A stretch of DNA of 64,000 bases from Histomonas meleagridis 2922-C6/04-290x (lineage: Eukaryota; Protista; Parabasalia): assembly GCA_020184695.1 (NCBI GenBank), contig JAANOX010000126.1:1-64000 (forward strand), in the 5' to 3' direction. The translations under genes were made by a program, and so were the position numbers. Shown here one piece after another: positions 1-64,000 of this stretch; within the stretch, counting starts at the first letter, position 1, and every line of letters starts with the position of its first letter. The notes under the pieces were generated by a model, which was not told the origin of the DNA, did no database searches, and worked only from the letters and a program-made list of their open reading frames with translations.

Positions 1-1747
1 ATGGCCGTGCACCTCCATCCGGTAGGGAAGAATGAAGCTAAGGATTTCGGCGCAACAGATATATATTGAATATGTTGAATAGGCATTGATGAAAATACAT
101 TTTGCATCTCAAGTAATCGATTTAAAAGTGTCTTACGTATGGTGTCATTGGCCGATGTATTTTTATCTGTCTCAAGTAAGATCCTTCAAGCATTGGCTGT
201 ATGAAATCTGGGCCTAATGATAATGATACTGTTAATAAATGAAATACTTTCTCAAAAATGTAATGAATTACGGAGAACTTTCGTACATATGTTTTAATCA
301 TTGTTTGAACTATGGCAAAAACTTGTGGTACATCAATGCTAAGTTGTGTTGTCATTAATTCGTTTGTATATCGTAATAATGAATCTGATATTGTTTCATT
401 TGATGGATCGTCATCATTTATTAGACGAATTACATTATGGAAACACATTAAAAGAGCTGTAATCGATGGCAAACAATTATTAATAGCAGTTGCTGTAGCT
501 CTATGTACAAGTTTACATGCTTCAAATGTATAACATAATGCAATTTCATATACAACATCATGTACAATAAGATTATCATCTTCAGTAAAATGGATTAATA
601 ATTGTGGTGATATCATGGCATCAAGTAAATGTTCAAGTAATGATATAAAATGTGGCTTATATTTCATTGGATCCATATACGTGGATTCTTTTGCCGGTAG
701 TAGGTCACCCCAAATTTCAATCATCATTGAAAAATGGGGTGTCCCAAATAACTTTTCCAAGTAGCTTTGCTCAAAATTATATAAAAAGCTAGCGACTATT
801 GATTCATCAAAAAGTATCTTGTTTGAAGAAATAGTTGGCAGCAAATGGTTGGAAAGCATGAAGAATCGATTTGATGTATGCATCAGAAACTTGGTTAGTT
901 CCAAAATAAACAAATTTCCTATACTCAAAAAGGCAAAAACAACCCGCAAAAATCGAGCACGAAACTCAACAGTGTGTACAGAAAGTGCATCGTAACCTTC
1001 CTTGGCAATATCACCAACTTCTGAACGAGAATAATTGAGGAGAATTTCAACAAGTTCGGGTGAAATAAAGTTGGGCGAGATCCAGTGAAGAAATGATTTT
1101 AATAATCCAAATGCTCTTACAGTGGTTGGGAAAGGATTTTGATTTGCATCTTTGAGGATATTAACAACTTGAAATGTAATTTGAGGAACAAGAGAAACAA
1201 ATGAATGACGGAGCATTGCTCTTACCTTTGAAGAAACACTGTGATCAACAAAAGCTTGAAGTTCATCAGAAAGAAAAATAAGAAGTTGGAGACCGATTTG
1301 TATTTTTTCTGGAACACCCATGCAAGCGCTGATAAATGAAAGCCAAAAAGCCCATTCATTGGCAAAATCAACTTTCATCAATGTAACAATTGTTTTTAAA
1401 ATAAAATTAGCCGAAGACTCATCAAGCAAATGAATTTTATTGGTGAGATAATCAACAAAAAAATTACGGATTTGAAGTTTTGTCGTTGGAGAAATTGGAG
1501 AATTTTCGGGATTAGGATTCATGGAACGTGGAATCCAATATTTTGATATTGCATTATTAACAATACTACAAGCAAACCAAATTATTGAGGCATGCGTATA
1601 ATTGTTTAAAAGTTCAAATGCAATTCCACATTTTGTAATATCTGTTTTAATTAAATTAAGTTGTTGCTCTATTTGTTGAAAGCGTTCTTGTGTATCAGGA
1701 GGCCTTAAAAATTCGGCTATAAGAGCCACAACGTCTCCTGCATTCAT
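1..1747 (-). CDS. XPO6: Importin-beta-family exportin, exportin-6-like; 3'-partial, one intron (890-979) and a 1-nt frameshift near 182-187
   Basis: The N-terminus (VALIAEFLRPPDTQERFQQIEQQL...WFACSIVNNAISKYW...GLQLLIFLSDEL...AFGLLKSFLHWIS) follows the IBN_N/Xpo1 pattern and resembles my recollection of exportin-6. After MLEG at about 185, a second frame (ILLETDKNTSANDTIRKTLLNRLLEMQ...) stays open for 60 codons to the window edge, so the ORF-track stop at 122 is probably not the real end. Confidence 0.65.
890..979 (-). other. Spliceosomal intron, 90 nt, in-frame and stop-free (GTACAC...ACTAACCAAG)
   Basis: It has GT-AG ends, an ACTAAC branch-point motif next to the 3' AG and a T-rich interior. 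Removal joins EGYDALS to FLMHTS and deletes 30 residues that look out of place. Confidence 0.8.
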
Positions 1748-2242
1748 TGGTGTTTTAATGTAAAATATTCAATTTCAAAAGATGAAGTGAAGTGTTAAAA
1801 TCCTACGATAGAAAAAGATTCTTGGGCCAAATCGAAATGCTTAAACATTATTAAGAAATAAAAATATAACAAAAGTAAATCAAATTCCAAAGTATCCATA
1901 ATTCTCACTGAGAGATCTAAAATATTTATTGGCTTCGAGATTTTGTTAAAAAAAGACATGAAAAAATTGAATAAATAAAGCCAGGCAAATATGTCCGTAC
2001 GATCATTTTGCATTCAATATCCACAAGGCCTCACTCCAATGAAACGATAACTCACAAAAACACAAATTGGATGAACTGTGTAAACTTATCAATTAACAGC
2101 AAGAAAAAAGCTTCAGCGGTTATAATGAAAAAAATCACATTCAAAAAAAATGGTCAAATTATCTATCGGCCGCAGAAAAATCTGAAATTCAAATTTGGAT
2201 TTCAATTGTTGTAAAAAAGTGCAAAATTCAAAAGGAAGAATT

Positions 2243-3974
2243 TTATTTGTTGCGCCTTCCCTTCTGTTTTTGTGGTTGTGCCTTCTTTCCACCTCTGCGC
2301 TTTTGTGATGCTCTCTTCTTAAGCTTAATCCATCTTTCTGGATCCATGTGTCGCTCAGGATCATAGTTTGCTGGCTTCTGGAGCCTCCTCCTCCTTCGCT
2401 TCTTGTCTTTAATCTTCTGAAGTTTCTCTGGCGAAAATCCTTCGGTTGATCGTTTTTGTTTTCTTTTCTCAATTCCAAATTGTGATTCCTTAACAGCTGT
2501 TTCACCACGATCACCCGAAGACTTTGCGATTGGTGCTTCTTCAAGTTTATCCAAAACGTCTGCTTTGACTGATTCAAATTTAATACGATGTGCATATCTT
2601 TCGGCCATTTCAATATCATCGTTAGAAAGAGCAAGTGAATAAAGAGCAATAGAATGTGGTGAATTGCCGGATTTCATGGCTTGTTCGGCCCATTTTTGTG
2701 CTTCCTTGTAAAAACCGTTTCGTATTGAAAAAGTGGCAGCGTAAAAAAAAAAAGTCGGCTGTCTTGACAGTTGACTTCTGCAAAAACTCGAGCGCCTTCT
2801 GTGGCTTTTGTGCGGCTTCGAAGAGCTCGACTATCACAGATATGGCACGAGGGAGTGAAGAGAGCTTGGACTTTGCGAGAAGTTCGGCAGCTTCTTCGAA
2901 TTTTGATTGGCCAATAAGAATTTGGGCGTTATAAAGAGGAGAATATTCGGTTTCTTCGGCCGAAGCAGGATCAGCTGTTCTCTCAAATGACTCTGCTATC
3001 ATTTTATCGACGTTATCAAGTTTCTTGACAAATTCGATAAGAGATTTCACTTTGCCTGGTTGTCCGATTTTATGCAATATTAAGAACCTATTGATAAGGA
3101 ATGCCTCAATTTCAGATTTACGGTATTTAGAGTATACATTATTGTTATCGAAATATGACATCTTTTTCCTTGCTTGATGTACATTGTTTTCAACAACAAG
3201 ACTAGCATAGTTGGAAGCTGCAATAGCCCTTGTGTATGGACGTGAGTTTTCGTTGTCGACAATGCTTAATAATTTTTCGATTGCAGCTTCGGGTTGTTTC
3301 GCACAAATAATTTCGCATTTGAGAATGTTGAATAACTGCCAATGCATTGTCCCTTCTTTGACTTTGCTGAGTCCTAATTCGATGATTTCTTCGGCTTTTT
3401 GGTAATTCTTTGCTTGGACTAATGCACATGCAGTATTATAAATTTGTTCACTTAATGAGTCTTTGGTGAGTAAGTCAAGGAGTTTTTGAGATTCGCCTGT
3501 AATATAAAGCAAAGCAGAAGCATTAACAAGTTCATCTTCATTTAATTCGTCGATATTAATATGCTTTAAAATTTCTTGGCAACCTTCAACGTCATCAATT
3601 CTGAATAGGGCCTGTTCTTTCATTGTGATAAATCGTGGTTCTTCTTGAACACTTTGTGGTAATAAAGAAATTTGCTTTAAAACTTCTTGAAATCTTTCAA
3701 GACCATACAAACAATAGATCCTTTCAAAATCAACATTTTTGAGCTTTTCTAGGTCATGCAAAGCTTCTGCAAACTGACCACTTTTCAAATAAGCAATAGC
3801 TCGACAATGTCGAGTTTCAGCATCATCTGGAAGAAAGTTCAAAATAGCAGAAGAAATATCAATGACATCATCTTCATTATCTTCGTCAATTGCATTTTGG
3901 AGTTCTTTGAAGTATTGTTTAGCTCTTTCTTTCTCGGACATTTTTGGATTGAATAGCTCTGTTTGATCAAACAT
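2243..3974 (-). CDS. SRP72: Signal recognition particle subunit SRP72 (TPR repeats plus C-terminal RNA-binding motif), split by a frameshift in an 11-nt homopolymer at 2743-2753
   Basis: ORF 2622-3974 is TPR-like. ORF 2243-2677 carries the SRP72 motif YDPERHMDPERWIKLKKR. Reading 10 rather than 11 T gives the continuous DFFFYAATFSIRNGFYKEAQKWAEQAMKSG. Confidence 0.85.
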
Positions 3975-4695
3975 GCAAAAGAAGAATAACCCTTTTTTCT
4001 CATGAATAATGAATTTCTTTCTGTTTTAAATACTTCAACATTGTATGAGCGTTGCCTTAACATCATTTCTCACAACTTCTTTCATCTGTTTTCAAACTAT
4101 AATTTTGAAAATTTATCAAAAAAAATCGTTTAAACGATCTTATGTTGTATTAATGCTCATTTACAAAGCTATTAGCAAAATTTCGATTTTATTAACATTA
4201 TTTTTTCATATATAATTTTCAAAATTAATTATCAATATAATTTTACTCCTTTATAAATTTTGAACCAAACCTTGTTTTCTGTTAAGCCTAAATTAGCTTA
4301 TTTTGATACTACCATCAACTAGTTGGATCTTTCCCCACGCACAAACAAGTTGATAAGATGACTTATTTTTTGCCTCAATTATTCAATACAACCTCCAAAT
4401 CCGTTTTCAAAGAATAAACGGAAAATATTTTCACAAAAATGCTCTTTCTTGGCAGTTTTTTGTTCCTTTCCAAACCATATTTTCCAATTTCTTCTTAAAA
4501 TTTTTTCAGAACAATGATTCTATTACGCCACCATCCTAAAAACATTTCTTAAAACTGCACAAGCTTTGTTCAAAAGAAATTCTTTGATCTCCAAAAAATG
4601 TTACACATGTGATCTGTCAAATTTAAACAGAACAAACCCATTCAAAACATGACCATAGACACAACTGTCTTTCAAAAATTTCAGGAAGGTAAAGG

Positions 4696-4700
4696 TCATT
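4696..4700 (+). promoter_or_regulatory. Initiator-like element TCATT just upstream of the kinase ATG
   Basis: It matches the trichomonad Inr consensus TCAYW at the typical short distance from the ATG (4707). The motif is short and could be a chance match. Confidence 0.5.
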
Positions 4701-4706
4701 CAATAG

Positions 4707-5297
4707 ATGACATCTCTAAAACATAAAGTCGTTGTATGCCTTCTTGGTGGTCCAGGTTCTGGAAAGGGCACAATCTCAGAACTTATAAAGAAGAGCTATG
4801 ACGTAGGTTATATGAGCGCTGGTGAGCTCCTTAGAAATGCAGCAAAGGCAGATACACCAGAAGGTCGTTCTCTCGCAGAACAACTCAAACGTGGAGAAAT
4901 AGTTCCACAAGAGATTACTATTGGATTGCTTCGAGCAGAAATCGAAAAGCAAGAAAAATCTTTATACCTTATTGACGGCTTTCCAAGGCAAGTCGATCAG
5001 GCTCAAACATTCGAAGAAACAGTAGTTTCTCCAAAAGCTGTTCTCTTCCTTGATGCCCCTGACGATGTTCTCGTTGGTCGTCTTATGAATCGCGGGCTAA
5101 CAAGCGGAAGGTCCGACGATAATGAGGAATCTATCAAACTTAGGATTAAGGTCTATCATGAAAAGTGTATTCCAGTAAATGGATACTTTGGTGAAAGATT
5201 GCATGTAATTAATGCAAACAGACCACCTGATGTTACATTTCAAGATGTCAAGAAAGTCCTTGATAAAATACTTGAAGAAACAAGCAAGGACAATTAA
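4707..5297 (+). CDS. UMP-CMP kinase / adenylate kinase family
   Basis: Motifs: P-loop GGPGSGKGT, SAGELLR, LIDGFPRQ and GRSDDNEESIKLR (short LID). Confidence 0.92.
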   Translation: MTSLKHKVVVCLLGGPGSGKGTISELIKKSYDVGYMSAGELLRNAAKADTPEGRSLAEQLKRGEIVPQEITIGLLRAEIEKQEKSLYLIDGFPRQVDQAQTFEETVVSPKAVLFLDAPDDVLVGRLMNRGLTSGRSDDNEESIKLRIKVYHEKCIPVNGYFGERLHVINANRPPDVTFQDVKKVLDKILEETSKDN

Positions 5298-5787
5298 TAT
5301 ATTGATGTTCTTAGAATAAGAATAAATAAAATGAACTTTTTTGTTCTATGTTCTTACAAAAACATAAAAAAATTATATGTTTTTTCATATATTTAAACTT
5401 AACACTGCGCATCTTTTTTTATTATTATAATACATTTTTTTCCCTATTTTACTGGATCTTTAAAAATTCAAATTGTATAAAGACAATAAAAATATCGTTT
5501 TTGAATTCAATTGTTGTTTCATATCATTTTAAATTGGAATGATTTATTTAGCATAAATGAATAATTTCTTCATTTGCAAATTTATCTGAAGTCATACTTC
5601 CACTCTTCATAAAAAATATTGAAAACATCGAATTGATCCAAGAAATGCCTCAGAATCAAATAATATACAATATTGTATAAAATAAATATTTCTTACAAAC
5701 ATACGTTCACGCACATCATTAAAAAATAATTCGATTGGTTGTTGAATAACTGATAAATGATATTCACAATTCACGTTTATTTCTATA

Positions 5788-7221
5788 TTAAACAGAATAT
5801 CGTGCATATTCACGTTCACAAAAGACATCCCAAGTCTTCACATCAGCAACTTTGCCTTTCTTCAGGCCATCAAACATTCGATCTTGGAATTCCCATTCGC
5901 TAAACTTCTTGAAATCGACCAAAACGTTAAAGAACGTTTGCCAATTTCCTGATTCTCTTAATTTGCTAATTGTGTAACCACAATCAGCCTTACCGAACAA
6001 ATCTAAGATCTGTGAAAAAACATATTTAAATTTCACAACATCATCGCCCTCATTTTTCATCTTTTGCTTTTGCATTTTGAACAATTGGTGAACTTCATAA
6101 ATTGATATTATCCCATCACCATCTAAATCGCAGACATCAAACCAAATTCTTAAAGCTGCTTCAGATGACTTATCTTCGACAGCTAAAACAAAGAAAACGA
6201 AGTCAACAAATGTAAGTGCATTCGGATTATGCATTGGATTTGTTCTTTGGAAAATCCTTTTACATAATTCTAAAGGCATTCTATTATCATCATATGTTGC
6301 AATTTGTTCCATTGTAATTGTGCCTTTTTCTTCAACATCAATTTCCCAAAATTTGGACATTAGAACATAAAAATGTTCATAACTAAAGAAGTCGGAAATA
6401 TCAGAAATGTCTAATGCTTTATCAACAGCAACAAGGCAATCACAAAAATTTGAATTAGAAATGCGCGAAAAGTTTATCCTTCCCCTCATCTCGGGATCAA
6501 GTTCGAAAAAGATACGTGATATGATACACTTAATATAAAATGATTTGAGTGAATTTTCTTGATCTAGAAAACTAAGTGAACGATGTGTTTGAATAAGTGC
6601 TGCAATGTATGGTGCAATGTCATTTTGTGTAAGATAATTCCGATTGTTTGATCCCATGAAAATCCGAAAGATCTTTTCAGGAAGTGTTGCCTTTTCAAGC
6701 TTAGGAATTGCAAATGATAAAAATATAGAAAATGGAATTTCAAATTTTCGTGTCTTAAATATTGATGGATTTAATGAAACCATAAGTGGAAGTGCAAAGA
6801 ATGATGGAAGGCTTAAATGTTTGGTAAGAATCTCAGAAAGCATTGGTAATGTTATCATTGTATCCGTTGGATACAAATGTTGAAGTTGACTTTCAAATTT
6901 TGGTTGTGTCGGTGTGTAAAATGATGGTATCAAATTGTCAATTGATGCATTTAGAAGTGACCCACTATTTTCAAATGATTTTCGAATTCTTTGCCGTGGG
7001 CCAATTTTTTTTGTTGGCGAACGAGGAATTGTTCGCTTAATAGTTGTAACCTTTGGAACTTCAACAGGATTATAAATTATTGAAAAGAGTTGATCGACAG
7101 ATTTCTTGTGCTTTTCACCAATTGACTTAAAAATTGCAAGCTCTTCATTCTTATTTTTAAACTCAAATTCATTTAATGAAAATTTGGCATGTCGATTTGC
7201 TATTTTGGGATTATTTTCCAT
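5788..7221 (-). CDS. PP2A regulatory subunit B'' (PR72/PPP2R3 family, EF-hands)
   Basis: Motifs: FFSYEHFYVLMSKFWEID, FVDFVFFVLAVEDK...WFDVCDLDGDGIISIYEV and WDVFCEREY. Confidence 0.88.
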   Translation of the reverse strand: MENNPKIANRHAKFSLNEFEFKNKNEELAIFKSIGEKHKKSVDQLFSIIYNPVEVPKVTTIKRTIPRSPTKKIGPRQRIRKSFENSGSLLNASIDNLIPSFYTPTQPKFESQLQHLYPTDTMITLPMLSEILTKHLSLPSFFALPLMVSLNPSIFKTRKFEIPFSIFLSFAIPKLEKATLPEKIFRIFMGSNNRNYLTQNDIAPYIAALIQTHRSLSFLDQENSLKSFYIKCIISRIFFELDPEMRGRINFSRISNSNFCDCLVAVDKALDISDISDFFSYEHFYVLMSKFWEIDVEEKGTITMEQIATYDDNRMPLELCKRIFQRTNPMHNPNALTFVDFVFFVLAVEDKSSEAALRIWFDVCDLDGDGIISIYEVHQLFKMQKQKMKNEGDDVVKFKYVFSQILDLFGKADCGYTISKLRESGNWQTFFNVLVDFKKFSEWEFQDRMFDGLKKGKVADVKTWDVFCEREYARYSV

Positions 7222-7381
7222 ATTATTTTAATCTTAACGTACATGAGACATTGATTCATTTAATTTCGGTTGATGTGAAATTTTTAATGTTTTACAATAT
7301 ATAGAAACCGCATTTCGTTAAATTTAAACGTCTTAATATCATATTGGGGTACCCTAAAAATAAATAACGTGTTTTTAACTA

Positions 7382-8203
7382 ATGAGAAATCAAAATGTGC
7401 AACCAGCTCAATATGACCATTTTTGGGATGATAGAGGTACCTCTCCTTCTGCTGAAAGGCAAAGGCGTCAACTTGAATATTACAATGAATTAAAAAAACA
7501 AATTGAGGAAAAAAATCAGGCCAAAAAAGCAAAAAATATATCACAGGAAATGACCCAATATACTCCTGAAAGACAAGTTTATGACCGCAAGAGTAATTAT
7601 TATTCAGAAACATACAATAATAACACTAGAGATAGACGGAATCAAAATAATGAGAACATTAGTTATTACAGTGAACATCACCCAACCATAAGTAATTCAA
7701 TTTCAGGGGAGAACCAATTTGCTCAAACACTTTTATCTAAATTTGATGAACAGAGAAGATCTTCAAATTTATTTTCTCAAACGCAGCCAATTCAATCCGT
7801 TTCAGTTAGCCAACCAATTCCAACGTTTGCGACGACAACAACAAAATTTGAAATCTCTGGATTTGAAAAACCTTCTTTATCACCACCTCGACAATATGAT
7901 AGGAAACGAATCAAGCCAATTACTATGCATGACGCCGTATCAGTTCGCTCTTCATTAGAACGAACGGATTACTCGCCGCCAATTATTAAACGAAAATCAC
8001 CATTTGAAAGAAGTCGTGTTGCTACACCGTCAACAGGGTTTTCGTTTAAGTCCAAGAAAACTAATGCATCATTCCCTGATAGAACTGAATATTCAACATT
8101 GAATTCGTCTTCAATTACAGATTCTAATATGGCAAGTTATAACAACATCGTTGACCAGTCATCAATGATGATATATCAAAATGGAGAAGTAATGCCACTG
8201 TGA
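7382..8203 (+). CDS. Hypothetical protein, 273 aa (N-terminal coiled coil, S/T/P-rich)
   Basis: ATG-initiated ORF with no recognised domain. Confidence 0.6.
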   Translation: MRNQNVQPAQYDHFWDDRGTSPSAERQRRQLEYYNELKKQIEEKNQAKKAKNISQEMTQYTPERQVYDRKSNYYSETYNNNTRDRRNQNNENISYYSEHHPTISNSISGENQFAQTLLSKFDEQRRSSNLFSQTQPIQSVSVSQPIPTFATTTTKFEISGFEKPSLSPPRQYDRKRIKPITMHDAVSVRSSLERTDYSPPIIKRKSPFERSRVATPSTGFSFKSKKTNASFPDRTEYSTLNSSSITDSNMASYNNIVDQSSMMIYQNGEVMPL

Positions 8204-8399
8204 AATTGTTATGATATAGATTTAAAATAAATTGTTTTTATGTATCCCAATTGTTTTTTTTGAAAGAACGAATTGCTTGTGTTTAAATCACCTTCTGAAC
8301 GAAGAAAAAAAAGATTTGAACATTTTATAGTATTGACAATATTTAAAAGTTATCAAAATAAAAAGACAGATTATCATCATAAAATTATTAAATTGAAAC

Positions 8400-11300
8400 G
8401 TGGATCCATTTATTAATATACTTTCTCTCCATATTACTTCCTTAACGTTAACGGATAAGGAAGTAAAAAAAATATACAATTCAGTTAAATTTCCAAATAT
8501 TTCATCAAATGAAATTGAAAAGGTTCAATTACGCCTTTCTAGAGGATTCACATATAGCCAATCAATGTGCGATATTGATTTTTGTTTTCCTTATGATTCT
8601 ACTTCGTTACGTGTTATTTGCAATTGTAAAAAAGATTCTTCTTCAATAATTTCATTTTCAACAATGTACATATTGTATTCATATGTTGCATTTATTCTTT
8701 CAACAGAAAAAGATCTAACTTTTTTTCATAAAGAAAATTTATTAATGTTTGAATCATTAGTTGAAATAGTCAATTATTCTCCTTTAGCCAATAATACAAT
8801 TAACCAACATCTAACGCAAGTCATTAAATCTGGTCTTTTTCATCAAGCTCATTTTTCGATTTTTGAACGTTATCTCAAGATTAACAAAACACTTGACCAA
8901 AAGTGTTTAAAAATTTTTATTTTACTTTTCGATTTTTTTATTACAAAAGACGAACAATTTTCTGATTCTATTCTTTCACTTCTTTGTTATACATTAAAGC
9001 ATAATTCGAATCTTTGTGTTAGTTCATTTGGAACGAAAATTATTATTTCGATCAAATCATTCCTTATAAAATCAAATATTAACGCAATTAAAGCGCTTAA
9101 ATATTTGAAGAAATCAATTAATTGTAAATATTTAATGGATTTAATTCCATTAATATTAAAATCAACAATTAATATATTAATAAATTTAAAAGATCCAATA
9201 ATTTCTATCAATATGAAAAAAGAAGAAATTATTACGGTTGAAAAACTTCCAAATAAATTAGAACCTATTTACAAATTTAATGAAATTAATGTATTCCAAA
9301 ATGGGTTTAAAGTTAACGATAAACAATTTTTACCAGAAACGATATCACTTTTTGAAAAGCTTCAAATAAATTCAATATCAAAACGATTAAAAATCATTCA
9401 AAGGATTTCTTTAGCTTTTGAAGAAACAATTACATTATTTTATCAAACATTTTCAGATATTATACGTTTCGCACGTGATAATCGACGACTAGATATGATA
9501 TTATCTTTTTTATATACGTTAAATTTACTTGATAGCAAACATTATAAATCGGTTAAATCACTTTCACGATTTTTATATTCTGATACATTATTTAATCCAC
9601 AATATATATGTCAATCTGAAGATATTAATTCATATGAATTAAATTCTTTAAGGTCGATTGCGTTTTCATTTATATTAAAAGGTAATGAAAAATCATTAAA
9701 TGACGAAATCATAAAATTTTGTTCATATCCAAAGTTATTAAATGAATTATTATATCGATGTAACAATGAAATTGAGTCAATAATCAAATTAATTAATCCG
9801 ACTTTAATTAATACATTCACACGTATTTCATTATATTATCAAAAATTATCATATGAAAACATCACTTATTCGAGTAATGTTCGAATTGTTTTATTTTTAT
9901 TATTTTCGAATCTTTTTATTGATGATTCAATAGAAAATTCATTTTTTTCAAACGAATATTTCACAAATACTTTTTTTTCTTTTCTTTATGAAGAACAAAT
10001 CCAAAATTATATACTTCATCAATTACAAAAGTTATTATCAAAAGATTTAAATCCAGAAATAATATGTAAATCGTTAACGAAAATAATTAATTCATATAAT
10101 GAATTTACAAATTCGAAATATATTTCGTTATTAAATTCGATTATTAATATATTAAATGAAATAATTCCACATTATAATATAAATTTAAATTATTTTAATG
10201 ATATAACAAAAGGAATTTTGAATTCATTAACATTACTAAATAATAATTCGAATGAAAATCAAAAATATTTATTAAATTGTTTACAATATTTATCAAATGT
10301 TTCGAATTCTTTTCATTTATTAAAATCTGATTCAATAATAATATGTAATTCGATCATTAAAACATTTAATAATTCACCAACAAAAGAATTATTTCCGAAA
10401 TTAATACAAATAATATCAAATAATGATAACACATTTAATAATTCATCGAATTTCATCATTCAACAAGAAGAAGTTATACCAATTCTCTATATCATATATA
10501 AGAACACTAAATATATATATAAAATACTTGATTTCATTAAATTAATTTGTAAGTTTTCTATTCATAATTCAATGTTATGTCATAAAAATGGTTTTGATTT
10601 ACTTTTATTAACAGATCTAATAAAAAATTGGTTTAATAATTTAATTGATTCTAAAATCGTTACAAAAATATTTGAAATTTTTTATATAATTTCGATTTGT
10701 TCATCAGAAGAAGTTATTGTAACAAATTTTTCATCATTATTATATCCAATAGAAAACGAATGTTTTTCATCACATTTTAATATTGCTTTAGATTGCTTAA
10801 AGAGAATAATTTTAACAACATTAAGATCACCATCGAATTATATAATTTTAACAAAAGATATTTTCACTACATATAATGATATTAATATTGAAAATGGTTT
10901 TACTTTTATGTGTTGGATTCGATTTGAAACGTTTAATTCACAAAATGAAACAATTTTATTTAAAATGATTAATAATAATAATCCGAAACATTATTTAAAA
11001 ATTAGTTTTTCATTAAATTATTTAAACTATTTTCAAAAGACTTCAAAAACGGAATCAAATTTCAAATATAAAATGAGTAATAACATTAATGAATGGTCAA
11101 TATTAACGATATCATATGATAATAATCAAATCGAAATCATATTAAATAATGAAGAACCAATTAAATATGAATTACCAAAAATATCAAATTTTAATAATGA
11201 AAATGTTCAATTTGTTTTCGGTGGAATAGAAAATGATATAACAAATTCATCATCAATTTTAATTGGATCTTTTTCTTTATTTCATTTTATAGAAACAAAT

Positions 11301-13277
11301 CAAATAATTTCATATTATCATAAACTTGATTCACGATATTTCGAACGAATATGTAATAAAAATTCTATTTTTTCATTTTTACCAAAACATAATAAATTAC
11401 ATTCGAATTTTGTCGATGTAATTATTAATGATAATTTGTTCAATGATTTTTTGCCTTTGTTTTCTTATGTTGATCATAAAATAGAAAACGGAGAAAAAAT
11501 TGATAATTTAATGGATTCATTACTTGAAATAATATCAAATATTTTAATACTTAATGAAAATGTTGAACTTAAATTTGTTAAAATTAAAGGATTTAAAACG
11601 ATTGCAAATTATTTACTTTTAATTGATGTTACGAATATTAATTATAAATTATATTATAAATTTTATTCTCTTTTACAAAATATTCGAACAATTGAATTAT
11701 ATCAACATTTAATAAATTCTATTCTATGTAATTTAGATTTATGGATTGTTTGTAATAATGATCAACAAATTAGAATATTAAAACATTGGTCGAAATTCTT
11801 ATTTTATACTTCTTATACTAAAATAAAATTTTCTAAATTAATTAAACATTTTGTAATGTATTATTCAGATGTTTATTTGAAAACTGATACCAAAAGAAAA
11901 AGACCAAAAAATTTAAATTTAAAAGAAACGAAAAAAATTATTTTTGATTTAATGTTTATCACATTACAACATAATTTAACAATAAATGATATTAATTTAA
12001 TAATATATTATATTAAAACTTATAAAAATGAAACAGAAATAATATATTCGTTATTAAATTTAATGATAAATATTATAAATTTAGAGAATTCATCACTTAA
12101 AAACATAACAAATTTCGACAAAATTTTAATAAATTTATATTCATTTTTAAAATTAGATGCCAATATTTGTATGTTAACACTTGAAATTATATTTAATTTA
12201 TACATTAAATCATTTATCTCAAAAAATTCGATAATAAATACAATCGAAACATTAATTTATATAATACCAACTACGAATATTTGTGGAAATATATTTATAT
12301 ATTTGACTAAAATTATATTAATGGAACTTCCTGAAATATTTCCTTTATGTTTATGGTTCGCTTATAATATATCTAATGATGAATTACTTAATTTCATTCG
12401 AAGTATAAAACCGAATAAGAAATATGTAAATCAAAATCTATATTCGATTAAGTTCCCTTTAATTATAGCTGCTTTAACTGATAATCAATTAATTTCGATA
12501 AATATTATTATGTTTTTGGCTATGTGTGATTCTGAGATTTGGAATAACATTTTTTACGTTTTAATAATTTTGGGAAATATTTTCGATTTCGATTATGAGA
12601 AAATGATTGGAATCTTTTTGAATAATATTTCGTCACAAATTCTTTGTGGAGAAATCGAAAAAACTCCAGAAGTTATTGAAAAAGTATTAAAAATATCAAA
12701 AAATTTTATTTTGTTTAGAGATAATCATATAAAAATCGAATTTTATCAAAAAATGTTTGAGAATTCTCCTTTTAAAACAAATGTTAATATAATTAAAAAT
12801 ATAAAATCAAATGAAATCATAAAAAATTTAAAAAATTTATTGAAATTCAACGTTTATTTTAAATTTGGAATTAGAATCGATGAGAAATTTAATTGGAAAG
12901 ATAAAGCTTTAGCTCAAAACATGATAAATTTAATACTTATGAATAACGACGTGAAACATTTGGAATTTTATTTGATTTTGTGTTATTTTGTGCAAAAGAC
13001 TTCACCAAATTTCACCATTTTACATTTGAAATCGCTTTACTTGAAAACGAATAATAAAAAGGAAATTCAATCATTGATTGATTTGTTATGTTTCCAAACA
13101 GAGAAAATGAAATTGAATAATCCTTTGAGGAATTTAAGGTCTAATAACTATGTGAATAATTCCGCTTTGGCATTGGAAATTGTGGAGAAATGGACTCCAG
13201 TGTTCGACAGGAACGTAATATCGGAAATTAAGGCATTCCAGAAAAAAATTTTCGAATTATTAGAGCAAATAGAATAA
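8400..13277 (+). CDS. Neurobeachin-like N-terminal region (ConA-like/DUF4704-like) without PH-BEACH-WD40; start uncertain (ORF opens at GTG)
   Basis: The 1625-codon ORF has GFTFMCWIRF, NEWSILTISY and LINSILCNLDLWIVCNNDQQIRILKHW, which are typical of the BEACH-protein N-terminal half. It parallels the gene at 37809. No BEACH motifs are present. Confidence 0.65.
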   Translation: MDPFINILSLHITSLTLTDKEVKKIYNSVKFPNISSNEIEKVQLRLSRGFTYSQSMCDIDFCFPYDSTSLRVICNCKKDSSSIISFSTMYILYSYVAFILSTEKDLTFFHKENLLMFESLVEIVNYSPLANNTINQHLTQVIKSGLFHQAHFSIFERYLKINKTLDQKCLKIFILLFDFFITKDEQFSDSILSLLCYTLKHNSNLCVSSFGTKIIISIKSFLIKSNINAIKALKYLKKSINCKYLMDLIPLILKSTINILINLKDPIISINMKKEEIITVEKLPNKLEPIYKFNEINVFQNGFKVNDKQFLPETISLFEKLQINSISKRLKIIQRISLAFEETITLFYQTFSDIIRFARDNRRLDMILSFLYTLNLLDSKHYKSVKSLSRFLYSDTLFNPQYICQSEDINSYELNSLRSIAFSFILKGNEKSLNDEIIKFCSYPKLLNELLYRCNNEIESIIKLINPTLINTFTRISLYYQKLSYENITYSSNVRIVLFLLFSNLFIDDSIENSFFSNEYFTNTFFSFLYEEQIQNYILHQLQKLLSKDLNPEIICKSLTKIINSYNEFTNSKYISLLNSIINILNEIIPHYNINLNYFNDITKGILNSLTLLNNNSNENQKYLLNCLQYLSNVSNSFHLLKSDSIIICNSIIKTFNNSPTKELFPKLIQIISNNDNTFNNSSNFIIQQEEVIPILYIIYKNTKYIYKILDFIKLICKFSIHNSMLCHKNGFDLLLLTDLIKNWFNNLIDSKIVTKIFEIFYIISICSSEEVIVTNFSSLLYPIENECFSSHFNIALDCLKRIILTTLRSPSNYIILTKDIFTTYNDINIENGFTFMCWIRFETFNSQNETILFKMINNNNPKHYLKISFSLNYLNYFQKTSKTESNFKYKMSNNINEWSILTISYDNNQIEIILNNEEPIKYELPKISNFNNENVQFVFGGIENDITNSSSILIGSFSLFHFIETNQIISYYHKLDSRYFERICNKNSIFSFLPKHNKLHSNFVDVIINDNLFNDFLPLFSYVDHKIENGEKIDNLMDSLLEIISNILILNENVELKFVKIKGFKTIANYLLLIDVTNINYKLYYKFYSLLQNIRTIELYQHLINSILCNLDLWIVCNNDQQIRILKHWSKFLFYTSYTKIKFSKLIKHFVMYYSDVYLKTDTKRKRPKNLNLKETKKIIFDLMFITLQHNLTINDINLIIYYIKTYKNETEIIYSLLNLMINIINLENSSLKNITNFDKILINLYSFLKLDANICMLTLEIIFNLYIKSFISKNSIINTIETLIYIIPTTNICGNIFIYLTKIILMELPEIFPLCLWFAYNISNDELLNFIRSIKPNKKYVNQNLYSIKFPLIIAALTDNQLISINIIMFLAMCDSEIWNNIFYVLIILGNIFDFDYEKMIGIFLNNISSQILCGEIEKTPEVIEKVLKISKNFILFRDNHIKIEFYQKMFENSPFKTNVNIIKNIKSNEIIKNLKNLLKFNVYFKFGIRIDEKFNWKDKALAQNMINLILMNNDVKHLEFYLILCYFVQKTSPNFTILHLKSLYLKTNNKKEIQSLIDLLCFQTEKMKLNNPLRNLRSNNYVNNSALALEIVEKWTPVFDRNVISEIKAFQKKIFELLEQIE

Positions 13278-13634
13278 ATATGTTAAAATTTTGATTGTTT
13301 TTTAATAAAATAAAATGTTATTACTTGTGCTTCTTATTTTTTATTGATTAGATTTCTGCATGTTTTACTTCCAAATATCATGAAAATTAATATAATTTTT
13401 TGATATTTAAGTCATTATATATTTACCTTTGCAAATCATTTTTATTGATTAAAGATAAAAATATTAATATTTGGAATATACTTACAAACAAAAATTTTGA
13501 TTTTACTTTTATTCAATTCGATTTCCCTAAAAATCATACAGTATTGAACCTCCTCATTCTACGACGGTATAACCATTACGTTCTTTATGTAAACTTTCTA
13601 AGTTTTGAACTGGTAAGTTTTGGATATATGTAAA

Positions 13635-15059
13635 TTACTGGTTTACCACCTGTCCTGTGGGGAAATTCTCAAAAATCGGAATTGGAAGTTTACCACCTTT
13701 AAGTTTGAGTGTTAAAAATATTTTAGAACCAGAAACAATTTTATAATCGCCAAGTGTTTTATCATCTTCCAATATATTATTATCAAAAATGAGCCTCATA
13801 TGATCAGGTGGAATTCCCTCCTTCATATTCACCTTAAATTTTAAGTTAAGAACTGTTTCATTTGAACATATATTATAATCCACATATTTTCCTACTAAGT
13901 TCCTAATAGTAATTGGAAACTCTCCCGGAGGAGAAGGATAAGATTTTAGCATTAAAAATATTTTTTGATTTGGGTAAAGATATTCTCCAATTAATCTTGT
14001 ATCTTCTACTTTTTTTAGACAATCCATATAAAATTTTTGATCTTTAATAGGATATCCTTCTTTTTGATAAATTTTTTCTTTTAACTTTGAAAATGTTTCA
14101 GTAAATGATACATTTATTTCGAATATTTTATAGTTTGCAATTACTTTAATTGGAAATTGTTCATTCAGATCTGTAACTAAAAAGATTTTGTTCCTATCAA
14201 TTCGTTCAAGATTTAAATCTTTAAATGCAAGTGAATCTTTCATAATTTGTCCATTATAAATAAGATACTGTTTTTCAATTGGAATTTTGTCTAGTCCAAA
14301 TATTTTTTCTTTAAAACTTCTAATTGTATCAGTTAATTTAGCATTAAACTTAATATAATATCCTTTTAAAGTTTCCACACAAACAGAGATTTCACCTTTT
14401 GTTTGACCAAAGGAGTCATTTGATGAATTCTTTATATGAACGCTAATATTAGAATTTGGTTTAATCTTATATTGATCTAATGTATGTGAATCTTCCATGT
14501 GTTTCCCTTTGAAAATTAGTTTTTGATTTTGAACAGAAATTCCTTCTTTTTCCATTATTTTCTTTTTTAAGTCTAATACTTTTTCAATTGCTGGAACAGT
14601 AAGTTTTATGGTTTTTGTATTCAATATTATATACAACGGAGTTAATTTGCATATTCCAAAATTTGATTCCTTTTTTACTGTTTTTTTGTATAAATGTTGT
14701 ACGGTTCCAATTAAGAAATCAATAAGTTGCTTAACAAGATTAACATTACCTAATGAAGAACAAAGTTCAAAAATATCTTTGATCTTGTGTAAAGGAATAT
14801 TTGCATAATTGTTTTGGAAAATTGATAAAAGAAGTTCCATATCGCCATCAACATCTTGATAGTCAACTCTGAAACTTTTAATTGAAGTGTTTTTGCGATG
14901 AATTTGTTCAACTTTTGGAGAAAGAATATCAGCAATAATTTTGTTGCATCGAACTTCCCTTTTCCCAAGATAAAAAGTAAAGTCTTGAAACACATGCAAG
15001 GACAATATGTTCCAGATTGAATTAATAGGTAATGTAATTTTGCAAATGTCTTCCATCAA
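13635..15059 (-). CDS. BTB/POZ-like domain followed by four ubiquitin-like domains; the last ends LTLKLKGG plus an 18-aa tail
   Basis: N-terminal FQDFTFYLGKREVRCNKIIADILSPKV is BTB-like. Four repeats match the ubiquitin pattern LKxKIxxKEGIxxxxQxLIF...EDxxTLxxY. Confidence 0.8.
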   Translation of the reverse strand: MMEDICKITLPINSIWNILSLHVFQDFTFYLGKREVRCNKIIADILSPKVEQIHRKNTSIKSFRVDYQDVDGDMELLLSIFQNNYANIPLHKIKDIFELCSSLGNVNLVKQLIDFLIGTVQHLYKKTVKKESNFGICKLTPLYIILNTKTIKLTVPAIEKVLDLKKKIMEKEGISVQNQKLIFKGKHMEDSHTLDQYKIKPNSNISVHIKNSSNDSFGQTKGEISVCVETLKGYYIKFNAKLTDTIRSFKEKIFGLDKIPIEKQYLIYNGQIMKDSLAFKDLNLERIDRNKIFLVTDLNEQFPIKVIANYKIFEINVSFTETFSKLKEKIYQKEGYPIKDQKFYMDCLKKVEDTRLIGEYLYPNQKIFLMLKSYPSPPGEFPITIRNLVGKYVDYNICSNETVLNLKFKVNMKEGIPPDHMRLIFDNNILEDDKTLGDYKIVSGSKIFLTLKLKGGKLPIPIFENFPTGQVVNQ

Positions 15060-15423
15060 GAAATAATGAAGTGATATTTTTTGCCAAAATCAAGTGACAT
15101 TTATTTTGCCGGTTTTATAAACTTTACATAATTTTAATAATAAATTTATATGTTTGTCAAATTATGTGTATTGAGGCATAGCACTTTTCCATATATGATT
15201 ATTTCTTTTCCATAAAAAATTTTTTGTGAAATTAAAACAATTTCCAAGTAAAATTTATCTGAAATAAATGCATTAATGTTTATTTTGCGAATTAGTACCA
15301 AATTAGGTAAACCAGCATATAATATGATAACTATTAATTCATGGATTTTTTCCTTAATTTTGACACTTTTTTTCGAAATGAAGAACCCGTTTATCTAAAA
15401 AAAATGTTAAACGTTCATATAAA

Positions 15424-16365
15424 ATGAATAAGGATTTGAACAAAGAAATAAAGAAATATAAAGAAATGATCAATAAACTAGAGGAGGAAAAGATGGAAAT
15501 GGCTAATCAAATTGAGCTTCTGAATGTTGAACTTTCTCATAAGTCATCTATTTTAAATCAAACAAATAAAGAATTAACAGATTTACAAGGACAATATAAA
15601 CAAGTTTTAGAAAAGCTCGTCGACTTAACTCAAAAACAAATCGAAATGAGTAAAATTTCTGAAGAAGATAAATTTTATAGGGACCAATTAACAGAACAGG
15701 CATTATGTATTAAAGCACTTCAAGATAAGCTTTGGAAATCCGAATATCAGAACTGTGTATTCAAGTTAAACACGAACAATTTATCTAAATTCGAAACGCC
15801 AACCCAATCACTAGAAAAAGCAAAGGTAAAAATATTTCGGTTAAAACAAAAATTAGGAAGGTTAAGAATTAAATCTAAAATACTTCAAAATGAAAATGAT
15901 ATTTGGATAGATTTTGCGAACGAAATTTACAGATTTCTCATCTCATCTAAAAGAAGTAATCACAAAATTCAAAATGATAGTTCAAAAGATATAAGAACAT
16001 CTATTTTTGATCTACTTCATAAACAAGGGAATAACAAAGCCGATCAAATTAATTTGAAAAACAAAAAATGCCAAATAACCGAAAATCATACAAAAGAAGA
16101 AGAAAAACATTTCGTATCAAATCACAATCCTAACAATGATAACATTGAAATTAAAAGAAAAACAATAAAACGAAAAACCATAGGAACAGATGAAAATAAA
16201 ATTTCAAATGTTAATTTAATTAATCAAAAGAAACAAAATTTTTCACAAAAAAGGCTTCCAAGTAATCAAACGAAAGAACACTTAAAAGAACTAAAAGCTG
16301 TCACAAAGAATATCAAACAAGATTACAAGGATTATACAAAGATCATAAAAAATTTAAGCACGTAA
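15424..16365 (+). CDS. Hypothetical coiled-coil protein
   Basis: 313-aa ATG ORF, heptad-rich and rich in E/K/L. Confidence 0.6.
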   Translation: MNKDLNKEIKKYKEMINKLEEEKMEMANQIELLNVELSHKSSILNQTNKELTDLQGQYKQVLEKLVDLTQKQIEMSKISEEDKFYRDQLTEQALCIKALQDKLWKSEYQNCVFKLNTNNLSKFETPTQSLEKAKVKIFRLKQKLGRLRIKSKILQNENDIWIDFANEIYRFLISSKRSNHKIQNDSSKDIRTSIFDLLHKQGNNKADQINLKNKKCQITENHTKEEEKHFVSNHNPNNDNIEIKRKTIKRKTIGTDENKISNVNLINQKKQNFSQKRLPSNQTKEHLKELKAVTKNIKQDYKDYTKIIKNLST

Positions 16366-16983
16366 AATAATAAACAGAATTCTAATGAAAAAAGTGTTAT
16401 TCCATGAAAATGTACCTTTAAACACAGCTAGGTTTGTCATAAGGAAAATCATTATGATCGGAAAATAAATATTTGCTGCTTCGTATAATTTTATATATAT
16501 GATTAAACACAGTTGAAATATCATATTTGCAGTAAAACATAATAATATTGTAATAGAAAGCATATGTTTTCTAAAAAAATTAGTTTTGTGATTTTTTTCG
16601 AAATGAATTTTCTTTTAAAATTTAGACAGTTGAAATTTAAATAGTGGAATGCACCTAAATGATGATGGAAAATATGGTAATGAAATATGCTATTTTTATG
16701 ATATCAAGTATTCCTAGTCATACTTCTCCATGCCAAATATGAGAATAAGTGATCAATAAGAATAAATGAAAATAAACAAGAACGAACAAGAACAAAAAAT
16801 GAAAATAAATGAAGAAAATGATAAGAATAAAAGATAAAAAACAGTGAATATGAATAAAAATAAGAAATACGAAAAAGCAAAGACAAACAAGAAAAAACAA
16901 TTTAATGAAATTGAAGAAGGAGAAAAAAATTTTTTTTCCCAACATTTTTTCTATCGTTATTTGGCCTCATCAGTCGGTGGCAG

Positions 16984-19900
16984 ATGGCTTGCCGATCAAA
17001 ACCTCCATGTTATCAAAAAGTCATTATCGTTTATTTGAAGACAACAATGGAAGAAACAAAATTCAGTGTTTTTTCCTCTCCAGAGGGATTTTGGTACCTT
17101 GTATGTAGTCCCTGTACTGACAAAATGACATACATAATAACAGTCGACATTACTTCCGGAAACTTGATTTACACAGGAATTCCGTCCATAGATGTTTTTT
17201 CGGATCATTCTCTAGCAGTTAAATCCTTACTTGATTTAAACTTTTTACATAAAGGAAATGGAGATGGTTTAATTGGAGTTGCAATGACAGAAGACTCCAC
17301 AGCAATTGCATATGTTGACAAATCTCAAGTTACAGGGTATATTCCAGGTGGTCATCCTGTTCGTACTATTCGAAATGTGAAATTTATTCATCTTCCAAAA
17401 AATGATAGAGCTCCTAAAACCTCAGCATTTAAAGAATTTCAAGTCAATGACAATCATTATTTTTGTGATACTTATGATCTTACCAATCTTTTTCCTAATA
17501 AATCAACACAACCCGATAATGGCTTTATATGGAACTTAGCATGGAAGAAACCCTTTGAAGTTCTAGGTCTAGGTCATTGTTGTATCAATCTTATTCAAGG
17601 TGTTTGTATGACTTCCAATTTCACCAAATTTGATTTTCAAATAACATACATTGCAAGACGTTCTGTTCTTAATCCAGGCACACGATACAATGCTCGTGGT
17701 CTTAATGATCTTAATTGTCCTGGCAACGAAGTTGAATGTGAATTAATTTTCCAACGCAATAATCAATTTTGGTCCACTCAATGGCGTCGTGGTTCTATTC
17801 CCATTCGATGGAAGACAGTTTTCTCCACCTTATCTTCCCCTAAGCATATAGCCGATCCAATACATTTTGCCGATGGCACAGCAGAATACTTCCGAAGTCT
17901 TCAAGGCCGATTTGGGGAAGATATTCCGATACGAATCATTTCATTATTAGACTCATCAGAGAAAGCTGATGAAAATTCTGAGAAAGACATCAAAACCAAA
18001 TTCCAAGAAGCGATTGAAAAGATATCGAACGCCGGCGTCCGAAATGTTTTTTTAACACCATTTGATCTTAACAAGTTTTTACATTCTAATGGTACCACTG
18101 AATTAATGAATGATTTTTTATCATATTTAGGACCAGTGATTGAATCTGATGGCTTTAATTCAGGGACATTACCATTAACTATTAATGAACACCAAAAAGG
18201 GTTAATGCGTTTTAATTGTGCAGATTCATTAGATCGAACTAATGTTGCATGTTTCCATTATGCTATTAAAGTTACATCAGAATGGTGCATCATGAATAAC
18301 ATTGGATTATCAGGGAAGACGAACACTAATCCAAATTTACCATATTTATTAATAGATCAAAGTATTACTGACTTTTTAATTAATGCATTTATAACTACTG
18401 GTAATGTCGTTTCATATTTATATACGAATACACCTGCAATTAAAACAAATGCAATTACATGTTTTTCATCGACTTTTGTTAATTCAAGTTCATCAGATTC
18501 AGCAATATCTATTAAAAGAAGACTTCAAAACGTAGTTAATGATCCACAACGAATGAAAATAATCGAATTATGGTTAAAACCAATAGAACCTAATTGGATC
18601 ACACGAATTGATTCTCGACATTTATTTATTGTACCACAAGAAAATAGTAGTGAACAATTTCCACGTACACTTATCGGTACTCCAATTAAATCTTTTGAAT
18701 TCCCACAAAATTTAAACATATTAACATTATGTTTACCATGTCCAATGCAATTATTTTCGATTATTATCTTATTATTTCCAGGTCATTTAGATAAATTACC
18801 AAATTGTATCACTATTGAAGGAGGAATGACATTAAATTCCATGAAGAAGATATGTACATTAGATTTACCATTAGTTAAAACGCCGATTTGGTTACGTTAT
18901 CGCTTACGTAATGCAAAGAATTGGGGATTTTCTAATCCTTATTTAGAATATTTACGATTTATTCGATTAATAATTGAAACTAATGATCCTTCATATATCA
19001 TAGGTAATATTAAAGTTGAAGCATTATCATGTTTTTCAAACACTAAATATGATATTTTATATAATCAATATCAAACAAGTAAAGAACATGAAAATGAATT
19101 CTGTGAAATATTTAATCAATATCTTAAATCACCACGTACATGTAAAGATGCAATAGAATTAGAGAAGTCACGAATTATAATGCGAGTAACTGAAGATCAT
19201 CGTAATAATTTATCCATTTTAAATGGATTAAATCCATGGCATGTTGATTCTAACTCACAATTAATATCAGCGCCGTCATCATTTTGCGTATTTTGTGGTT
19301 CTCCTTTAGGTATTAATATCCAAACATATCCATTAATACAAAACAAAAGATTTCCAGGTTTGATTGAAACTACGAAAGTTAAAAAAGTTTTTTCAGTCTG
19401 TAATAAATGTTATGAAATTGCAAATGAAATATCCGAATTTACTAAAGCTTTAGAAGATATAATGCCGGAGCCGAATTTTATAATACCGAAATTTAACATC
19501 GAGAAAATCGATCATGAAATATTATCGAAGAATCAAAGTTATACAACTGATTCGACTTCAGTTCTTCTGAATTTAAATTGTTCTTTGTTTAATAATGATA
19601 TTACACAAAACGATAAATTAGAAATCAAAAAAGATGAAACTCAAGAAATCTCAATTTTCATTGTACAACAAGCAATTGTCTTAAATCTAAATATTAAATC
19701 ATCGAATGATCAATTTATAATAAAGACATTAAATGATGAAGAAATATCACGACGAAATGTAAATAATGAAAATGAATTCATTTTCGAATTTAAAGAACCA
19801 CCGATTACACAAATATTACATTTCAAAATCATTGCGAAAGATAACGTCGAAATATATAAAATTAAAGCATTATATATCACTGCTGGTTGTACTATTGATA

Positions 19901-20262
19901 AGCCATTCACCGCACGAATACAAAACCCATTGTTAATTAAACGAATTAAGTTGCAAGGAAGATATTCACCAAACACAAGAACTGAATCATTTATCATACA
20001 AAATGGTTTAAGAGTGCAGAAATTACACGTAAAAACTGTGGTGGAAAAAGGAGTTAATACGCCATTGTCATTATACGTAGCAATGTATAAGGGAAATCTG
20101 TTGGTAACTACAAAAAGAATAATCTTGCCCGACACAAAAACGAAAACAACTTTGGATTATATTATAGACCAAAGTGGGCTCGATGTGGATTTGGTAAATG
20201 TATATTACTTAGATAGAGTAAATGCGATGAAACCACATAATATAAAGTTAATTGTGAAATGA
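16984..20262 (+). CDS. SAC-domain phosphoinositide phosphatase, SAC9-like, with long C-terminal extension (likely start ATG 17047)
   Basis: Motifs: ARRSVLNPGTRYNARGLN, NEVECELI, WRRGSIPIRW and catalytic CX5R(T) motif RFNCADSLDRTN. A CxxC...CxxC pair lies at FCVFC/VCNKC. Confidence 0.85.
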   Translation: MACRSKPPCYQKVIIVYLKTTMEETKFSVFSSPEGFWYLVCSPCTDKMTYIITVDITSGNLIYTGIPSIDVFSDHSLAVKSLLDLNFLHKGNGDGLIGVAMTEDSTAIAYVDKSQVTGYIPGGHPVRTIRNVKFIHLPKNDRAPKTSAFKEFQVNDNHYFCDTYDLTNLFPNKSTQPDNGFIWNLAWKKPFEVLGLGHCCINLIQGVCMTSNFTKFDFQITYIARRSVLNPGTRYNARGLNDLNCPGNEVECELIFQRNNQFWSTQWRRGSIPIRWKTVFSTLSSPKHIADPIHFADGTAEYFRSLQGRFGEDIPIRIISLLDSSEKADENSEKDIKTKFQEAIEKISNAGVRNVFLTPFDLNKFLHSNGTTELMNDFLSYLGPVIESDGFNSGTLPLTINEHQKGLMRFNCADSLDRTNVACFHYAIKVTSEWCIMNNIGLSGKTNTNPNLPYLLIDQSITDFLINAFITTGNVVSYLYTNTPAIKTNAITCFSSTFVNSSSSDSAISIKRRLQNVVNDPQRMKIIELWLKPIEPNWITRIDSRHLFIVPQENSSEQFPRTLIGTPIKSFEFPQNLNILTLCLPCPMQLFSIIILLFPGHLDKLPNCITIEGGMTLNSMKKICTLDLPLVKTPIWLRYRLRNAKNWGFSNPYLEYLRFIRLIIETNDPSYIIGNIKVEALSCFSNTKYDILYNQYQTSKEHENEFCEIFNQYLKSPRTCKDAIELEKSRIIMRVTEDHRNNLSILNGLNPWHVDSNSQLISAPSSFCVFCGSPLGINIQTYPLIQNKRFPGLIETTKVKKVFSVCNKCYEIANEISEFTKALEDIMPEPNFIIPKFNIEKIDHEILSKNQSYTTDSTSVLLNLNCSLFNNDITQNDKLEIKKDETQEISIFIVQQAIVLNLNIKSSNDQFIIKTLNDEEISRRNVNNENEFIFEFKEPPITQILHFKIIAKDNVEIYKIKALYITAGCTIDKPFTARIQNPLLIKRIKLQGRYSPNTRTESFIIQNGLRVQKLHVKTVVEKGVNTPLSLYVAMYKGNLLVTTKRIILPDTKTKTTLDYIIDQSGLDVDLVNVYYLDRVNAMKPHNIKLIVK

Positions 20263-21259
20263 ATAAAAATTAATGTTTATGAAAGAAATTTCTTAGTGGA
20301 TTATTGATACTTGCGATTTATTGAGAAGAAATAAGTTGAGATAAACACTCAAACATATGAAAATAATCAAAAGCAATAACATTTTATATATTAATAAGTA
20401 TCCTCACAAAATAAATTGTAAAAATAATGTTATAAAGTGACTTGTAAAAAATGTCAATCAAAATAGTACATGACAACATGACTCTGGATAATTTGCTGTT
20501 TTATAATGTCACTGATTCATTGCTATAATTATATTCGATATTTGAAAGTGTTCTAATGATGTTTCTTATTTTAAAGATAACTGGATGAGTTACATCATCT
20601 TCCAGTTGAAAAAAAATCAATGAGATCCATCACAATTTTAAAAAAGTTAAATTTAATAACATATGATTCTTTTAAAGCTTTAAAAAACGTAGTACATTTT
20701 TTGTTGTAAAGTTTTCTTTTATGAAAAAAATTATGAATATCATTTTTATTTGTTATTTCCATGTTATTCTCTTTGTATTTTGAACCATAATTTATATATT
20801 GATTTTGTCTTGTTATACACCATGATCAGTTAACAAATTATTACATTTAAAAAATTTACCACAAATCACAACTATTTGCATCAGGTTCATTTTTTACTCA
20901 TCCTTATTTTATAATAAAAAGATCCAAAAAAAATTCTTATTGTTGTTAATGTTTCTTTTTGGAGTAATGATAATCAGATATCTCCTTAAAAAGGAGTTTA
21001 ATATTTTTCAGAGCACTTTTTAACCGCCGTTACCACATCTCCAACCGTAGCTAAAAACCCAACTAAAAATAATTTAACCAACACATATTAGTTTATCTTA
21101 ATGCAATGTATTGTGAGTTAATGATTTATGCAATGACATCAACCAGAAATTATTGATAAATGAATGTCTTTATTTGTTTTGTTATCATTTATACAGAGAA
21201 CTAAAAAAGTTTTGACGATATGTCCATATAACGACCGTTAATTCTAATTGACCTTTAAA

Positions 21260-21264
21260 TCATT
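21260..21264 (+). promoter_or_regulatory. Initiator-like element TCATT immediately upstream of the Pin1-CstF77 ATG
   Basis: TCATTTCAATG matches the trichomonad Inr consensus. The motif is short. Confidence 0.5.
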
Positions 21265-21267
21265 TCA

Positions 21268-23649
21268 ATGTCTTTGCCTGGTGGCTGGGAAGTTGTTCCT
21301 CCAGTTCAACAATCTGGAGGAATTCCTCGCTTTTACTATCGCAAGCAATCTAACCCACCTATTTCACAATGGACTCGTCCGTTTGCACCACCTGGTTACG
21401 AAGGAAATTGGCCTACAATTATTCATTGTGCCCATATTCTTCTCAAGCACAAAGAATGTAAACAACCTCTAAGTCACAATAAGCGTAAGCGATCAAATTA
21501 TAGTTTAAATATTTCAAAAGAACAAGCGCTTAAAGAAATCAGGAAAATCCGTGATACTGTCATTGATCGCAGTTCCACAGACCCAGGTATTTTTAGTGTT
21601 TATGCAGAGCGTAAATCTGATTGCGGTTCATATTCTGCAGGTGGTGATTTAAAGTGGACAAAAATCGGTAAACTTCAACCAGCCTTTGAAAAGGCAGCCC
21701 TCCAACTTAAATGTGGCGAAATTTCCGAGCCTACTTTATCACCCTCAGGCTGGCATATAATTAAACGACTTGATGTAACTTTTGGGATTTCGCCACCAAA
21801 TCCACCACCACCACCAGAGCTTGAATTAGATCTTCGCCCTGACACCGACCTACGTACTATTCAATTAATATATAATTTAATGTATAATACTGAAATTGAT
21901 CCAACCAATTCCAAGAATTGGATGGAGTTAATCAACACATATCTTTCAGCCACGCATGAATTCACACGTACTGCGGAACGATTTCTCCGCGGTCTTTTAC
22001 ATTTCCATCCTGGCGATTTTCAAGTTATTTCTTTTTGTTTAGAAAAAGTTAAAGAGCAAAGGCAGAACAAATTTGTTGATGAGATCTATGGTACAGTTTT
22101 ATTATACACATGGGATCCCAATTTCTGGCGCATGTGGATGCAAGATCAATTATCACGTATTCCAACCGAAGACCGGAGCAAAATGTTCATAAAATATAAC
22201 GAAGAAATGTTAGGGCGAGTTGGGTTCACTGTGAATTGCGCTACGTTATGGGTACAATATATTGGACTCTTGAAAGAAGCAAATGCGCCAACTGACTTCA
22301 TTACTATGCAATTAGAGAAGGCATTATCGATAGGTCTAGACAAACCTAATAAGTTATTAGATTACTTGGATAGTTATTTACCAGAGAAGAGACAATTTTA
22401 TGAAGAGAAGATCCAAGCGAATAAGAAAATTGTCGAAAGAAGACTTAAAAGACTTCAAGACATTAAGAATGGAATGGTGAAAGGCGAATCAGACAAACGC
22501 CTAATCGAATGGCAAATATTTTTACGAGAAGAACTTAACAATGAATTAGAGTTACCTGAAGAATTGTTTTGTGAATTAGTTGACTATAATTATCGATTTG
22601 CTTTATCAGTGTTATGGTGGCTGCCATCGATATGGATGGAGTATTGGAGTTTCTTGATCAAGAACAACAAGATCGATCATGCTGACGCTATATTACGCTT
22701 AGGCCGTAAGTCAATTGGTAACACGCCATTATTTGAGTTGAAACGTGTAGAGCATTTGATCAAATATGAGAAATATGATGAAGCAAAAGAGATATTAGAG
22801 AAATTGATCAAGTCACAAGAGCCTTTAAGGACTTCAGCATTGACATTATTGTTTAAAGCAACTTCTAATTTGGTGAATGAAGAAGAAGCATTACATGTAA
22901 TATCAAATAACTTGGATAAACTGAGCCCACAATTCCTAATTAACGCAGCAAAACTTTGCGAAAATAAAATGATCGCGTGGAGCATATTCCAACGTGGCGT
23001 AGATATGTTCCCTGATGATGACTCAATGGTCATCGCGGCTGCTGAATTCTTGGAGAAGAATAGAGACGTTAGAAACACTCGAAGTTTGTTCCAACAAAGT
23101 TTGGATGATAAAACAGTGAGATTCGAAATCCAAAAAAGATTATACGAATTCGAACTTGAAAGAAATGCATCACTCGATCACTTGAATGAAACACAAAAAG
23201 TGTTCAAGAAAAGTGACGTCGATCCGTTTATTTTGTATATGCAAAGATATCGTTTTTTGGATTTGTATCCTTATGATTTAGAAGACTTAAAAGTCATCGC
23301 TCATTTGTCGAAAAACGTTTCAATCGACTTAATAGATAGACAAGATTATTCTGGATACATTACAAGTATGCCACCGATGGGTGCAAACTTGAGTCAGCTA
23401 AAAAGAAATGACGAATGGCTCGAGGAATCAAGCGAAAACTTGAGAAGAGCAACAACGATAGAACAAACTTTGCCAAATCAGCAGGGACCGTTAAACGTAA
23501 AGAAAAGAATGCCACAGGAAGTGCACCATTTGTATAGAGATATACAAAACTGTCAAATTCACTTCCAACCGCCGTCGGTTGATGAGGTGATAAATAGAAT
23601 TTTGGGATTCACGATTCAAGATCCGCATTCTTTGGTGAGACAATATTAA
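21268..23649 (+). CDS. Pin1/Ess1-type WW + parvulin PPIase fused to a CstF-77/Rna14-type HAT-repeat protein
   Basis: WW: LPGGWE...FYYRK...SQWTRP. Parvulin: HCAHILLKH, SDCGSYSAGGDL, LQPAFEKAA, GWHIIKR. A PPNPPPPP linker follows, then HAT repeats and the CstF77-like C-terminal YMQRYRFLDLYPYDLEDLK. Single uninterrupted ORF. Confidence 0.85.
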   Translation: MSLPGGWEVVPPVQQSGGIPRFYYRKQSNPPISQWTRPFAPPGYEGNWPTIIHCAHILLKHKECKQPLSHNKRKRSNYSLNISKEQALKEIRKIRDTVIDRSSTDPGIFSVYAERKSDCGSYSAGGDLKWTKIGKLQPAFEKAALQLKCGEISEPTLSPSGWHIIKRLDVTFGISPPNPPPPPELELDLRPDTDLRTIQLIYNLMYNTEIDPTNSKNWMELINTYLSATHEFTRTAERFLRGLLHFHPGDFQVISFCLEKVKEQRQNKFVDEIYGTVLLYTWDPNFWRMWMQDQLSRIPTEDRSKMFIKYNEEMLGRVGFTVNCATLWVQYIGLLKEANAPTDFITMQLEKALSIGLDKPNKLLDYLDSYLPEKRQFYEEKIQANKKIVERRLKRLQDIKNGMVKGESDKRLIEWQIFLREELNNELELPEELFCELVDYNYRFALSVLWWLPSIWMEYWSFLIKNNKIDHADAILRLGRKSIGNTPLFELKRVEHLIKYEKYDEAKEILEKLIKSQEPLRTSALTLLFKATSNLVNEEEALHVISNNLDKLSPQFLINAAKLCENKMIAWSIFQRGVDMFPDDDSMVIAAAEFLEKNRDVRNTRSLFQQSLDDKTVRFEIQKRLYEFELERNASLDHLNETQKVFKKSDVDPFILYMQRYRFLDLYPYDLEDLKVIAHLSKNVSIDLIDRQDYSGYITSMPPMGANLSQLKRNDEWLEESSENLRRATTIEQTLPNQQGPLNVKKRMPQEVHHLYRDIQNCQIHFQPPSVDEVINRILGFTIQDPHSLVRQY

Positions 23650-23650
23650 A
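23647..23650 (+). promoter_or_regulatory. TAAA polyadenylation-signal-like motif overlapping the stop codon (same pattern at eIF2-gamma, ARL6IP1-like, BEACH, CCDC113, BspA and Sec24 stops)
   Basis: These genes end in TAA followed by A. UAAA overlapping the stop is the described Trichomonas vaginalis poly(A) signal. High AT content weakens the inference. Confidence 0.4.
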
Positions 23651-25521
23651 TAAATAAAATATTATTATGAGGGTGCTTAATTTGTATTAGGGTCGGTTTT
23701 TTTACTCAGAAGAAAAGAATTCTTAAGAGGGACTGTGGCCGTTTTTTATTAAATTTTCGAGAGCAGTGTAAGCGAAAAAAACTCACAAAAAATGAATATT
23801 ATCCTTAATAAAATCAAGCCAAATTTTTTCTATGTTACAGAGGTACCTTAATAAATATAATTTTATAATTTATTTTAAAAAAATTTGAAATCGCAAATTT
23901 ACTGATTTTTTTGAAATTCTCAAAATATTGAAAAATTTTTATTATAATTGAATATTTTGGTTCATTTATTATCAAATAATAGTGAAGTTAAAATGGAATT
24001 GTTTTTATATTACAAAAAATTCCACAATGGTATTTTAAAATTTGAAGTACCATTAAATAATCAATATTTTGTATTTATAACAGCTTTATCAAATTTCTTT
24101 AATACATTTTAGAGAAATTTTCCATTCAAGCAAAGACAAATATATATGATGATGTGACATGTGAATTGAAATACATTTTAAAATATCACAAAAACATGAA
24201 AAAAAGATTTTAATGAAATTAATGGATACTCTATAATAAAAATCAGAAGAATTTTGATTATTGTAAATGTTATTCTTTAAAATAATGCATTTCTTTATTG
24301 AAATGCATTTATTGTAAATTTTGACAAAAATAGAAAATAAATAGAATTTAATGATATTACATCAGCAACTTCAATTTAGAAGTATATGTTGAATAATATT
24401 TACATAAAACAATTATGTTATATCAACAAAAATGAACAAAAGGCTGTGGCAACATGTTTCTTTGTGGTAATGCGGTTTTTGAGTTGACTTTTTGTGTGCA
24501 ATGCTAACTTTTTGTAAGCAAATATTTGGAATCAAAAAAGAAACGAATGAATTCACTTAAAGACATGTGATATAGGGTTTAATCTTTATGTTTATTAATA
24601 TTTTCAAGTTATATAAAAATCCCATTGTGGAATTTTTCGCTTACACTACTTTTAAATATTATGTGAATATTTTTAATGATTATTCGTATTAGATAAAGAA
24701 TTGTTTTTATAAGTTTGGTAGATCTGCAAATAACATGTTTTCAAGTGCACAAGTATAAGCGATTTAAACATATATTATACATGTATAATTAATCGTAAAA
24801 ATTGATTTTCTGCAATTTCCTATACTCAAAATTCATGTTCATTTACACATTATTTAAAGATTCATTAAACACTTCTGAAGTACGGGAGTCAACCAACGAT
24901 CCTACTTACAGAATTTCTTTTAAATATAAAGTTAAATGCACAATCATTAATACTGATCAGGCTATCCTAAAAAATCTTCTAACACAATTATACAGCAAAA
25001 TATTTATATTTTTAATTTTTGGAATTTAATTGAAAAAGCTTTGTAAAAAAATGAATACCGGGATGAAATTATGAGTTGTATAAAGTTGGTTGATTTTTAC
25101 TCATTTTAAGTTTAGATTAAGTAATTATCTTTGTAGAATATCTTGATTTAATATTTTGAAAATCTAGTTCGAGTAACTCTTAATTTTTAATTGTATTTCT
25201 GCTTTTTATTGGATTTTTTCCTATATATACAGTGATATCACTTCTGATCAAACCCTACAATAAATTATTTTCCTATTTATCCAATTCTCAATTTTTTTTG
25301 TTCATCATCTCGAACCAAATTATATATAGCACTTTCTCTAGAGAAAATACATGCCCTAAGAGTTTGAAAATTTTAATAATAATAATTCTACACTTGTCTA
25401 CTTCACCTCTTGATGATTTAAAACATCCTTCTTCAAATACATCTGTTTCACATAAACTCCTATGAACTTTATCATCATTTTAATTATTCCATCCTTTTGA
25501 TAGGATAAACTTTCAACATAT

Positions 25522-25729
25522 ATTGTTAAATTACTTCTTGAACAATAAGGAATTGATATTAATGCTAAAGACATTTACTAGTTTTATGATTGATATGAAT
25601 TTTAATAATTTAACATTTTAAAATAATATTCGGAATTTATTTAAAGTATTTAAAACAGCATTGATGCATGCATATAACTATAATCATGAAGAAATAAAAA
25701 AGTTACTTGAGGAAAAAAATAATAAATAA
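25522..25729 (+). pseudogene. C-terminal fragment of an ankyrin gene with one 82-nt spacer and a premature TAA (25546-25548)
   Basis: IVKLLLEQ*GIDINAKD-[82 nt]-TALMHAYNYNHEEIKKLLEEKNNK*. No 5' part of the gene is present upstream. Confidence 0.8.
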
Positions 25730-25899
25730 TTATTTGTTATATTGATGATTCAATAAACATTTAATTTAAACATTTTTTTTGATTGAATTTAGCTTTAAAA
25801 TAAATTTTATTTTTGTAGAGAATTATTTAGTTTTAACATTAATAGAACTTCAAATTAAAAAATCCAGCGAAATATTTTTATAAAGAAATTAATAACATT

Positions 25900-27240
25900 T
25901 TATTTACTTGATGATATTTCTTTTGGCACTATTTGCCCAAAGAATTCACAGCAAGACAAAACAAATGAATAATCGCCACGCCAATTAAAATCAATTTGAA
26001 CGATTCGAAACATTCTATAAAACTCATCAGCATTACAACTGAATGACATAGCATTATATCCACCATTTAACTCTAACATATCTTTTCTCTCGTCTATCAT
26101 TTTCCATTTTCTTCCATCATTAGACGCTTCTAAAGCCCACGATTTCAGATGCCCTTCTCCTTTACTTCCTCCTGAAGTCCTTAGAGTATAAGCAGTTGGC
26201 TTCATAAATCTTGGTGCAAAATCATACATTACCCATTGATTAGGTGCGTCACCTTTACTGTACCAAACTGAATGTTCACAATCCAAATTTAAAAGGTTTT
26301 GCGGATTAAAATATTCATAATGCGTAGATGAAACCTCAACACGAATTTCAGGTGTATGTGAATGACTTAAAATATAATGAATGATGCCATCAATGGATTT
26401 GTTTTGTGGAAGTGTAATAGTAAGTTGATTATCGTCTGTAATATATTTGGAAACGCTTTTTACTTGTGTAATAAGTCGGCGTTTTGGTGTGGGATTTTGC
26501 TTTTCTTGTTTTGAACGAGCAATTAATAAATGCGACTCAATGCATGAGTGAGAACATAGTGAAAGAAGCGCATCACTACTTAAATAAGCGAGTTGTAGCC
26601 TGTCAACAAGACCAGAAAAATCTGATCCACGATCTTGAATTATCTTGGAAACCCAAAAACAAAGAGAATCTTCACTTTCAACCTCGATTTCGTCACGAGA
26701 TAGAATTTGATCAAGAACATCAAATGGAAGTGAAAGAATATCTTCGCGATACATCATTTCATTAAAGTGAGAACATATATAAGATATATGGGGCTCTATA
26801 TTACCATTAGATTCTTTGATAAAAAGAAGAGATGGGATCATCGAATCAGGAGTAAAAGTTGATTCAAGACATTCTTGTGAAGCAGAGAGTAAATCTTTAA
26901 TACCAAGTGCACTAGATATAAGATATGTAATAGCACAATTTTGAGATGTTAAGTTAAAATCATTCCCATAAAAATAGTCAATAATTTTAGGAAATACATG
27001 AAGATCATCATGAATTTCAAATGAGATTACATTTTGTTGAGGATTTGATGAAATAATTTCCAGAATTTTAGGAGAGATTGCAGAGGCAACAATTGAATGA
27101 CACTTATATTCTTCTTCATTATTCTTAATCACAATATCAGTTGGAATAGGACCATTTTGGAGTGACTTAAAACTTGCTTGGGGTGAGGATATTATACGTT
27201 CAGTTATCATCTTTGAGGATGAACATTTTTGGCGCCACAA
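25900..27240 (-). CDS. BTB/POZ-BACK + F5/8 type C (discoidin) domain protein (first ATG 27210)
   Basis: Motifs: TDIVIKNNEEEYKCHSIVASAISPKI (BTB), VESEDSLCFWV (BACK) and NQWVMYDF...YTLRT...LKSWALEASNDGRKW...YRMFRIVQ (discoidin). Confidence 0.85.
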   Translation of the reverse strand: MWRQKCSSSKMITERIISSPQASFKSLQNGPIPTDIVIKNNEEEYKCHSIVASAISPKILEIISSNPQQNVISFEIHDDLHVFPKIIDYFYGNDFNLTSQNCAITYLISSALGIKDLLSASQECLESTFTPDSMIPSLLFIKESNGNIEPHISYICSHFNEMMYREDILSLPFDVLDQILSRDEIEVESEDSLCFWVSKIIQDRGSDFSGLVDRLQLAYLSSDALLSLCSHSCIESHLLIARSKQEKQNPTPKRRLITQVKSVSKYITDDNQLTITLPQNKSIDGIIHYILSHSHTPEIRVEVSSTHYEYFNPQNLLNLDCEHSVWYSKGDAPNQWVMYDFAPRFMKPTAYTLRTSGGSKGEGHLKSWALEASNDGRKWKMIDERKDMLELNGGYNAMSFSCNADEFYRMFRIVQIDFNWRGDYSFVLSCCEFFGQIVPKEISSSK

Positions 27241-27585
27241 TTTTTAACTTTTTTGTTCCAGCTTGAAATTAAATGATGAAAAAAACGAGGTTTTAAAACT
27301 TGTTTCACCATTACATATATAATGATATTATATTGTGAAAATTAATTTTTTAAAATACATGTATTAATGAAATTTTTTCACAAATTAAAAAGCTTAATGA
27401 AATAGAAAAATTATGTTTTATCTTAAATTTACTCATAAAGTGTTATGAATTGAGTCGTAGACAATGAACATTGTGGAATGCTTTTTATCGCATATTTGAC
27501 AAACCGTTACGAATTTGATTAAATTAATAAAGTATTGAAAATGGGTAAAATTTGGAAGGGTAATTTACACGGAAAATAATTTTTG

Positions 27586-28785
27586 ATGAATCTCCAATTT
27601 TTGACTTCTTTTGGCGACCACGTTCCTCTAAATCAATTTAAACCAGATGACACAATATCCTCACTTGCGTTTAGTAGTGATGGACAATTTCTAGCTTCCG
27701 GTGATAATGCTGGAAGAGTTGTTTTTTTCAAAGTAGGGCAAGGACCCAGACCAACAGTTTCTTTTGCAACACAAGCTCATGCACATAAAGCAGAATTTGA
27801 TTACTTCAGAAGTGAGTTAAGCGAAATGAAAGTAAATTCTCTTAAATGGATTCCACGTCAAACATTAAATCCACTTTTGTTAACATGCAATAGCCATGAT
27901 GCCAAATTGTGGAGATTCAATACCGATGCAAAGATTTCTTGGGATGATTTCGATACATCCCAATCATTTGACACTTTTATCTTTCCTACAATCCGTCAAA
28001 CAGACAATAGATATAGCACTGAATGTGTTCACACATTTTTTGATACACAAATTGAATATATAGTTGATTTACAAACATTAGTCGATCAAAATTCATTTCT
28101 AATGGTCGACATATCCTGTGTAAAACTTTGGGATATTGAACGCCAAGTCAATTCTGTCTGTCTTTGCAAAGTATCACAACAAGAACCAGAAATTACAACA
28201 TCTGGAGTTGATCCACGAAATCCATCCACATTTGTAATAGGCGATGACTATGGCTTTGTTAAGCTATTTGATATGCGGCAACAAGCCGAAGACCTCACAC
28301 CTATATTTGATATTGATACTCATAATTTCGCAAGTCAACATATGCAAATTGATGGCTGTGAATGTGTTGGCAGTATTGTCTTTGCACCTGAGGGCAATTA
28401 TTTCGCTGTTCGAAGGTTTGGCGATGTCCAAATTTGGGACGTTCGTAATGTCTCTTCACCCGCATCTAAACTTGACGTGCAATGGTTCCCCAACAAAATG
28501 AACTGGCTCATTGAAGACGATTATGTTAAGGATCAGTTCCGGACCACGTTCACACGTAAGGGGAAACTTGTCACCGGATGTTATTCTGCCGATTTCGTAT
28601 CATGGAATTGGAAGAATCAAAAGACATCACAACATAAGGCAGTAAGCGCAAGAATGCCAAGATTACCACCTGAGTTAGGAAGTGATTTTAATAAGAGAGT
28701 GACTGTTTGCGAGGCACATCCAACGGAAGAAGTGGTGGCAGTCGTGTCAACGGCAGCGCTTTTCTTGTTCTATGAACCGAAGTAA
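27586..28785 (+). CDS. PP2A regulatory subunit B55 (PPP2R2/CDC55 family, WD40)
   Basis: Motifs: DDTISSLAFSSDGQFLASGDNAGRVVFF, HKAEFDYFRSELSEMKVNSLKW and DFNKRVTVCEAHP...AVVSTAALFLF. Confidence 0.88.
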   Translation: MNLQFLTSFGDHVPLNQFKPDDTISSLAFSSDGQFLASGDNAGRVVFFKVGQGPRPTVSFATQAHAHKAEFDYFRSELSEMKVNSLKWIPRQTLNPLLLTCNSHDAKLWRFNTDAKISWDDFDTSQSFDTFIFPTIRQTDNRYSTECVHTFFDTQIEYIVDLQTLVDQNSFLMVDISCVKLWDIERQVNSVCLCKVSQQEPEITTSGVDPRNPSTFVIGDDYGFVKLFDMRQQAEDLTPIFDIDTHNFASQHMQIDGCECVGSIVFAPEGNYFAVRRFGDVQIWDVRNVSSPASKLDVQWFPNKMNWLIEDDYVKDQFRTTFTRKGKLVTGCYSADFVSWNWKNQKTSQHKAVSARMPRLPPELGSDFNKRVTVCEAHPTEEVVAVVSTAALFLFYEPK

Positions 28786-28981
28786 GAAAACAGAAATGTC
28801 ATAGAGAGTAATCTAAACACATTATAAAGTAAAAGTATTGGAATTCATATTTATTAGAATGGGACAATATAAAGTTGGAAACAGTGCATTATTTGGATGT
28901 ATTCTATCATTACGTAATACGTTTTGGAGTTTATAGTTATTTTTATTTTTAAAAGGACTTTTATGGCTTTGTTTTCAGGTA

Positions 28982-29054
28982 ACACCTATAGCATAATGGA
29001 TAATGCGCCTCCCTTCTAAGGAGGAGACTCTGGGTTCGAGTCCCCGTAGGTGTG
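28982..29054 (+). tRNA. tRNA-Arg(TCT), intronless
   Basis: Hand-folded cloverleaf: acceptor ACACCTA/TAGGTGT, D stem GCAT/ATGC, anticodon stem CCTCC/GGAGG with loop CT-TCT-AA, T loop TTCGAGT. There is one T-stem mismatch. The Arg identity base A20 is present. Confidence 0.93.
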
Positions 29055-29060
29055 TTTTTT
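29055..29060 (+). terminator. RNA polymerase III terminator (T6)
   Basis: TTTTTT directly follows the tRNA discriminator base. Confidence 0.8.
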
Positions 29061-29406
29061 AATGACTTTTTATATTTCAATGTGTTTTAATCAAAAGAGA
29101 AGAAAATTTTGGTTTCTCTTTTAATCGATTTTATGCTTGTTTTTTTGCTTACTTGAATCTCCAAAAAACTTCCTTGTCCTTTTATACTCAATAAATATCT
29201 TAAAGGAAGGTTTTATCTTTTGTGATTTGTGACTGATTTATAAATCATTTGATATTGAACACTTTTACTCAAAAACATAAGAAAGGAAAAGATTCAGAAA
29301 CTCATTTATATATGAAACCACTCAAAATGACCCTTAAACTTTCGATGGAAAATTTGAATCGTAATTTTGCTTCTAACCGCAAAAAAAGCGGCTTTGACAT
29401 TTGGCC

Positions 29407-30741
29407 ATGATTGATGTTTCTAAGCTATCACCACTCTCACCAGAAATTATTATAAACCAATCTACCATTAACATTGGTACAATTGGTCACGTTGCACACG
29501 GTAAAACTACAGTTGTTCGTGCTCTCTCAGGTGTTACAACAATTCGAACCAAAAAAGAACTCGAAAGAAATATTACAATTCGATTAGGTTATGCAAATGC
29601 CAAAATTTATCAATGTCCTAAATGTCCAGCACCAGATTGTTATATTTCTAAATCTTCAGCAATTTTGAAAGATCCAAAATGTCCAAAATGTGGCTCCACT
29701 GTTGAACTCATTCGTCACATTTCATTTGTCGATTGTCCAGGTCACGATGTTTTAATGGCAACAATGCTTAACGGTACAGCTGTTATGGATGCAGCACTTC
29801 TATTGATTGCAGCAAACGAACCATGCCCACAACCACAAACAAGTGAACACCTTGCAGCTGTCGAAATTATGAATCTCAAACATTTAATTATTCTTCAAAA
29901 TAAGATTGATCTTGTTCGTCAAGAAGAAGCCACAGATCAATATGCAGCTATTCTCAAATATACATCAACCACAGCTGCCAAAGGCTCACCAATTGTTCCA
30001 ATTTCAGCTCAACTTGGATTTAACATTGATTATGTTGTTGAACACATCGTCAAAACAATTCCAGTTCCAATGCGCGACTACAGTGCTCCACCACGAATGA
30101 TTGTTATCCGTTCATTCGATGTTAACAAGCCAGGTACAGATGTCAGAAAAATAGAGGGAGGAATTGCCGGTGGTTCAATTCTTGAAGGCTGCCTTCGTCT
30201 TGGTGATGAAATTGAAGTCAGACCAGGCACACTTGAGAAGACATCAGAAGGTACATTCTGCAGAATTCGGAGGTGTCGAATTGTTTCGCTCAAAGCAGAA
30301 AACAATTCACTTGAATTTGCGGTTCCTGGTGGTTTGATCGGCGTTGGGACCACCCTTGATCCTTCACTTTGCCGTGCCGATAAGTTGGCAGGCCAAGTTT
30401 TGGGGCGCCCCGGAACACTTCCAGAAATTTACATACAGTTAACGGTCTCCTTCACACTTTTCCAAAGACTTCTTGGTGTTGTTCAAGCCAAAGGTCCTGC
30501 AGATACAAAGATTACCCCACTAAAGAATCACGAAGTCCTTATGGTAAATGTTGGATCAACATCTACCGGTGGACAAATCATTGGATTTGCAAATAATTTT
30601 GCTGTGATCAATTTGAAGGAACCAGTTTGTACATCTGTTGGAGAAAGAATTGCATTGTCTCGTAAAGTAGAAACAACATGGAGATTAATCGGATGGGCTA
30701 AGATCCTTAAAGGCGAAACAGTTCCTGTGCTTCAACCATAA
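29407..30741 (+). CDS. EIF2S3: Eukaryotic translation initiation factor 2 subunit gamma
   Basis: Motifs: [67 protein letters not shown] and WRLIGW. Confidence 0.97.
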
Positions 30742-31135
30742 AGCAACTAAAGAATTTTTTATTTTTTCTTCTTTAACTCAAATCATAGTATAAAGTGACA
30801 ATTGGAACTTTCCGCTCAACACATCAGAATAACCGCTACAGATATTTCAAAAAGTTTGAAAGTTTCACTACTTTACATTTCTGTCATTTAAAAATCAATT
30901 TTTTGCATTTGTTCTTTTTTGTTTGAAATAAGTGTTTTAATCTCATAATATTCATGTAATCCGAATGAATTTATAAAAATGAATTCATAACTAATATATA
31001 TTACTATAATGTATTTTGAAATACAAAGGTATTTTTGTTTTTTTCGAACACTTAACTTTTTTCTATTTGATGTTTCATATAGAAAACGGTCTCCACTCAA
31101 AATTCAAACAAACAAAATTTGAGAACATTATAGAA

Positions 31136-31906
31136 ATGCCTGAGGATCCAAAACAACCACCTACATTGGCTGATATACTTCGTCCATACGAAGAAACCAT
31201 CACCCGCATGCAAGAAGTTTTCTTATTCAAGCGTCCACTTGTCCTCATTCTGATCTTAGTTGGTATTCTTGCATTTTATATATTTGTCAAAAGCTCAGAA
31301 GCAGGATTCTTTGCTGTCATTGCTCTGTTCTTTGTTGTTATTTATGCTGTCTCCATTATTTGGACATATCTTAAGAATTTCCTATCCAAATATCTTTTCA
31401 AGCCACTTCCAGCAGATGACCCAACAGCTTCTAACCGTGTTCGTACATTAGAAGAATTTTGTGATTTCCTCGAGAAAGCAAAGAAGTTTATCAGCGGATC
31501 TGAAAACCAAACAAAGAAATCCTCATTAAGAAGGATTATTGTAGCCGCTGTTTCCTTCACATTTGCATTCATATTCACTAAGGTTGATCCATTTTACTTC
31601 AATCTCGTTTTTACATATATCGCAATCTTACTCCCAGGAATACTCCTCCATCCAGCCGTGAACAAGCTAATCTATAAGAAGAAGGTTGACCTCAAAGAAC
31701 CAAGAAAAGAAGAAGCTCCAAAAGAACCACAACCTGAACAACCAGAACCAGAGCCACAATCAACTCAACCAGAACAAGAACAAGAAGAACCTCAACCAGA
31801 AGCACTCATGGCACGCGATGTAAAAATTGAGGATGTTCAAAATGAAAAGAAAGAGAATTCTTCCTCTTCATCTTCCTCTTCATCTGATAACGAAGATAAC
31901 AATTAA
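31136..31906 (+). CDS. Reticulon-like/ARL6IP1-like ER membrane-shaping protein with acidic P/Q/E tail
   Basis: Two long hydrophobic hairpin segments and LRPYEETITRMQEVFLFKRP. The ATG at 31136 is preferred over the ORF-track start. Confidence 0.55.
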   Translation: MPEDPKQPPTLADILRPYEETITRMQEVFLFKRPLVLILILVGILAFYIFVKSSEAGFFAVIALFFVVIYAVSIIWTYLKNFLSKYLFKPLPADDPTASNRVRTLEEFCDFLEKAKKFISGSENQTKKSSLRRIIVAAVSFTFAFIFTKVDPFYFNLVFTYIAILLPGILLHPAVNKLIYKKKVDLKEPRKEEAPKEPQPEQPEPEPQSTQPEQEQEEPQPEALMARDVKIEDVQNEKKENSSSSSSSSSDNEDNN

Positions 31907-32340
31907 AACATCAAATTTTGATCTATTTCGTTTTGAAAATGTGTTTTGAAGTAAAGTGGAATTATTTGAACTGCCTTAAAAAGTGCGCTGTGGTTTTGTC
32001 GGTTTTGAATTCAAAAAGTAATTACGATACAATGGTATGATATTAAAACACCTTTATCTTGTTTGTTTTTAAGGTTCTTAGTGAACTAAAAGCAATTATC
32101 AACACTATAAAAATTAAATATTTAAATTTTAATTTCTGGAGTTTATTAGTGTAATTTTTTTCCCAATGTTCATTTCTTTATTTTGCTTTGATATTGAATC
32201 CATTTTTTTTTTGCTGCTTTCTCATTTATCTGAAGGAGTTTTCAAGCATTATATTACATGAGTCTAAACATGCAAAAATTCCTCTGTCACTTTTTTCAGA
32301 TACTCTGAAAAAGTAAAACATTTAATATTTTCCTTATCAG

Positions 32341-34378
32341 ATGATAAACAAGAGCATTCCAAACAACGTTACCACTTCAAATGAACTTGAAAGAAAAGAT
32401 AAATCACCTATACAAGGATCAAATAGCATGGAAACATTGAAATCACTTCAACAAATCATATTCAACTTAAATAAAAAAACTCTTGATAAAGCAGTTCAAC
32501 AAACAATGGAATTATACGATCAAAATTTTCCATATTCATATAATTTTATAATAAGCAACATGCTATTCACTATGTTTTGCATACAATTTAATTCAGGTGA
32601 TTTATTATTAAATTATTTAAAATCTATTCAATCAAAAGAAGAAGAAATAAAAATTAAACCCAAAATAATTAAAATTTTTAGTGAATATCTATGTAAAGAC
32701 AAATCCAAAGAATCATATTATTTAATTGAGAAAATGATAGAACAAAATTTACTTGATAAAAGCATTACTAAAAATCTTCAATCAGACTATTTTGTGCATT
32801 ATAAAACAAACCCTGATATCGTTAATAAATTTGGAGAACTTTCAAAGAATGATTGGGCACTTCATAAGCAATTAATCAAAGAAGGGCATAATCCGAATGA
32901 AATTGCGAAAATTCTTCGAAATGATGAAATCGAAAAACTTCAAGAAATATCATCACAAAATGATTTTAATTATAATCAAACAATTGAACCATCACCTTAT
33001 GAAAGATGTTCATTTATTAATCAAGAAAATGTTACATTAATTGATTATGCAGCGTTTTTTGGATCAATTAAATGTTTTAAATATTTACTTATGAACAACG
33101 CAAACGTTGAAGATACAGGTAAATATGCAGTTGCAGGTGGAAATATAGAAATCATTCATTTGTGTGAACAAAATCATTCGTCATTTGAAAATGCATATGA
33201 AACAGCAATTAAATTTCATCGAAATAATATCTTTAAATATCTTTATGAAAATAAGTTAGAAAATTTGCCTGCAGAATTTGGTGAAAATAAAAACAAAAAA
33301 TTTAATTATTTAGGAAATAATTGTATATCATGTGATAATTATGAAATTTTCTGCTTTTTAGAAGCAGAAGGAATTAAAGACTATAAATATATTATTAATT
33401 ATGTGGCATGTAAAGGAAATTTACTTCTAGTAAAGTATTTCCTTGAAAATAACTTAACTACAAAAGAAATTTTGATATCATCATCAATATCAGGAAATAT
33501 TGAACTTGTTAAATATCTTCTTGAACAAGAAGGAATTGATATTAACACTAAAAATATTTATTTGTTTTATTTGAAATTTATTTTAATATTTTTGGATAAC
33601 AAAATAATATTTGGAAATTATATAAATTATTTAAAACATCACTTATGATAGCATCTGCAAAAGGTCATACAGAAATAGTTAAATTACTCCTTGAACAAAA
33701 AGGAATTGATATTAATGCCAAAGATATATATTTGTTTTATTTGAAATTTATTTTAATAATTTAGAATTTCAAAATAATATTTGGAAATTATTTAAATTAT
33801 TTAATACAGCACTTATTAGAGCATCTGATGAAGGTTATACAGAAATTGTTAAATTACTTCTTGAACAAAAAGGAATTGATATTAATGCTAAAGATATAAA
33901 TTTGTTTTAATTTGTATTTATTTTAATAATTTTATGTTTCAAAATAATATTTGAAAATTATTTAAATTATTTCAAACAGCACTTATAAAGTCGTCATGGA
34001 ATGGTCATACAGAAATAGTTAAAATACTTCTTGAACAAAAAGGAATTAAAATTAATGATAAAGATATTTATTTGTTTTATTTTATATTTGATTTTAGATT
34101 TCAGAATTTCAATATAAAATTCGGAATACATTTAAATTATTTAAAACAGCTCTTATGTGGGCATCTGATTGCAATTGTATTGACGTAGTTAAATTATTTA
34201 TTGAACACAATGAAATCGATATCAACGCAAAAGATATTAGTTTATTTTAACTATTGTTTACTTTAATAAAATTATGTTTCAATTTAAAATTTGGAAATGA
34301 TTCATATTATTTCGAACTGCATTTATTTTTGCACAACTTAGAGGTAACACGGATATTGCTATATTACTTCAAAAATAA
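32341..34378 (+). CDS. DUF3447-like + ankyrin-repeat gene whose five C-terminal repeats are separated by 80-nt frame-breaking spacers
   Basis: The N-terminal ORF has TLIDYAAFFGSIKCFKYL and AVAGGNIEIIHLCE. Open ankyrin modules follow at 33633, 33803, 33973, 34143 and 34313, ending in a capping repeat and TAA at 34376-34378. The ORF track stops at 33648 inside the first interrupted repeat. Confidence 0.75.
33556..34315 (+). repeat. 170-nt-period tandem array: 90-nt ankyrin module + 80-nt AT-rich spacer (spacers 33556-33635, 33726-33805, 33896-33975, 34066-34145, 34236-34315)
   Basis: Counted by hand: exactly 80 nt between the (D/N) codon of INxK(D/N) and the Thr codon of T-x-L/F in all five units. 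Approximate consensus ATWTATTTGTTTTAW...TTTTAATAATTT...AAAATAATATTTGGAAATTATTTAAATTATTT. Confidence 0.92.
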
Positions 34379-34703
34379 GATGACATAAGCAATTACAAGT
34401 ATTCAACCTTTTCATGATTTCTGTAATGTAAAATCTTTTGTCTTGTATGCAATTCTATTTATTTTCTTTCAATTATATTACTTCAACATATATATGGAGT
34501 TAAAAAGCTTTTTATGTTTTTTAAACATTGTTCATATAAATAATAAATTTATTAAATTTAAGCTTAAATTTAAGCTTCCAGAAGAAAACAGAAAAGACCA
34601 ATAACATATTGAACAAACAAAATAAAATTATAAATGTATACATTTGAATTAATTACACAGAAAGTGACATATTTTTCTATTTATTTTAATCGTTCGATAT
34701 ATT

Positions 34704-37085
34704 TTAGAAAGACAAAGTTTGCATAATTTCTTCACTTAAATCCTTTGATTCACTTCTTATTGCTATCCTACATACCACACCTTTACCTCTTGCAATACCA
34801 AGTTGCACCAACACGAACAAATTCTTATCCTTAATATCCTTTCCGTAAAACAAAATTGTTGTTTTCTTTGAATCCTTTTCTTCCATCACTTTATACAGCC
34901 TAATCTCTGCTTCAACTCTCTCTATTCCTTGTGCCGTATTACGAGCGTTTTGTACTTGAAACACTGAGACCACTTCAGATTGTGCCATGCTTGCATATAA
35001 TTCTTCATATTGATTAATTTTTTGGCTTCTAAACCAAGTGTTTATCCCCAAGACAACTTCATTTAATTCCCATTGATCTTTATCAGTTTCATCTTCTTGT
35101 GAGTAAACCAACAAAGCACGATAACGGCCGAATATCATTGAATTTTTTCTATTCAAAATACAACACATCGAGCCGGTTTCTTTGAATTTAATTGAATCGG
35201 CTTCTGTCGTTTCGATAACGTCAATTCCGTCCAGAAAAACCGACACGTTTGTGATGTTTACATCTTCGATAGTGTTTGTACAAATGAATTCAAGAACGAT
35301 CACTTTTGGAAACACGTTAACGAAATAAGAAACGACGAAATCAGAATCAGAATCAGTCACATCGAAAGAGTCCGACTTATATTCGATTTTCCCATATTTC
35401 TCGAATTCGGGATTCATTGAAACGGGTATAAAGCCTTCTGAAATTACCACGTTTTCATTATTTTCATTGTTTGTAATAACTTCAGAAGATTTTTCTTCTT
35501 TACATTCGATAATGAAATCGGTGAACATTGACGACATATCAATGTTATTCTTCAAAGCGTTTAAGAACAAAATTACTTCTTCTCGAAGTGAGTCATCTTC
35601 ATCTGTTTGGAATAGTTCTAACAAAGGAATAATTTTTTGTTTGATTTCATTCCCATGTGAATAAGCAATCATTGCTAATGTGTTCACAGCTGCCATTCGA
35701 ACAGAAGAAACGTCCAAATTAATACGATTAAACAGAACAGGTATTAATGAACTTGGATCTTCCATTTGTTTACATTCCTTACCTATAAAGTCACATATTA
35801 TACGTGCTATAGATACTGCGTCCCAATCTTCTAAATACTCCGAAAGCCTTGGTAACAAATGCTTACGTGGAATTCCTTCTGTAGTTAACAATGATCTTAA
35901 GATCGAAAACTTACTCGGAAGATCAGATGCAACACGTAATAAAAATACTGATACATCCGTAAGACGTTCGTTATGATATTTGCTCGCAAATTTGCAGCTT
36001 TCTTCTGCAACTGCACGTAATAATGGCGCAGCCCATTTGCGACAACTTTTAAGGATTCGTTTGGTGATTAAATCAACATGTGATTCGTCGCCAAGCTTTA
36101 AAACACAGATGGACGCATTCGCTGCTAATGACGTGTTAGGGCTTTTCATTAATGAGATGATTTGTGGTAATAATGATGTGTATTGTTGGATGTTATTGGA
36201 ATTAGCAATGGTTCGTACTGCTGAAAAACATTTGATGTTCGTCCCACGTAATAAATATGATAATACTTCCACGCTAATGGATGACAACTCTTCAGGTGAA
36301 CGCCGAAGTGCTTCAAGTCGGACTATGGGTGATCCGGTTGTCATACATCGCTTTAAATATTCAACAACTGATGGATTGGATTTGACTTTAAGAGACTGTG
36401 ATGCTATAGCAATTGAGATATATTGTTCAAGTTGTGTTTTGGGATCTTCTAATGACGATGCTAATTGTGCAGATGCATAACCGTCTTCGCTTTTAAGCGC
36501 ATAGAGTAGTAATAATGCATGGAAGCGTGTGGCACGGTTCGTGGACTTGGAGGCTTGGCGGATTTCTGGTAACCATCGGAGAACTGCATCTTTACGACCA
36601 CCTTCTATAAGGTGTAATGCACCTAATAAGGCAGCAGATGATGTGTATGGGACTTGTGATATAATAGAAAGCTTAAGATAACGCTCAAGTGAAAGTACAT
36701 TATTGGGTTCAAGAATGGCACAAAGACATCTAATTGCATGGCCTTGTGGAAGAGCTTGTGTACCTCCTATGTCTTTAGAAAGAGAATGTGTGATAATAAT
36801 ACTGTCATGCGTATTAACAGGTATTTCTTTTAATAAAAGAATAAGAAGTCGATGAATGTATGTGTCTTGACTATGGAATAGCTGAGTTAGTGAAAAAAAG
36901 ATTTCTGTTCGCTCTTTTTCAGTAAATTCAACATTTTGTGCAATTGCTTGAAGAATGGAAATCATAGCGGATCGACAACGTGGAAGATTTAATGTTACAT
37001 CACGGAACGCACGACAACGACTGACAACTGTAGTTGTTGATATTTCTTTTCGTTCTTTTGAAGCTCCGCCTTTAGGCATATACAT
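34704..37085 (-). CDS. COPG: Coatomer subunit gamma
   Basis: Motifs: TTVVSRCRAFRD, FTEKERTEIFFSLTQLFHSQD, QGHAIRCLC, LFNRINLDVSSVRMAAV and DEDDSLRE, plus a C-terminal appendage domain. Confidence 0.9.
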   Translation of the reverse strand: MYMPKGGASKERKEISTTTVVSRCRAFRDVTLNLPRCRSAMISILQAIAQNVEFTEKERTEIFFSLTQLFHSQDTYIHRLLILLLKEIPVNTHDSIIITHSLSKDIGGTQALPQGHAIRCLCAILEPNNVLSLERYLKLSIISQVPYTSSAALLGALHLIEGGRKDAVLRWLPEIRQASKSTNRATRFHALLLLYALKSEDGYASAQLASSLEDPKTQLEQYISIAIASQSLKVKSNPSVVEYLKRCMTTGSPIVRLEALRRSPEELSSISVEVLSYLLRGTNIKCFSAVRTIANSNNIQQYTSLLPQIISLMKSPNTSLAANASICVLKLGDESHVDLITKRILKSCRKWAAPLLRAVAEESCKFASKYHNERLTDVSVFLLRVASDLPSKFSILRSLLTTEGIPRKHLLPRLSEYLEDWDAVSIARIICDFIGKECKQMEDPSSLIPVLFNRINLDVSSVRMAAVNTLAMIAYSHGNEIKQKIIPLLELFQTDEDDSLREEVILFLNALKNNIDMSSMFTDFIIECKEEKSSEVITNNENNENVVISEGFIPVSMNPEFEKYGKIEYKSDSFDVTDSDSDFVVSYFVNVFPKVIVLEFICTNTIEDVNITNVSVFLDGIDVIETTEADSIKFKETGSMCCILNRKNSMIFGRYRALLVYSQEDETDKDQWELNEVVLGINTWFRSQKINQYEELYASMAQSEVVSVFQVQNARNTAQGIERVEAEIRLYKVMEEKDSKKTTILFYGKDIKDKNLFVLVQLGIARGKGVVCRIAIRSESKDLSEEIMQTLSF

Positions 37086-37808
37086 TCAAACAAAGCATGT
37101 CAATTTATAATACTAAAAAAAAATGTTTCTTCACTGTTTTCTGATATATAATTAATCGTTATGCATTAGCATATTCATTGTTTTAGATTAACAACACAAA
37201 AAAAATCATTACTTGAAATGAACATTTTATTTAAATAATTTCTTTTTTTAGAAAATACTCTAAAAGAAAAGGATTATGACCATAAAACCGACCAAGCGAA
37301 TGCAAGTTAAGTTTGAATTTTTCGTATTGTTTCTATTTAATTTCAAACGCCATTTTAAAAGTATACCTATTAGAGCTATAAGCCTGAACTTTAATGTTGT
37401 CTTTGCATAGAGTTAGTTGTTTATGGTGATGATAAATGACCTGGGAGCGCTTTCGGTGAAAAAAAATTCATGCAGTTAACCATTTTACTACCATTCAAAT
37501 TTTCAATTATCATTCAATCGATCAAAACCAATTACTTGTTATGAAATAACGCCACTTTTCTCAGAAAAATTGTTGTTTCAAATTTTATTAATGACTTTTT
37601 GACAAAATAACTCCTTGTCATTTTGGTCAAACAAGCTTAGATTGCAATAAAATTTCTCAAGATTGGTGTTTAAAGATAACTTAGGTTATAGATTTTGTAA
37701 TATATTTTATTTAATAGTTTTTTCTAAACACTTCTGCTTTCTTTTCTTGTTTTTAATATTAAATCTAGTTAGATATACTAATTTTTTTGCTTTATTTCTT
37801 TCAATGAA

Positions 37809-40800
37809 ATGATTATTCAATTTTCATTGGGATCTGTTTTTTGCAAAGAAAAAGTTAAGACAAGAAAAATAATTCCAATGATACCAATACTTCCAATAAT
37901 ACCAAGAAAAGGACCAAAATCTGATTCATTTGAAGATATAACTTTATTTTGGTTTAAAAGGTGTAATCAAAAAATATCTGATATTATCAAAGAATTCCCT
38001 TTTCTTAAACCAATTCTCTTCGATTATTCTGATAAATCTATTAACTCAAAGCTTTTAAAAGGAAAGAAAAAGGATAAGCAAGCAATAATAAAAATATTGG
38101 AACTCGAAAATAAGCCAGCACAACAAATGTTTGATGTTTCAAGAACCTTATTAGAAAATATAGCAACACTCAAATCTAGTTCACATGCATTTGATGTTGT
38201 TCTCCCGATGTTATACAGATTCTTAATCAATTATACTATTTATGCTCAAAATGTTTTGACGAAAAATACTTATTTTTCAAATGAGCAAATATCATCGATT
38301 AATGATGGTCTAACCATTTTTTCTCTTTTCTATGCTCTTCCACCGGATTCATCTAAAGATTCTCTTGTTATCATTGGCTTATTTCATGAATTTCTATCAA
38401 AATATATCCTTGAATTAAACAATACACTCGTTGAATCGATACGCTTATACATTTGTGCCTTCTTAAAAGTTACAATTTCCACATTACAAAAGAATTCTTC
38501 TTCTTCATTATTTATTAAGCAATATTCTTTCCTTACAACAATGTATTCATATTCCATCAACCTTTTTGACAAAGGTAATTTTACACGTGAAGAATATGAT
38601 CTTTGCTATTCTGTTGGAAATGTAATATTAAAATTATCGTCAGAAGATTCCACCAAATATAAGAACGAAATAATAAAGCCATTTGTTGCATCCACCGTAG
38701 GTATGGTCCAAAAACTTATTAATATTAATCCATCACCAGATGATAAATTTTATGTATTTGACTGCATATCAGGATTTCTAGGTTTTTTGTTTAACATATC
38801 AAAAATCGTTGATATCTCAGAATTTATCTCCGAAAGTGAAATTCTTGATATTTTTATTTGCTCATTTTTATGGGTTAAAACCAACTTCTTAACGTTCTCC
38901 TCAAAAAGCACCAAAATTCCACATAAAACACTTGAGTTTACTGACACCAGTAATTTAGTCTATAAAGAAATCCCTGATTTTCAATGGATTAAATATAAAA
39001 GTTCCAATGAAAACTTTGAAATTGATACATCAACATTTAATGGACCATTAGATGTTCCTGAAGCACATGCTCGACTTTTCTTATCAATAATTTCTAATTT
39101 TAGTAATACGCCATATAAATATTCCATTATAAAAAGTATGATTCAATTATTTAAGACATCAAATGAGAAATCCACAAAAGAAAACTCATTAATAATTTAT
39201 TTTATTGTACGATTTTTCTTAAATTATGATCAACAATTAATAAATCAAGTGTTTACAGAAGAGAATTTTTGGGAAACACTTATGACATGTTATTTATTTA
39301 ATCGATTTCATACATTTATACAATCCGAAAATGGGGACATGAAATTTTATCAGAAAATTCGATTAGGGATTTATAATATTATATTAACATGTTTAGAAGT
39401 ATCAAATGAAGAACAAACAATTGAAATATTAAATTCGATCGGATCATTAACACAAATTGCAGGACCTGAATTATCTTTATCTATAGCAAAGTTATATCGA
39501 AGTGTATTACAAATTAATAAGCCTGATTTTTATATATCAATATATCAATCGAACTTGATAAATAGTTATTATAATTATCAATATAAATTACAATTAATCT
39601 TTTTAAGGACTAAAAGTAATAAACAAAAAGAACATGTAATTAAAAACAGAGTAAATTTGTTTTCAATTCATTCAGTGTTTTTAGAAAATAAAGAAACTAA
39701 ATTAATATTAATATCATCATTAGGATTTATGCAATTTATGTTTCATTTACTTTATGAAGAACAATTTAAAGAACATGCACTTAAATTATTACAAAAGGCT
39801 ATAGTTATTGATGAAGAAGAAGCTTTAAATATCGATGGTAATAAGATTTTACCATTTAGAAACTTCTTTAAATTATTTGGTACTATAATAAATCATTCAG
39901 TTGAAAACATAGAAAATGAAGATTCATATAAATTAATTAATGATTTAATCGTTTTATTAAAGAATGCAATTATAACAAAACGTAAAACTTTAATGAATCA
40001 ATTTAATAAATTTGATATATTACCATTTTTATTAAATATATCAAAAAGTATTATAGATAAAATAGGTCAAGAATCAAAACCTTATATGATTAATTTAGTT
40101 AAAATAATATCACAAATTTCTCGATCTGATCATACATATCAAAAAATATTATATTGTAAACCATTACGAATATTAGAAAAAGTATCAAATTTATTATCAC
40201 GAATTACATTTGAAGAAGATATAATTGAAATTTTACTTGCAACAATCTTCGAAGTTAATATGAAACTTAATGAATTACCGAAATTTGTCGAAATTAAATT
40301 CTATAAAGCATTATTATATTTACATTTATCAACAGTACATTTACCAAATTATCATTCGATTTTAATGAATTTCTTATCATCGATAAGTGAAAATTCATTT
40401 ACAAATTGTTTACATATATATAAAAGTAAATTATTATTATCATTAATTGATTATATTAAGAATTATCCTGATTTATCTATAATATCTGATGATCGAATTT
40501 CATCAGTATTTTCTTCATTAGGTTTATTTTATACAGTTTCATCTTTCATAATGAAACCAAGAGTATTTATTGAAACGACACAATTATTTAAACCTTTAGA
40601 TGGTAAACGTGTATGGTGGACTAATAATTTCATTAATGGATTTCATAATATATTAGAACAAGATAAATCTCATTTACCTTCTTCTTTTATACATTTTAGT
40701 GGTTCTAATACAGGTTTAATGTTACCTAAAATTCAAAACACAAATATATCAAAAGAATTTTCATTTGTTACACGTTTTAATATTGATATGACACATTATG

Positions 40801-43800
40801 ATCAAGATAAAGAACCTCGTTTATTATCTCTTAAATCTACAAATGATTCTATAATCGAAATAATATTTAGAAATGAAGCACTTTATATAGATATTAAATT
40901 TGGTAAAAAGAAACAAAAAATTGTTTCAAATAAATTAGAATTTGATATAAAAACAAATATTTGGTATACATTTGGATTATCATATCAAAATGGTGACTTC
41001 AAAATCTTTATAGATGGGAATAAAATTAATTCATTTTCAATCTCAAACTTAAAACTTGAAAATATTGATCAATGGAATATTGCGAAGTCTATTTTAAATG
41101 ATTGTTCATTAACATGTAATATTAGTATTATATATTTATTTTCACAATATTTAAATAGATCGATCATGAAATCGATTTCTAATTTACCATTAGATTATAT
41201 TTATTCATTTGTCCCTTCAAATATTAATTTATTCCCATCAATGTCTCAATCATTATTTAATGGTGATTTAGAATCATCACTTTTATTATGTTATAATTCT
41301 CGAATGACATTAGGTAAATCAATGTTTAACTTATCACAAAAAAGTAATGAAAACGCACAATTTGATGGTGATATTGTACCATTTTCTTCTACATTAATTA
41401 GTGATATGTTTAATATGGGAGGAATTCAACAACTTATACCTTTGTTTGAACAAGTTGATTTACCTTTAATATCAAATAAAGGTAATAATGATGCATTAAA
41501 TTTCTTTAATTCATTAATTAATTTATTTGTAAGTTTTATATTATATTCAAAAGATTTCGAAGATTTATTCTTTAGTTCAAATGGAATGAAATCATTTTCT
41601 TATTTATTGACAACAATTGACCCAAAGAATTTAACAAAAGAATTTTTGTTTGGAATGTATAACTTATATTATTCACTTGTTTCTGAATCACATAAAGAAG
41701 AAATGATAAAAATGTTTTGGTTTAATTATAATATATGGAAAGGTAAAGATGAAACATATCATGAATCTTTAGTTATATCTGTATTACAAAAGATTTTAGA
41801 AAAGAATCCGACATTCTTTACAAGTATAATTAGTTTTTCATATATATTTACTTATATTAATTTAATGAATGAAGTTGAAAAACGTGAAAAATATTGGCCA
41901 TTTTTAATATTATATGCAAGTAAACAATTCACGTTAAATGAACAAGAATTTATGTATCAAAGTTGTTTCACATTAACAAATTTAATTGTTAAATTAGAAG
42001 CTTTAAATGTTTTATATGCATTATTCTCACAACGTATATTTGATTGTCATTTATTATTTTCAAATAAGAAATATTATTATTCATTTATTAAATTTGCTTC
42101 AGAACCTATTGAAGAATTAAGAATTATTGGATTAAAGTTTATAGTTTTAGCTTATCAACATTTAACACAAGGTTTTATTACTAATTTACCACCAATGACT
42201 GAAACGATTAACAATTATATAAATATTTATGATTTTGAAGATTTAACAGATAAAACTTGGAAAGAATCAATTGAATTATTCTTTAATCGTATTGAGTTAA
42301 TGAAATATATTTTACCGTTTATAGCATTTATCTCTCATAAATTTGAACCAGATCGAATTTTAGAGTTTTTAACTCAATTCAAGAATTATATTCAAACTAA
42401 AGATTGTGAACAATTAATAACTTCTGATTGTTATATTTATATCTTTTATTTATTTTTACAATTATCAAAACCTTTACTTAATTTAGAAACAGATAAAAAC
42501 ATAAATTTAATTATTGATATTTATTCAACTATAATGATAAAATTAATTAATAATCAAAATTCTACACATTTACAATCAATCATTGGATTTTTCCATTTAA
42601 TTCAAATCAATAAGAAATGGAATATGATGTATTTATTAGATAAAATATTTGTTAAAGTTATTGAATCATTTGATACATTAAAAGAAAATATGTTAAATAT
42701 TATAATATCTGAAATATTTTCATTTTTATTTATAATACCAAATTATGATGAATCTTATTATAACATTGATTTTTATAATAAATTTTCAATTGTTATACCA
42801 ATTAAAAATGAAATTGAATTCGATACTAACTTTACATTAAAAGAATTTATTAATTCATTACAAACAACACAAACATTTTCTATTAAATCTTCATTATCTA
42901 TTCGATTATTTAATAATAATTGGATTGATTATGACTTAGCTTATAAGACATATAATTTAATAATTAAAGATATGAATTTAATGGAAAAACAAATTTTAAT
43001 TAATAAGAATCCATTTTTATTAGCAGAAATATTAACATATATATCAAGTAATTTAATACGTATTAATTATGATATTATATTTGAAATAATTAAAACATTA
43101 ATTAAAGTTTATTCTAAATTAAATAATGATTTATTTAATAAATGTGTATCAATATTTTCATCATATTTATATCCACTTTCATGTCAAAAAGAAACAGTTC
43201 AACCACATTTACAATATTTTGTTAATGAAATCTCACAAATTCATCAAAAGCAAAAAGAATCATTTAAATTTTTACCTGATTTTTATGGAATTATATCATC
43301 AGAATGGTTAACAAGTTTAACAACTATTTCAGAATCATATCAAATAATATATAATCAATTATTAAGTAAATCATTACAAAACATTATAAATTCACAAGTA
43401 TTTACTGAAAACTTAAAACATTATCCTGATATTGATGAAGATAATTTTTATAATATATATGAAGAACATAGTTTATCATTTATTCATAATGCTTATAGTT
43501 GTAGTAAATCATTTGAACATTTAAAGCGTGAATTAAATACAAATATTGATCGTAATAATAATGAAAATATTAAACAACATTGGAAATTATCATTAAAATT
43601 AGATGGATATTGGAGACATTGTCAAATTAAAGTTAATAATAATTTCGATTTACATCAAATGGCTTCGATTTTAAGGGATTCACGTACTAAAGAAGAAGCA
43701 GATACAACAATTCAACAATTAAATCTTAAAGATAATATGATAAATAATAATACTAATAATTTAGAATCAGAATCAATTGAAGATGTATCTACTGAAGAAG

Positions 43801-45962
43801 AATCAAATTATTCATTTTCTTGTGATGCTAAAATGATACAATTATTTAAGACATTTGATGGTAAATTCTTTATTAATAAGAAACAAATATTCTTTAGTGG
43901 TTCAACAACTGAAAAGAACACAAATAATACTGAACGGAAATCAATTGAAATTAAAACACAAGATTTATATATGGTCTTACAAAGGAATTATTTACATGTA
44001 CCTTGTGGATTAGAATTCTTTACTAATCAACGTAAAAGTTATTTAATAATGTTTCCAAATCCGAGTGTTAAGAAATCAATTATTCGAATATTACAAAAGT
44101 TAAAATTAAGTCGATTAAAATATTTCCAAGATTCTTCAGCTTCTTCATTATTAGAAGAAATGGATTTAACACATCAATGGTTATCTGGTAAAATCTCGAA
44201 TTATCATTATTTAATTATGCTTAACTTTTTAGCAGGACGAAGTTTTAATGATTTAACACAATATCCAATCTTTCCATGGGTATTACAAGATTATACTAGT
44301 GAAAAATTAGATTTATCAAATGAATCAATTTATCGAGATTTAAGTAAACCTATTGGAGCATTAAATGAAGATCGATTAGAACATTTAATAGAAGTCTGTA
44401 AAGAAATGGATGAAGAGAATCAATTTTTATATAAAGTCCATTATTCTAATTCATATTTTGTTACATATTATTTATTACGATTAGAACCATATACAACAAT
44501 TAATATTAAAATGCAAGATAATAAATTTGATCAAAGTAGTCGAATCTTTTCATCAATACCAATGTTATGGGACACGGTAACGTCACCAAGTATAGCTGAT
44601 TATCGAGAATTAATACCTGAGTTTTATACTACGCCTAAGTTCTTAGTTAATGCAGATGGGTTTAATTTAGGATTAAATCCAGATGGTAGTAAAATCGATG
44701 ATGTAATATTACCTAAATGGGCTAAAGATCATAATGATTTTATCTCCAAACATCGTGCAGCTTTAGAAAGTACTTATATCAGTATAAACTTATGTAAATG
44801 GATTGATTTAATATTTGGTTATAAACAAAATGGAAAAGAAGCAATAGCAGCAAATAATACATTTCATCCTTATACATATCCTACATATTTAACGAATGAA
44901 GTAATGAATAATCCGGAGAAATTAATACAATGTCAACAATTCGCTGCTTTATTTGGTATTATCCCTAATCAATTATTTAAATCTGCACATCCTTCACGTA
45001 GTGAATCATCGATTATTAAGTTAAAAGTAATACGAAAGAATAACTTAAATACCATCTTTAAAGTACCATCGAAACCAATCTTTGTATCGGGTAATCTTAA
45101 TACATTAGTTACAGTAACTATTGATGGTATCTTATATGTATATAATAATCATAATAATAGCTTAATAGAAACTCCTATAGGTCAGTGTGTAGTTAAAAAT
45201 AATGAAAACTTAACTGAGAAATCATTCGATTATAACATGGACAAAAAATTATTTATTGCTTCTTCTCCTTTAGATTCAATATTCCATATATATCAAATCA
45301 ATGAAGATAATGTAAAACTTTTAACATCCAAACGTCAAAACTCATTAATTCATTCATTGATTATCCCTTCACAAGACTTTTTAATGACGGCTTCAAGAGA
45401 TTCTTCATTAATATTATGGAAACTTAAGCAGCAACAACAACAACAACATCCAACAATGAATTATCAAATTTCTCCACATTCTTCGCCTATTGTTGATTTC
45501 GATACTTCGAATCTTTCCGATTTAATCATTTGCGCATATAAATCACGTAAAATTACATTGAACAAATTAAGCGATGGCTCAAACCTTCATTCGATTACAA
45601 TGGATTTACCAATTCTTAACGTAAGATTAACTCATATCCCAACATTGTTAGTGATATTGTCATCAAATAATGGTAAAAGTGTGAAATTGGTTTCATTAGG
45701 TACTGATATGGAATTCATTTCTGAATCAGAAATCGATTCCGACGCAGTAAATTGTTGTGAAATTACATTAAATGGTAAAAACTCGTTGTTGGCGTTGTCT
45801 GATAAAAGAAGACACTTGAGCATTTTGTCTTTGCCGGCGTTCTTGAACTTAAAGACAATAGAAGTAGATAGTAATATTACTTCGCTCGATTACGACCCAA
45901 GTACGTGGACACTGGTGATGGGATTGGAAAATAATAGCGTGCAGGCGTGGACATTACGTTAA
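37809..45962 (+). CDS. Beige/BEACH-domain protein (ConA-like, PH, BEACH, WD40)
   Basis: Motifs: WLSGKISNYHYLIMLNFLAGRSFNDLTQYPIFPWVLQDY, DYRELIPEFY, HRAALES and WIDLIFGYKQNG, with C-terminal WD40 repeats. Confidence 0.95.
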   Translation: MIIQFSLGSVFCKEKVKTRKIIPMIPILPIIPRKGPKSDSFEDITLFWFKRCNQKISDIIKEFPFLKPILFDYSDKSINSKLLKGKKKDKQAIIKILELENKPAQQMFDVSRTLLENIATLKSSSHAFDVVLPMLYRFLINYTIYAQNVLTKNTYFSNEQISSINDGLTIFSLFYALPPDSSKDSLVIIGLFHEFLSKYILELNNTLVESIRLYICAFLKVTISTLQKNSSSSLFIKQYSFLTTMYSYSINLFDKGNFTREEYDLCYSVGNVILKLSSEDSTKYKNEIIKPFVASTVGMVQKLININPSPDDKFYVFDCISGFLGFLFNISKIVDISEFISESEILDIFICSFLWVKTNFLTFSSKSTKIPHKTLEFTDTSNLVYKEIPDFQWIKYKSSNENFEIDTSTFNGPLDVPEAHARLFLSIISNFSNTPYKYSIIKSMIQLFKTSNEKSTKENSLIIYFIVRFFLNYDQQLINQVFTEENFWETLMTCYLFNRFHTFIQSENGDMKFYQKIRLGIYNIILTCLEVSNEEQTIEILNSIGSLTQIAGPELSLSIAKLYRSVLQINKPDFYISIYQSNLINSYYNYQYKLQLIFLRTKSNKQKEHVIKNRVNLFSIHSVFLENKETKLILISSLGFMQFMFHLLYEEQFKEHALKLLQKAIVIDEEEALNIDGNKILPFRNFFKLFGTIINHSVENIENEDSYKLINDLIVLLKNAIITKRKTLMNQFNKFDILPFLLNISKSIIDKIGQESKPYMINLVKIISQISRSDHTYQKILYCKPLRILEKVSNLLSRITFEEDIIEILLATIFEVNMKLNELPKFVEIKFYKALLYLHLSTVHLPNYHSILMNFLSSISENSFTNCLHIYKSKLLLSLIDYIKNYPDLSIISDDRISSVFSSLGLFYTVSSFIMKPRVFIETTQLFKPLDGKRVWWTNNFINGFHNILEQDKSHLPSSFIHFSGSNTGLMLPKIQNTNISKEFSFVTRFNIDMTHYDQDKEPRLLSLKSTNDSIIEIIFRNEALYIDIKFGKKKQKIVSNKLEFDIKTNIWYTFGLSYQNGDFKIFIDGNKINSFSISNLKLENIDQWNIAKSILNDCSLTCNISIIYLFSQYLNRSIMKSISNLPLDYIYSFVPSNINLFPSMSQSLFNGDLESSLLLCYNSRMTLGKSMFNLSQKSNENAQFDGDIVPFSSTLISDMFNMGGIQQLIPLFEQVDLPLISNKGNNDALNFFNSLINLFVSFILYSKDFEDLFFSSNGMKSFSYLLTTIDPKNLTKEFLFGMYNLYYSLVSESHKEEMIKMFWFNYNIWKGKDETYHESLVISVLQKILEKNPTFFTSIISFSYIFTYINLMNEVEKREKYWPFLILYASKQFTLNEQEFMYQSCFTLTNLIVKLEALNVLYALFSQRIFDCHLLFSNKKYYYSFIKFASEPIEELRIIGLKFIVLAYQHLTQGFITNLPPMTETINNYINIYDFEDLTDKTWKESIELFFNRIELMKYILPFIAFISHKFEPDRILEFLTQFKNYIQTKDCEQLITSDCYIYIFYLFLQLSKPLLNLETDKNINLIIDIYSTIMIKLINNQNSTHLQSIIGFFHLIQINKKWNMMYLLDKIFVKVIESFDTLKENMLNIIISEIFSFLFIIPNYDESYYNIDFYNKFSIVIPIKNEIEFDTNFTLKEFINSLQTTQTFSIKSSLSIRLFNNNWIDYDLAYKTYNLIIKDMNLMEKQILINKNPFLLAEILTYISSNLIRINYDIIFEIIKTLIKVYSKLNNDLFNKCVSIFSSYLYPLSCQKETVQPHLQYFVNEISQIHQKQKESFKFLPDFYGIISSEWLTSLTTISESYQIIYNQLLSKSLQNIINSQVFTENLKHYPDIDEDNFYNIYEEHSLSFIHNAYSCSKSFEHLKRELNTNIDRNNNENIKQHWKLSLKLDGYWRHCQIKVNNNFDLHQMASILRDSRTKEEADTTIQQLNLKDNMINNNTNNLESESIEDVSTEEESNYSFSCDAKMIQLFKTFDGKFFINKKQIFFSGSTTEKNTNNTERKSIEIKTQDLYMVLQRNYLHVPCGLEFFTNQRKSYLIMFPNPSVKKSIIRILQKLKLSRLKYFQDSSASSLLEEMDLTHQWLSGKISNYHYLIMLNFLAGRSFNDLTQYPIFPWVLQDYTSEKLDLSNESIYRDLSKPIGALNEDRLEHLIEVCKEMDEENQFLYKVHYSNSYFVTYYLLRLEPYTTINIKMQDNKFDQSSRIFSSIPMLWDTVTSPSIADYRELIPEFYTTPKFLVNADGFNLGLNPDGSKIDDVILPKWAKDHNDFISKHRAALESTYISINLCKWIDLIFGYKQNGKEAIAANNTFHPYTYPTYLTNEVMNNPEKLIQCQQFAALFGIIPNQLFKSAHPSRSESSIIKLKVIRKNNLNTIFKVPSKPIFVSGNLNTLVTVTIDGILYVYNNHNNSLIETPIGQCVVKNNENLTEKSFDYNMDKKLFIASSPLDSIFHIYQINEDNVKLLTSKRQNSLIHSLIIPSQDFLMTASRDSSLILWKLKQQQQQQHPTMNYQISPHSSPIVDFDTSNLSDLIICAYKSRKITLNKLSDGSNLHSITMDLPILNVRLTHIPTLLVILSSNNGKSVKLVSLGTDMEFISESEIDSDAVNCCEITLNGKNSLLALSDKRRHLSILSLPAFLNLKTIEVDSNITSLDYDPSTWTLVMGLENNSVQAWTLR

Positions 45963-46528
45963 AAAATATTAAATAGTATTAATTTTTCAAATAAAAAAAA
46001 ATTTTTTTTTATTGAAGAAAGTAAATTTGATTTAACAACAGTCACTGATCATGAAGATCTTTCATTAAAAAAAGTTGGAAAATGGAGTGCTGAAAGAGAT
46101 ATCTCCAGCGTTATCAGAGTGGGAATTGTCAAAAGATTTGTAACAGAAATTGCTAATTAGCAATTTTCAGGAGTTCATAACGGTCACGAGCGAGGTGGAA
46201 ATTCGAAATTGTCACGTGACACTTTTTTAAAGTTTCCCAAAGTTCCACTTTTTGTGAGTATCGTTTGCGGGGTATGCACTTGGTTGAAACTTCTCCAAAA
46301 ATGAGATGCGAAAGAGTGATCATTCAAAGAGTGATTCTTTTTAATGATGGTGCGCCAATTGATATTTTATTGATAAAAACTACATTAAGCAAATATTTTT
46401 TTTATTGAACAATTTTTAAAAAGTGACAGGTGAGAATTATCCTTTCAACCTGCAGGTTAATATGTGGCAAACCTTTCGAGAGACCGTTATTTAAACGTAT
46501 ATTGCTATTAACGTATTTATTTGAAAAC

Positions 46529-47617
46529 ATGTCTTCCGTAGTTTCATCACAATTTGGAACTTATACATCATCTCGTGATAGTTCAACGATATCTGGAAAT
46601 ACAGAAAGGGAAGATTTTACACCAACACAGGAAAATTTAGAAAATTTAATTCAAAGAACAGAAGTAATGAAACGTGAAAATGCTCTTTTTATAGAATATG
46701 CAAGACGGAACAATAAAGAATTATTTCCACCCGGTCAACCAATTGAGAATACAACACGCAGAGCACGAATTCGTAAACGTGGCAAGATTCTACAATTTCC
46801 TACCAATCGTAAACTTGAGATGGCCACGCAAGTCATTGAGAAGATTGAAAATGACATCAAACTTGAAGAACATCGAGGTTCCAATCAAATTGCCGAAATA
46901 CGAGCACGTCAAGTCCAAGTCCTTGTACGTGAGAAAGAAATAGAGAAAGAGATGCTTCAGTTTACCAAAGAAGTCATTGAAGAAGGACGTGATGAACGTT
47001 CAGGTCATATTATTGGCGAAAAACTTCTTAAATGGTATGACGATACAATCAAATCAAAAGAATCCAAAATCTCCAAACTGCATCTTAAACGTGATTCCAT
47101 GAAGTCGCAAATAGCGCGAACTCGAGCTCGCCTTCAACAAAAGCTTGAGCTCGGCGAAAAATTACAACAAGTTGATTATGATCAATTAAAAATTGATCGC
47201 GATGCATATCAAGTTGAAATAACGAAATTATCACAAAAACTTGCGTCACTTCAAAAGACGTCATCGTCAGTAGTTTCTCGTTTAAATGATGCGCGAAGTA
47301 CACTTGCGAACGAAGAGAAAAGATGTAAAATGATGGCGCAAAGTATTGAGCAAAAGCAAAAAGCAATCGGAAAGTATGCAAAGGAAGCAGAAATTGTTGA
47401 AGAAGATCATGAGAAATTAAAAATGAGTAACATCGAAATCGCAACAAAGAAGTCCGAGTACAGAGTACCTGATGTGTCTGATTACATTGATAAAAAGGCA
47501 AAAATTTATGAGTTGTCAAAGGTAATAAAAAATTGGGAAAGAAAAGTGCAATTAGCCGAAATGAATGTAAAAAGACTTAGAAAAGAATTGAAAGCACTCG
47601 ACTCACCACGTAAATAA
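46529..47617 (+). CDS. CCDC113: CCDC113/CCDC96-family (DUF4201) ciliary coiled-coil protein
   Basis: LQQKLELGEKLQQVDYDQLKIDR and YRVPDVSDYIDKK...WERKVQLAEM match the family pattern as I recall it. Confidence 0.7.
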   Translation: MSSVVSSQFGTYTSSRDSSTISGNTEREDFTPTQENLENLIQRTEVMKRENALFIEYARRNNKELFPPGQPIENTTRRARIRKRGKILQFPTNRKLEMATQVIEKIENDIKLEEHRGSNQIAEIRARQVQVLVREKEIEKEMLQFTKEVIEEGRDERSGHIIGEKLLKWYDDTIKSKESKISKLHLKRDSMKSQIARTRARLQQKLELGEKLQQVDYDQLKIDRDAYQVEITKLSQKLASLQKTSSSVVSRLNDARSTLANEEKRCKMMAQSIEQKQKAIGKYAKEAEIVEEDHEKLKMSNIEIATKKSEYRVPDVSDYIDKKAKIYELSKVIKNWERKVQLAEMNVKRLRKELKALDSPRK

Positions 47618-48069
47618 TTGTTTTTTATAAATAAATATAAAAAGAGGGGATTTGAATGGAAAACGATTAAAGGAAGTGAAGTGAAAATTTGGAGCACACA
47701 AAAAGCTGAAATATTGAATTCAATTCTTTAAAGAAACAATATCATAAATTTTTGTCGGTAGAAGTTTTTTAATTGATATATTTTTTTGAAATTAGTATAC
47801 ATATGACTATGTTAGAATCAAATAAAAAATTTATGAGCAAATTTTGAGAAAAAAAAAATTATTTTTTTCATGTAAAGCATTTAAATGATCACTTTTACAA
47901 TTGTTTTTAATCGTAATTGTCGCTTTTGAAATATTTTCACTTTTTGAGTCTAATTTTACCGTCTTGTGTTAAGCTTTGATTCAGCCATACATTGACAATT
48001 TTTGAAAACCCAAAGGCACGGATTGAATACATATTGTCTTTTTTCTAACAACGGTTTGTGTGTTTTCGT

Positions 48070-48805
48070 GTTGAAATTGATCGTTTTGGATTGAGGGAGA
48101 AACTTCAACTTCTCGAACAAATAATTTTTGGTTTGGATAAAGGAAAAATTACACAATCAGCACAATTAATTACCGATATGATTGATTTAAAATATCCATA
48201 TTCTTTTAATCTTATTATTACAAGAATGCTTTGGGTTTCAATTAATATTTATTATTTAAAATAAAATTTTGAAAAATATTAATTTGGAAAAATTCGGAAT
48301 TAAATGTATAAAATATTGCAATTATGAAATTTTAACATTTTTGCAAAAAGAAGGAATAAAAATCAATCAAATTATAAATATAACAGCAAAATATGGAAAC
48401 TTATATCTTGTTAAATGTTTTCTTAAAATCTGTCAATATCCATATGAGATTTTAAATTTTTCCACGGGATCAGAAAATTATGAGCTTGTTAAATATATAT
48501 TAAAACAAAATGGAATTGATATAAATTCTATAGATATTTATTTGTTTTAATTTATGTTTGTTTTAATGATTAAATATTTGAAAATAATATTTAGAAATTA
48601 TTTAAAATATTCGAAACGGCACTTATGTATGCATCTAAAAAAGATTATACTGAAATAGTTAAATAACTTCTTGTGCAAGAAGGAATTGATATAAATGCTA
48701 AAAATAAAATTCATTTTAAATATTTTATGTTTTAAAATAATATTTGAAAATTATTTGAATTATTTAATACAGCACTTATATTAGCATCTAGATATGGTTA
48801 CATGT
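48070..48805 (+). pseudogene. Internally deleted DUF3447-like/ankyrin pseudogene with two spacers (80 nt at 48536-48615; 63 nt at 48706-48768)
   Basis: The N-terminal piece (LQLLEQIIFGLDK...YPYSFNLIITRML) and late piece (YCNYEILTFLQKEGI...GNLYLVK...GIDINSIDIYLF) parallel the 32341 gene, with the middle missing. There is an in-frame TAA at VK*LL, and the 3' end is truncated by the duplicated block. Confidence 0.8.
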
Positions 48806-49756
48806 GATGCCCTTCTCCTTTACTTCCTCCTGAAGTCCTTAGAGTATAAGCAGTTGGCCTCATAAATCTTGGTGCAAAATCATACATTACCCATTGATTA
48901 GAGCCTCTATATTACCATTAGATTCTTTGATAAAAAGAAGAGATGGGATAATCGAATCAGGAGTAAAAGTTGATTCAAGACATTCTTGTGAAGCAGAGAG
49001 TAAATCTCTAATACCAAGTGCACTAGATATAAGATATGTAATAGCACAATTTTGAGATGTTAAGTTAAAATCATTCCCATAAAAATAGTCAATAATTTTT
49101 GGAAATACATGAAGATCATCATGAATTTCAAATGAGATTACATTTTGTTGAGGATTTGATGAAATAATTTCCAGAATTTTAGGAGAGATTGCAGAGGCAA
49201 CAATTGAATGACACTTATATTCTTCTTCATTATTCTTAATCACAATATCAGTTGGAATAGGACCATTTTGGAGTGACTTAAAACTTGCTTGGGGTGAGGA
49301 TATTATACGTTCAGTTATCATCTTTGAGGATGAACATTTTTGGCGCCACAATTTTTAACTTTTTTGTTCCAGCTTGAAATTAAATGATGAAAAAAACGAG
49401 GTTTTAAAATTTGTTTCCCCATCACATATATAATGATATTATATTGTGAAAATTAATTTTTTAAAATACATGTATTAATGAAATTTTTTCACAAATTAAA
49501 AAGCTTAATGAAATAGAAAAATTATGTTTTATCTTAAATTTACTCATAAAGTGTTATGAATTGAGTCGTAGACAATGAACATTGTGGAATGCTTTTTATC
49601 GCATATTTGACAAACCGTTACGAATTTGATTAAATTAATAAAGTATTGAAAATGGGTAAAATTTGGAAGGGTAATTTACACGGAAAATAATTTTTGATGA
49701 ATCTCCAATTTTTGACTTCTTTTGGCGACCACGTTCCTCTAAATCAATTTAAACCA
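48806..49756. repeat. Recent direct duplication of 26148-26243 (96 bp) joined to 26794-27645 (852 bp): truncated BTB gene, whole divergent promoter and first 20 codons of PP2A-B55
   Basis: Offsets 22658 and 22111 were checked at both ends and imply a deletion of about 547 bp in the copy. Only scattered substitutions are seen (e.g. gggatcatcg/gggataatcg, tctttaata/tctctaata). Confidence 0.93.
48887..49351 (-). pseudogene. Truncated copy of the BTB-discoidin gene (BTB only)
   Basis: Nearly identical to the first 148 aa of 25900-27240, then runs into the deletion junction (IEALING*). Confidence 0.85.
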
Positions 49757-50043
49757 TCGTATATTTGACACAAAAAACACCGCATGCAATATTCAATTAA
49801 CTGCTCGGAAATTGATCATTTTCCACACAAAAAAAAAAAACAGCTGATGTTTATAACGATAAGTATTCAATCTTGTTTTCAAACAGGGTATTTATGACTA
49901 TAAACTTTTTGTGAACCTATCAGCGGCAAATCTTAAATGACAGCCAATTATCGTATTCAAAAATTGAAAGCATATTTTTTTCTGATGTTTTTACAGGAAT
50001 TTTTACAGCGTTCAACGGCCTCATTTTTTATTATTGATTATTG

Positions 50044-52851
50044 ATGAAAAATCTTAATGTTGTTCAACTCATATTTATATTAATTAGTGCTTTATTTATT
50101 GTTCACTCGAATGAAGAAATTTATAATGAAGAAACAGAAACGCTTACAATAACAAATGCTAATCAATTTATATCAGAATACTTAAGTTGCAAAGGTAAAG
50201 TCAAGTATGTTATCATTCATAGTGGAGTTGCTAGAATTTCAGATCGTGCTTTTTATGGATGGAACACAATAATTACTGTTGAAATTGGTAATTCAGTTAC
50301 TGCAATTGGAAATAGCTCTTTTTTATCATGCACAAGTCTAACCACTGTAACTTTTGCTAATGTGCAAACGATCAATGGAAATGCATTTGAATCATGCATA
50401 TCATTAACTACATTTACATTTCCAAGTTCAGTTAGATTAATTGGCATGTGTTCTTTTAAAGGTTGTAACAAACTTTCAGAAATAATAATAGAAGAAGGTG
50501 TTAAAACAATTGAAGAATATGCATTTCAAGGTTGCATTATGCAAAGTATTACAATTCCAACTTCAATAACATCAATAGCATCTCAATCATTTTATAATTG
50601 TTATCAACTTCAGGCAATTAATATTGATGAAGGAAATTCTCATTATTCTAACAATGCTAATGATGGAGTTCTATATAATAAAATGCTTACAAATATTATA
50701 TGTTATCCGAGAGATAAAACAAATACTGCATTCACTGTTCCAAATTCAGTTACTTCAATTGGAAGCTATGCATATCATTCATGTGCTAATTTACTAACAA
50801 TAACATTTCCCTCTAATCTTAAATCAATAGAAAGTTATGCATTTTATTCTTGTTTAAAATTAAATTCATTTACATTTAGCAAATCATTAGAAATACTGGA
50901 TGACTCTGCATTCGAATTATGCATAGCAATCACAACAGTAACAATCCCAAATTCAGTAAATAGAATTGGTAAAGGTGCATTTAATGGTTGTAGTCAACTT
51001 TCATCATTAACAATTGAAGAAGGTGTTCAAACAATTGATGATTCTGCATTTAATTCATGTATATCATTAAAAGAAGTTATAATTCCAAGTTCAATTGATA
51101 GAATTGGCAACACTGCATTTTATAAATGTAATCAAATTTCATCATTAGTTTTAAAAGAAGGAATTGGTAATATTGATCAATGTGCATTTGAATCATGTAT
51201 ATCATTAAAAGAAGTTACAATTCCAGGAACAGTCAATACAATCAATAATAATGCATTTGTGTTTTGCTCTAATATTGAAACAGTAACAATTGGAGAAGGT
51301 GTTAAAGCAATTGGAGCTTTTGCATTTCAAAGATGTTCTAAATTAAAGTATATAATAATTCCGAAATCAATTACTTCTATTTTATCGAATCCATTTTTAG
51401 AATGTACGTCACTTCAGTATATTAAAGTTGATGATGAAAATTCACATTATTCTAATTATAATGATGATGTTGCTTTATATAGCAAAAATATTAAAAATAT
51501 TATTTGTTATCCAATTAATAATCAAGATAAATCTTTTACTATTCCAAATTCAGTTACTACAATCGGAGATTATGCGTTTCAATCATGTACAAATTTGGTA
51601 TCAATAATTATCGGGGAAAATGTTAATATAATCAATAGTTATGCATTTTATAAATGTAGAAATTTGAAATGTATTTATTATCATGGTAAAGCACCACCAC
51701 AATTTGGAATTTATACGTTTTCAGGTGTGTATGTTTCAAATATTATGGTGTTGGAAAGATACAATGGTCAGCCATTTAATCAAATAAGACCTACAACAAC
51801 AACAATTTCAGGATGTGATCCAATTTCAACTTATACATTTACAACATCACATACATTTTCTCAATCATATACATATTTTCAAAGTAATCCATTTACACAA
51901 TCAAATACATTTATAAAGAGTAAAATATTCACGCAAAGTAATATATTTACTAAAAGCAATCCATTTACTAGAAGTAACACAATGACACAAAGTAATACAT
52001 TTACTAAAAGTAATCCGTTTACACAATCAAACACATTCACAAAGAGTAAAATATTCACACAAAGTAATACATTCACTAGAAGTAATGCATTTACCCAATC
52101 AAATAAATTTACAAAAAGTAATATCTTCACAGAAAAAAATCCATTTACACAATCTAATCCTTTCACAGAGAGTGCTCGATTTACTAAATCAAGTGCATTT
52201 ACTAAAAGTAATGCATTCACTCAATCAAACACATTTACTAAAAGTAATATAGTTACTAAATCAAATCCACTATCTCAAATTAATACATTTTCTGAATTAA
52301 ATACACAGCCAAAATCATACATACAATCGAATACAGTATTTACAAAAACATACGAATTTCTAAATGATGTAACATATATTAGTGTATCGACACTTACAGT
52401 TTCATTAATGGTTACTCATTCTTTATCGATATATGGAATCACACAGACAAATTCAATTACCATTTCTTTCTTTAACTCAACATATGAATACATCACCACA
52501 ATGTTTATTTATTATGAATATACATTCATTGATTACACATTATATTATCTCGTATATTCTAATTTCTTCACTTTTTATAACCAAAACCAAGGAAAAAGCG
52601 ATGAGAGCAAATTACCAATGATCATTGCAATTTGTGCTTCTGTTGCACTTGTGATTATTATATGCGTAATTGCTATTGTTGTCATTCGAAAACATAATAG
52701 GAAATCAAATAACGCTGAAGAACAAGTCGATAGCTTAGATGGCGATTACGGAACTGAGACAGTACGCGACTTCTCGTTGACAGGCCCACAATTTTCTGAC
52801 TTGAAAGTAGACCCATTTGCAGAGGATTTCAACGAAGATGAAACACTATAA
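50044..52851 (+). CDS. BspA-like leucine-rich-repeat (TpLRR/LRR_5) type I membrane surface protein
   Basis: Signal-peptide-like N-terminus, about 20 xIPxSVxxIGxxAFxxCxxL repeats, a Ser/Thr stalk, a TM helix (MIIAICASVALVIIICVIAIVVI) and an acidic cytosolic tail ending DPFAEDFNEDETL. Confidence 0.93.
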   Translation: MKNLNVVQLIFILISALFIVHSNEEIYNEETETLTITNANQFISEYLSCKGKVKYVIIHSGVARISDRAFYGWNTIITVEIGNSVTAIGNSSFLSCTSLTTVTFANVQTINGNAFESCISLTTFTFPSSVRLIGMCSFKGCNKLSEIIIEEGVKTIEEYAFQGCIMQSITIPTSITSIASQSFYNCYQLQAINIDEGNSHYSNNANDGVLYNKMLTNIICYPRDKTNTAFTVPNSVTSIGSYAYHSCANLLTITFPSNLKSIESYAFYSCLKLNSFTFSKSLEILDDSAFELCIAITTVTIPNSVNRIGKGAFNGCSQLSSLTIEEGVQTIDDSAFNSCISLKEVIIPSSIDRIGNTAFYKCNQISSLVLKEGIGNIDQCAFESCISLKEVTIPGTVNTINNNAFVFCSNIETVTIGEGVKAIGAFAFQRCSKLKYIIIPKSITSILSNPFLECTSLQYIKVDDENSHYSNYNDDVALYSKNIKNIICYPINNQDKSFTIPNSVTTIGDYAFQSCTNLVSIIIGENVNIINSYAFYKCRNLKCIYYHGKAPPQFGIYTFSGVYVSNIMVLERYNGQPFNQIRPTTTTISGCDPISTYTFTTSHTFSQSYTYFQSNPFTQSNTFIKSKIFTQSNIFTKSNPFTRSNTMTQSNTFTKSNPFTQSNTFTKSKIFTQSNTFTRSNAFTQSNKFTKSNIFTEKNPFTQSNPFTESARFTKSSAFTKSNAFTQSNTFTKSNIVTKSNPLSQINTFSELNTQPKSYIQSNTVFTKTYEFLNDVTYISVSTLTVSLMVTHSLSIYGITQTNSITISFFNSTYEYITTMFIYYEYTFIDYTLYYLVYSNFFTFYNQNQGKSDESKLPMIIAICASVALVIIICVIAIVVIRKHNRKSNNAEEQVDSLDGDYGTETVRDFSLTGPQFSDLKVDPFAEDFNEDETL
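51838..52347 (+). repeat. Intragenic 18-nt (6-aa) repeat FT(Q/K/R)SN(T/I/P/A), more than 20 copies, forming the BspA stalk
   Basis: Visible directly in the translation and DNA (tttactaaaagtaat / tttacacaatcaaat variants). Confidence 0.9.
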
Positions 52852-53132
52852 ATGAAGAAACTATTTGTGAAGCCTTTCCACTTTTGTAGCAAATCAGCAA
52901 TAAAATGTAAATCCATAATATTTTTTTTAACTGGTTTTATTGTTTATAATGAAAATTCAGGAATTGCAATAACTTCAGTTTTTCTAGGTTCGCGTAATAT
53001 CCAATCAGATATGAATATTTTGCATTAGTTTTCAAATAAGTGAGACTGTTTAGCTTAAATGATACAGAAAAAATTATGTGACTAAGTATTCATTCAATTT
53101 GAGGGTGCCCTCATACGATAGAACGCTCAAAT

Positions 53133-55121
53133 ATGAAACCAAACCCAGAAAAAAAAGCAGAAGAATTAGTATGGGAAAATTCAATGCTTCCTCCTAATCC
53201 AGAATATCCTCCTTATTTTCGCCCTGTTTCATCTACATTTCCAATATCAAAAGAAGTTGCAAATTCATGTAAAATCCCATTTGGTGTAGTAATTTCACCA
53301 GCTCTTATTGCAGATCCACCAGTTTCTGATTGTTCGGAAACCACTCTTCTTCGCTGTCCTAAATGTTCATCTTTCATCACCCCTTATTCTGAAGTAACTA
53401 AAGGCAACCAAGAATGGAAATGTGTATTCTGTGGGTATCGTACTCTTCATCTTCGTGGTGAAATTTATAATCGACCTGAAGTTCAATCATCAGTAGTTGA
53501 TATAATCACACCAAAGTCATTTATTCGCAAACCTCATCTTAATCCTTCATTTCTTTTTATATTTGACATATCATATTCATCACTTAAATCCAACTTTGCA
53601 CAAAATGCAGCAAAGTCAGTACTTGCATCACTTTCATGTTTAAGTGATGACACATATTTCTCACTTATAACCATTGACAACAATCTCACAATCTATGATA
53701 TCCAAAAGAATCGCCGAGTTGTTTTTTCAGAGCTTGACGAAGTTATATTTTCACTTTCGATCTGTAAACTAAAACCATTTCGCGAACGGGTCACAAAATT
53801 ATTAACAGAAATCCAAAACATGACATATGAAAATGCCAAAAAAGGGCATTGCTTTGGTAATGCGTTAGAAGCTGCTTCCACTTTACTAAGTCAAACAGGC
53901 GGCATCATAATATCATTTATATATGGATCACCAACAATTGGTCCATATCAAATTGGCACACGATCAAAAGATGATTTACTTAATGAGCCAAAGTTATTAC
54001 GTATGAGTCAAACTCCTGAATCCAAATTTTATCGAGATATATCATATATCTTATCTGAGAACTCTATTTCACATTATTTATTTGCTACATCTGATACATT
54101 TATAGATCTCGGAGTATTAGGCGTACCATCTGGTATTACAGGAGGCAAATGTAAGTTTTATAAGAACTATTCAACAGAACAATATTCTAAATTACATTTT
54201 GATATATATCAAGTTATGTCATCGAAATATTTTTATGATGTACAAATCCGAGCTCGAATTAGCGATGGATTTACTATCAAAAGAATTCATGCGAATTGTT
54301 CACATAAAGAACATAATGCAATTACATTATCATCATTTTCATCAAATGATTCATTTGCTATCGAATTCGATGTCGAACCACATGTAACAAAGAATGTAAT
54401 ATATATACAATTTGTTGTGTTATTTACAAATGAATTAAAACTACGAAAACTTCGAGTATTAACATTCCCATTACAAATAAGTGATGATCCAAATAAAATA
54501 CTTTCGAATATTGACGAAGCCGTTTTAATAACTCTTTTAGCGAAAAGAAGCGTAATAAAAATGTTAACAAATGGCCCAATGCAAGCAGCTTCTTCATTTG
54601 TTGAAGATATAAAGAAAATTAATTTCTCAAATAGAATCGAAAAGATTTCTTTTGGCTTTTTAAGAAGTAATTTCTTGGCTAGAAAATATCCGAATGGTGT
54701 TGATGGCCGATTTTCGCATATAATTGAAATGAGATCTATTGGTATAATTGATTTGTTATTATATATGTATCCACGATTAATGTGCGTGAATGGAAAAATT
54801 TTAAATATTTCGAATGATATAATATTAAATGAAAATGTTTTGATTTTACATACAAATGATTTGATTATAATTTGGGGTAAAAATAAAGAAGTTTTATGCG
54901 ATTTATTAAAATGTGATGATAATTTTGATTTGTCTTTAGTAAAAATGAATGAAATAAAATCAGAAGAATTAAATAATATAATCGAAAAATGTATGGAAAT
55001 TAGTTACCATTGGCTCCCTGTAAGAGGACTATATGGTGATGATGCTTTAAAGCCATTCTTGTTCGAGGGTAAAATCAATAATGATTTCGATTTCACAAGA
55101 TGGTTAACAAACTGTAAATAA
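53133..55121 (+). CDS. SEC24: COPII coat Sec24-like protein
   Basis: Motifs: YFRPVSSTFP...KIPFGVVISP, zinc finger LRCPKCSSFITPY...WKCVFC, FLFIFDISY (trunk/vWA), GHCFGNALEAA and IRARISDG. Confidence 0.88.
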   Translation: MKPNPEKKAEELVWENSMLPPNPEYPPYFRPVSSTFPISKEVANSCKIPFGVVISPALIADPPVSDCSETTLLRCPKCSSFITPYSEVTKGNQEWKCVFCGYRTLHLRGEIYNRPEVQSSVVDIITPKSFIRKPHLNPSFLFIFDISYSSLKSNFAQNAAKSVLASLSCLSDDTYFSLITIDNNLTIYDIQKNRRVVFSELDEVIFSLSICKLKPFRERVTKLLTEIQNMTYENAKKGHCFGNALEAASTLLSQTGGIIISFIYGSPTIGPYQIGTRSKDDLLNEPKLLRMSQTPESKFYRDISYILSENSISHYLFATSDTFIDLGVLGVPSGITGGKCKFYKNYSTEQYSKLHFDIYQVMSSKYFYDVQIRARISDGFTIKRIHANCSHKEHNAITLSSFSSNDSFAIEFDVEPHVTKNVIYIQFVVLFTNELKLRKLRVLTFPLQISDDPNKILSNIDEAVLITLLAKRSVIKMLTNGPMQAASSFVEDIKKINFSNRIEKISFGFLRSNFLARKYPNGVDGRFSHIIEMRSIGIIDLLLYMYPRLMCVNGKILNISNDIILNENVLILHTNDLIIIWGKNKEVLCDLLKCDDNFDLSLVKMNEIKSEELNNIIEKCMEISYHWLPVRGLYGDDALKPFLFEGKINNDFDFTRWLTNCK

Positions 55122-55282
55122 ATAAAAAATAGAGTATTTTTATAATTTGAACTTATGATGTTATTAATTGGAAAATCCCTTCACCAAAATTAATATATTA
55201 ATCTGATTGCATAAATTAATAAATATATTTAAAATAAAATTAAATTTTAAAATGAGATAAACATTATCTTCAAAATCTTGGA

Positions 55283-56229
55283 TTTATGTATTGTGATGCC
55301 CATTTTAACTGAAAAATAAGAGAAATCATTAAATTTAAGAATAATCGATTAAATTCAAGTGGAGTAAAATGACATTTATTTTCATTTTTTTGAAAAACCA
55401 TTTTCCAAGATATGGGTCAACATCGAACTATTTTTGTAGGGAATCTCAAATATTCTGTTACAGAAGAAGAACTTCGTCATGAATTTGAAAAATATGGTGA
55501 AATTGAAAAGTGTATTATTCCAAAACGACCGAACGGTTCATCATCAGGGCTTGGTATTATTGATTTTTCGAAAGATTCCGAAGCAGAAACAGCACATGAT
55601 GCGTTAGATCAAACTGAACTTTTAGGTCGTAAGTGTTATATTACGTATGGTGATGATGAAGTTAATAATAAACCACGTCCACCACGTCGTCGTGATGAAG
55701 ATTATGAACGAAATTATCGTCGTCGTTCACGTTATGATTCATCCGATGAATATGAAGATCGCCGAGATCGTTATGGATATCATAGTCATTATCGTGATAA
55801 TGATCATTATCGAGATAGCTATCGTTATCGAGATAGTTATAGATATCGAGATAGTGATCGAGATCGCTCACGAGATTATGATCGATATCGAGACGAAGAT
55901 CGATATTCATATCGTCCACGAGATTATGTTAGTTCACGTGATCGTGATCGTGATATTGAACGAGATCGCTATCGAGAAGAACGGAGTCCACGTCGAACAT
56001 CGCGATATGAAGACTCAGAATGAAATAATGAAGTAACGAATGCTTCGAAGACTAAAGAAGACTAAAGAAGATTAAAGAAGACATTTGAAAAGCTTTTGGA
56101 AGATAGGAAGAAATAATGAAATATTTTAGTTGAAGAAATTCAATATTTCATGAGTTTAATAATTGTTATAATGTATATAATAAGATATATCATGTTGTAT
56201 TTGGTATAAATATAAAACAATTGAAATTT
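55283..56229 (+). repeat. Left arm of 947-bp inverted duplication
   Basis: Reverse complement of 59423-60369. One substitution was noticed at 56052, in a 3x10-nt gactaaagaa/gattaaagaa microrepeat. Confidence 0.95.
55412..56023 (+). CDS. SR-like RNA-binding protein (RRM + RD/RS/RY-rich tail)
   Basis: RNP2 IFVGNL and RNP1-like GLGIIDF, followed by an RDRY/RSR-rich low-complexity tail. Confidence 0.88.
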   Translation: MGQHRTIFVGNLKYSVTEEELRHEFEKYGEIEKCIIPKRPNGSSSGLGIIDFSKDSEAETAHDALDQTELLGRKCYITYGDDEVNNKPRPPRRRDEDYERNYRRRSRYDSSDEYEDRRDRYGYHSHYRDNDHYRDSYRYRDSYRYRDSDRDRSRDYDRYRDEDRYSYRPRDYVSSRDRDRDIERDRYREERSPRRTSRYEDSE

Positions 56230-56380
56230 CATACGTTAGATTAAATAATATGAATTGATGCATGAAGAAGATTTTTATTGTACAATAAAAAATAAAATGC
56301 GGAAATGATGTTATTTCACTTCTTGATTTTGCAAAATTAAATTAATTTGTGTTTACAAACAGATTTTATTTAACAATATT

Positions 56381-57820
56381 TCAGCCAAACTCAGGGAAAG
56401 CTTCAGACATAATAACGTCAATTGGGTTTCGTTCATTCAGAGGTTCAACATCTATTTCCTCCTCTTCGATTTGGTCCAATTCCAACAAAATATTATTTGC
56501 TAATTGAGCACATTCATCATCAAAATCGGATTCAGCAATCTCAGAAATCACATTCAAACCATTAACATCGTTAAGATTACTCATGAAAAAAGCCTTTTCT
56601 TTTGGGTTAGTTTCAATCACATATGAGTTCAAAAATCTCAAAATTAATGCCAAAAGTTGTCTGCTAAGTTCTACATCTTCTAACCCAAACATATTTATTA
56701 CACTCGAAATCAGTCCAATGAATAGCATTTGCTTAAAATCTTCAGCAGATGCAAAATTTGCAATAAATGAAAGACAATAACCTGCTTGTTTTTTGCATTT
56801 AAAGTTACCATGTTGAATCTTAGTCTTAAGATTTGATAGTAGTTCATAGTTTCGAAATGTTTCGAAAAGTGTGTTATCAAATTTGATAAGTTCAGAAATA
56901 AAAATCATTGATTCAATTGATAAATGATCATCATCATGTACAATAAATGGAACTAATATTGTGCCATCAATACAACATACTTGCGTTTGCTGGAAAATAA
57001 TTTCCAGTAAAGAGATAACGTTCCTTTTTGATTCGATTAAACCGTCGTGTTGTAAAATATTTTCAAAGTAAAAACCGTAATTTTGGAACGTTAAAATCGA
57101 GTTTTCATCTTTGGTGTTGACGAGAAAATAAATAAGACTTGTAACTTGATCAGGCCAAACAAAACCAAGGTTTTGGATAATTGAATCAAATGAATTTAGA
57201 ATTAATTGGGTATCTAGTGGAAAATTATAATATGATTGGATGAGTTCAAGAAGATTTTTAATAAGTTGTGATTCTGGATCTTGTTCAAATTGGAATTGAA
57301 TAAGAGATAATACATCTGGAAGTGGAAATAAATTTAAAACAAAATCTCGTACATTTGGTGATGTATAACAAATGACTTGGATAAGAGAAACATGAACACA
57401 AGATTCTTCTGTTGGATTTTGATGAATGTATTCAAGCAATACAGGAATAACTTGAGGAACATATTGAGAAGAAATTTCTGGGTTATAAAATCTATAAAAT
57501 TTCTTTAGTGCTAAAATTGCTGCTTTTCTTATAAATGGAGGAACATCTGGTTGAAGAAGTTCTATAACTTTTGAAAAAATCTGAGTTGAACGAAATGAAA
57601 CATAGTCCGAAATTTTAATTTTTGATGAATAACTAGCTAGCTGATTTAGTGTTCGGTCAAGTGCAAGTTCATCTTTTTTATCATAAGCATCGCAAAATTT
57701 TGATATTATTTCTACAAAGTGTTCTTCATCTTCTATAAGACTTTTTTCTTCTTGACTTGTTTTAAGAGAATTTTTATTAGAATTTTTTTTCCTAGATTTA
57801 TAATTTCCCCTTAAATTCAT
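56381..57820 (-). CDS. ARM/HEAT-repeat protein, importin-alpha-like
   Basis: Helical repeats, including GNFKCKKQAGYCLSFIANF and FIGLISSVINMFGLEDVEL. Confidence 0.6.
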   Translation of the reverse strand: MNLRGNYKSRKKNSNKNSLKTSQEEKSLIEDEEHFVEIISKFCDAYDKKDELALDRTLNQLASYSSKIKISDYVSFRSTQIFSKVIELLQPDVPPFIRKAAILALKKFYRFYNPEISSQYVPQVIPVLLEYIHQNPTEESCVHVSLIQVICYTSPNVRDFVLNLFPLPDVLSLIQFQFEQDPESQLIKNLLELIQSYYNFPLDTQLILNSFDSIIQNLGFVWPDQVTSLIYFLVNTKDENSILTFQNYGFYFENILQHDGLIESKRNVISLLEIIFQQTQVCCIDGTILVPFIVHDDDHLSIESMIFISELIKFDNTLFETFRNYELLSNLKTKIQHGNFKCKKQAGYCLSFIANFASAEDFKQMLFIGLISSVINMFGLEDVELSRQLLALILRFLNSYVIETNPKEKAFFMSNLNDVNGLNVISEIAESDFDDECAQLANNILLELDQIEEEEIDVEPLNERNPIDVIMSEAFPEFG

Positions 57821-58089
57821 TAAAATTTTGATGATGTCATTTTATTTTTTTTATCAATTTTTTTGTCTTTTTTAACCGTAATTGTACGTTAAAATAATGA
57901 AGTTGGGTTGATATCATTTCAAGAGAAAGACAATACATTGTTGTTAAATGAGGTCCACGATCTCAAAAATAAATTTCGAATAATTGTTGAAGATATTGGG
58001 TGAATGTTCGGGCTTCCACAGTCTATTTACAATCTTCAAAAACAATGGAAAGGTTTATGGCGGTTTAAAGTGACAGCAATGTTGAAGGA

Positions 58090-58750
58090 ATGAGCAACAG
58101 TTCACCTAATACCATATCACGTAAAGTTCTTTTGATAGGAGAATCTGCTCTTAAAGGTGTTTTTTCAGTGGCGTCAACTGAAGAAAATTTTGTTTTCGAT
58201 GGGAAATTATTGTCATCAATTGGTGTTGATATGAAATTCTTCACAAAAACTGTTTTAGAGAAAGATATCAAGTTAACCATTTTTAACGCAGAAAGTTCAG
58301 AGAATGCAAAGAACACCAACTGTGTATTATATGGGTTGTAATGCAATAATATATTTATACAGTACATCATCTCGAAATACGATGGAAATAAGGAAAGACC
58401 ATATAGGCCGTGATATGGAAAGCGCAAGTCAAATTTTTGGAAACAATAATCCTTTTCTTTACGTTGTTCGCTTAAATGTTGGGGGCAATGAAGAAGTTTC
58501 ATCTGCAGAAGGAGAAGAAATTGCACATAAGTGTGGGGCTAAATTTATTGAAGCAACAGTATTCGAGCCAAATACGTGTCGGCATGTTTTGGATGTCATA
58601 TCAGAAGATTTAGTTGACGAATTTCTTAAGTAACAACAACCAGTAAAAGAAACGAATACAGTACAAAAACAAAGTCAAGAAAAGGAAATTAATCAGGAAA
58701 AAAGTCTGTCTAATTCAGTAAAATTTAAGCGAAAAATATTTTTTAATATA
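58090..58750 (+). pseudogene. Degenerate Rab-like small GTPase (frameshift about 58300, premature TAA 58631-58633)
   Basis: RKVLLIGES, SSIGVDMKFFTKTV...IKLTIFNAESSE | MQRTPTVYYMGCNAIIYLY...EVSSAEGEEIAHKCGAKFIEAT; the frame continues past TAA as a Q/E/K-rich hypervariable-like tail. G1 and G3 motifs are degenerate. Confidence 0.7.
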
Positions 58751-59160
58751 ATTTTGTGAAAAACAACTCAAATAAAAGTTAAAACATGTTTTCATGTTAT
58801 TACTCATTCAATGAAATAATACAATAATAAACATAAGTTTAAAGAGATTTTTGTATTTCTTCTGATTTCATTAAGAAAATAACATCAAATTATGCTGTTT
58901 CATATTTCCATATTTTGACATACTATAAGATATTATATGCCACATGATGATTATGTCTTGCTGATATATTTAAACACGTAAATGAAATTTATTATGAATG
59001 TATTTGGTTATTCGAGGGTGCAGAAGTTGAGTGCACTCTGTTGAATCATGGAAGTGATAAAAGAATCTATGGGATTTAAACAAAAATGTTTAGATAAACT
59101 GTCTATTCGAAACAATCCTAATATTGATGTTGTTTGCTTACATGATGATGTTTATGAATT

Positions 59161-59280
59161 ACTTGCCGCCATGTTTTAGATGCCATAACAGAAGATTTAA
59201 TAAAACAGTTTCATGAACAAACAAAAGTTGAGAAAACGAACCCAAATCTAAAAGCTTTTGTTTTATTCAGTAAAATTTAA
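59161..59280 (+). pseudogene. 3' fragment of a second, paralogous Rab-like gene
   Basis: TCRHVLDAITEDLIKQF aligns with TCRHVLDVISEDLVDEF at about 58573. The downstream ttcagtaaaatttaa(g/t)cgaaaaatatttttt is also shared. Confidence 0.7.
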
Positions 59281-59422
59281 TCGAAAAATATTTTTTTTAT
59301 ATAAATATTTTATCAAACAATTTATATTTTTTAGCATGATATGAAACAATGCAAAAACAAACAAAAATTTGAACAGTTTTTAAATTTATTTATGTAATTA
59401 ATAACATGAAACATAATAAAAC

Positions 59423-60369
59423 AAATTTCAATTGTTTTATATTTATACCAAATACAACATGATATATCTTATTATATACATTATAACAATTATTAAACTC
59501 ATGAAATATTGAATTTCTTCAACTAAAATATTTCATTATTTCTTCCTATCTTCCAAAAGCTTTTCAAATGTCTTCTTTAATCTTCTTTAATCTTCTTTAG
59601 TCTTCGAAGCATTCGTTACTTCATTATTTCATTCTGAGTCTTCATATCGCGATGTTCGACGTGGACTCCGTTCTTCTCGATAGCGATCTCGTTCAATATC
59701 ACGATCACGATCACGTGAACTAACATAATCTCGTGGACGATATGAATATCGATCTTCGTCTCGATATCGATCATAATCTCGTGAGCGATCTCGATCACTA
59801 TCTCGATATCTATAACTATCTCGATAACGATAGCTATCTCGATAATGATCATTATCACGATAATGACTATGATATCCATAACGATCTCGGCGATCTTCAT
59901 ATTCATCGGATGAATCATAACGTGAACGACGACGATAATTTCGTTCATAATCTTCATCACGACGACGTGGTGGACGTGGTTTATTATTAACTTCATCATC
60001 ACCATACGTAATATAACACTTACGACCTAAAAGTTCAGTTTGATCTAACGCATCATGTGCTGTTTCTGCTTCGGAATCTTTCGAAAAATCAATAATACCA
60101 AGCCCTGATGATGAACCGTTCGGTCGTTTTGGAATAATACACTTTTCAATTTCACCATATTTTTCAAATTCATGACGAAGTTCTTCTTCTGTAACAGAAT
60201 ATTTGAGATTCCCTACAAAAATAGTTCGATGTTGACCCATATCTTGGAAAATGGTTTTTCAAAAAAATGAAAATAAATGTCATTTTACTCCACTTGAATT
60301 TAATCGATTATTCTTAAATTTAATGATTTCTCTTATTTTTCAGTTAAAATGGGCATCACAATACATAAA
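59423..60369 (-). repeat. Right arm of 947-bp inverted duplication
   Basis: Reverse complement of 55283-56229; both boundaries give the same length. Confidence 0.95.
59629..60240 (-). CDS. SR-like RRM protein, second copy with identical protein sequence
   Basis: The translation is identical to 55412-56023. Confidence 0.88.
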   Translation of the reverse strand: MGQHRTIFVGNLKYSVTEEELRHEFEKYGEIEKCIIPKRPNGSSSGLGIIDFSKDSEAETAHDALDQTELLGRKCYITYGDDEVNNKPRPPRRRDEDYERNYRRRSRYDSSDEYEDRRDRYGYHSHYRDNDHYRDSYRYRDSYRYRDSDRDRSRDYDRYRDEDRYSYRPRDYVSSRDRDRDIERDRYREERSPRRTSRYEDSE

Positions 60370-60442
60370 CTAAAATTATTCCTAATGTACATTAAAAACA
60401 TTTGATTTTTATTAATAAAATCTGAAGAAAATAAAACAGATG

Positions 60443-61852
60443 TTATTTGCTTGAATAAACCTTCTTAACAAGTCTATTTTTCTTTTGCTGATTTAATGCA
60501 TTCGATTTATATGATTCATATTTAGCAAAAGACCAATTCTCCGACTCAATGAAGTTGTCGCTTTCATCAAATGGAGCTGAAAATGCAAAATATGCAGCGG
60601 CTGGTGTTAAGATTGGCCTTTGACCAGAAAAGTCTTTAACTAAATTGCTATCAATTTTGTCAGACATTTCCTTTATTTGTGTTATCATTGATGAAAGCTT
60701 TGGTGCTTCAAATCTATTGTTTTCATTTGATTCATTTTTTGGTGATTCATGAAGAATCCCAATTAAAACAGAACGTACAAATGTCGAACATTCATTAAGA
60801 AATGTTATAAATGACTCATGTTCTTGTGTTAATTTAAATTCTTTTTTCTTTTTTGGGGTGTCCTGTTCACTAACGTTCTTCTTTTCGGGGTGCTCCGTTT
60901 TTAACGGTTTCTTTTTTCTTTGAGTTAAAATTCTCTCTTTTTCTTGAAACTCGGACTTTACTGCTCTAAGTTTAGATAAAACTTTGTTCTGCTCTTCTTC
61001 TTGGTCTTTAAGTTCTTGATTTTTTTGATCTTGTTCTTCAATTTCATGAATAAGTGAGTTGTTTTCTTCTTCAATTGATTGATTTAGATCTGCCATTTGA
61101 TTTGTAGATTCTAACTGAGAATTTAAGCTTTGAAGATGTGCTTCGGATTGGGTGAGAAATATAGCTGTGAGATTGCTAATATCACCAGGCTGAAGATGTA
61201 ATGCTTCTGCACGCGCTTGCTTTATAGCATCTGCGAGAATGTCTTGATGTTTTTTCATTTTAGTTTGAATGTTTTGACGTGCTTCATTGATATTTTCATT
61301 GCATGAAATACGATTTTGATGGATTGAAAATTTGATTTCAGAAAGTTGAGATTTATATTCTTCTGATTGCTTTTGCCATTCTGCATAGTGATTTAGTTTG
61401 TTTTCGATCTCTTTGGATTCTTTTAAAAGTTTATTCTTTTTTTCAATAAAATCAGTTTTTGTTTGATCGATCTTTTTTCTTTGTTCCTCTTCTGATTCTC
61501 TGATAGATTTTTTTACGTTTTCTAATTCAGTTTTAAGTTGTTTTATTTTTGCTTTTAATTCTGTGATTTTTGTTGCTGCAGAAATATCAACCTTTTCATT
61601 ATCAATTTCTCGAGCTGCTATTATTTTTTCTATTTCTTTTATTTGTCCCAAATTTTCTTTTTCGACATTTGAAAGTTCTTGTGCTGAGGAATGTTCAATC
61701 ATTGAGTTCACTGTAAGTCTTGGAATATCTTTTTTCCATTGGGCGATATCTTCAAGCGTATTTTCTACTTGTTTATCCTTTCTGTTTTGGATCTGTGATT
61801 TAGTATTTCTCGTTTCGTTTATAAAAAATAACGAACTATAAATGTAAATCAT
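60443..61852 (-). CDS. Long coiled-coil protein, possibly flagellar/basal-body (CFAP157-like)
   Basis: 469-aa heptad-rich ORF. The family guess is weak. Confidence 0.55.
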   Translation of the reverse strand: MIYIYSSLFFINETRNTKSQIQNRKDKQVENTLEDIAQWKKDIPRLTVNSMIEHSSAQELSNVEKENLGQIKEIEKIIAAREIDNEKVDISAATKITELKAKIKQLKTELENVKKSIRESEEEQRKKIDQTKTDFIEKKNKLLKESKEIENKLNHYAEWQKQSEEYKSQLSEIKFSIHQNRISCNENINEARQNIQTKMKKHQDILADAIKQARAEALHLQPGDISNLTAIFLTQSEAHLQSLNSQLESTNQMADLNQSIEEENNSLIHEIEEQDQKNQELKDQEEEQNKVLSKLRAVKSEFQEKERILTQRKKKPLKTEHPEKKNVSEQDTPKKKKEFKLTQEHESFITFLNECSTFVRSVLIGILHESPKNESNENNRFEAPKLSSMITQIKEMSDKIDSNLVKDFSGQRPILTPAAAYFAFSAPFDESDNFIESENWSFAKYESYKSNALNQQKKNRLVKKVYSSK

Positions 61853-62164
61853 TCAAAATAAATCTTCCAATTTTTTAAGTAAAATTCCTTCTTTATACAG
61901 GTTAAACATATAATAACTATTTTCTTAGTGGGACTTCATTACGAAGTGATCTTTAGTTAGTAAAAATTTTTATAAATTGAAAAATCAAATTAAATATAAT
62001 TTAGTGTTTTTTAATTACTTCGTATACAAAACAGAAAACAGCATTTATTTCTTGTGTTGATACAATGCAAAAGTAAATAACATGGCAATCATTTCAGTAT
62101 TTTCCCAAATTTTTCCTGATATGTGTTTACTTATGAAAAAGTGGAATGTGGTCCGACTCAGAAA

Positions 62165-63490
62165 ATGTCTCAGCCAATCGATCTTTCTAATATACTCCAA
62201 TTTTTCCCAGAACAGGAAAAATCTACACCTCCATATTTTTATAAGGTTTGCTTATCAGACGAAGTTGCAAGTAAAATTACTTATTCTTTACCACAATCAC
62301 AAACTATTCAAAGATCAAATCCACAATTCCCAGCTCTAAAAGAAATCGAAGATGTTGTTGAAACAACACCTGGAACACGTCAAACAAAGAAGAAGGTTCA
62401 AACAGCTGCATACTCACCTTATGATTTCAAACAATCTTGCGAAATTCCAATTGATAAAAAGCCTATTGGATCATATGATACTCAACTTCAAACAGCCAAC
62501 CTCAAAGAAACACCACAGATCAAAGATATCAAAATTATGGGTACAACAGCTCTTTTCAACAAGAAGCTCATTGGTATTCGTAGGTCAATTAGACATCCAC
62601 TTCCAGCAGCCACACCTCCAGAAATAATACCAATTGAAGAAGATCCAATTATCAAAGAAATTGCATCTACTCCATCAGAACAACCTCTTCGTGTATTTGC
62701 TACTGCCAAAGCACTTGCTGCCATTGCTGTATGCCAAAGATCTGTATTTCCACTTGATCTTCAATTCCAAAAGAAAGGCAAAGATGTCTATATTATCACA
62801 GGCAAGAACTCACCAGCTGTTGTTGAAACATCACTTGAAACCATCACCACCCAAATGGTTGTTCAAAGAGATCGTATGACTTTAGAATTTATGGAGAATA
62901 TTAATGAAACATGTAAAGTTAATGAATCATTTATCCAACGATCCACTGAAGGACAAGATCCAATTAAGCTAGGCGATGATTCTCCTCTTCCAACCCTTTA
63001 CCGTAGCATTGTAATTGGCGGAATCGAGTTCATCATTCGCTGTCGCATTGATGCGCTTCTCGATGTGCCAAAACCAGACGAACCCCTCAAATTAGCGGTT
63101 TGTCGTGTTTTCAACGACATACCATCTGTGTTACGTAAGAACCCATGGATGAACCTTGAAGATCGCCGTGGTACCATATTCATCAACGAAGTTAATGCGA
63201 ACTCGGCTAAAGTTGCAAGATGGGCAGCACTTAGCCGCTTAATCGGGGCAGAGAAATGTATGATTGGTTACGCAATTAGAAAGACACCAACTGCAAAGGA
63301 ACCACATATACTTTTGGGTGTGGAACAACATGCTACTGATAAATTCTCTCATGAAATATCACTCACACAAGGAAATATTTATGGCGTCTTAACAACAATA
63401 TTCGGAAGATTACAAGACGCAGATGATGGAAGATACCTGTTTACAAGAGACTCAAAGCAAAAGAAGACTTATAGCATATATCAGCTTTAG
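62165..63490 (+). CDS. EIF3D: Eukaryotic translation initiation factor 3 subunit D
   Basis: FIIRCRIDA and INEVNANSAKVARWAALSRLIGAEKCMIGY...HILLGVEQ...EISLTQGNIYGVL match eIF3d C-terminal motifs. The ATG at 62165 is preferred over the GTG start. Confidence 0.8.
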   Translation: MSQPIDLSNILQFFPEQEKSTPPYFYKVCLSDEVASKITYSLPQSQTIQRSNPQFPALKEIEDVVETTPGTRQTKKKVQTAAYSPYDFKQSCEIPIDKKPIGSYDTQLQTANLKETPQIKDIKIMGTTALFNKKLIGIRRSIRHPLPAATPPEIIPIEEDPIIKEIASTPSEQPLRVFATAKALAAIAVCQRSVFPLDLQFQKKGKDVYIITGKNSPAVVETSLETITTQMVVQRDRMTLEFMENINETCKVNESFIQRSTEGQDPIKLGDDSPLPTLYRSIVIGGIEFIIRCRIDALLDVPKPDEPLKLAVCRVFNDIPSVLRKNPWMNLEDRRGTIFINEVNANSAKVARWAALSRLIGAEKCMIGYAIRKTPTAKEPHILLGVEQHATDKFSHEISLTQGNIYGVLTTIFGRLQDADDGRYLFTRDSKQKKTYSIYQL

Positions 63491-64000
63491 AGAATTTACA
63501 GACCAAATGGGAATAAAGAACATTTATTCTATGTTTGTTTTTAGGTTAAATAGAACTTTCGTTTCAAAATATTTTGCAGTGTTGCTACTGATATGTATTG
63601 TTATTTTTGGTGTCAAATTTAATACAGTAAAAAATATAAAAAGATACATAAAAACATATAATTTATTAATATATTTAGTAAAATTTGATTTCAAGTAATT
63701 ACAAACATTTTTCATTAAATAAGGAAATTTAATACAAACACGAACATATTTTTTATACCTCACAAAATACTAAGAGTTGTAAGCTTACAAAAATAGTAAT
63801 AAAATGAAAATTAGAATTATAATATATTATATAGTTAATAACCTCTTAACAGGACATTTTAACTAGATAAAGATGTTCTAATTTCAAATCAATTAATTTG
63901 AATTGATATATGGTCAAACAGGTCTGAGTTTGAATTATTTATATCAAAAGTGATAATACCAGCTGCTCGTGGCAAACTGACATAAATTTCAGTTCAAACT

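Follow-up and report, generated by a model that had tools for sequence, protein, structure and literature searches.

A Pin1/Ess1-type WW-parvulin fused to a CstF-77-type HAT protein in Histomonas meleagridis, a putative ortholog of TvPar102 of Trichomonas vaginalis

In yeast, both genetic and biochemical work has long connected Ess1/Pin1 with Ssu72, Pcf11 and termination. To our knowledge, no stable physical link of Ess1/Pin1 to the cleavage factors is known, and a natural fusion that has been conserved provides independent evidence for such a link from evolution. The yeast connection runs from Ess1 through Ssu72 to Pcf11 (PMC4350670). The catalytic residues of Pin1 are H59, C113, S154 and H157, together with S115 and F134 (PMC7994582). 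In human CstF-77, the monkeytail at residues 607-664 binds CstF-64 (PMC6294498). The closest described protein is TvPar102 of Trichomonas vaginalis (TVAG_325610, UniProt: A2EWG2), a protein of ~102 kDa and unknown function that combines WW, PpiC and Suf domains and is the largest parvulin in a review of parasite parvulins (PMC11357558). That review omits a stand-alone CstF-77, the monkeytail and the state of the catalytic residues (PMC11357558), and in a published survey no CstF-77 is listed for T. vaginalis.

The window analysed here is a stretch of 64,000 nucleotides from H. meleagridis, and all coordinates given below lie on its plus strand. Positions 21268-23649 form a single open reading frame of 793 amino acids which starts with ATG, with the same extent and length as in the initial annotation. 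Its product consists of a WW domain, a parvulin domain and a polyproline linker, followed by a HAT domain of the CstF-77 type, which ends in RYRFLDLYP, and by a C-terminal tail. The WW, PpiC and Suf architecture is shared with TvPar102, as compared by the published description, and by this criterion the gene is probably the H. meleagridis ortholog of TvPar102. The fusion architecture is already published for T. vaginalis (PMC11357558) and is not new, contrary to the initial annotation, which knew of no description. Moreover, two named orthologs, TRFO_26094 of T. foetus and KAK8884169 of T. musculus, have both Pfam domains precomputed in NCBI and UniProt, and the architecture is conserved in the parabasalid-like sequences. 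In current annotation the fused proteins are named isomerase or hypothetical protein only.

Twelve collinear WW-parvulin-HAT sequences were found with 35-50% identity, namely the window ORF, the T. foetus and T. musculus proteins and nine uncultured sequences, one of which (P0040) is fused and 50% identical to the window protein. The 11 aligned full-length sequences have 35-47% identity to the window protein and their domains are joined without a break. A 13th sequence, P0041, has Suf only, lacks the N-terminus and is probably truncated. On these sequence comparisons, the natural fusion proposed initially is confirmed as a genuine and conserved one between a Pin1/Ess1-type WW-parvulin and a CstF-77-type HAT protein. 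A word-based profile search, which depends on word sharing and did not return TvPar102, found no fusion beyond the parabasalid-like set. No cluster with the WW-parvulin-HAT architecture was found in the ESM Atlas, where clusters of at least 50 members were searched, which makes this result uninformative.

The N-terminal module is of the Pin1/Ess1 type by sequence and fold. The parvulin domain (aa 51-170; 21418..21777) carries a Rotamase match (Pfam: PF00639) at aa 56-167 with 67 bits, the cut-off being 21.7. In HMMER searches of the PDB the module matches Ess1 and Pin1 best, Ess1 aligning with aa 46-168 (E 7e-24) and full-length Pin1 with aa 2-168 (E 1e-15). The two folds are common to Pin1/Ess1 and the fused protein at 30-34% identity, and Foldseek matched the catalytic domain of Pin1 with a TMt of 0.79 and an RMSD of 2.7. 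The WW domain (aa 3-38; 21274..21381) did not score with the Pfam WW model at E<=1 on the window protein and is therefore divergent. Its assignment is based on the alignment with Pin1/Ess1, which begins at residue 2-3, on W7, Y23, W35 and P38, which are invariant in the fused family, and on a three-stranded sheet in the AlphaFold (AF2) model (strands 7-10, 22-25 and 32-34). Between both domains lies a conserved linker (aa 39-50; 21382..21417) with a PPGY...WP pattern, in which all of 11 aligned sequences share P42, G43, W48 and P49, whereas the corresponding linker is flexible in Pin1 and helical in Ess1.

The catalytic set of Pin1 is retained. H56, K60, S117-D118-C119, S160 and H163 correspond to Pin1 H59, K63, S111-D112-C113, S154 and H157 and all are family-invariant, which bears out the two histidines and the SDC motif recognised initially. 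The equivalents of Pin1 H59, C113, S154, H157 and F134 are invariant in 12 of the 12 fused sequences tabulated, that of S115 (S121 in the window protein) is invariant in the 11-sequence alignment and L122 is conserved as well, while the position of Pin1 Q131 is not conserved in the fused family. The genome encodes five WW-parvulins. H59, C113, S154 and H157 are all retained in the fused one alone.

The phosphate-binding residues are kept in part. The K63 equivalent is invariant in the fused family, Pin1 position 68 is occupied by R in 10 of 12 sequences and by K in two, the window protein and P0011, and a conserved basic stretch (SHNK.K) follows in the phosphate loop. Position 69, which is R69 and the second basic residue of this loop in Pin1, has N, Q, T or S instead in all but one of the 12 sequences. 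Furthermore, WW loop 1 is longer than in Pin1/Ess1 and variable, and an Arg is not conserved at the equivalents of Pin1 R14, S16 and R17. The change of R69 to N/Q in most members and the loop 1 without a conserved Arg make the phospho-specificity uncertain. Compared to Pin1/Ess1, the fused protein also has ~620 more C-terminal residues.

These residues begin with a proline-rich linker (aa 171-185; 21778..21822), in which P181 is family-invariant and which includes, at about aa 176-184 of the translation, the polyproline stretch that had been noticed before. The HAT domain follows at aa 186-680 (21823..23307). The Suf model (Pfam: PF05843) scores 80.7-82.2 bits on the fused protein, with a cut-off of 24.7. 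In the HMMER search of the PDB with the single sequence, CstF-77 aligns with aa 270-679 at E ~2e-6. With the fused-family profile the match to human CstF-77 reaches E 4e-23 and extends over positions 202-684 against chain positions 16-546. The AF2 pLDDT is ~90 across the domain. The RYRFLDLYP motif (aa 660-668; 23245..23271), rightly called CstF-77-like in the initial annotation, closes HAT-C. Its R660, F663 and D665-P668 are invariant, and its human counterpart is RYKFMDLYP at ~527-535, at the end of HAT-C of CstF-77. HMMER and AlphaFold thus recover the domains listed initially, the parvulin and HAT parts by Pfam and PDB and the WW part by the Pin1 alignment and the AF2 sheet. A full-length HAT domain with HAT-N and HAT-C, RYxFxDLYP and a monkeytail-like motif occur in the fused protein in the identical order as in CstF-77/Rna14, but the fused HAT is very divergent with 15-17% identity in Foldseek alignments. 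In contrast to the fused protein, none of 150 canonical CstF-77 representatives has an N-terminal Pin1 module. The inspection of Suf matches covered the best 150 of 3158.

The C-terminal tail (aa 681-793; 23308..23646) is conserved across the family and has low AF2 confidence. Its pLDDT is 37-84 per 10-residue block, with values under 55 from residue ~731 onwards apart from block 771-780 (67), and two short helices are modelled at 750-759 and 771-780. With hhalign, the profile of the fused tails was compared to a motif profile built from canonical CstF-77 tails alone, and a monkeytail-like motif was found at aa 747-783 (23506..23616) with a probability of 85%, P 6e-6 and a score of 28.2 over 37 columns. 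The controls, a reversed template and 40 column shuffles, scored at most 12.2. The motif maps to human CstF-77 ~608-650, which is within the monkeytail. The match is significant at the profile-profile level only, as the canonical-only monkeytail HMM found nothing in single fused sequences at default filters and gave E 0.15-2 with filters off. Despite these E-values, the top matches with filters off lay at the correct positions. The tail alone (aa 676-793) gave no CstF-77/Rna14 match against the PDB and one spurious match to a designed repeat. At the profile-profile level the tail thus carries a monkeytail motif, a candidate CstF-64 hinge-binding site, and CstF-64 binding is predicted.

The fused protein is not the only CstF-77 of the genome. 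A second, stand-alone CstF-77 of 485 aa is encoded on another contig (C83) and bears this name in NCBI. Both proteins belong to the Suf family, and their HAT parts have 18% identity. The stand-alone protein scores 250 bits with Suf versus about 81-83 bits for the fused one, matches PDB CstF-77 with E 3e-37 versus 2e-6, and reaches 180-270 bits with canonical CstF-77s. It is far more canonical, and the fused HAT is therefore a divergent paralog. The stand-alone form is HAT-only, ends at a RYxF-like motif without a tail and scores at background against the monkeytail motif, so that between the two paralogs of this genome the tail is present in the fused one only. It is conserved in T. foetus (TRFO_25797). 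We considered C83 as a contaminant contig and rejected this, since its base composition is genome-typical and close T. foetus orthologs exist. The free tree without outgroups did not resolve the placement of the fused clade. A tree constrained to a parabasalid CstF-77 duplication was 62 lnL units above the free search (p-AU 0.995), and a common parabasalid origin of the fused and stand-alone CstF-77 is not rejected.

Candidate partners and substrates of the fused protein are found among the other genes of the genome. The Rpb1 of Histomonas ends with 16 perfect YSPTSPS heptads, and Ssu72, two CID proteins and two CSTF2_hinge proteins are encoded in the genome. The T. vaginalis Rpb1 is without CTD heptads (PMC2475620), so the non-canonical trichomonad CTD assumed initially applies to T. 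vaginalis but not to Histomonas. Since T. vaginalis keeps the fusion and yet has no heptads, the CTD cannot be the sole substrate across the family.

The most likely role of the protein is that of a CstF scaffold which carries its own isomerase, directed at the CTD. Its HAT and monkeytail region would serve as a scaffold of the CstF/CF IA type, in which the fused HAT would form dimers, possibly with the HAT-only paralog as the partner, and the tail would tether the CstF-64-hinge proteins of the genome. At the N-terminus, the Pin1 module would bind Ser-Pro bonds and isomerise them, the canonical YSPTSPS repeats of the Histomonas CTD being the most plausible target. The cleavage factor itself would then deliver the isomerisation that assists Ssu72 and Pcf11 at 3' ends in yeast. 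We give a TvPar102 ortholog acting as a CstF scaffold that delivers CTD prolyl isomerisation a rough probability of 0.55, and it is reasonable to infer a hard-wired coupling of isomerisation and polyadenylation machinery. A stronger version, which we put forward tentatively and do not favour at present, is that in parabasalids the Pin1-fused paralog, rather than the HAT-only CstF-77, might be the scaffold that binds CstF-64, in which case the only catalytically canonical Pin1 would be a CstF subunit. If true, this would be a natural 'Rosetta-stone' proof that CTD prolyl isomerisation is integral to 3'-end formation and termination.

The stand-alone CstF-77 could perform the canonical function alone, and the fused protein may be a neo-functionalised paralog. 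It would then be the Pin1/Ess1 of the cell, with a HAT part scaffolding another nuclear complex or chromatin silencing, while the stand-alone form does 3'-end processing. The far more canonical scores of the latter and the long stem of the fused clade (1.96 substitutions per site) fit this explanation. One database name of the T. musculus ortholog mentions rDNA silencing, but this name was transferred automatically from Ess1 and is no evidence. Against neo-functionalisation, the layout of CstF-77 is kept entirely in the fused protein, with RYxFxDLYP and with the monkeytail-like motif that is absent from the stand-alone form. Both segments are among the best-conserved of the family, an argument that partner binding has been retained. 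We therefore regard neo-functionalisation as rather unlikely, if worth keeping in mind, and prefer the CstF scaffold with a CTD-directed isomerase.

Alternatively, the isomerase could act inside a CstF-like complex instead of on Pol II. It would then be a WW-PPIase that works on proline-rich partners independently of phosphorylation and thereby serves as an assembly chaperone. The loss of R69, the variable WW loop 1 and the retention of the fusion in T. vaginalis without CTD heptads are in line with this. Moreover, one hinge protein (C190) has a P/Y/Q-rich C-terminal tail with PPxY-like motifs that could offer such a partner. However, K63, R/K68 and the conserved basic loop are kept, and Histomonas has a canonical CTD, Ssu72 and CID proteins. 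Action confined to the complex is hence improbable in our view, and a CTD-directed isomerase on a CstF scaffold is preferred.

The initial annotation had also raised the question whether the HAT part is closer to another family such as Prp39, in which case the fusion would link Pin1 with splicing instead of polyadenylation. A sub-threshold HAT_PRP39_C match of 28-29 bits and an outgroup-rooted quick tree, in which the fused clade joined Prp39 with SH-aLRT 91, point in this direction, but this join was flagged as long-branch attraction and the tree was therefore not used for classification. In contrast, canonical CstF-77s score up to 123 bits with the fused-HAT HMM (median 61), compared to 20 for Prp39 and 2 for Syf1. 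The HAT proteins among the 60 PDB matches listed are CstF-77 chains only, and Foldseek places CstF-77 (2ooe, 6uro) first, followed by Rna14, Prpf39 and SART3. RYxFxDLYP and the monkeytail are CstF-77 features, and the genome has a separate, clear Prp39. Pfam, the PDB search, Foldseek and the family HMM together place the HAT part nearer to CstF-77, with Prp39 and Syf1 more distant, and the Prp39 assignment is disfavoured as very improbable. That two neighbouring genes were joined by an assembly or annotation error is hardly credible, given the uninterrupted ORF in independent T. foetus and T. musculus assemblies and in at least nine metagenome/SRA contigs, and the conserved domain junction with its invariant proline.

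The division into a HAT-only CstF-77 and a paralog with Pin1, HAT and monkeytail parts, and the canonical CTD in Histomonas versus none in Trichomonas, give testable predictions on the co-evolution of the CTD code and 3' processing. Tritrichomonas or Trichomonas would be a tractable system, in which the association of an isomerase with CstF could be read from one protein.

An Inr-like TCATT (21260..21264), read from the sequence 8 nt 5' of the ATG, presumably resembles the trichomonad initiator consensus. The TAA stop codon lies within TAAATAAATAAAA (23647..23659), which we take to be of the UAAA type, like the trichomonad poly(A) signal.

A single uninterrupted ORF of 793 aa occupies positions 21268-23649 (+) of the window, with 35-41% G+C compared to 20-27% in the flanks. 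Pfam annotates a parvulin domain (PF00639) at aa 56-167 with 67 bits and Suf/CstF-77 (PF05843) in three stretches with 80.7 bits. In a PDB search, aa 2-168 aligned with full-length Pin1 (E 1e-15), aa 46-168 with Ess1 (E 7e-24) and residues 270-679 with CstF-77 (E about 2e-6); no HAT family other than CstF-77 was among the 60 PDB matches listed. The RYRFLDLYP motif lies at aa 660-668 and the polyproline linker was likewise seen, so that each element named in the initial annotation (WW, parvulin, polyproline linker, HAT and RYRFLDLYP) is present, with the caveat that the WW domain is too divergent to score with the Pfam WW model. [quoted passage not shown] It holds a PPxY-like motif immediately C-terminal to the WW domain, and its W-P-P element is also present in the stand-alone paralogs. 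By sequence reading, an Inr-like TCATT precedes the ATG by 8 nt, and a TAAATAAATAAAA run contains the stop codon; we take these to resemble ordinary trichomonad transcription-unit signals.

The most probable reading, at roughly 0.55, is a CstF/CF IA-type scaffold with a CTD-directed prolyl isomerase of its own. The HAT and tail part would serve as scaffold, and the N-terminal isomerase would be directed at prolines of the CTD. The Pin1-CstF-77 fusion is a testable lead of moderate interest.

The Suf model was run against the whole H. meleagridis genome (G000; 43.1 Mb, 281 contigs), where contig C83 gave a far stronger match (248 bits) than the fused gene. One protein encoded in this genome matches an NCBI H. 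meleagridis entry with 100% identity. This locus (C83:77046-78380, minus strand; L009:1417-2871) encodes a stand-alone 485-aa ORF with a Suf score of 250 bits and a PDB CstF-77 match of E 3e-37, and NCBI names the protein CstF-77. Its orthologs of about 482-494 aa include T. foetus TRFO_25797 and many uncultured relatives, and the family profile matches canonical CstF-77s across eukaryotes with 180-270 bits, the named ones being Pharyngomonas, Nolandella, Chara and a lycophyte. The remaining Suf-positive ORFs are Prp39 (C79) and Syf1 (C2). The fused protein is not the sole CstF-77 of H. meleagridis. Its HAT domain matches the stand-alone family with 98.4% probability (hhalign, E 1e-14) at an identity of just 18% which, together with the stronger match on C83, indicates a divergent paralog of CstF-77. 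The parabasalid stand-alone proteins are HAT-only, about 485 aa long, without the monkeytail and the CstF-50-binding linker. For T. vaginalis, a published survey has no CstF-77 (PMC9912109, supplementary table).

In the main rival reading, the HAT-only CstF-77 would handle 3' processing and the fused HAT would have another role, which we regard as rather unlikely. Stand-alone CstF-77 proteins terminate at an RYxF-like motif, and the fused proteins extend past it by about 115-125 conserved residues. Searched against 119 canonical CstF-77 tails, the fused-tail HMM matched two C-terminal tails (E 3e-5 and 8e-5). A monkeytail motif profile built from canonical tails only (motif found in 90 of the 119) gave no significant hit to single fused sequences, though the best matches were at the expected positions. 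In a profile-profile comparison the fused tail aligned with the whole motif, 37 columns, at aa 747-783 of the window protein (probability 85%, P 6e-6, score 28.2); reversed and 40 column-shuffled control templates stayed at or below 12.2, and the stand-alone family scored 11.7 with its C-terminus. The motif corresponds to residues 608-650 or so of human CstF-77, within the monkeytail (607-664), whose deletion abolishes functional CstF-64 interaction (PMC6294498). The AlphaFold model has two short helices of low confidence here, which would fit a segment that folds on a partner. Two proteins with the CstF-64 hinge domain are encoded in the genome, both on the minus strand (C190:163958-164125, L022:1075-1665; C80:71108-71290, L023:1330-1704). 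As the motif is found in the fused but not in the stand-alone tail and hinge proteins are encoded, only the Pin1-fused paralog apparently could bind a CstF-64-like partner. Both hinge proteins are small and lack an RRM in the ORF; the tail of one is rich in Pro, Tyr and Gln and contains PPxY-like motifs. In H. meleagridis, separate proteins may provide the RNA-binding and the hinge function of CstF-64.

Pin1 positions were transferred to the fused family via a HMMER alignment (residue roles: PMC7994582). H59, K63, C113, S154, H157, L122 and F134 are kept in 12/12 fused sequences. Position 68 carries a basic residue (R or K), 11 of the 12 have N, Q, T or S at position 69, and the WW domain has a long, variable loop 1. 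These features make catalysis likely and leave strict phospho-specificity uncertain. Four further WW-parvulins of 154-163 aa and one truncated copy were detected in the genome (C126:337556-337846, C31:47548-47886, C280:7112-7432, C159:30408-30686 and C221:70849-71058; loci L016 and L018-L021), the C221 locus being nearly identical to the C31 gene but truncated. Each of the four has at least one catalytic position substituted (e.g. H59C/Q/K, C113D/A), which makes the fused protein the strongest candidate for the organism's functional Pin1/Ess1. A basic residue at position 68 or 69 is absent from the other WW-parvulins of the genome.

The single Rpb1 gene (C69:261398-264772, minus strand; L026; 1736-aa frame) encodes 16 perfect YSPTSPS repeats at the C-terminus, and its final 260 residues hold 49 Ser-Pro sites, so the premise of a non-canonical CTD was wrong for Histomonas. 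Ssu72 (185 bits) is also encoded, as are two CID-domain proteins, so that the genome holds the canonical substrate together with its readers. Pcf11 and Rna14 are partners within CF IA. Yeast Ess1 supplies cis-proline to Ssu72 and tips CTD binding from Nrd1 towards Pcf11 (PMC4350670). In a variant of the scaffold reading, the isomerase would target proline-rich partners within the complex; this would suit T. vaginalis, whose Pol II has no heptads (PMC2475620), and we consider it improbable. The CTD is sharply divergent within Parabasalia, canonical in H. meleagridis and reported as heptad-free in T. vaginalis.

That the fused HAT belongs to Prp39 or another HAT family is highly improbable, as profile, structure and HMM agree on the CstF-77 type. 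The fused-family profile covers the whole HAT domain of human CstF-77 (E 4e-23), and the AlphaFold model (mean pLDDT 84.4, HAT region about 90) best matches CstF-77 and Rna14, followed by Prpf39 and SART3. The fused-HAT HMM scores canonical CstF-77s with a median of 61 and a maximum of 123 bits, and the Prp39 and Syf1 of H. meleagridis with 20 and 2 bits. The fused HAT is CstF-77-like. Tree reconstruction recovered two fully supported clades, one fused and one stand-alone, each on a long stem. Outgroup rooting on Prp39 and Syf1 placed the fused clade with Prp39, a join that the tool flagged as long-branch attraction; without outgroups the clade's placement was unresolved. One clade of both groups was not rejected (AU test, p-AU 0.995) and the constrained tree beat the free search by 62 lnL units, so a duplication of CstF-77 within the parabasalid lineage explains the data most simply, mutual attraction of the two long branches being a caveat.

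Among 5.8 billion proteins searched, Tritrichomonas foetus TRFO_26094 (810 aa, 46% identity) and T. musculus KAK8884169 (859 aa) are full-length collinear relatives, and metagenome/SRA assemblies add 8 clusters with identities down to 32%. Every full-length relative has both Pfam domains, and the 11-sequence alignment keeps the junction and an invariant linker proline, with no break between the Pin1 and HAT halves in any sequence. An assembly or annotation artefact is therefore very unlikely, the least probable of the alternatives, and the fusion is real and conserved. A profile search added one fused member (P0040) and one with Suf only (P0041), which is probably N-terminally truncated. A Pin1-like domain was found in 0 of 150 canonical CstF-77 representatives, and in a profile word search the WW-parvulin-HAT fusion was met solely in the parabasalid-like set; an ESM Atlas search for the architecture was uninformative. 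This distribution covers the best 150 of 3158 Suf matches, and the fusion may occur elsewhere. The initial annotation knew of no description, yet the same WW, PpiC and Suf architecture is recorded for the T. vaginalis parvulin TvPar102 (TVAG_325610, A2EWG2) in a 2024 review of protozoan PPIases, with its function listed as unknown (PMC11357558); no other mention was found in the literature searched. Databases name the fused orthologs only 'peptidylprolyl isomerase', 'hypothetical protein' or by an Ess1-derived GO phrase. New are the CstF-77 paralog relationship, the monkeytail asymmetry, a catalytic site that among the genome's WW-parvulins is intact in the fused protein alone, and the canonical Histomonas CTD.

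Upstream, a 1092-aa ORF (window 16984-20262, +) contains a C-x-D-S-L-D-R-T-N stretch in its translation; SAC-domain phosphoinositide phosphatases have a similar catalytic motif. A decayed piece of the fused gene of about 200 nt is found at C153:99119-99349 (L004:1516-1708); with 62% amino-acid identity to aa 339-405, several stops and one frameshift, it is probably a pseudogene remnant.
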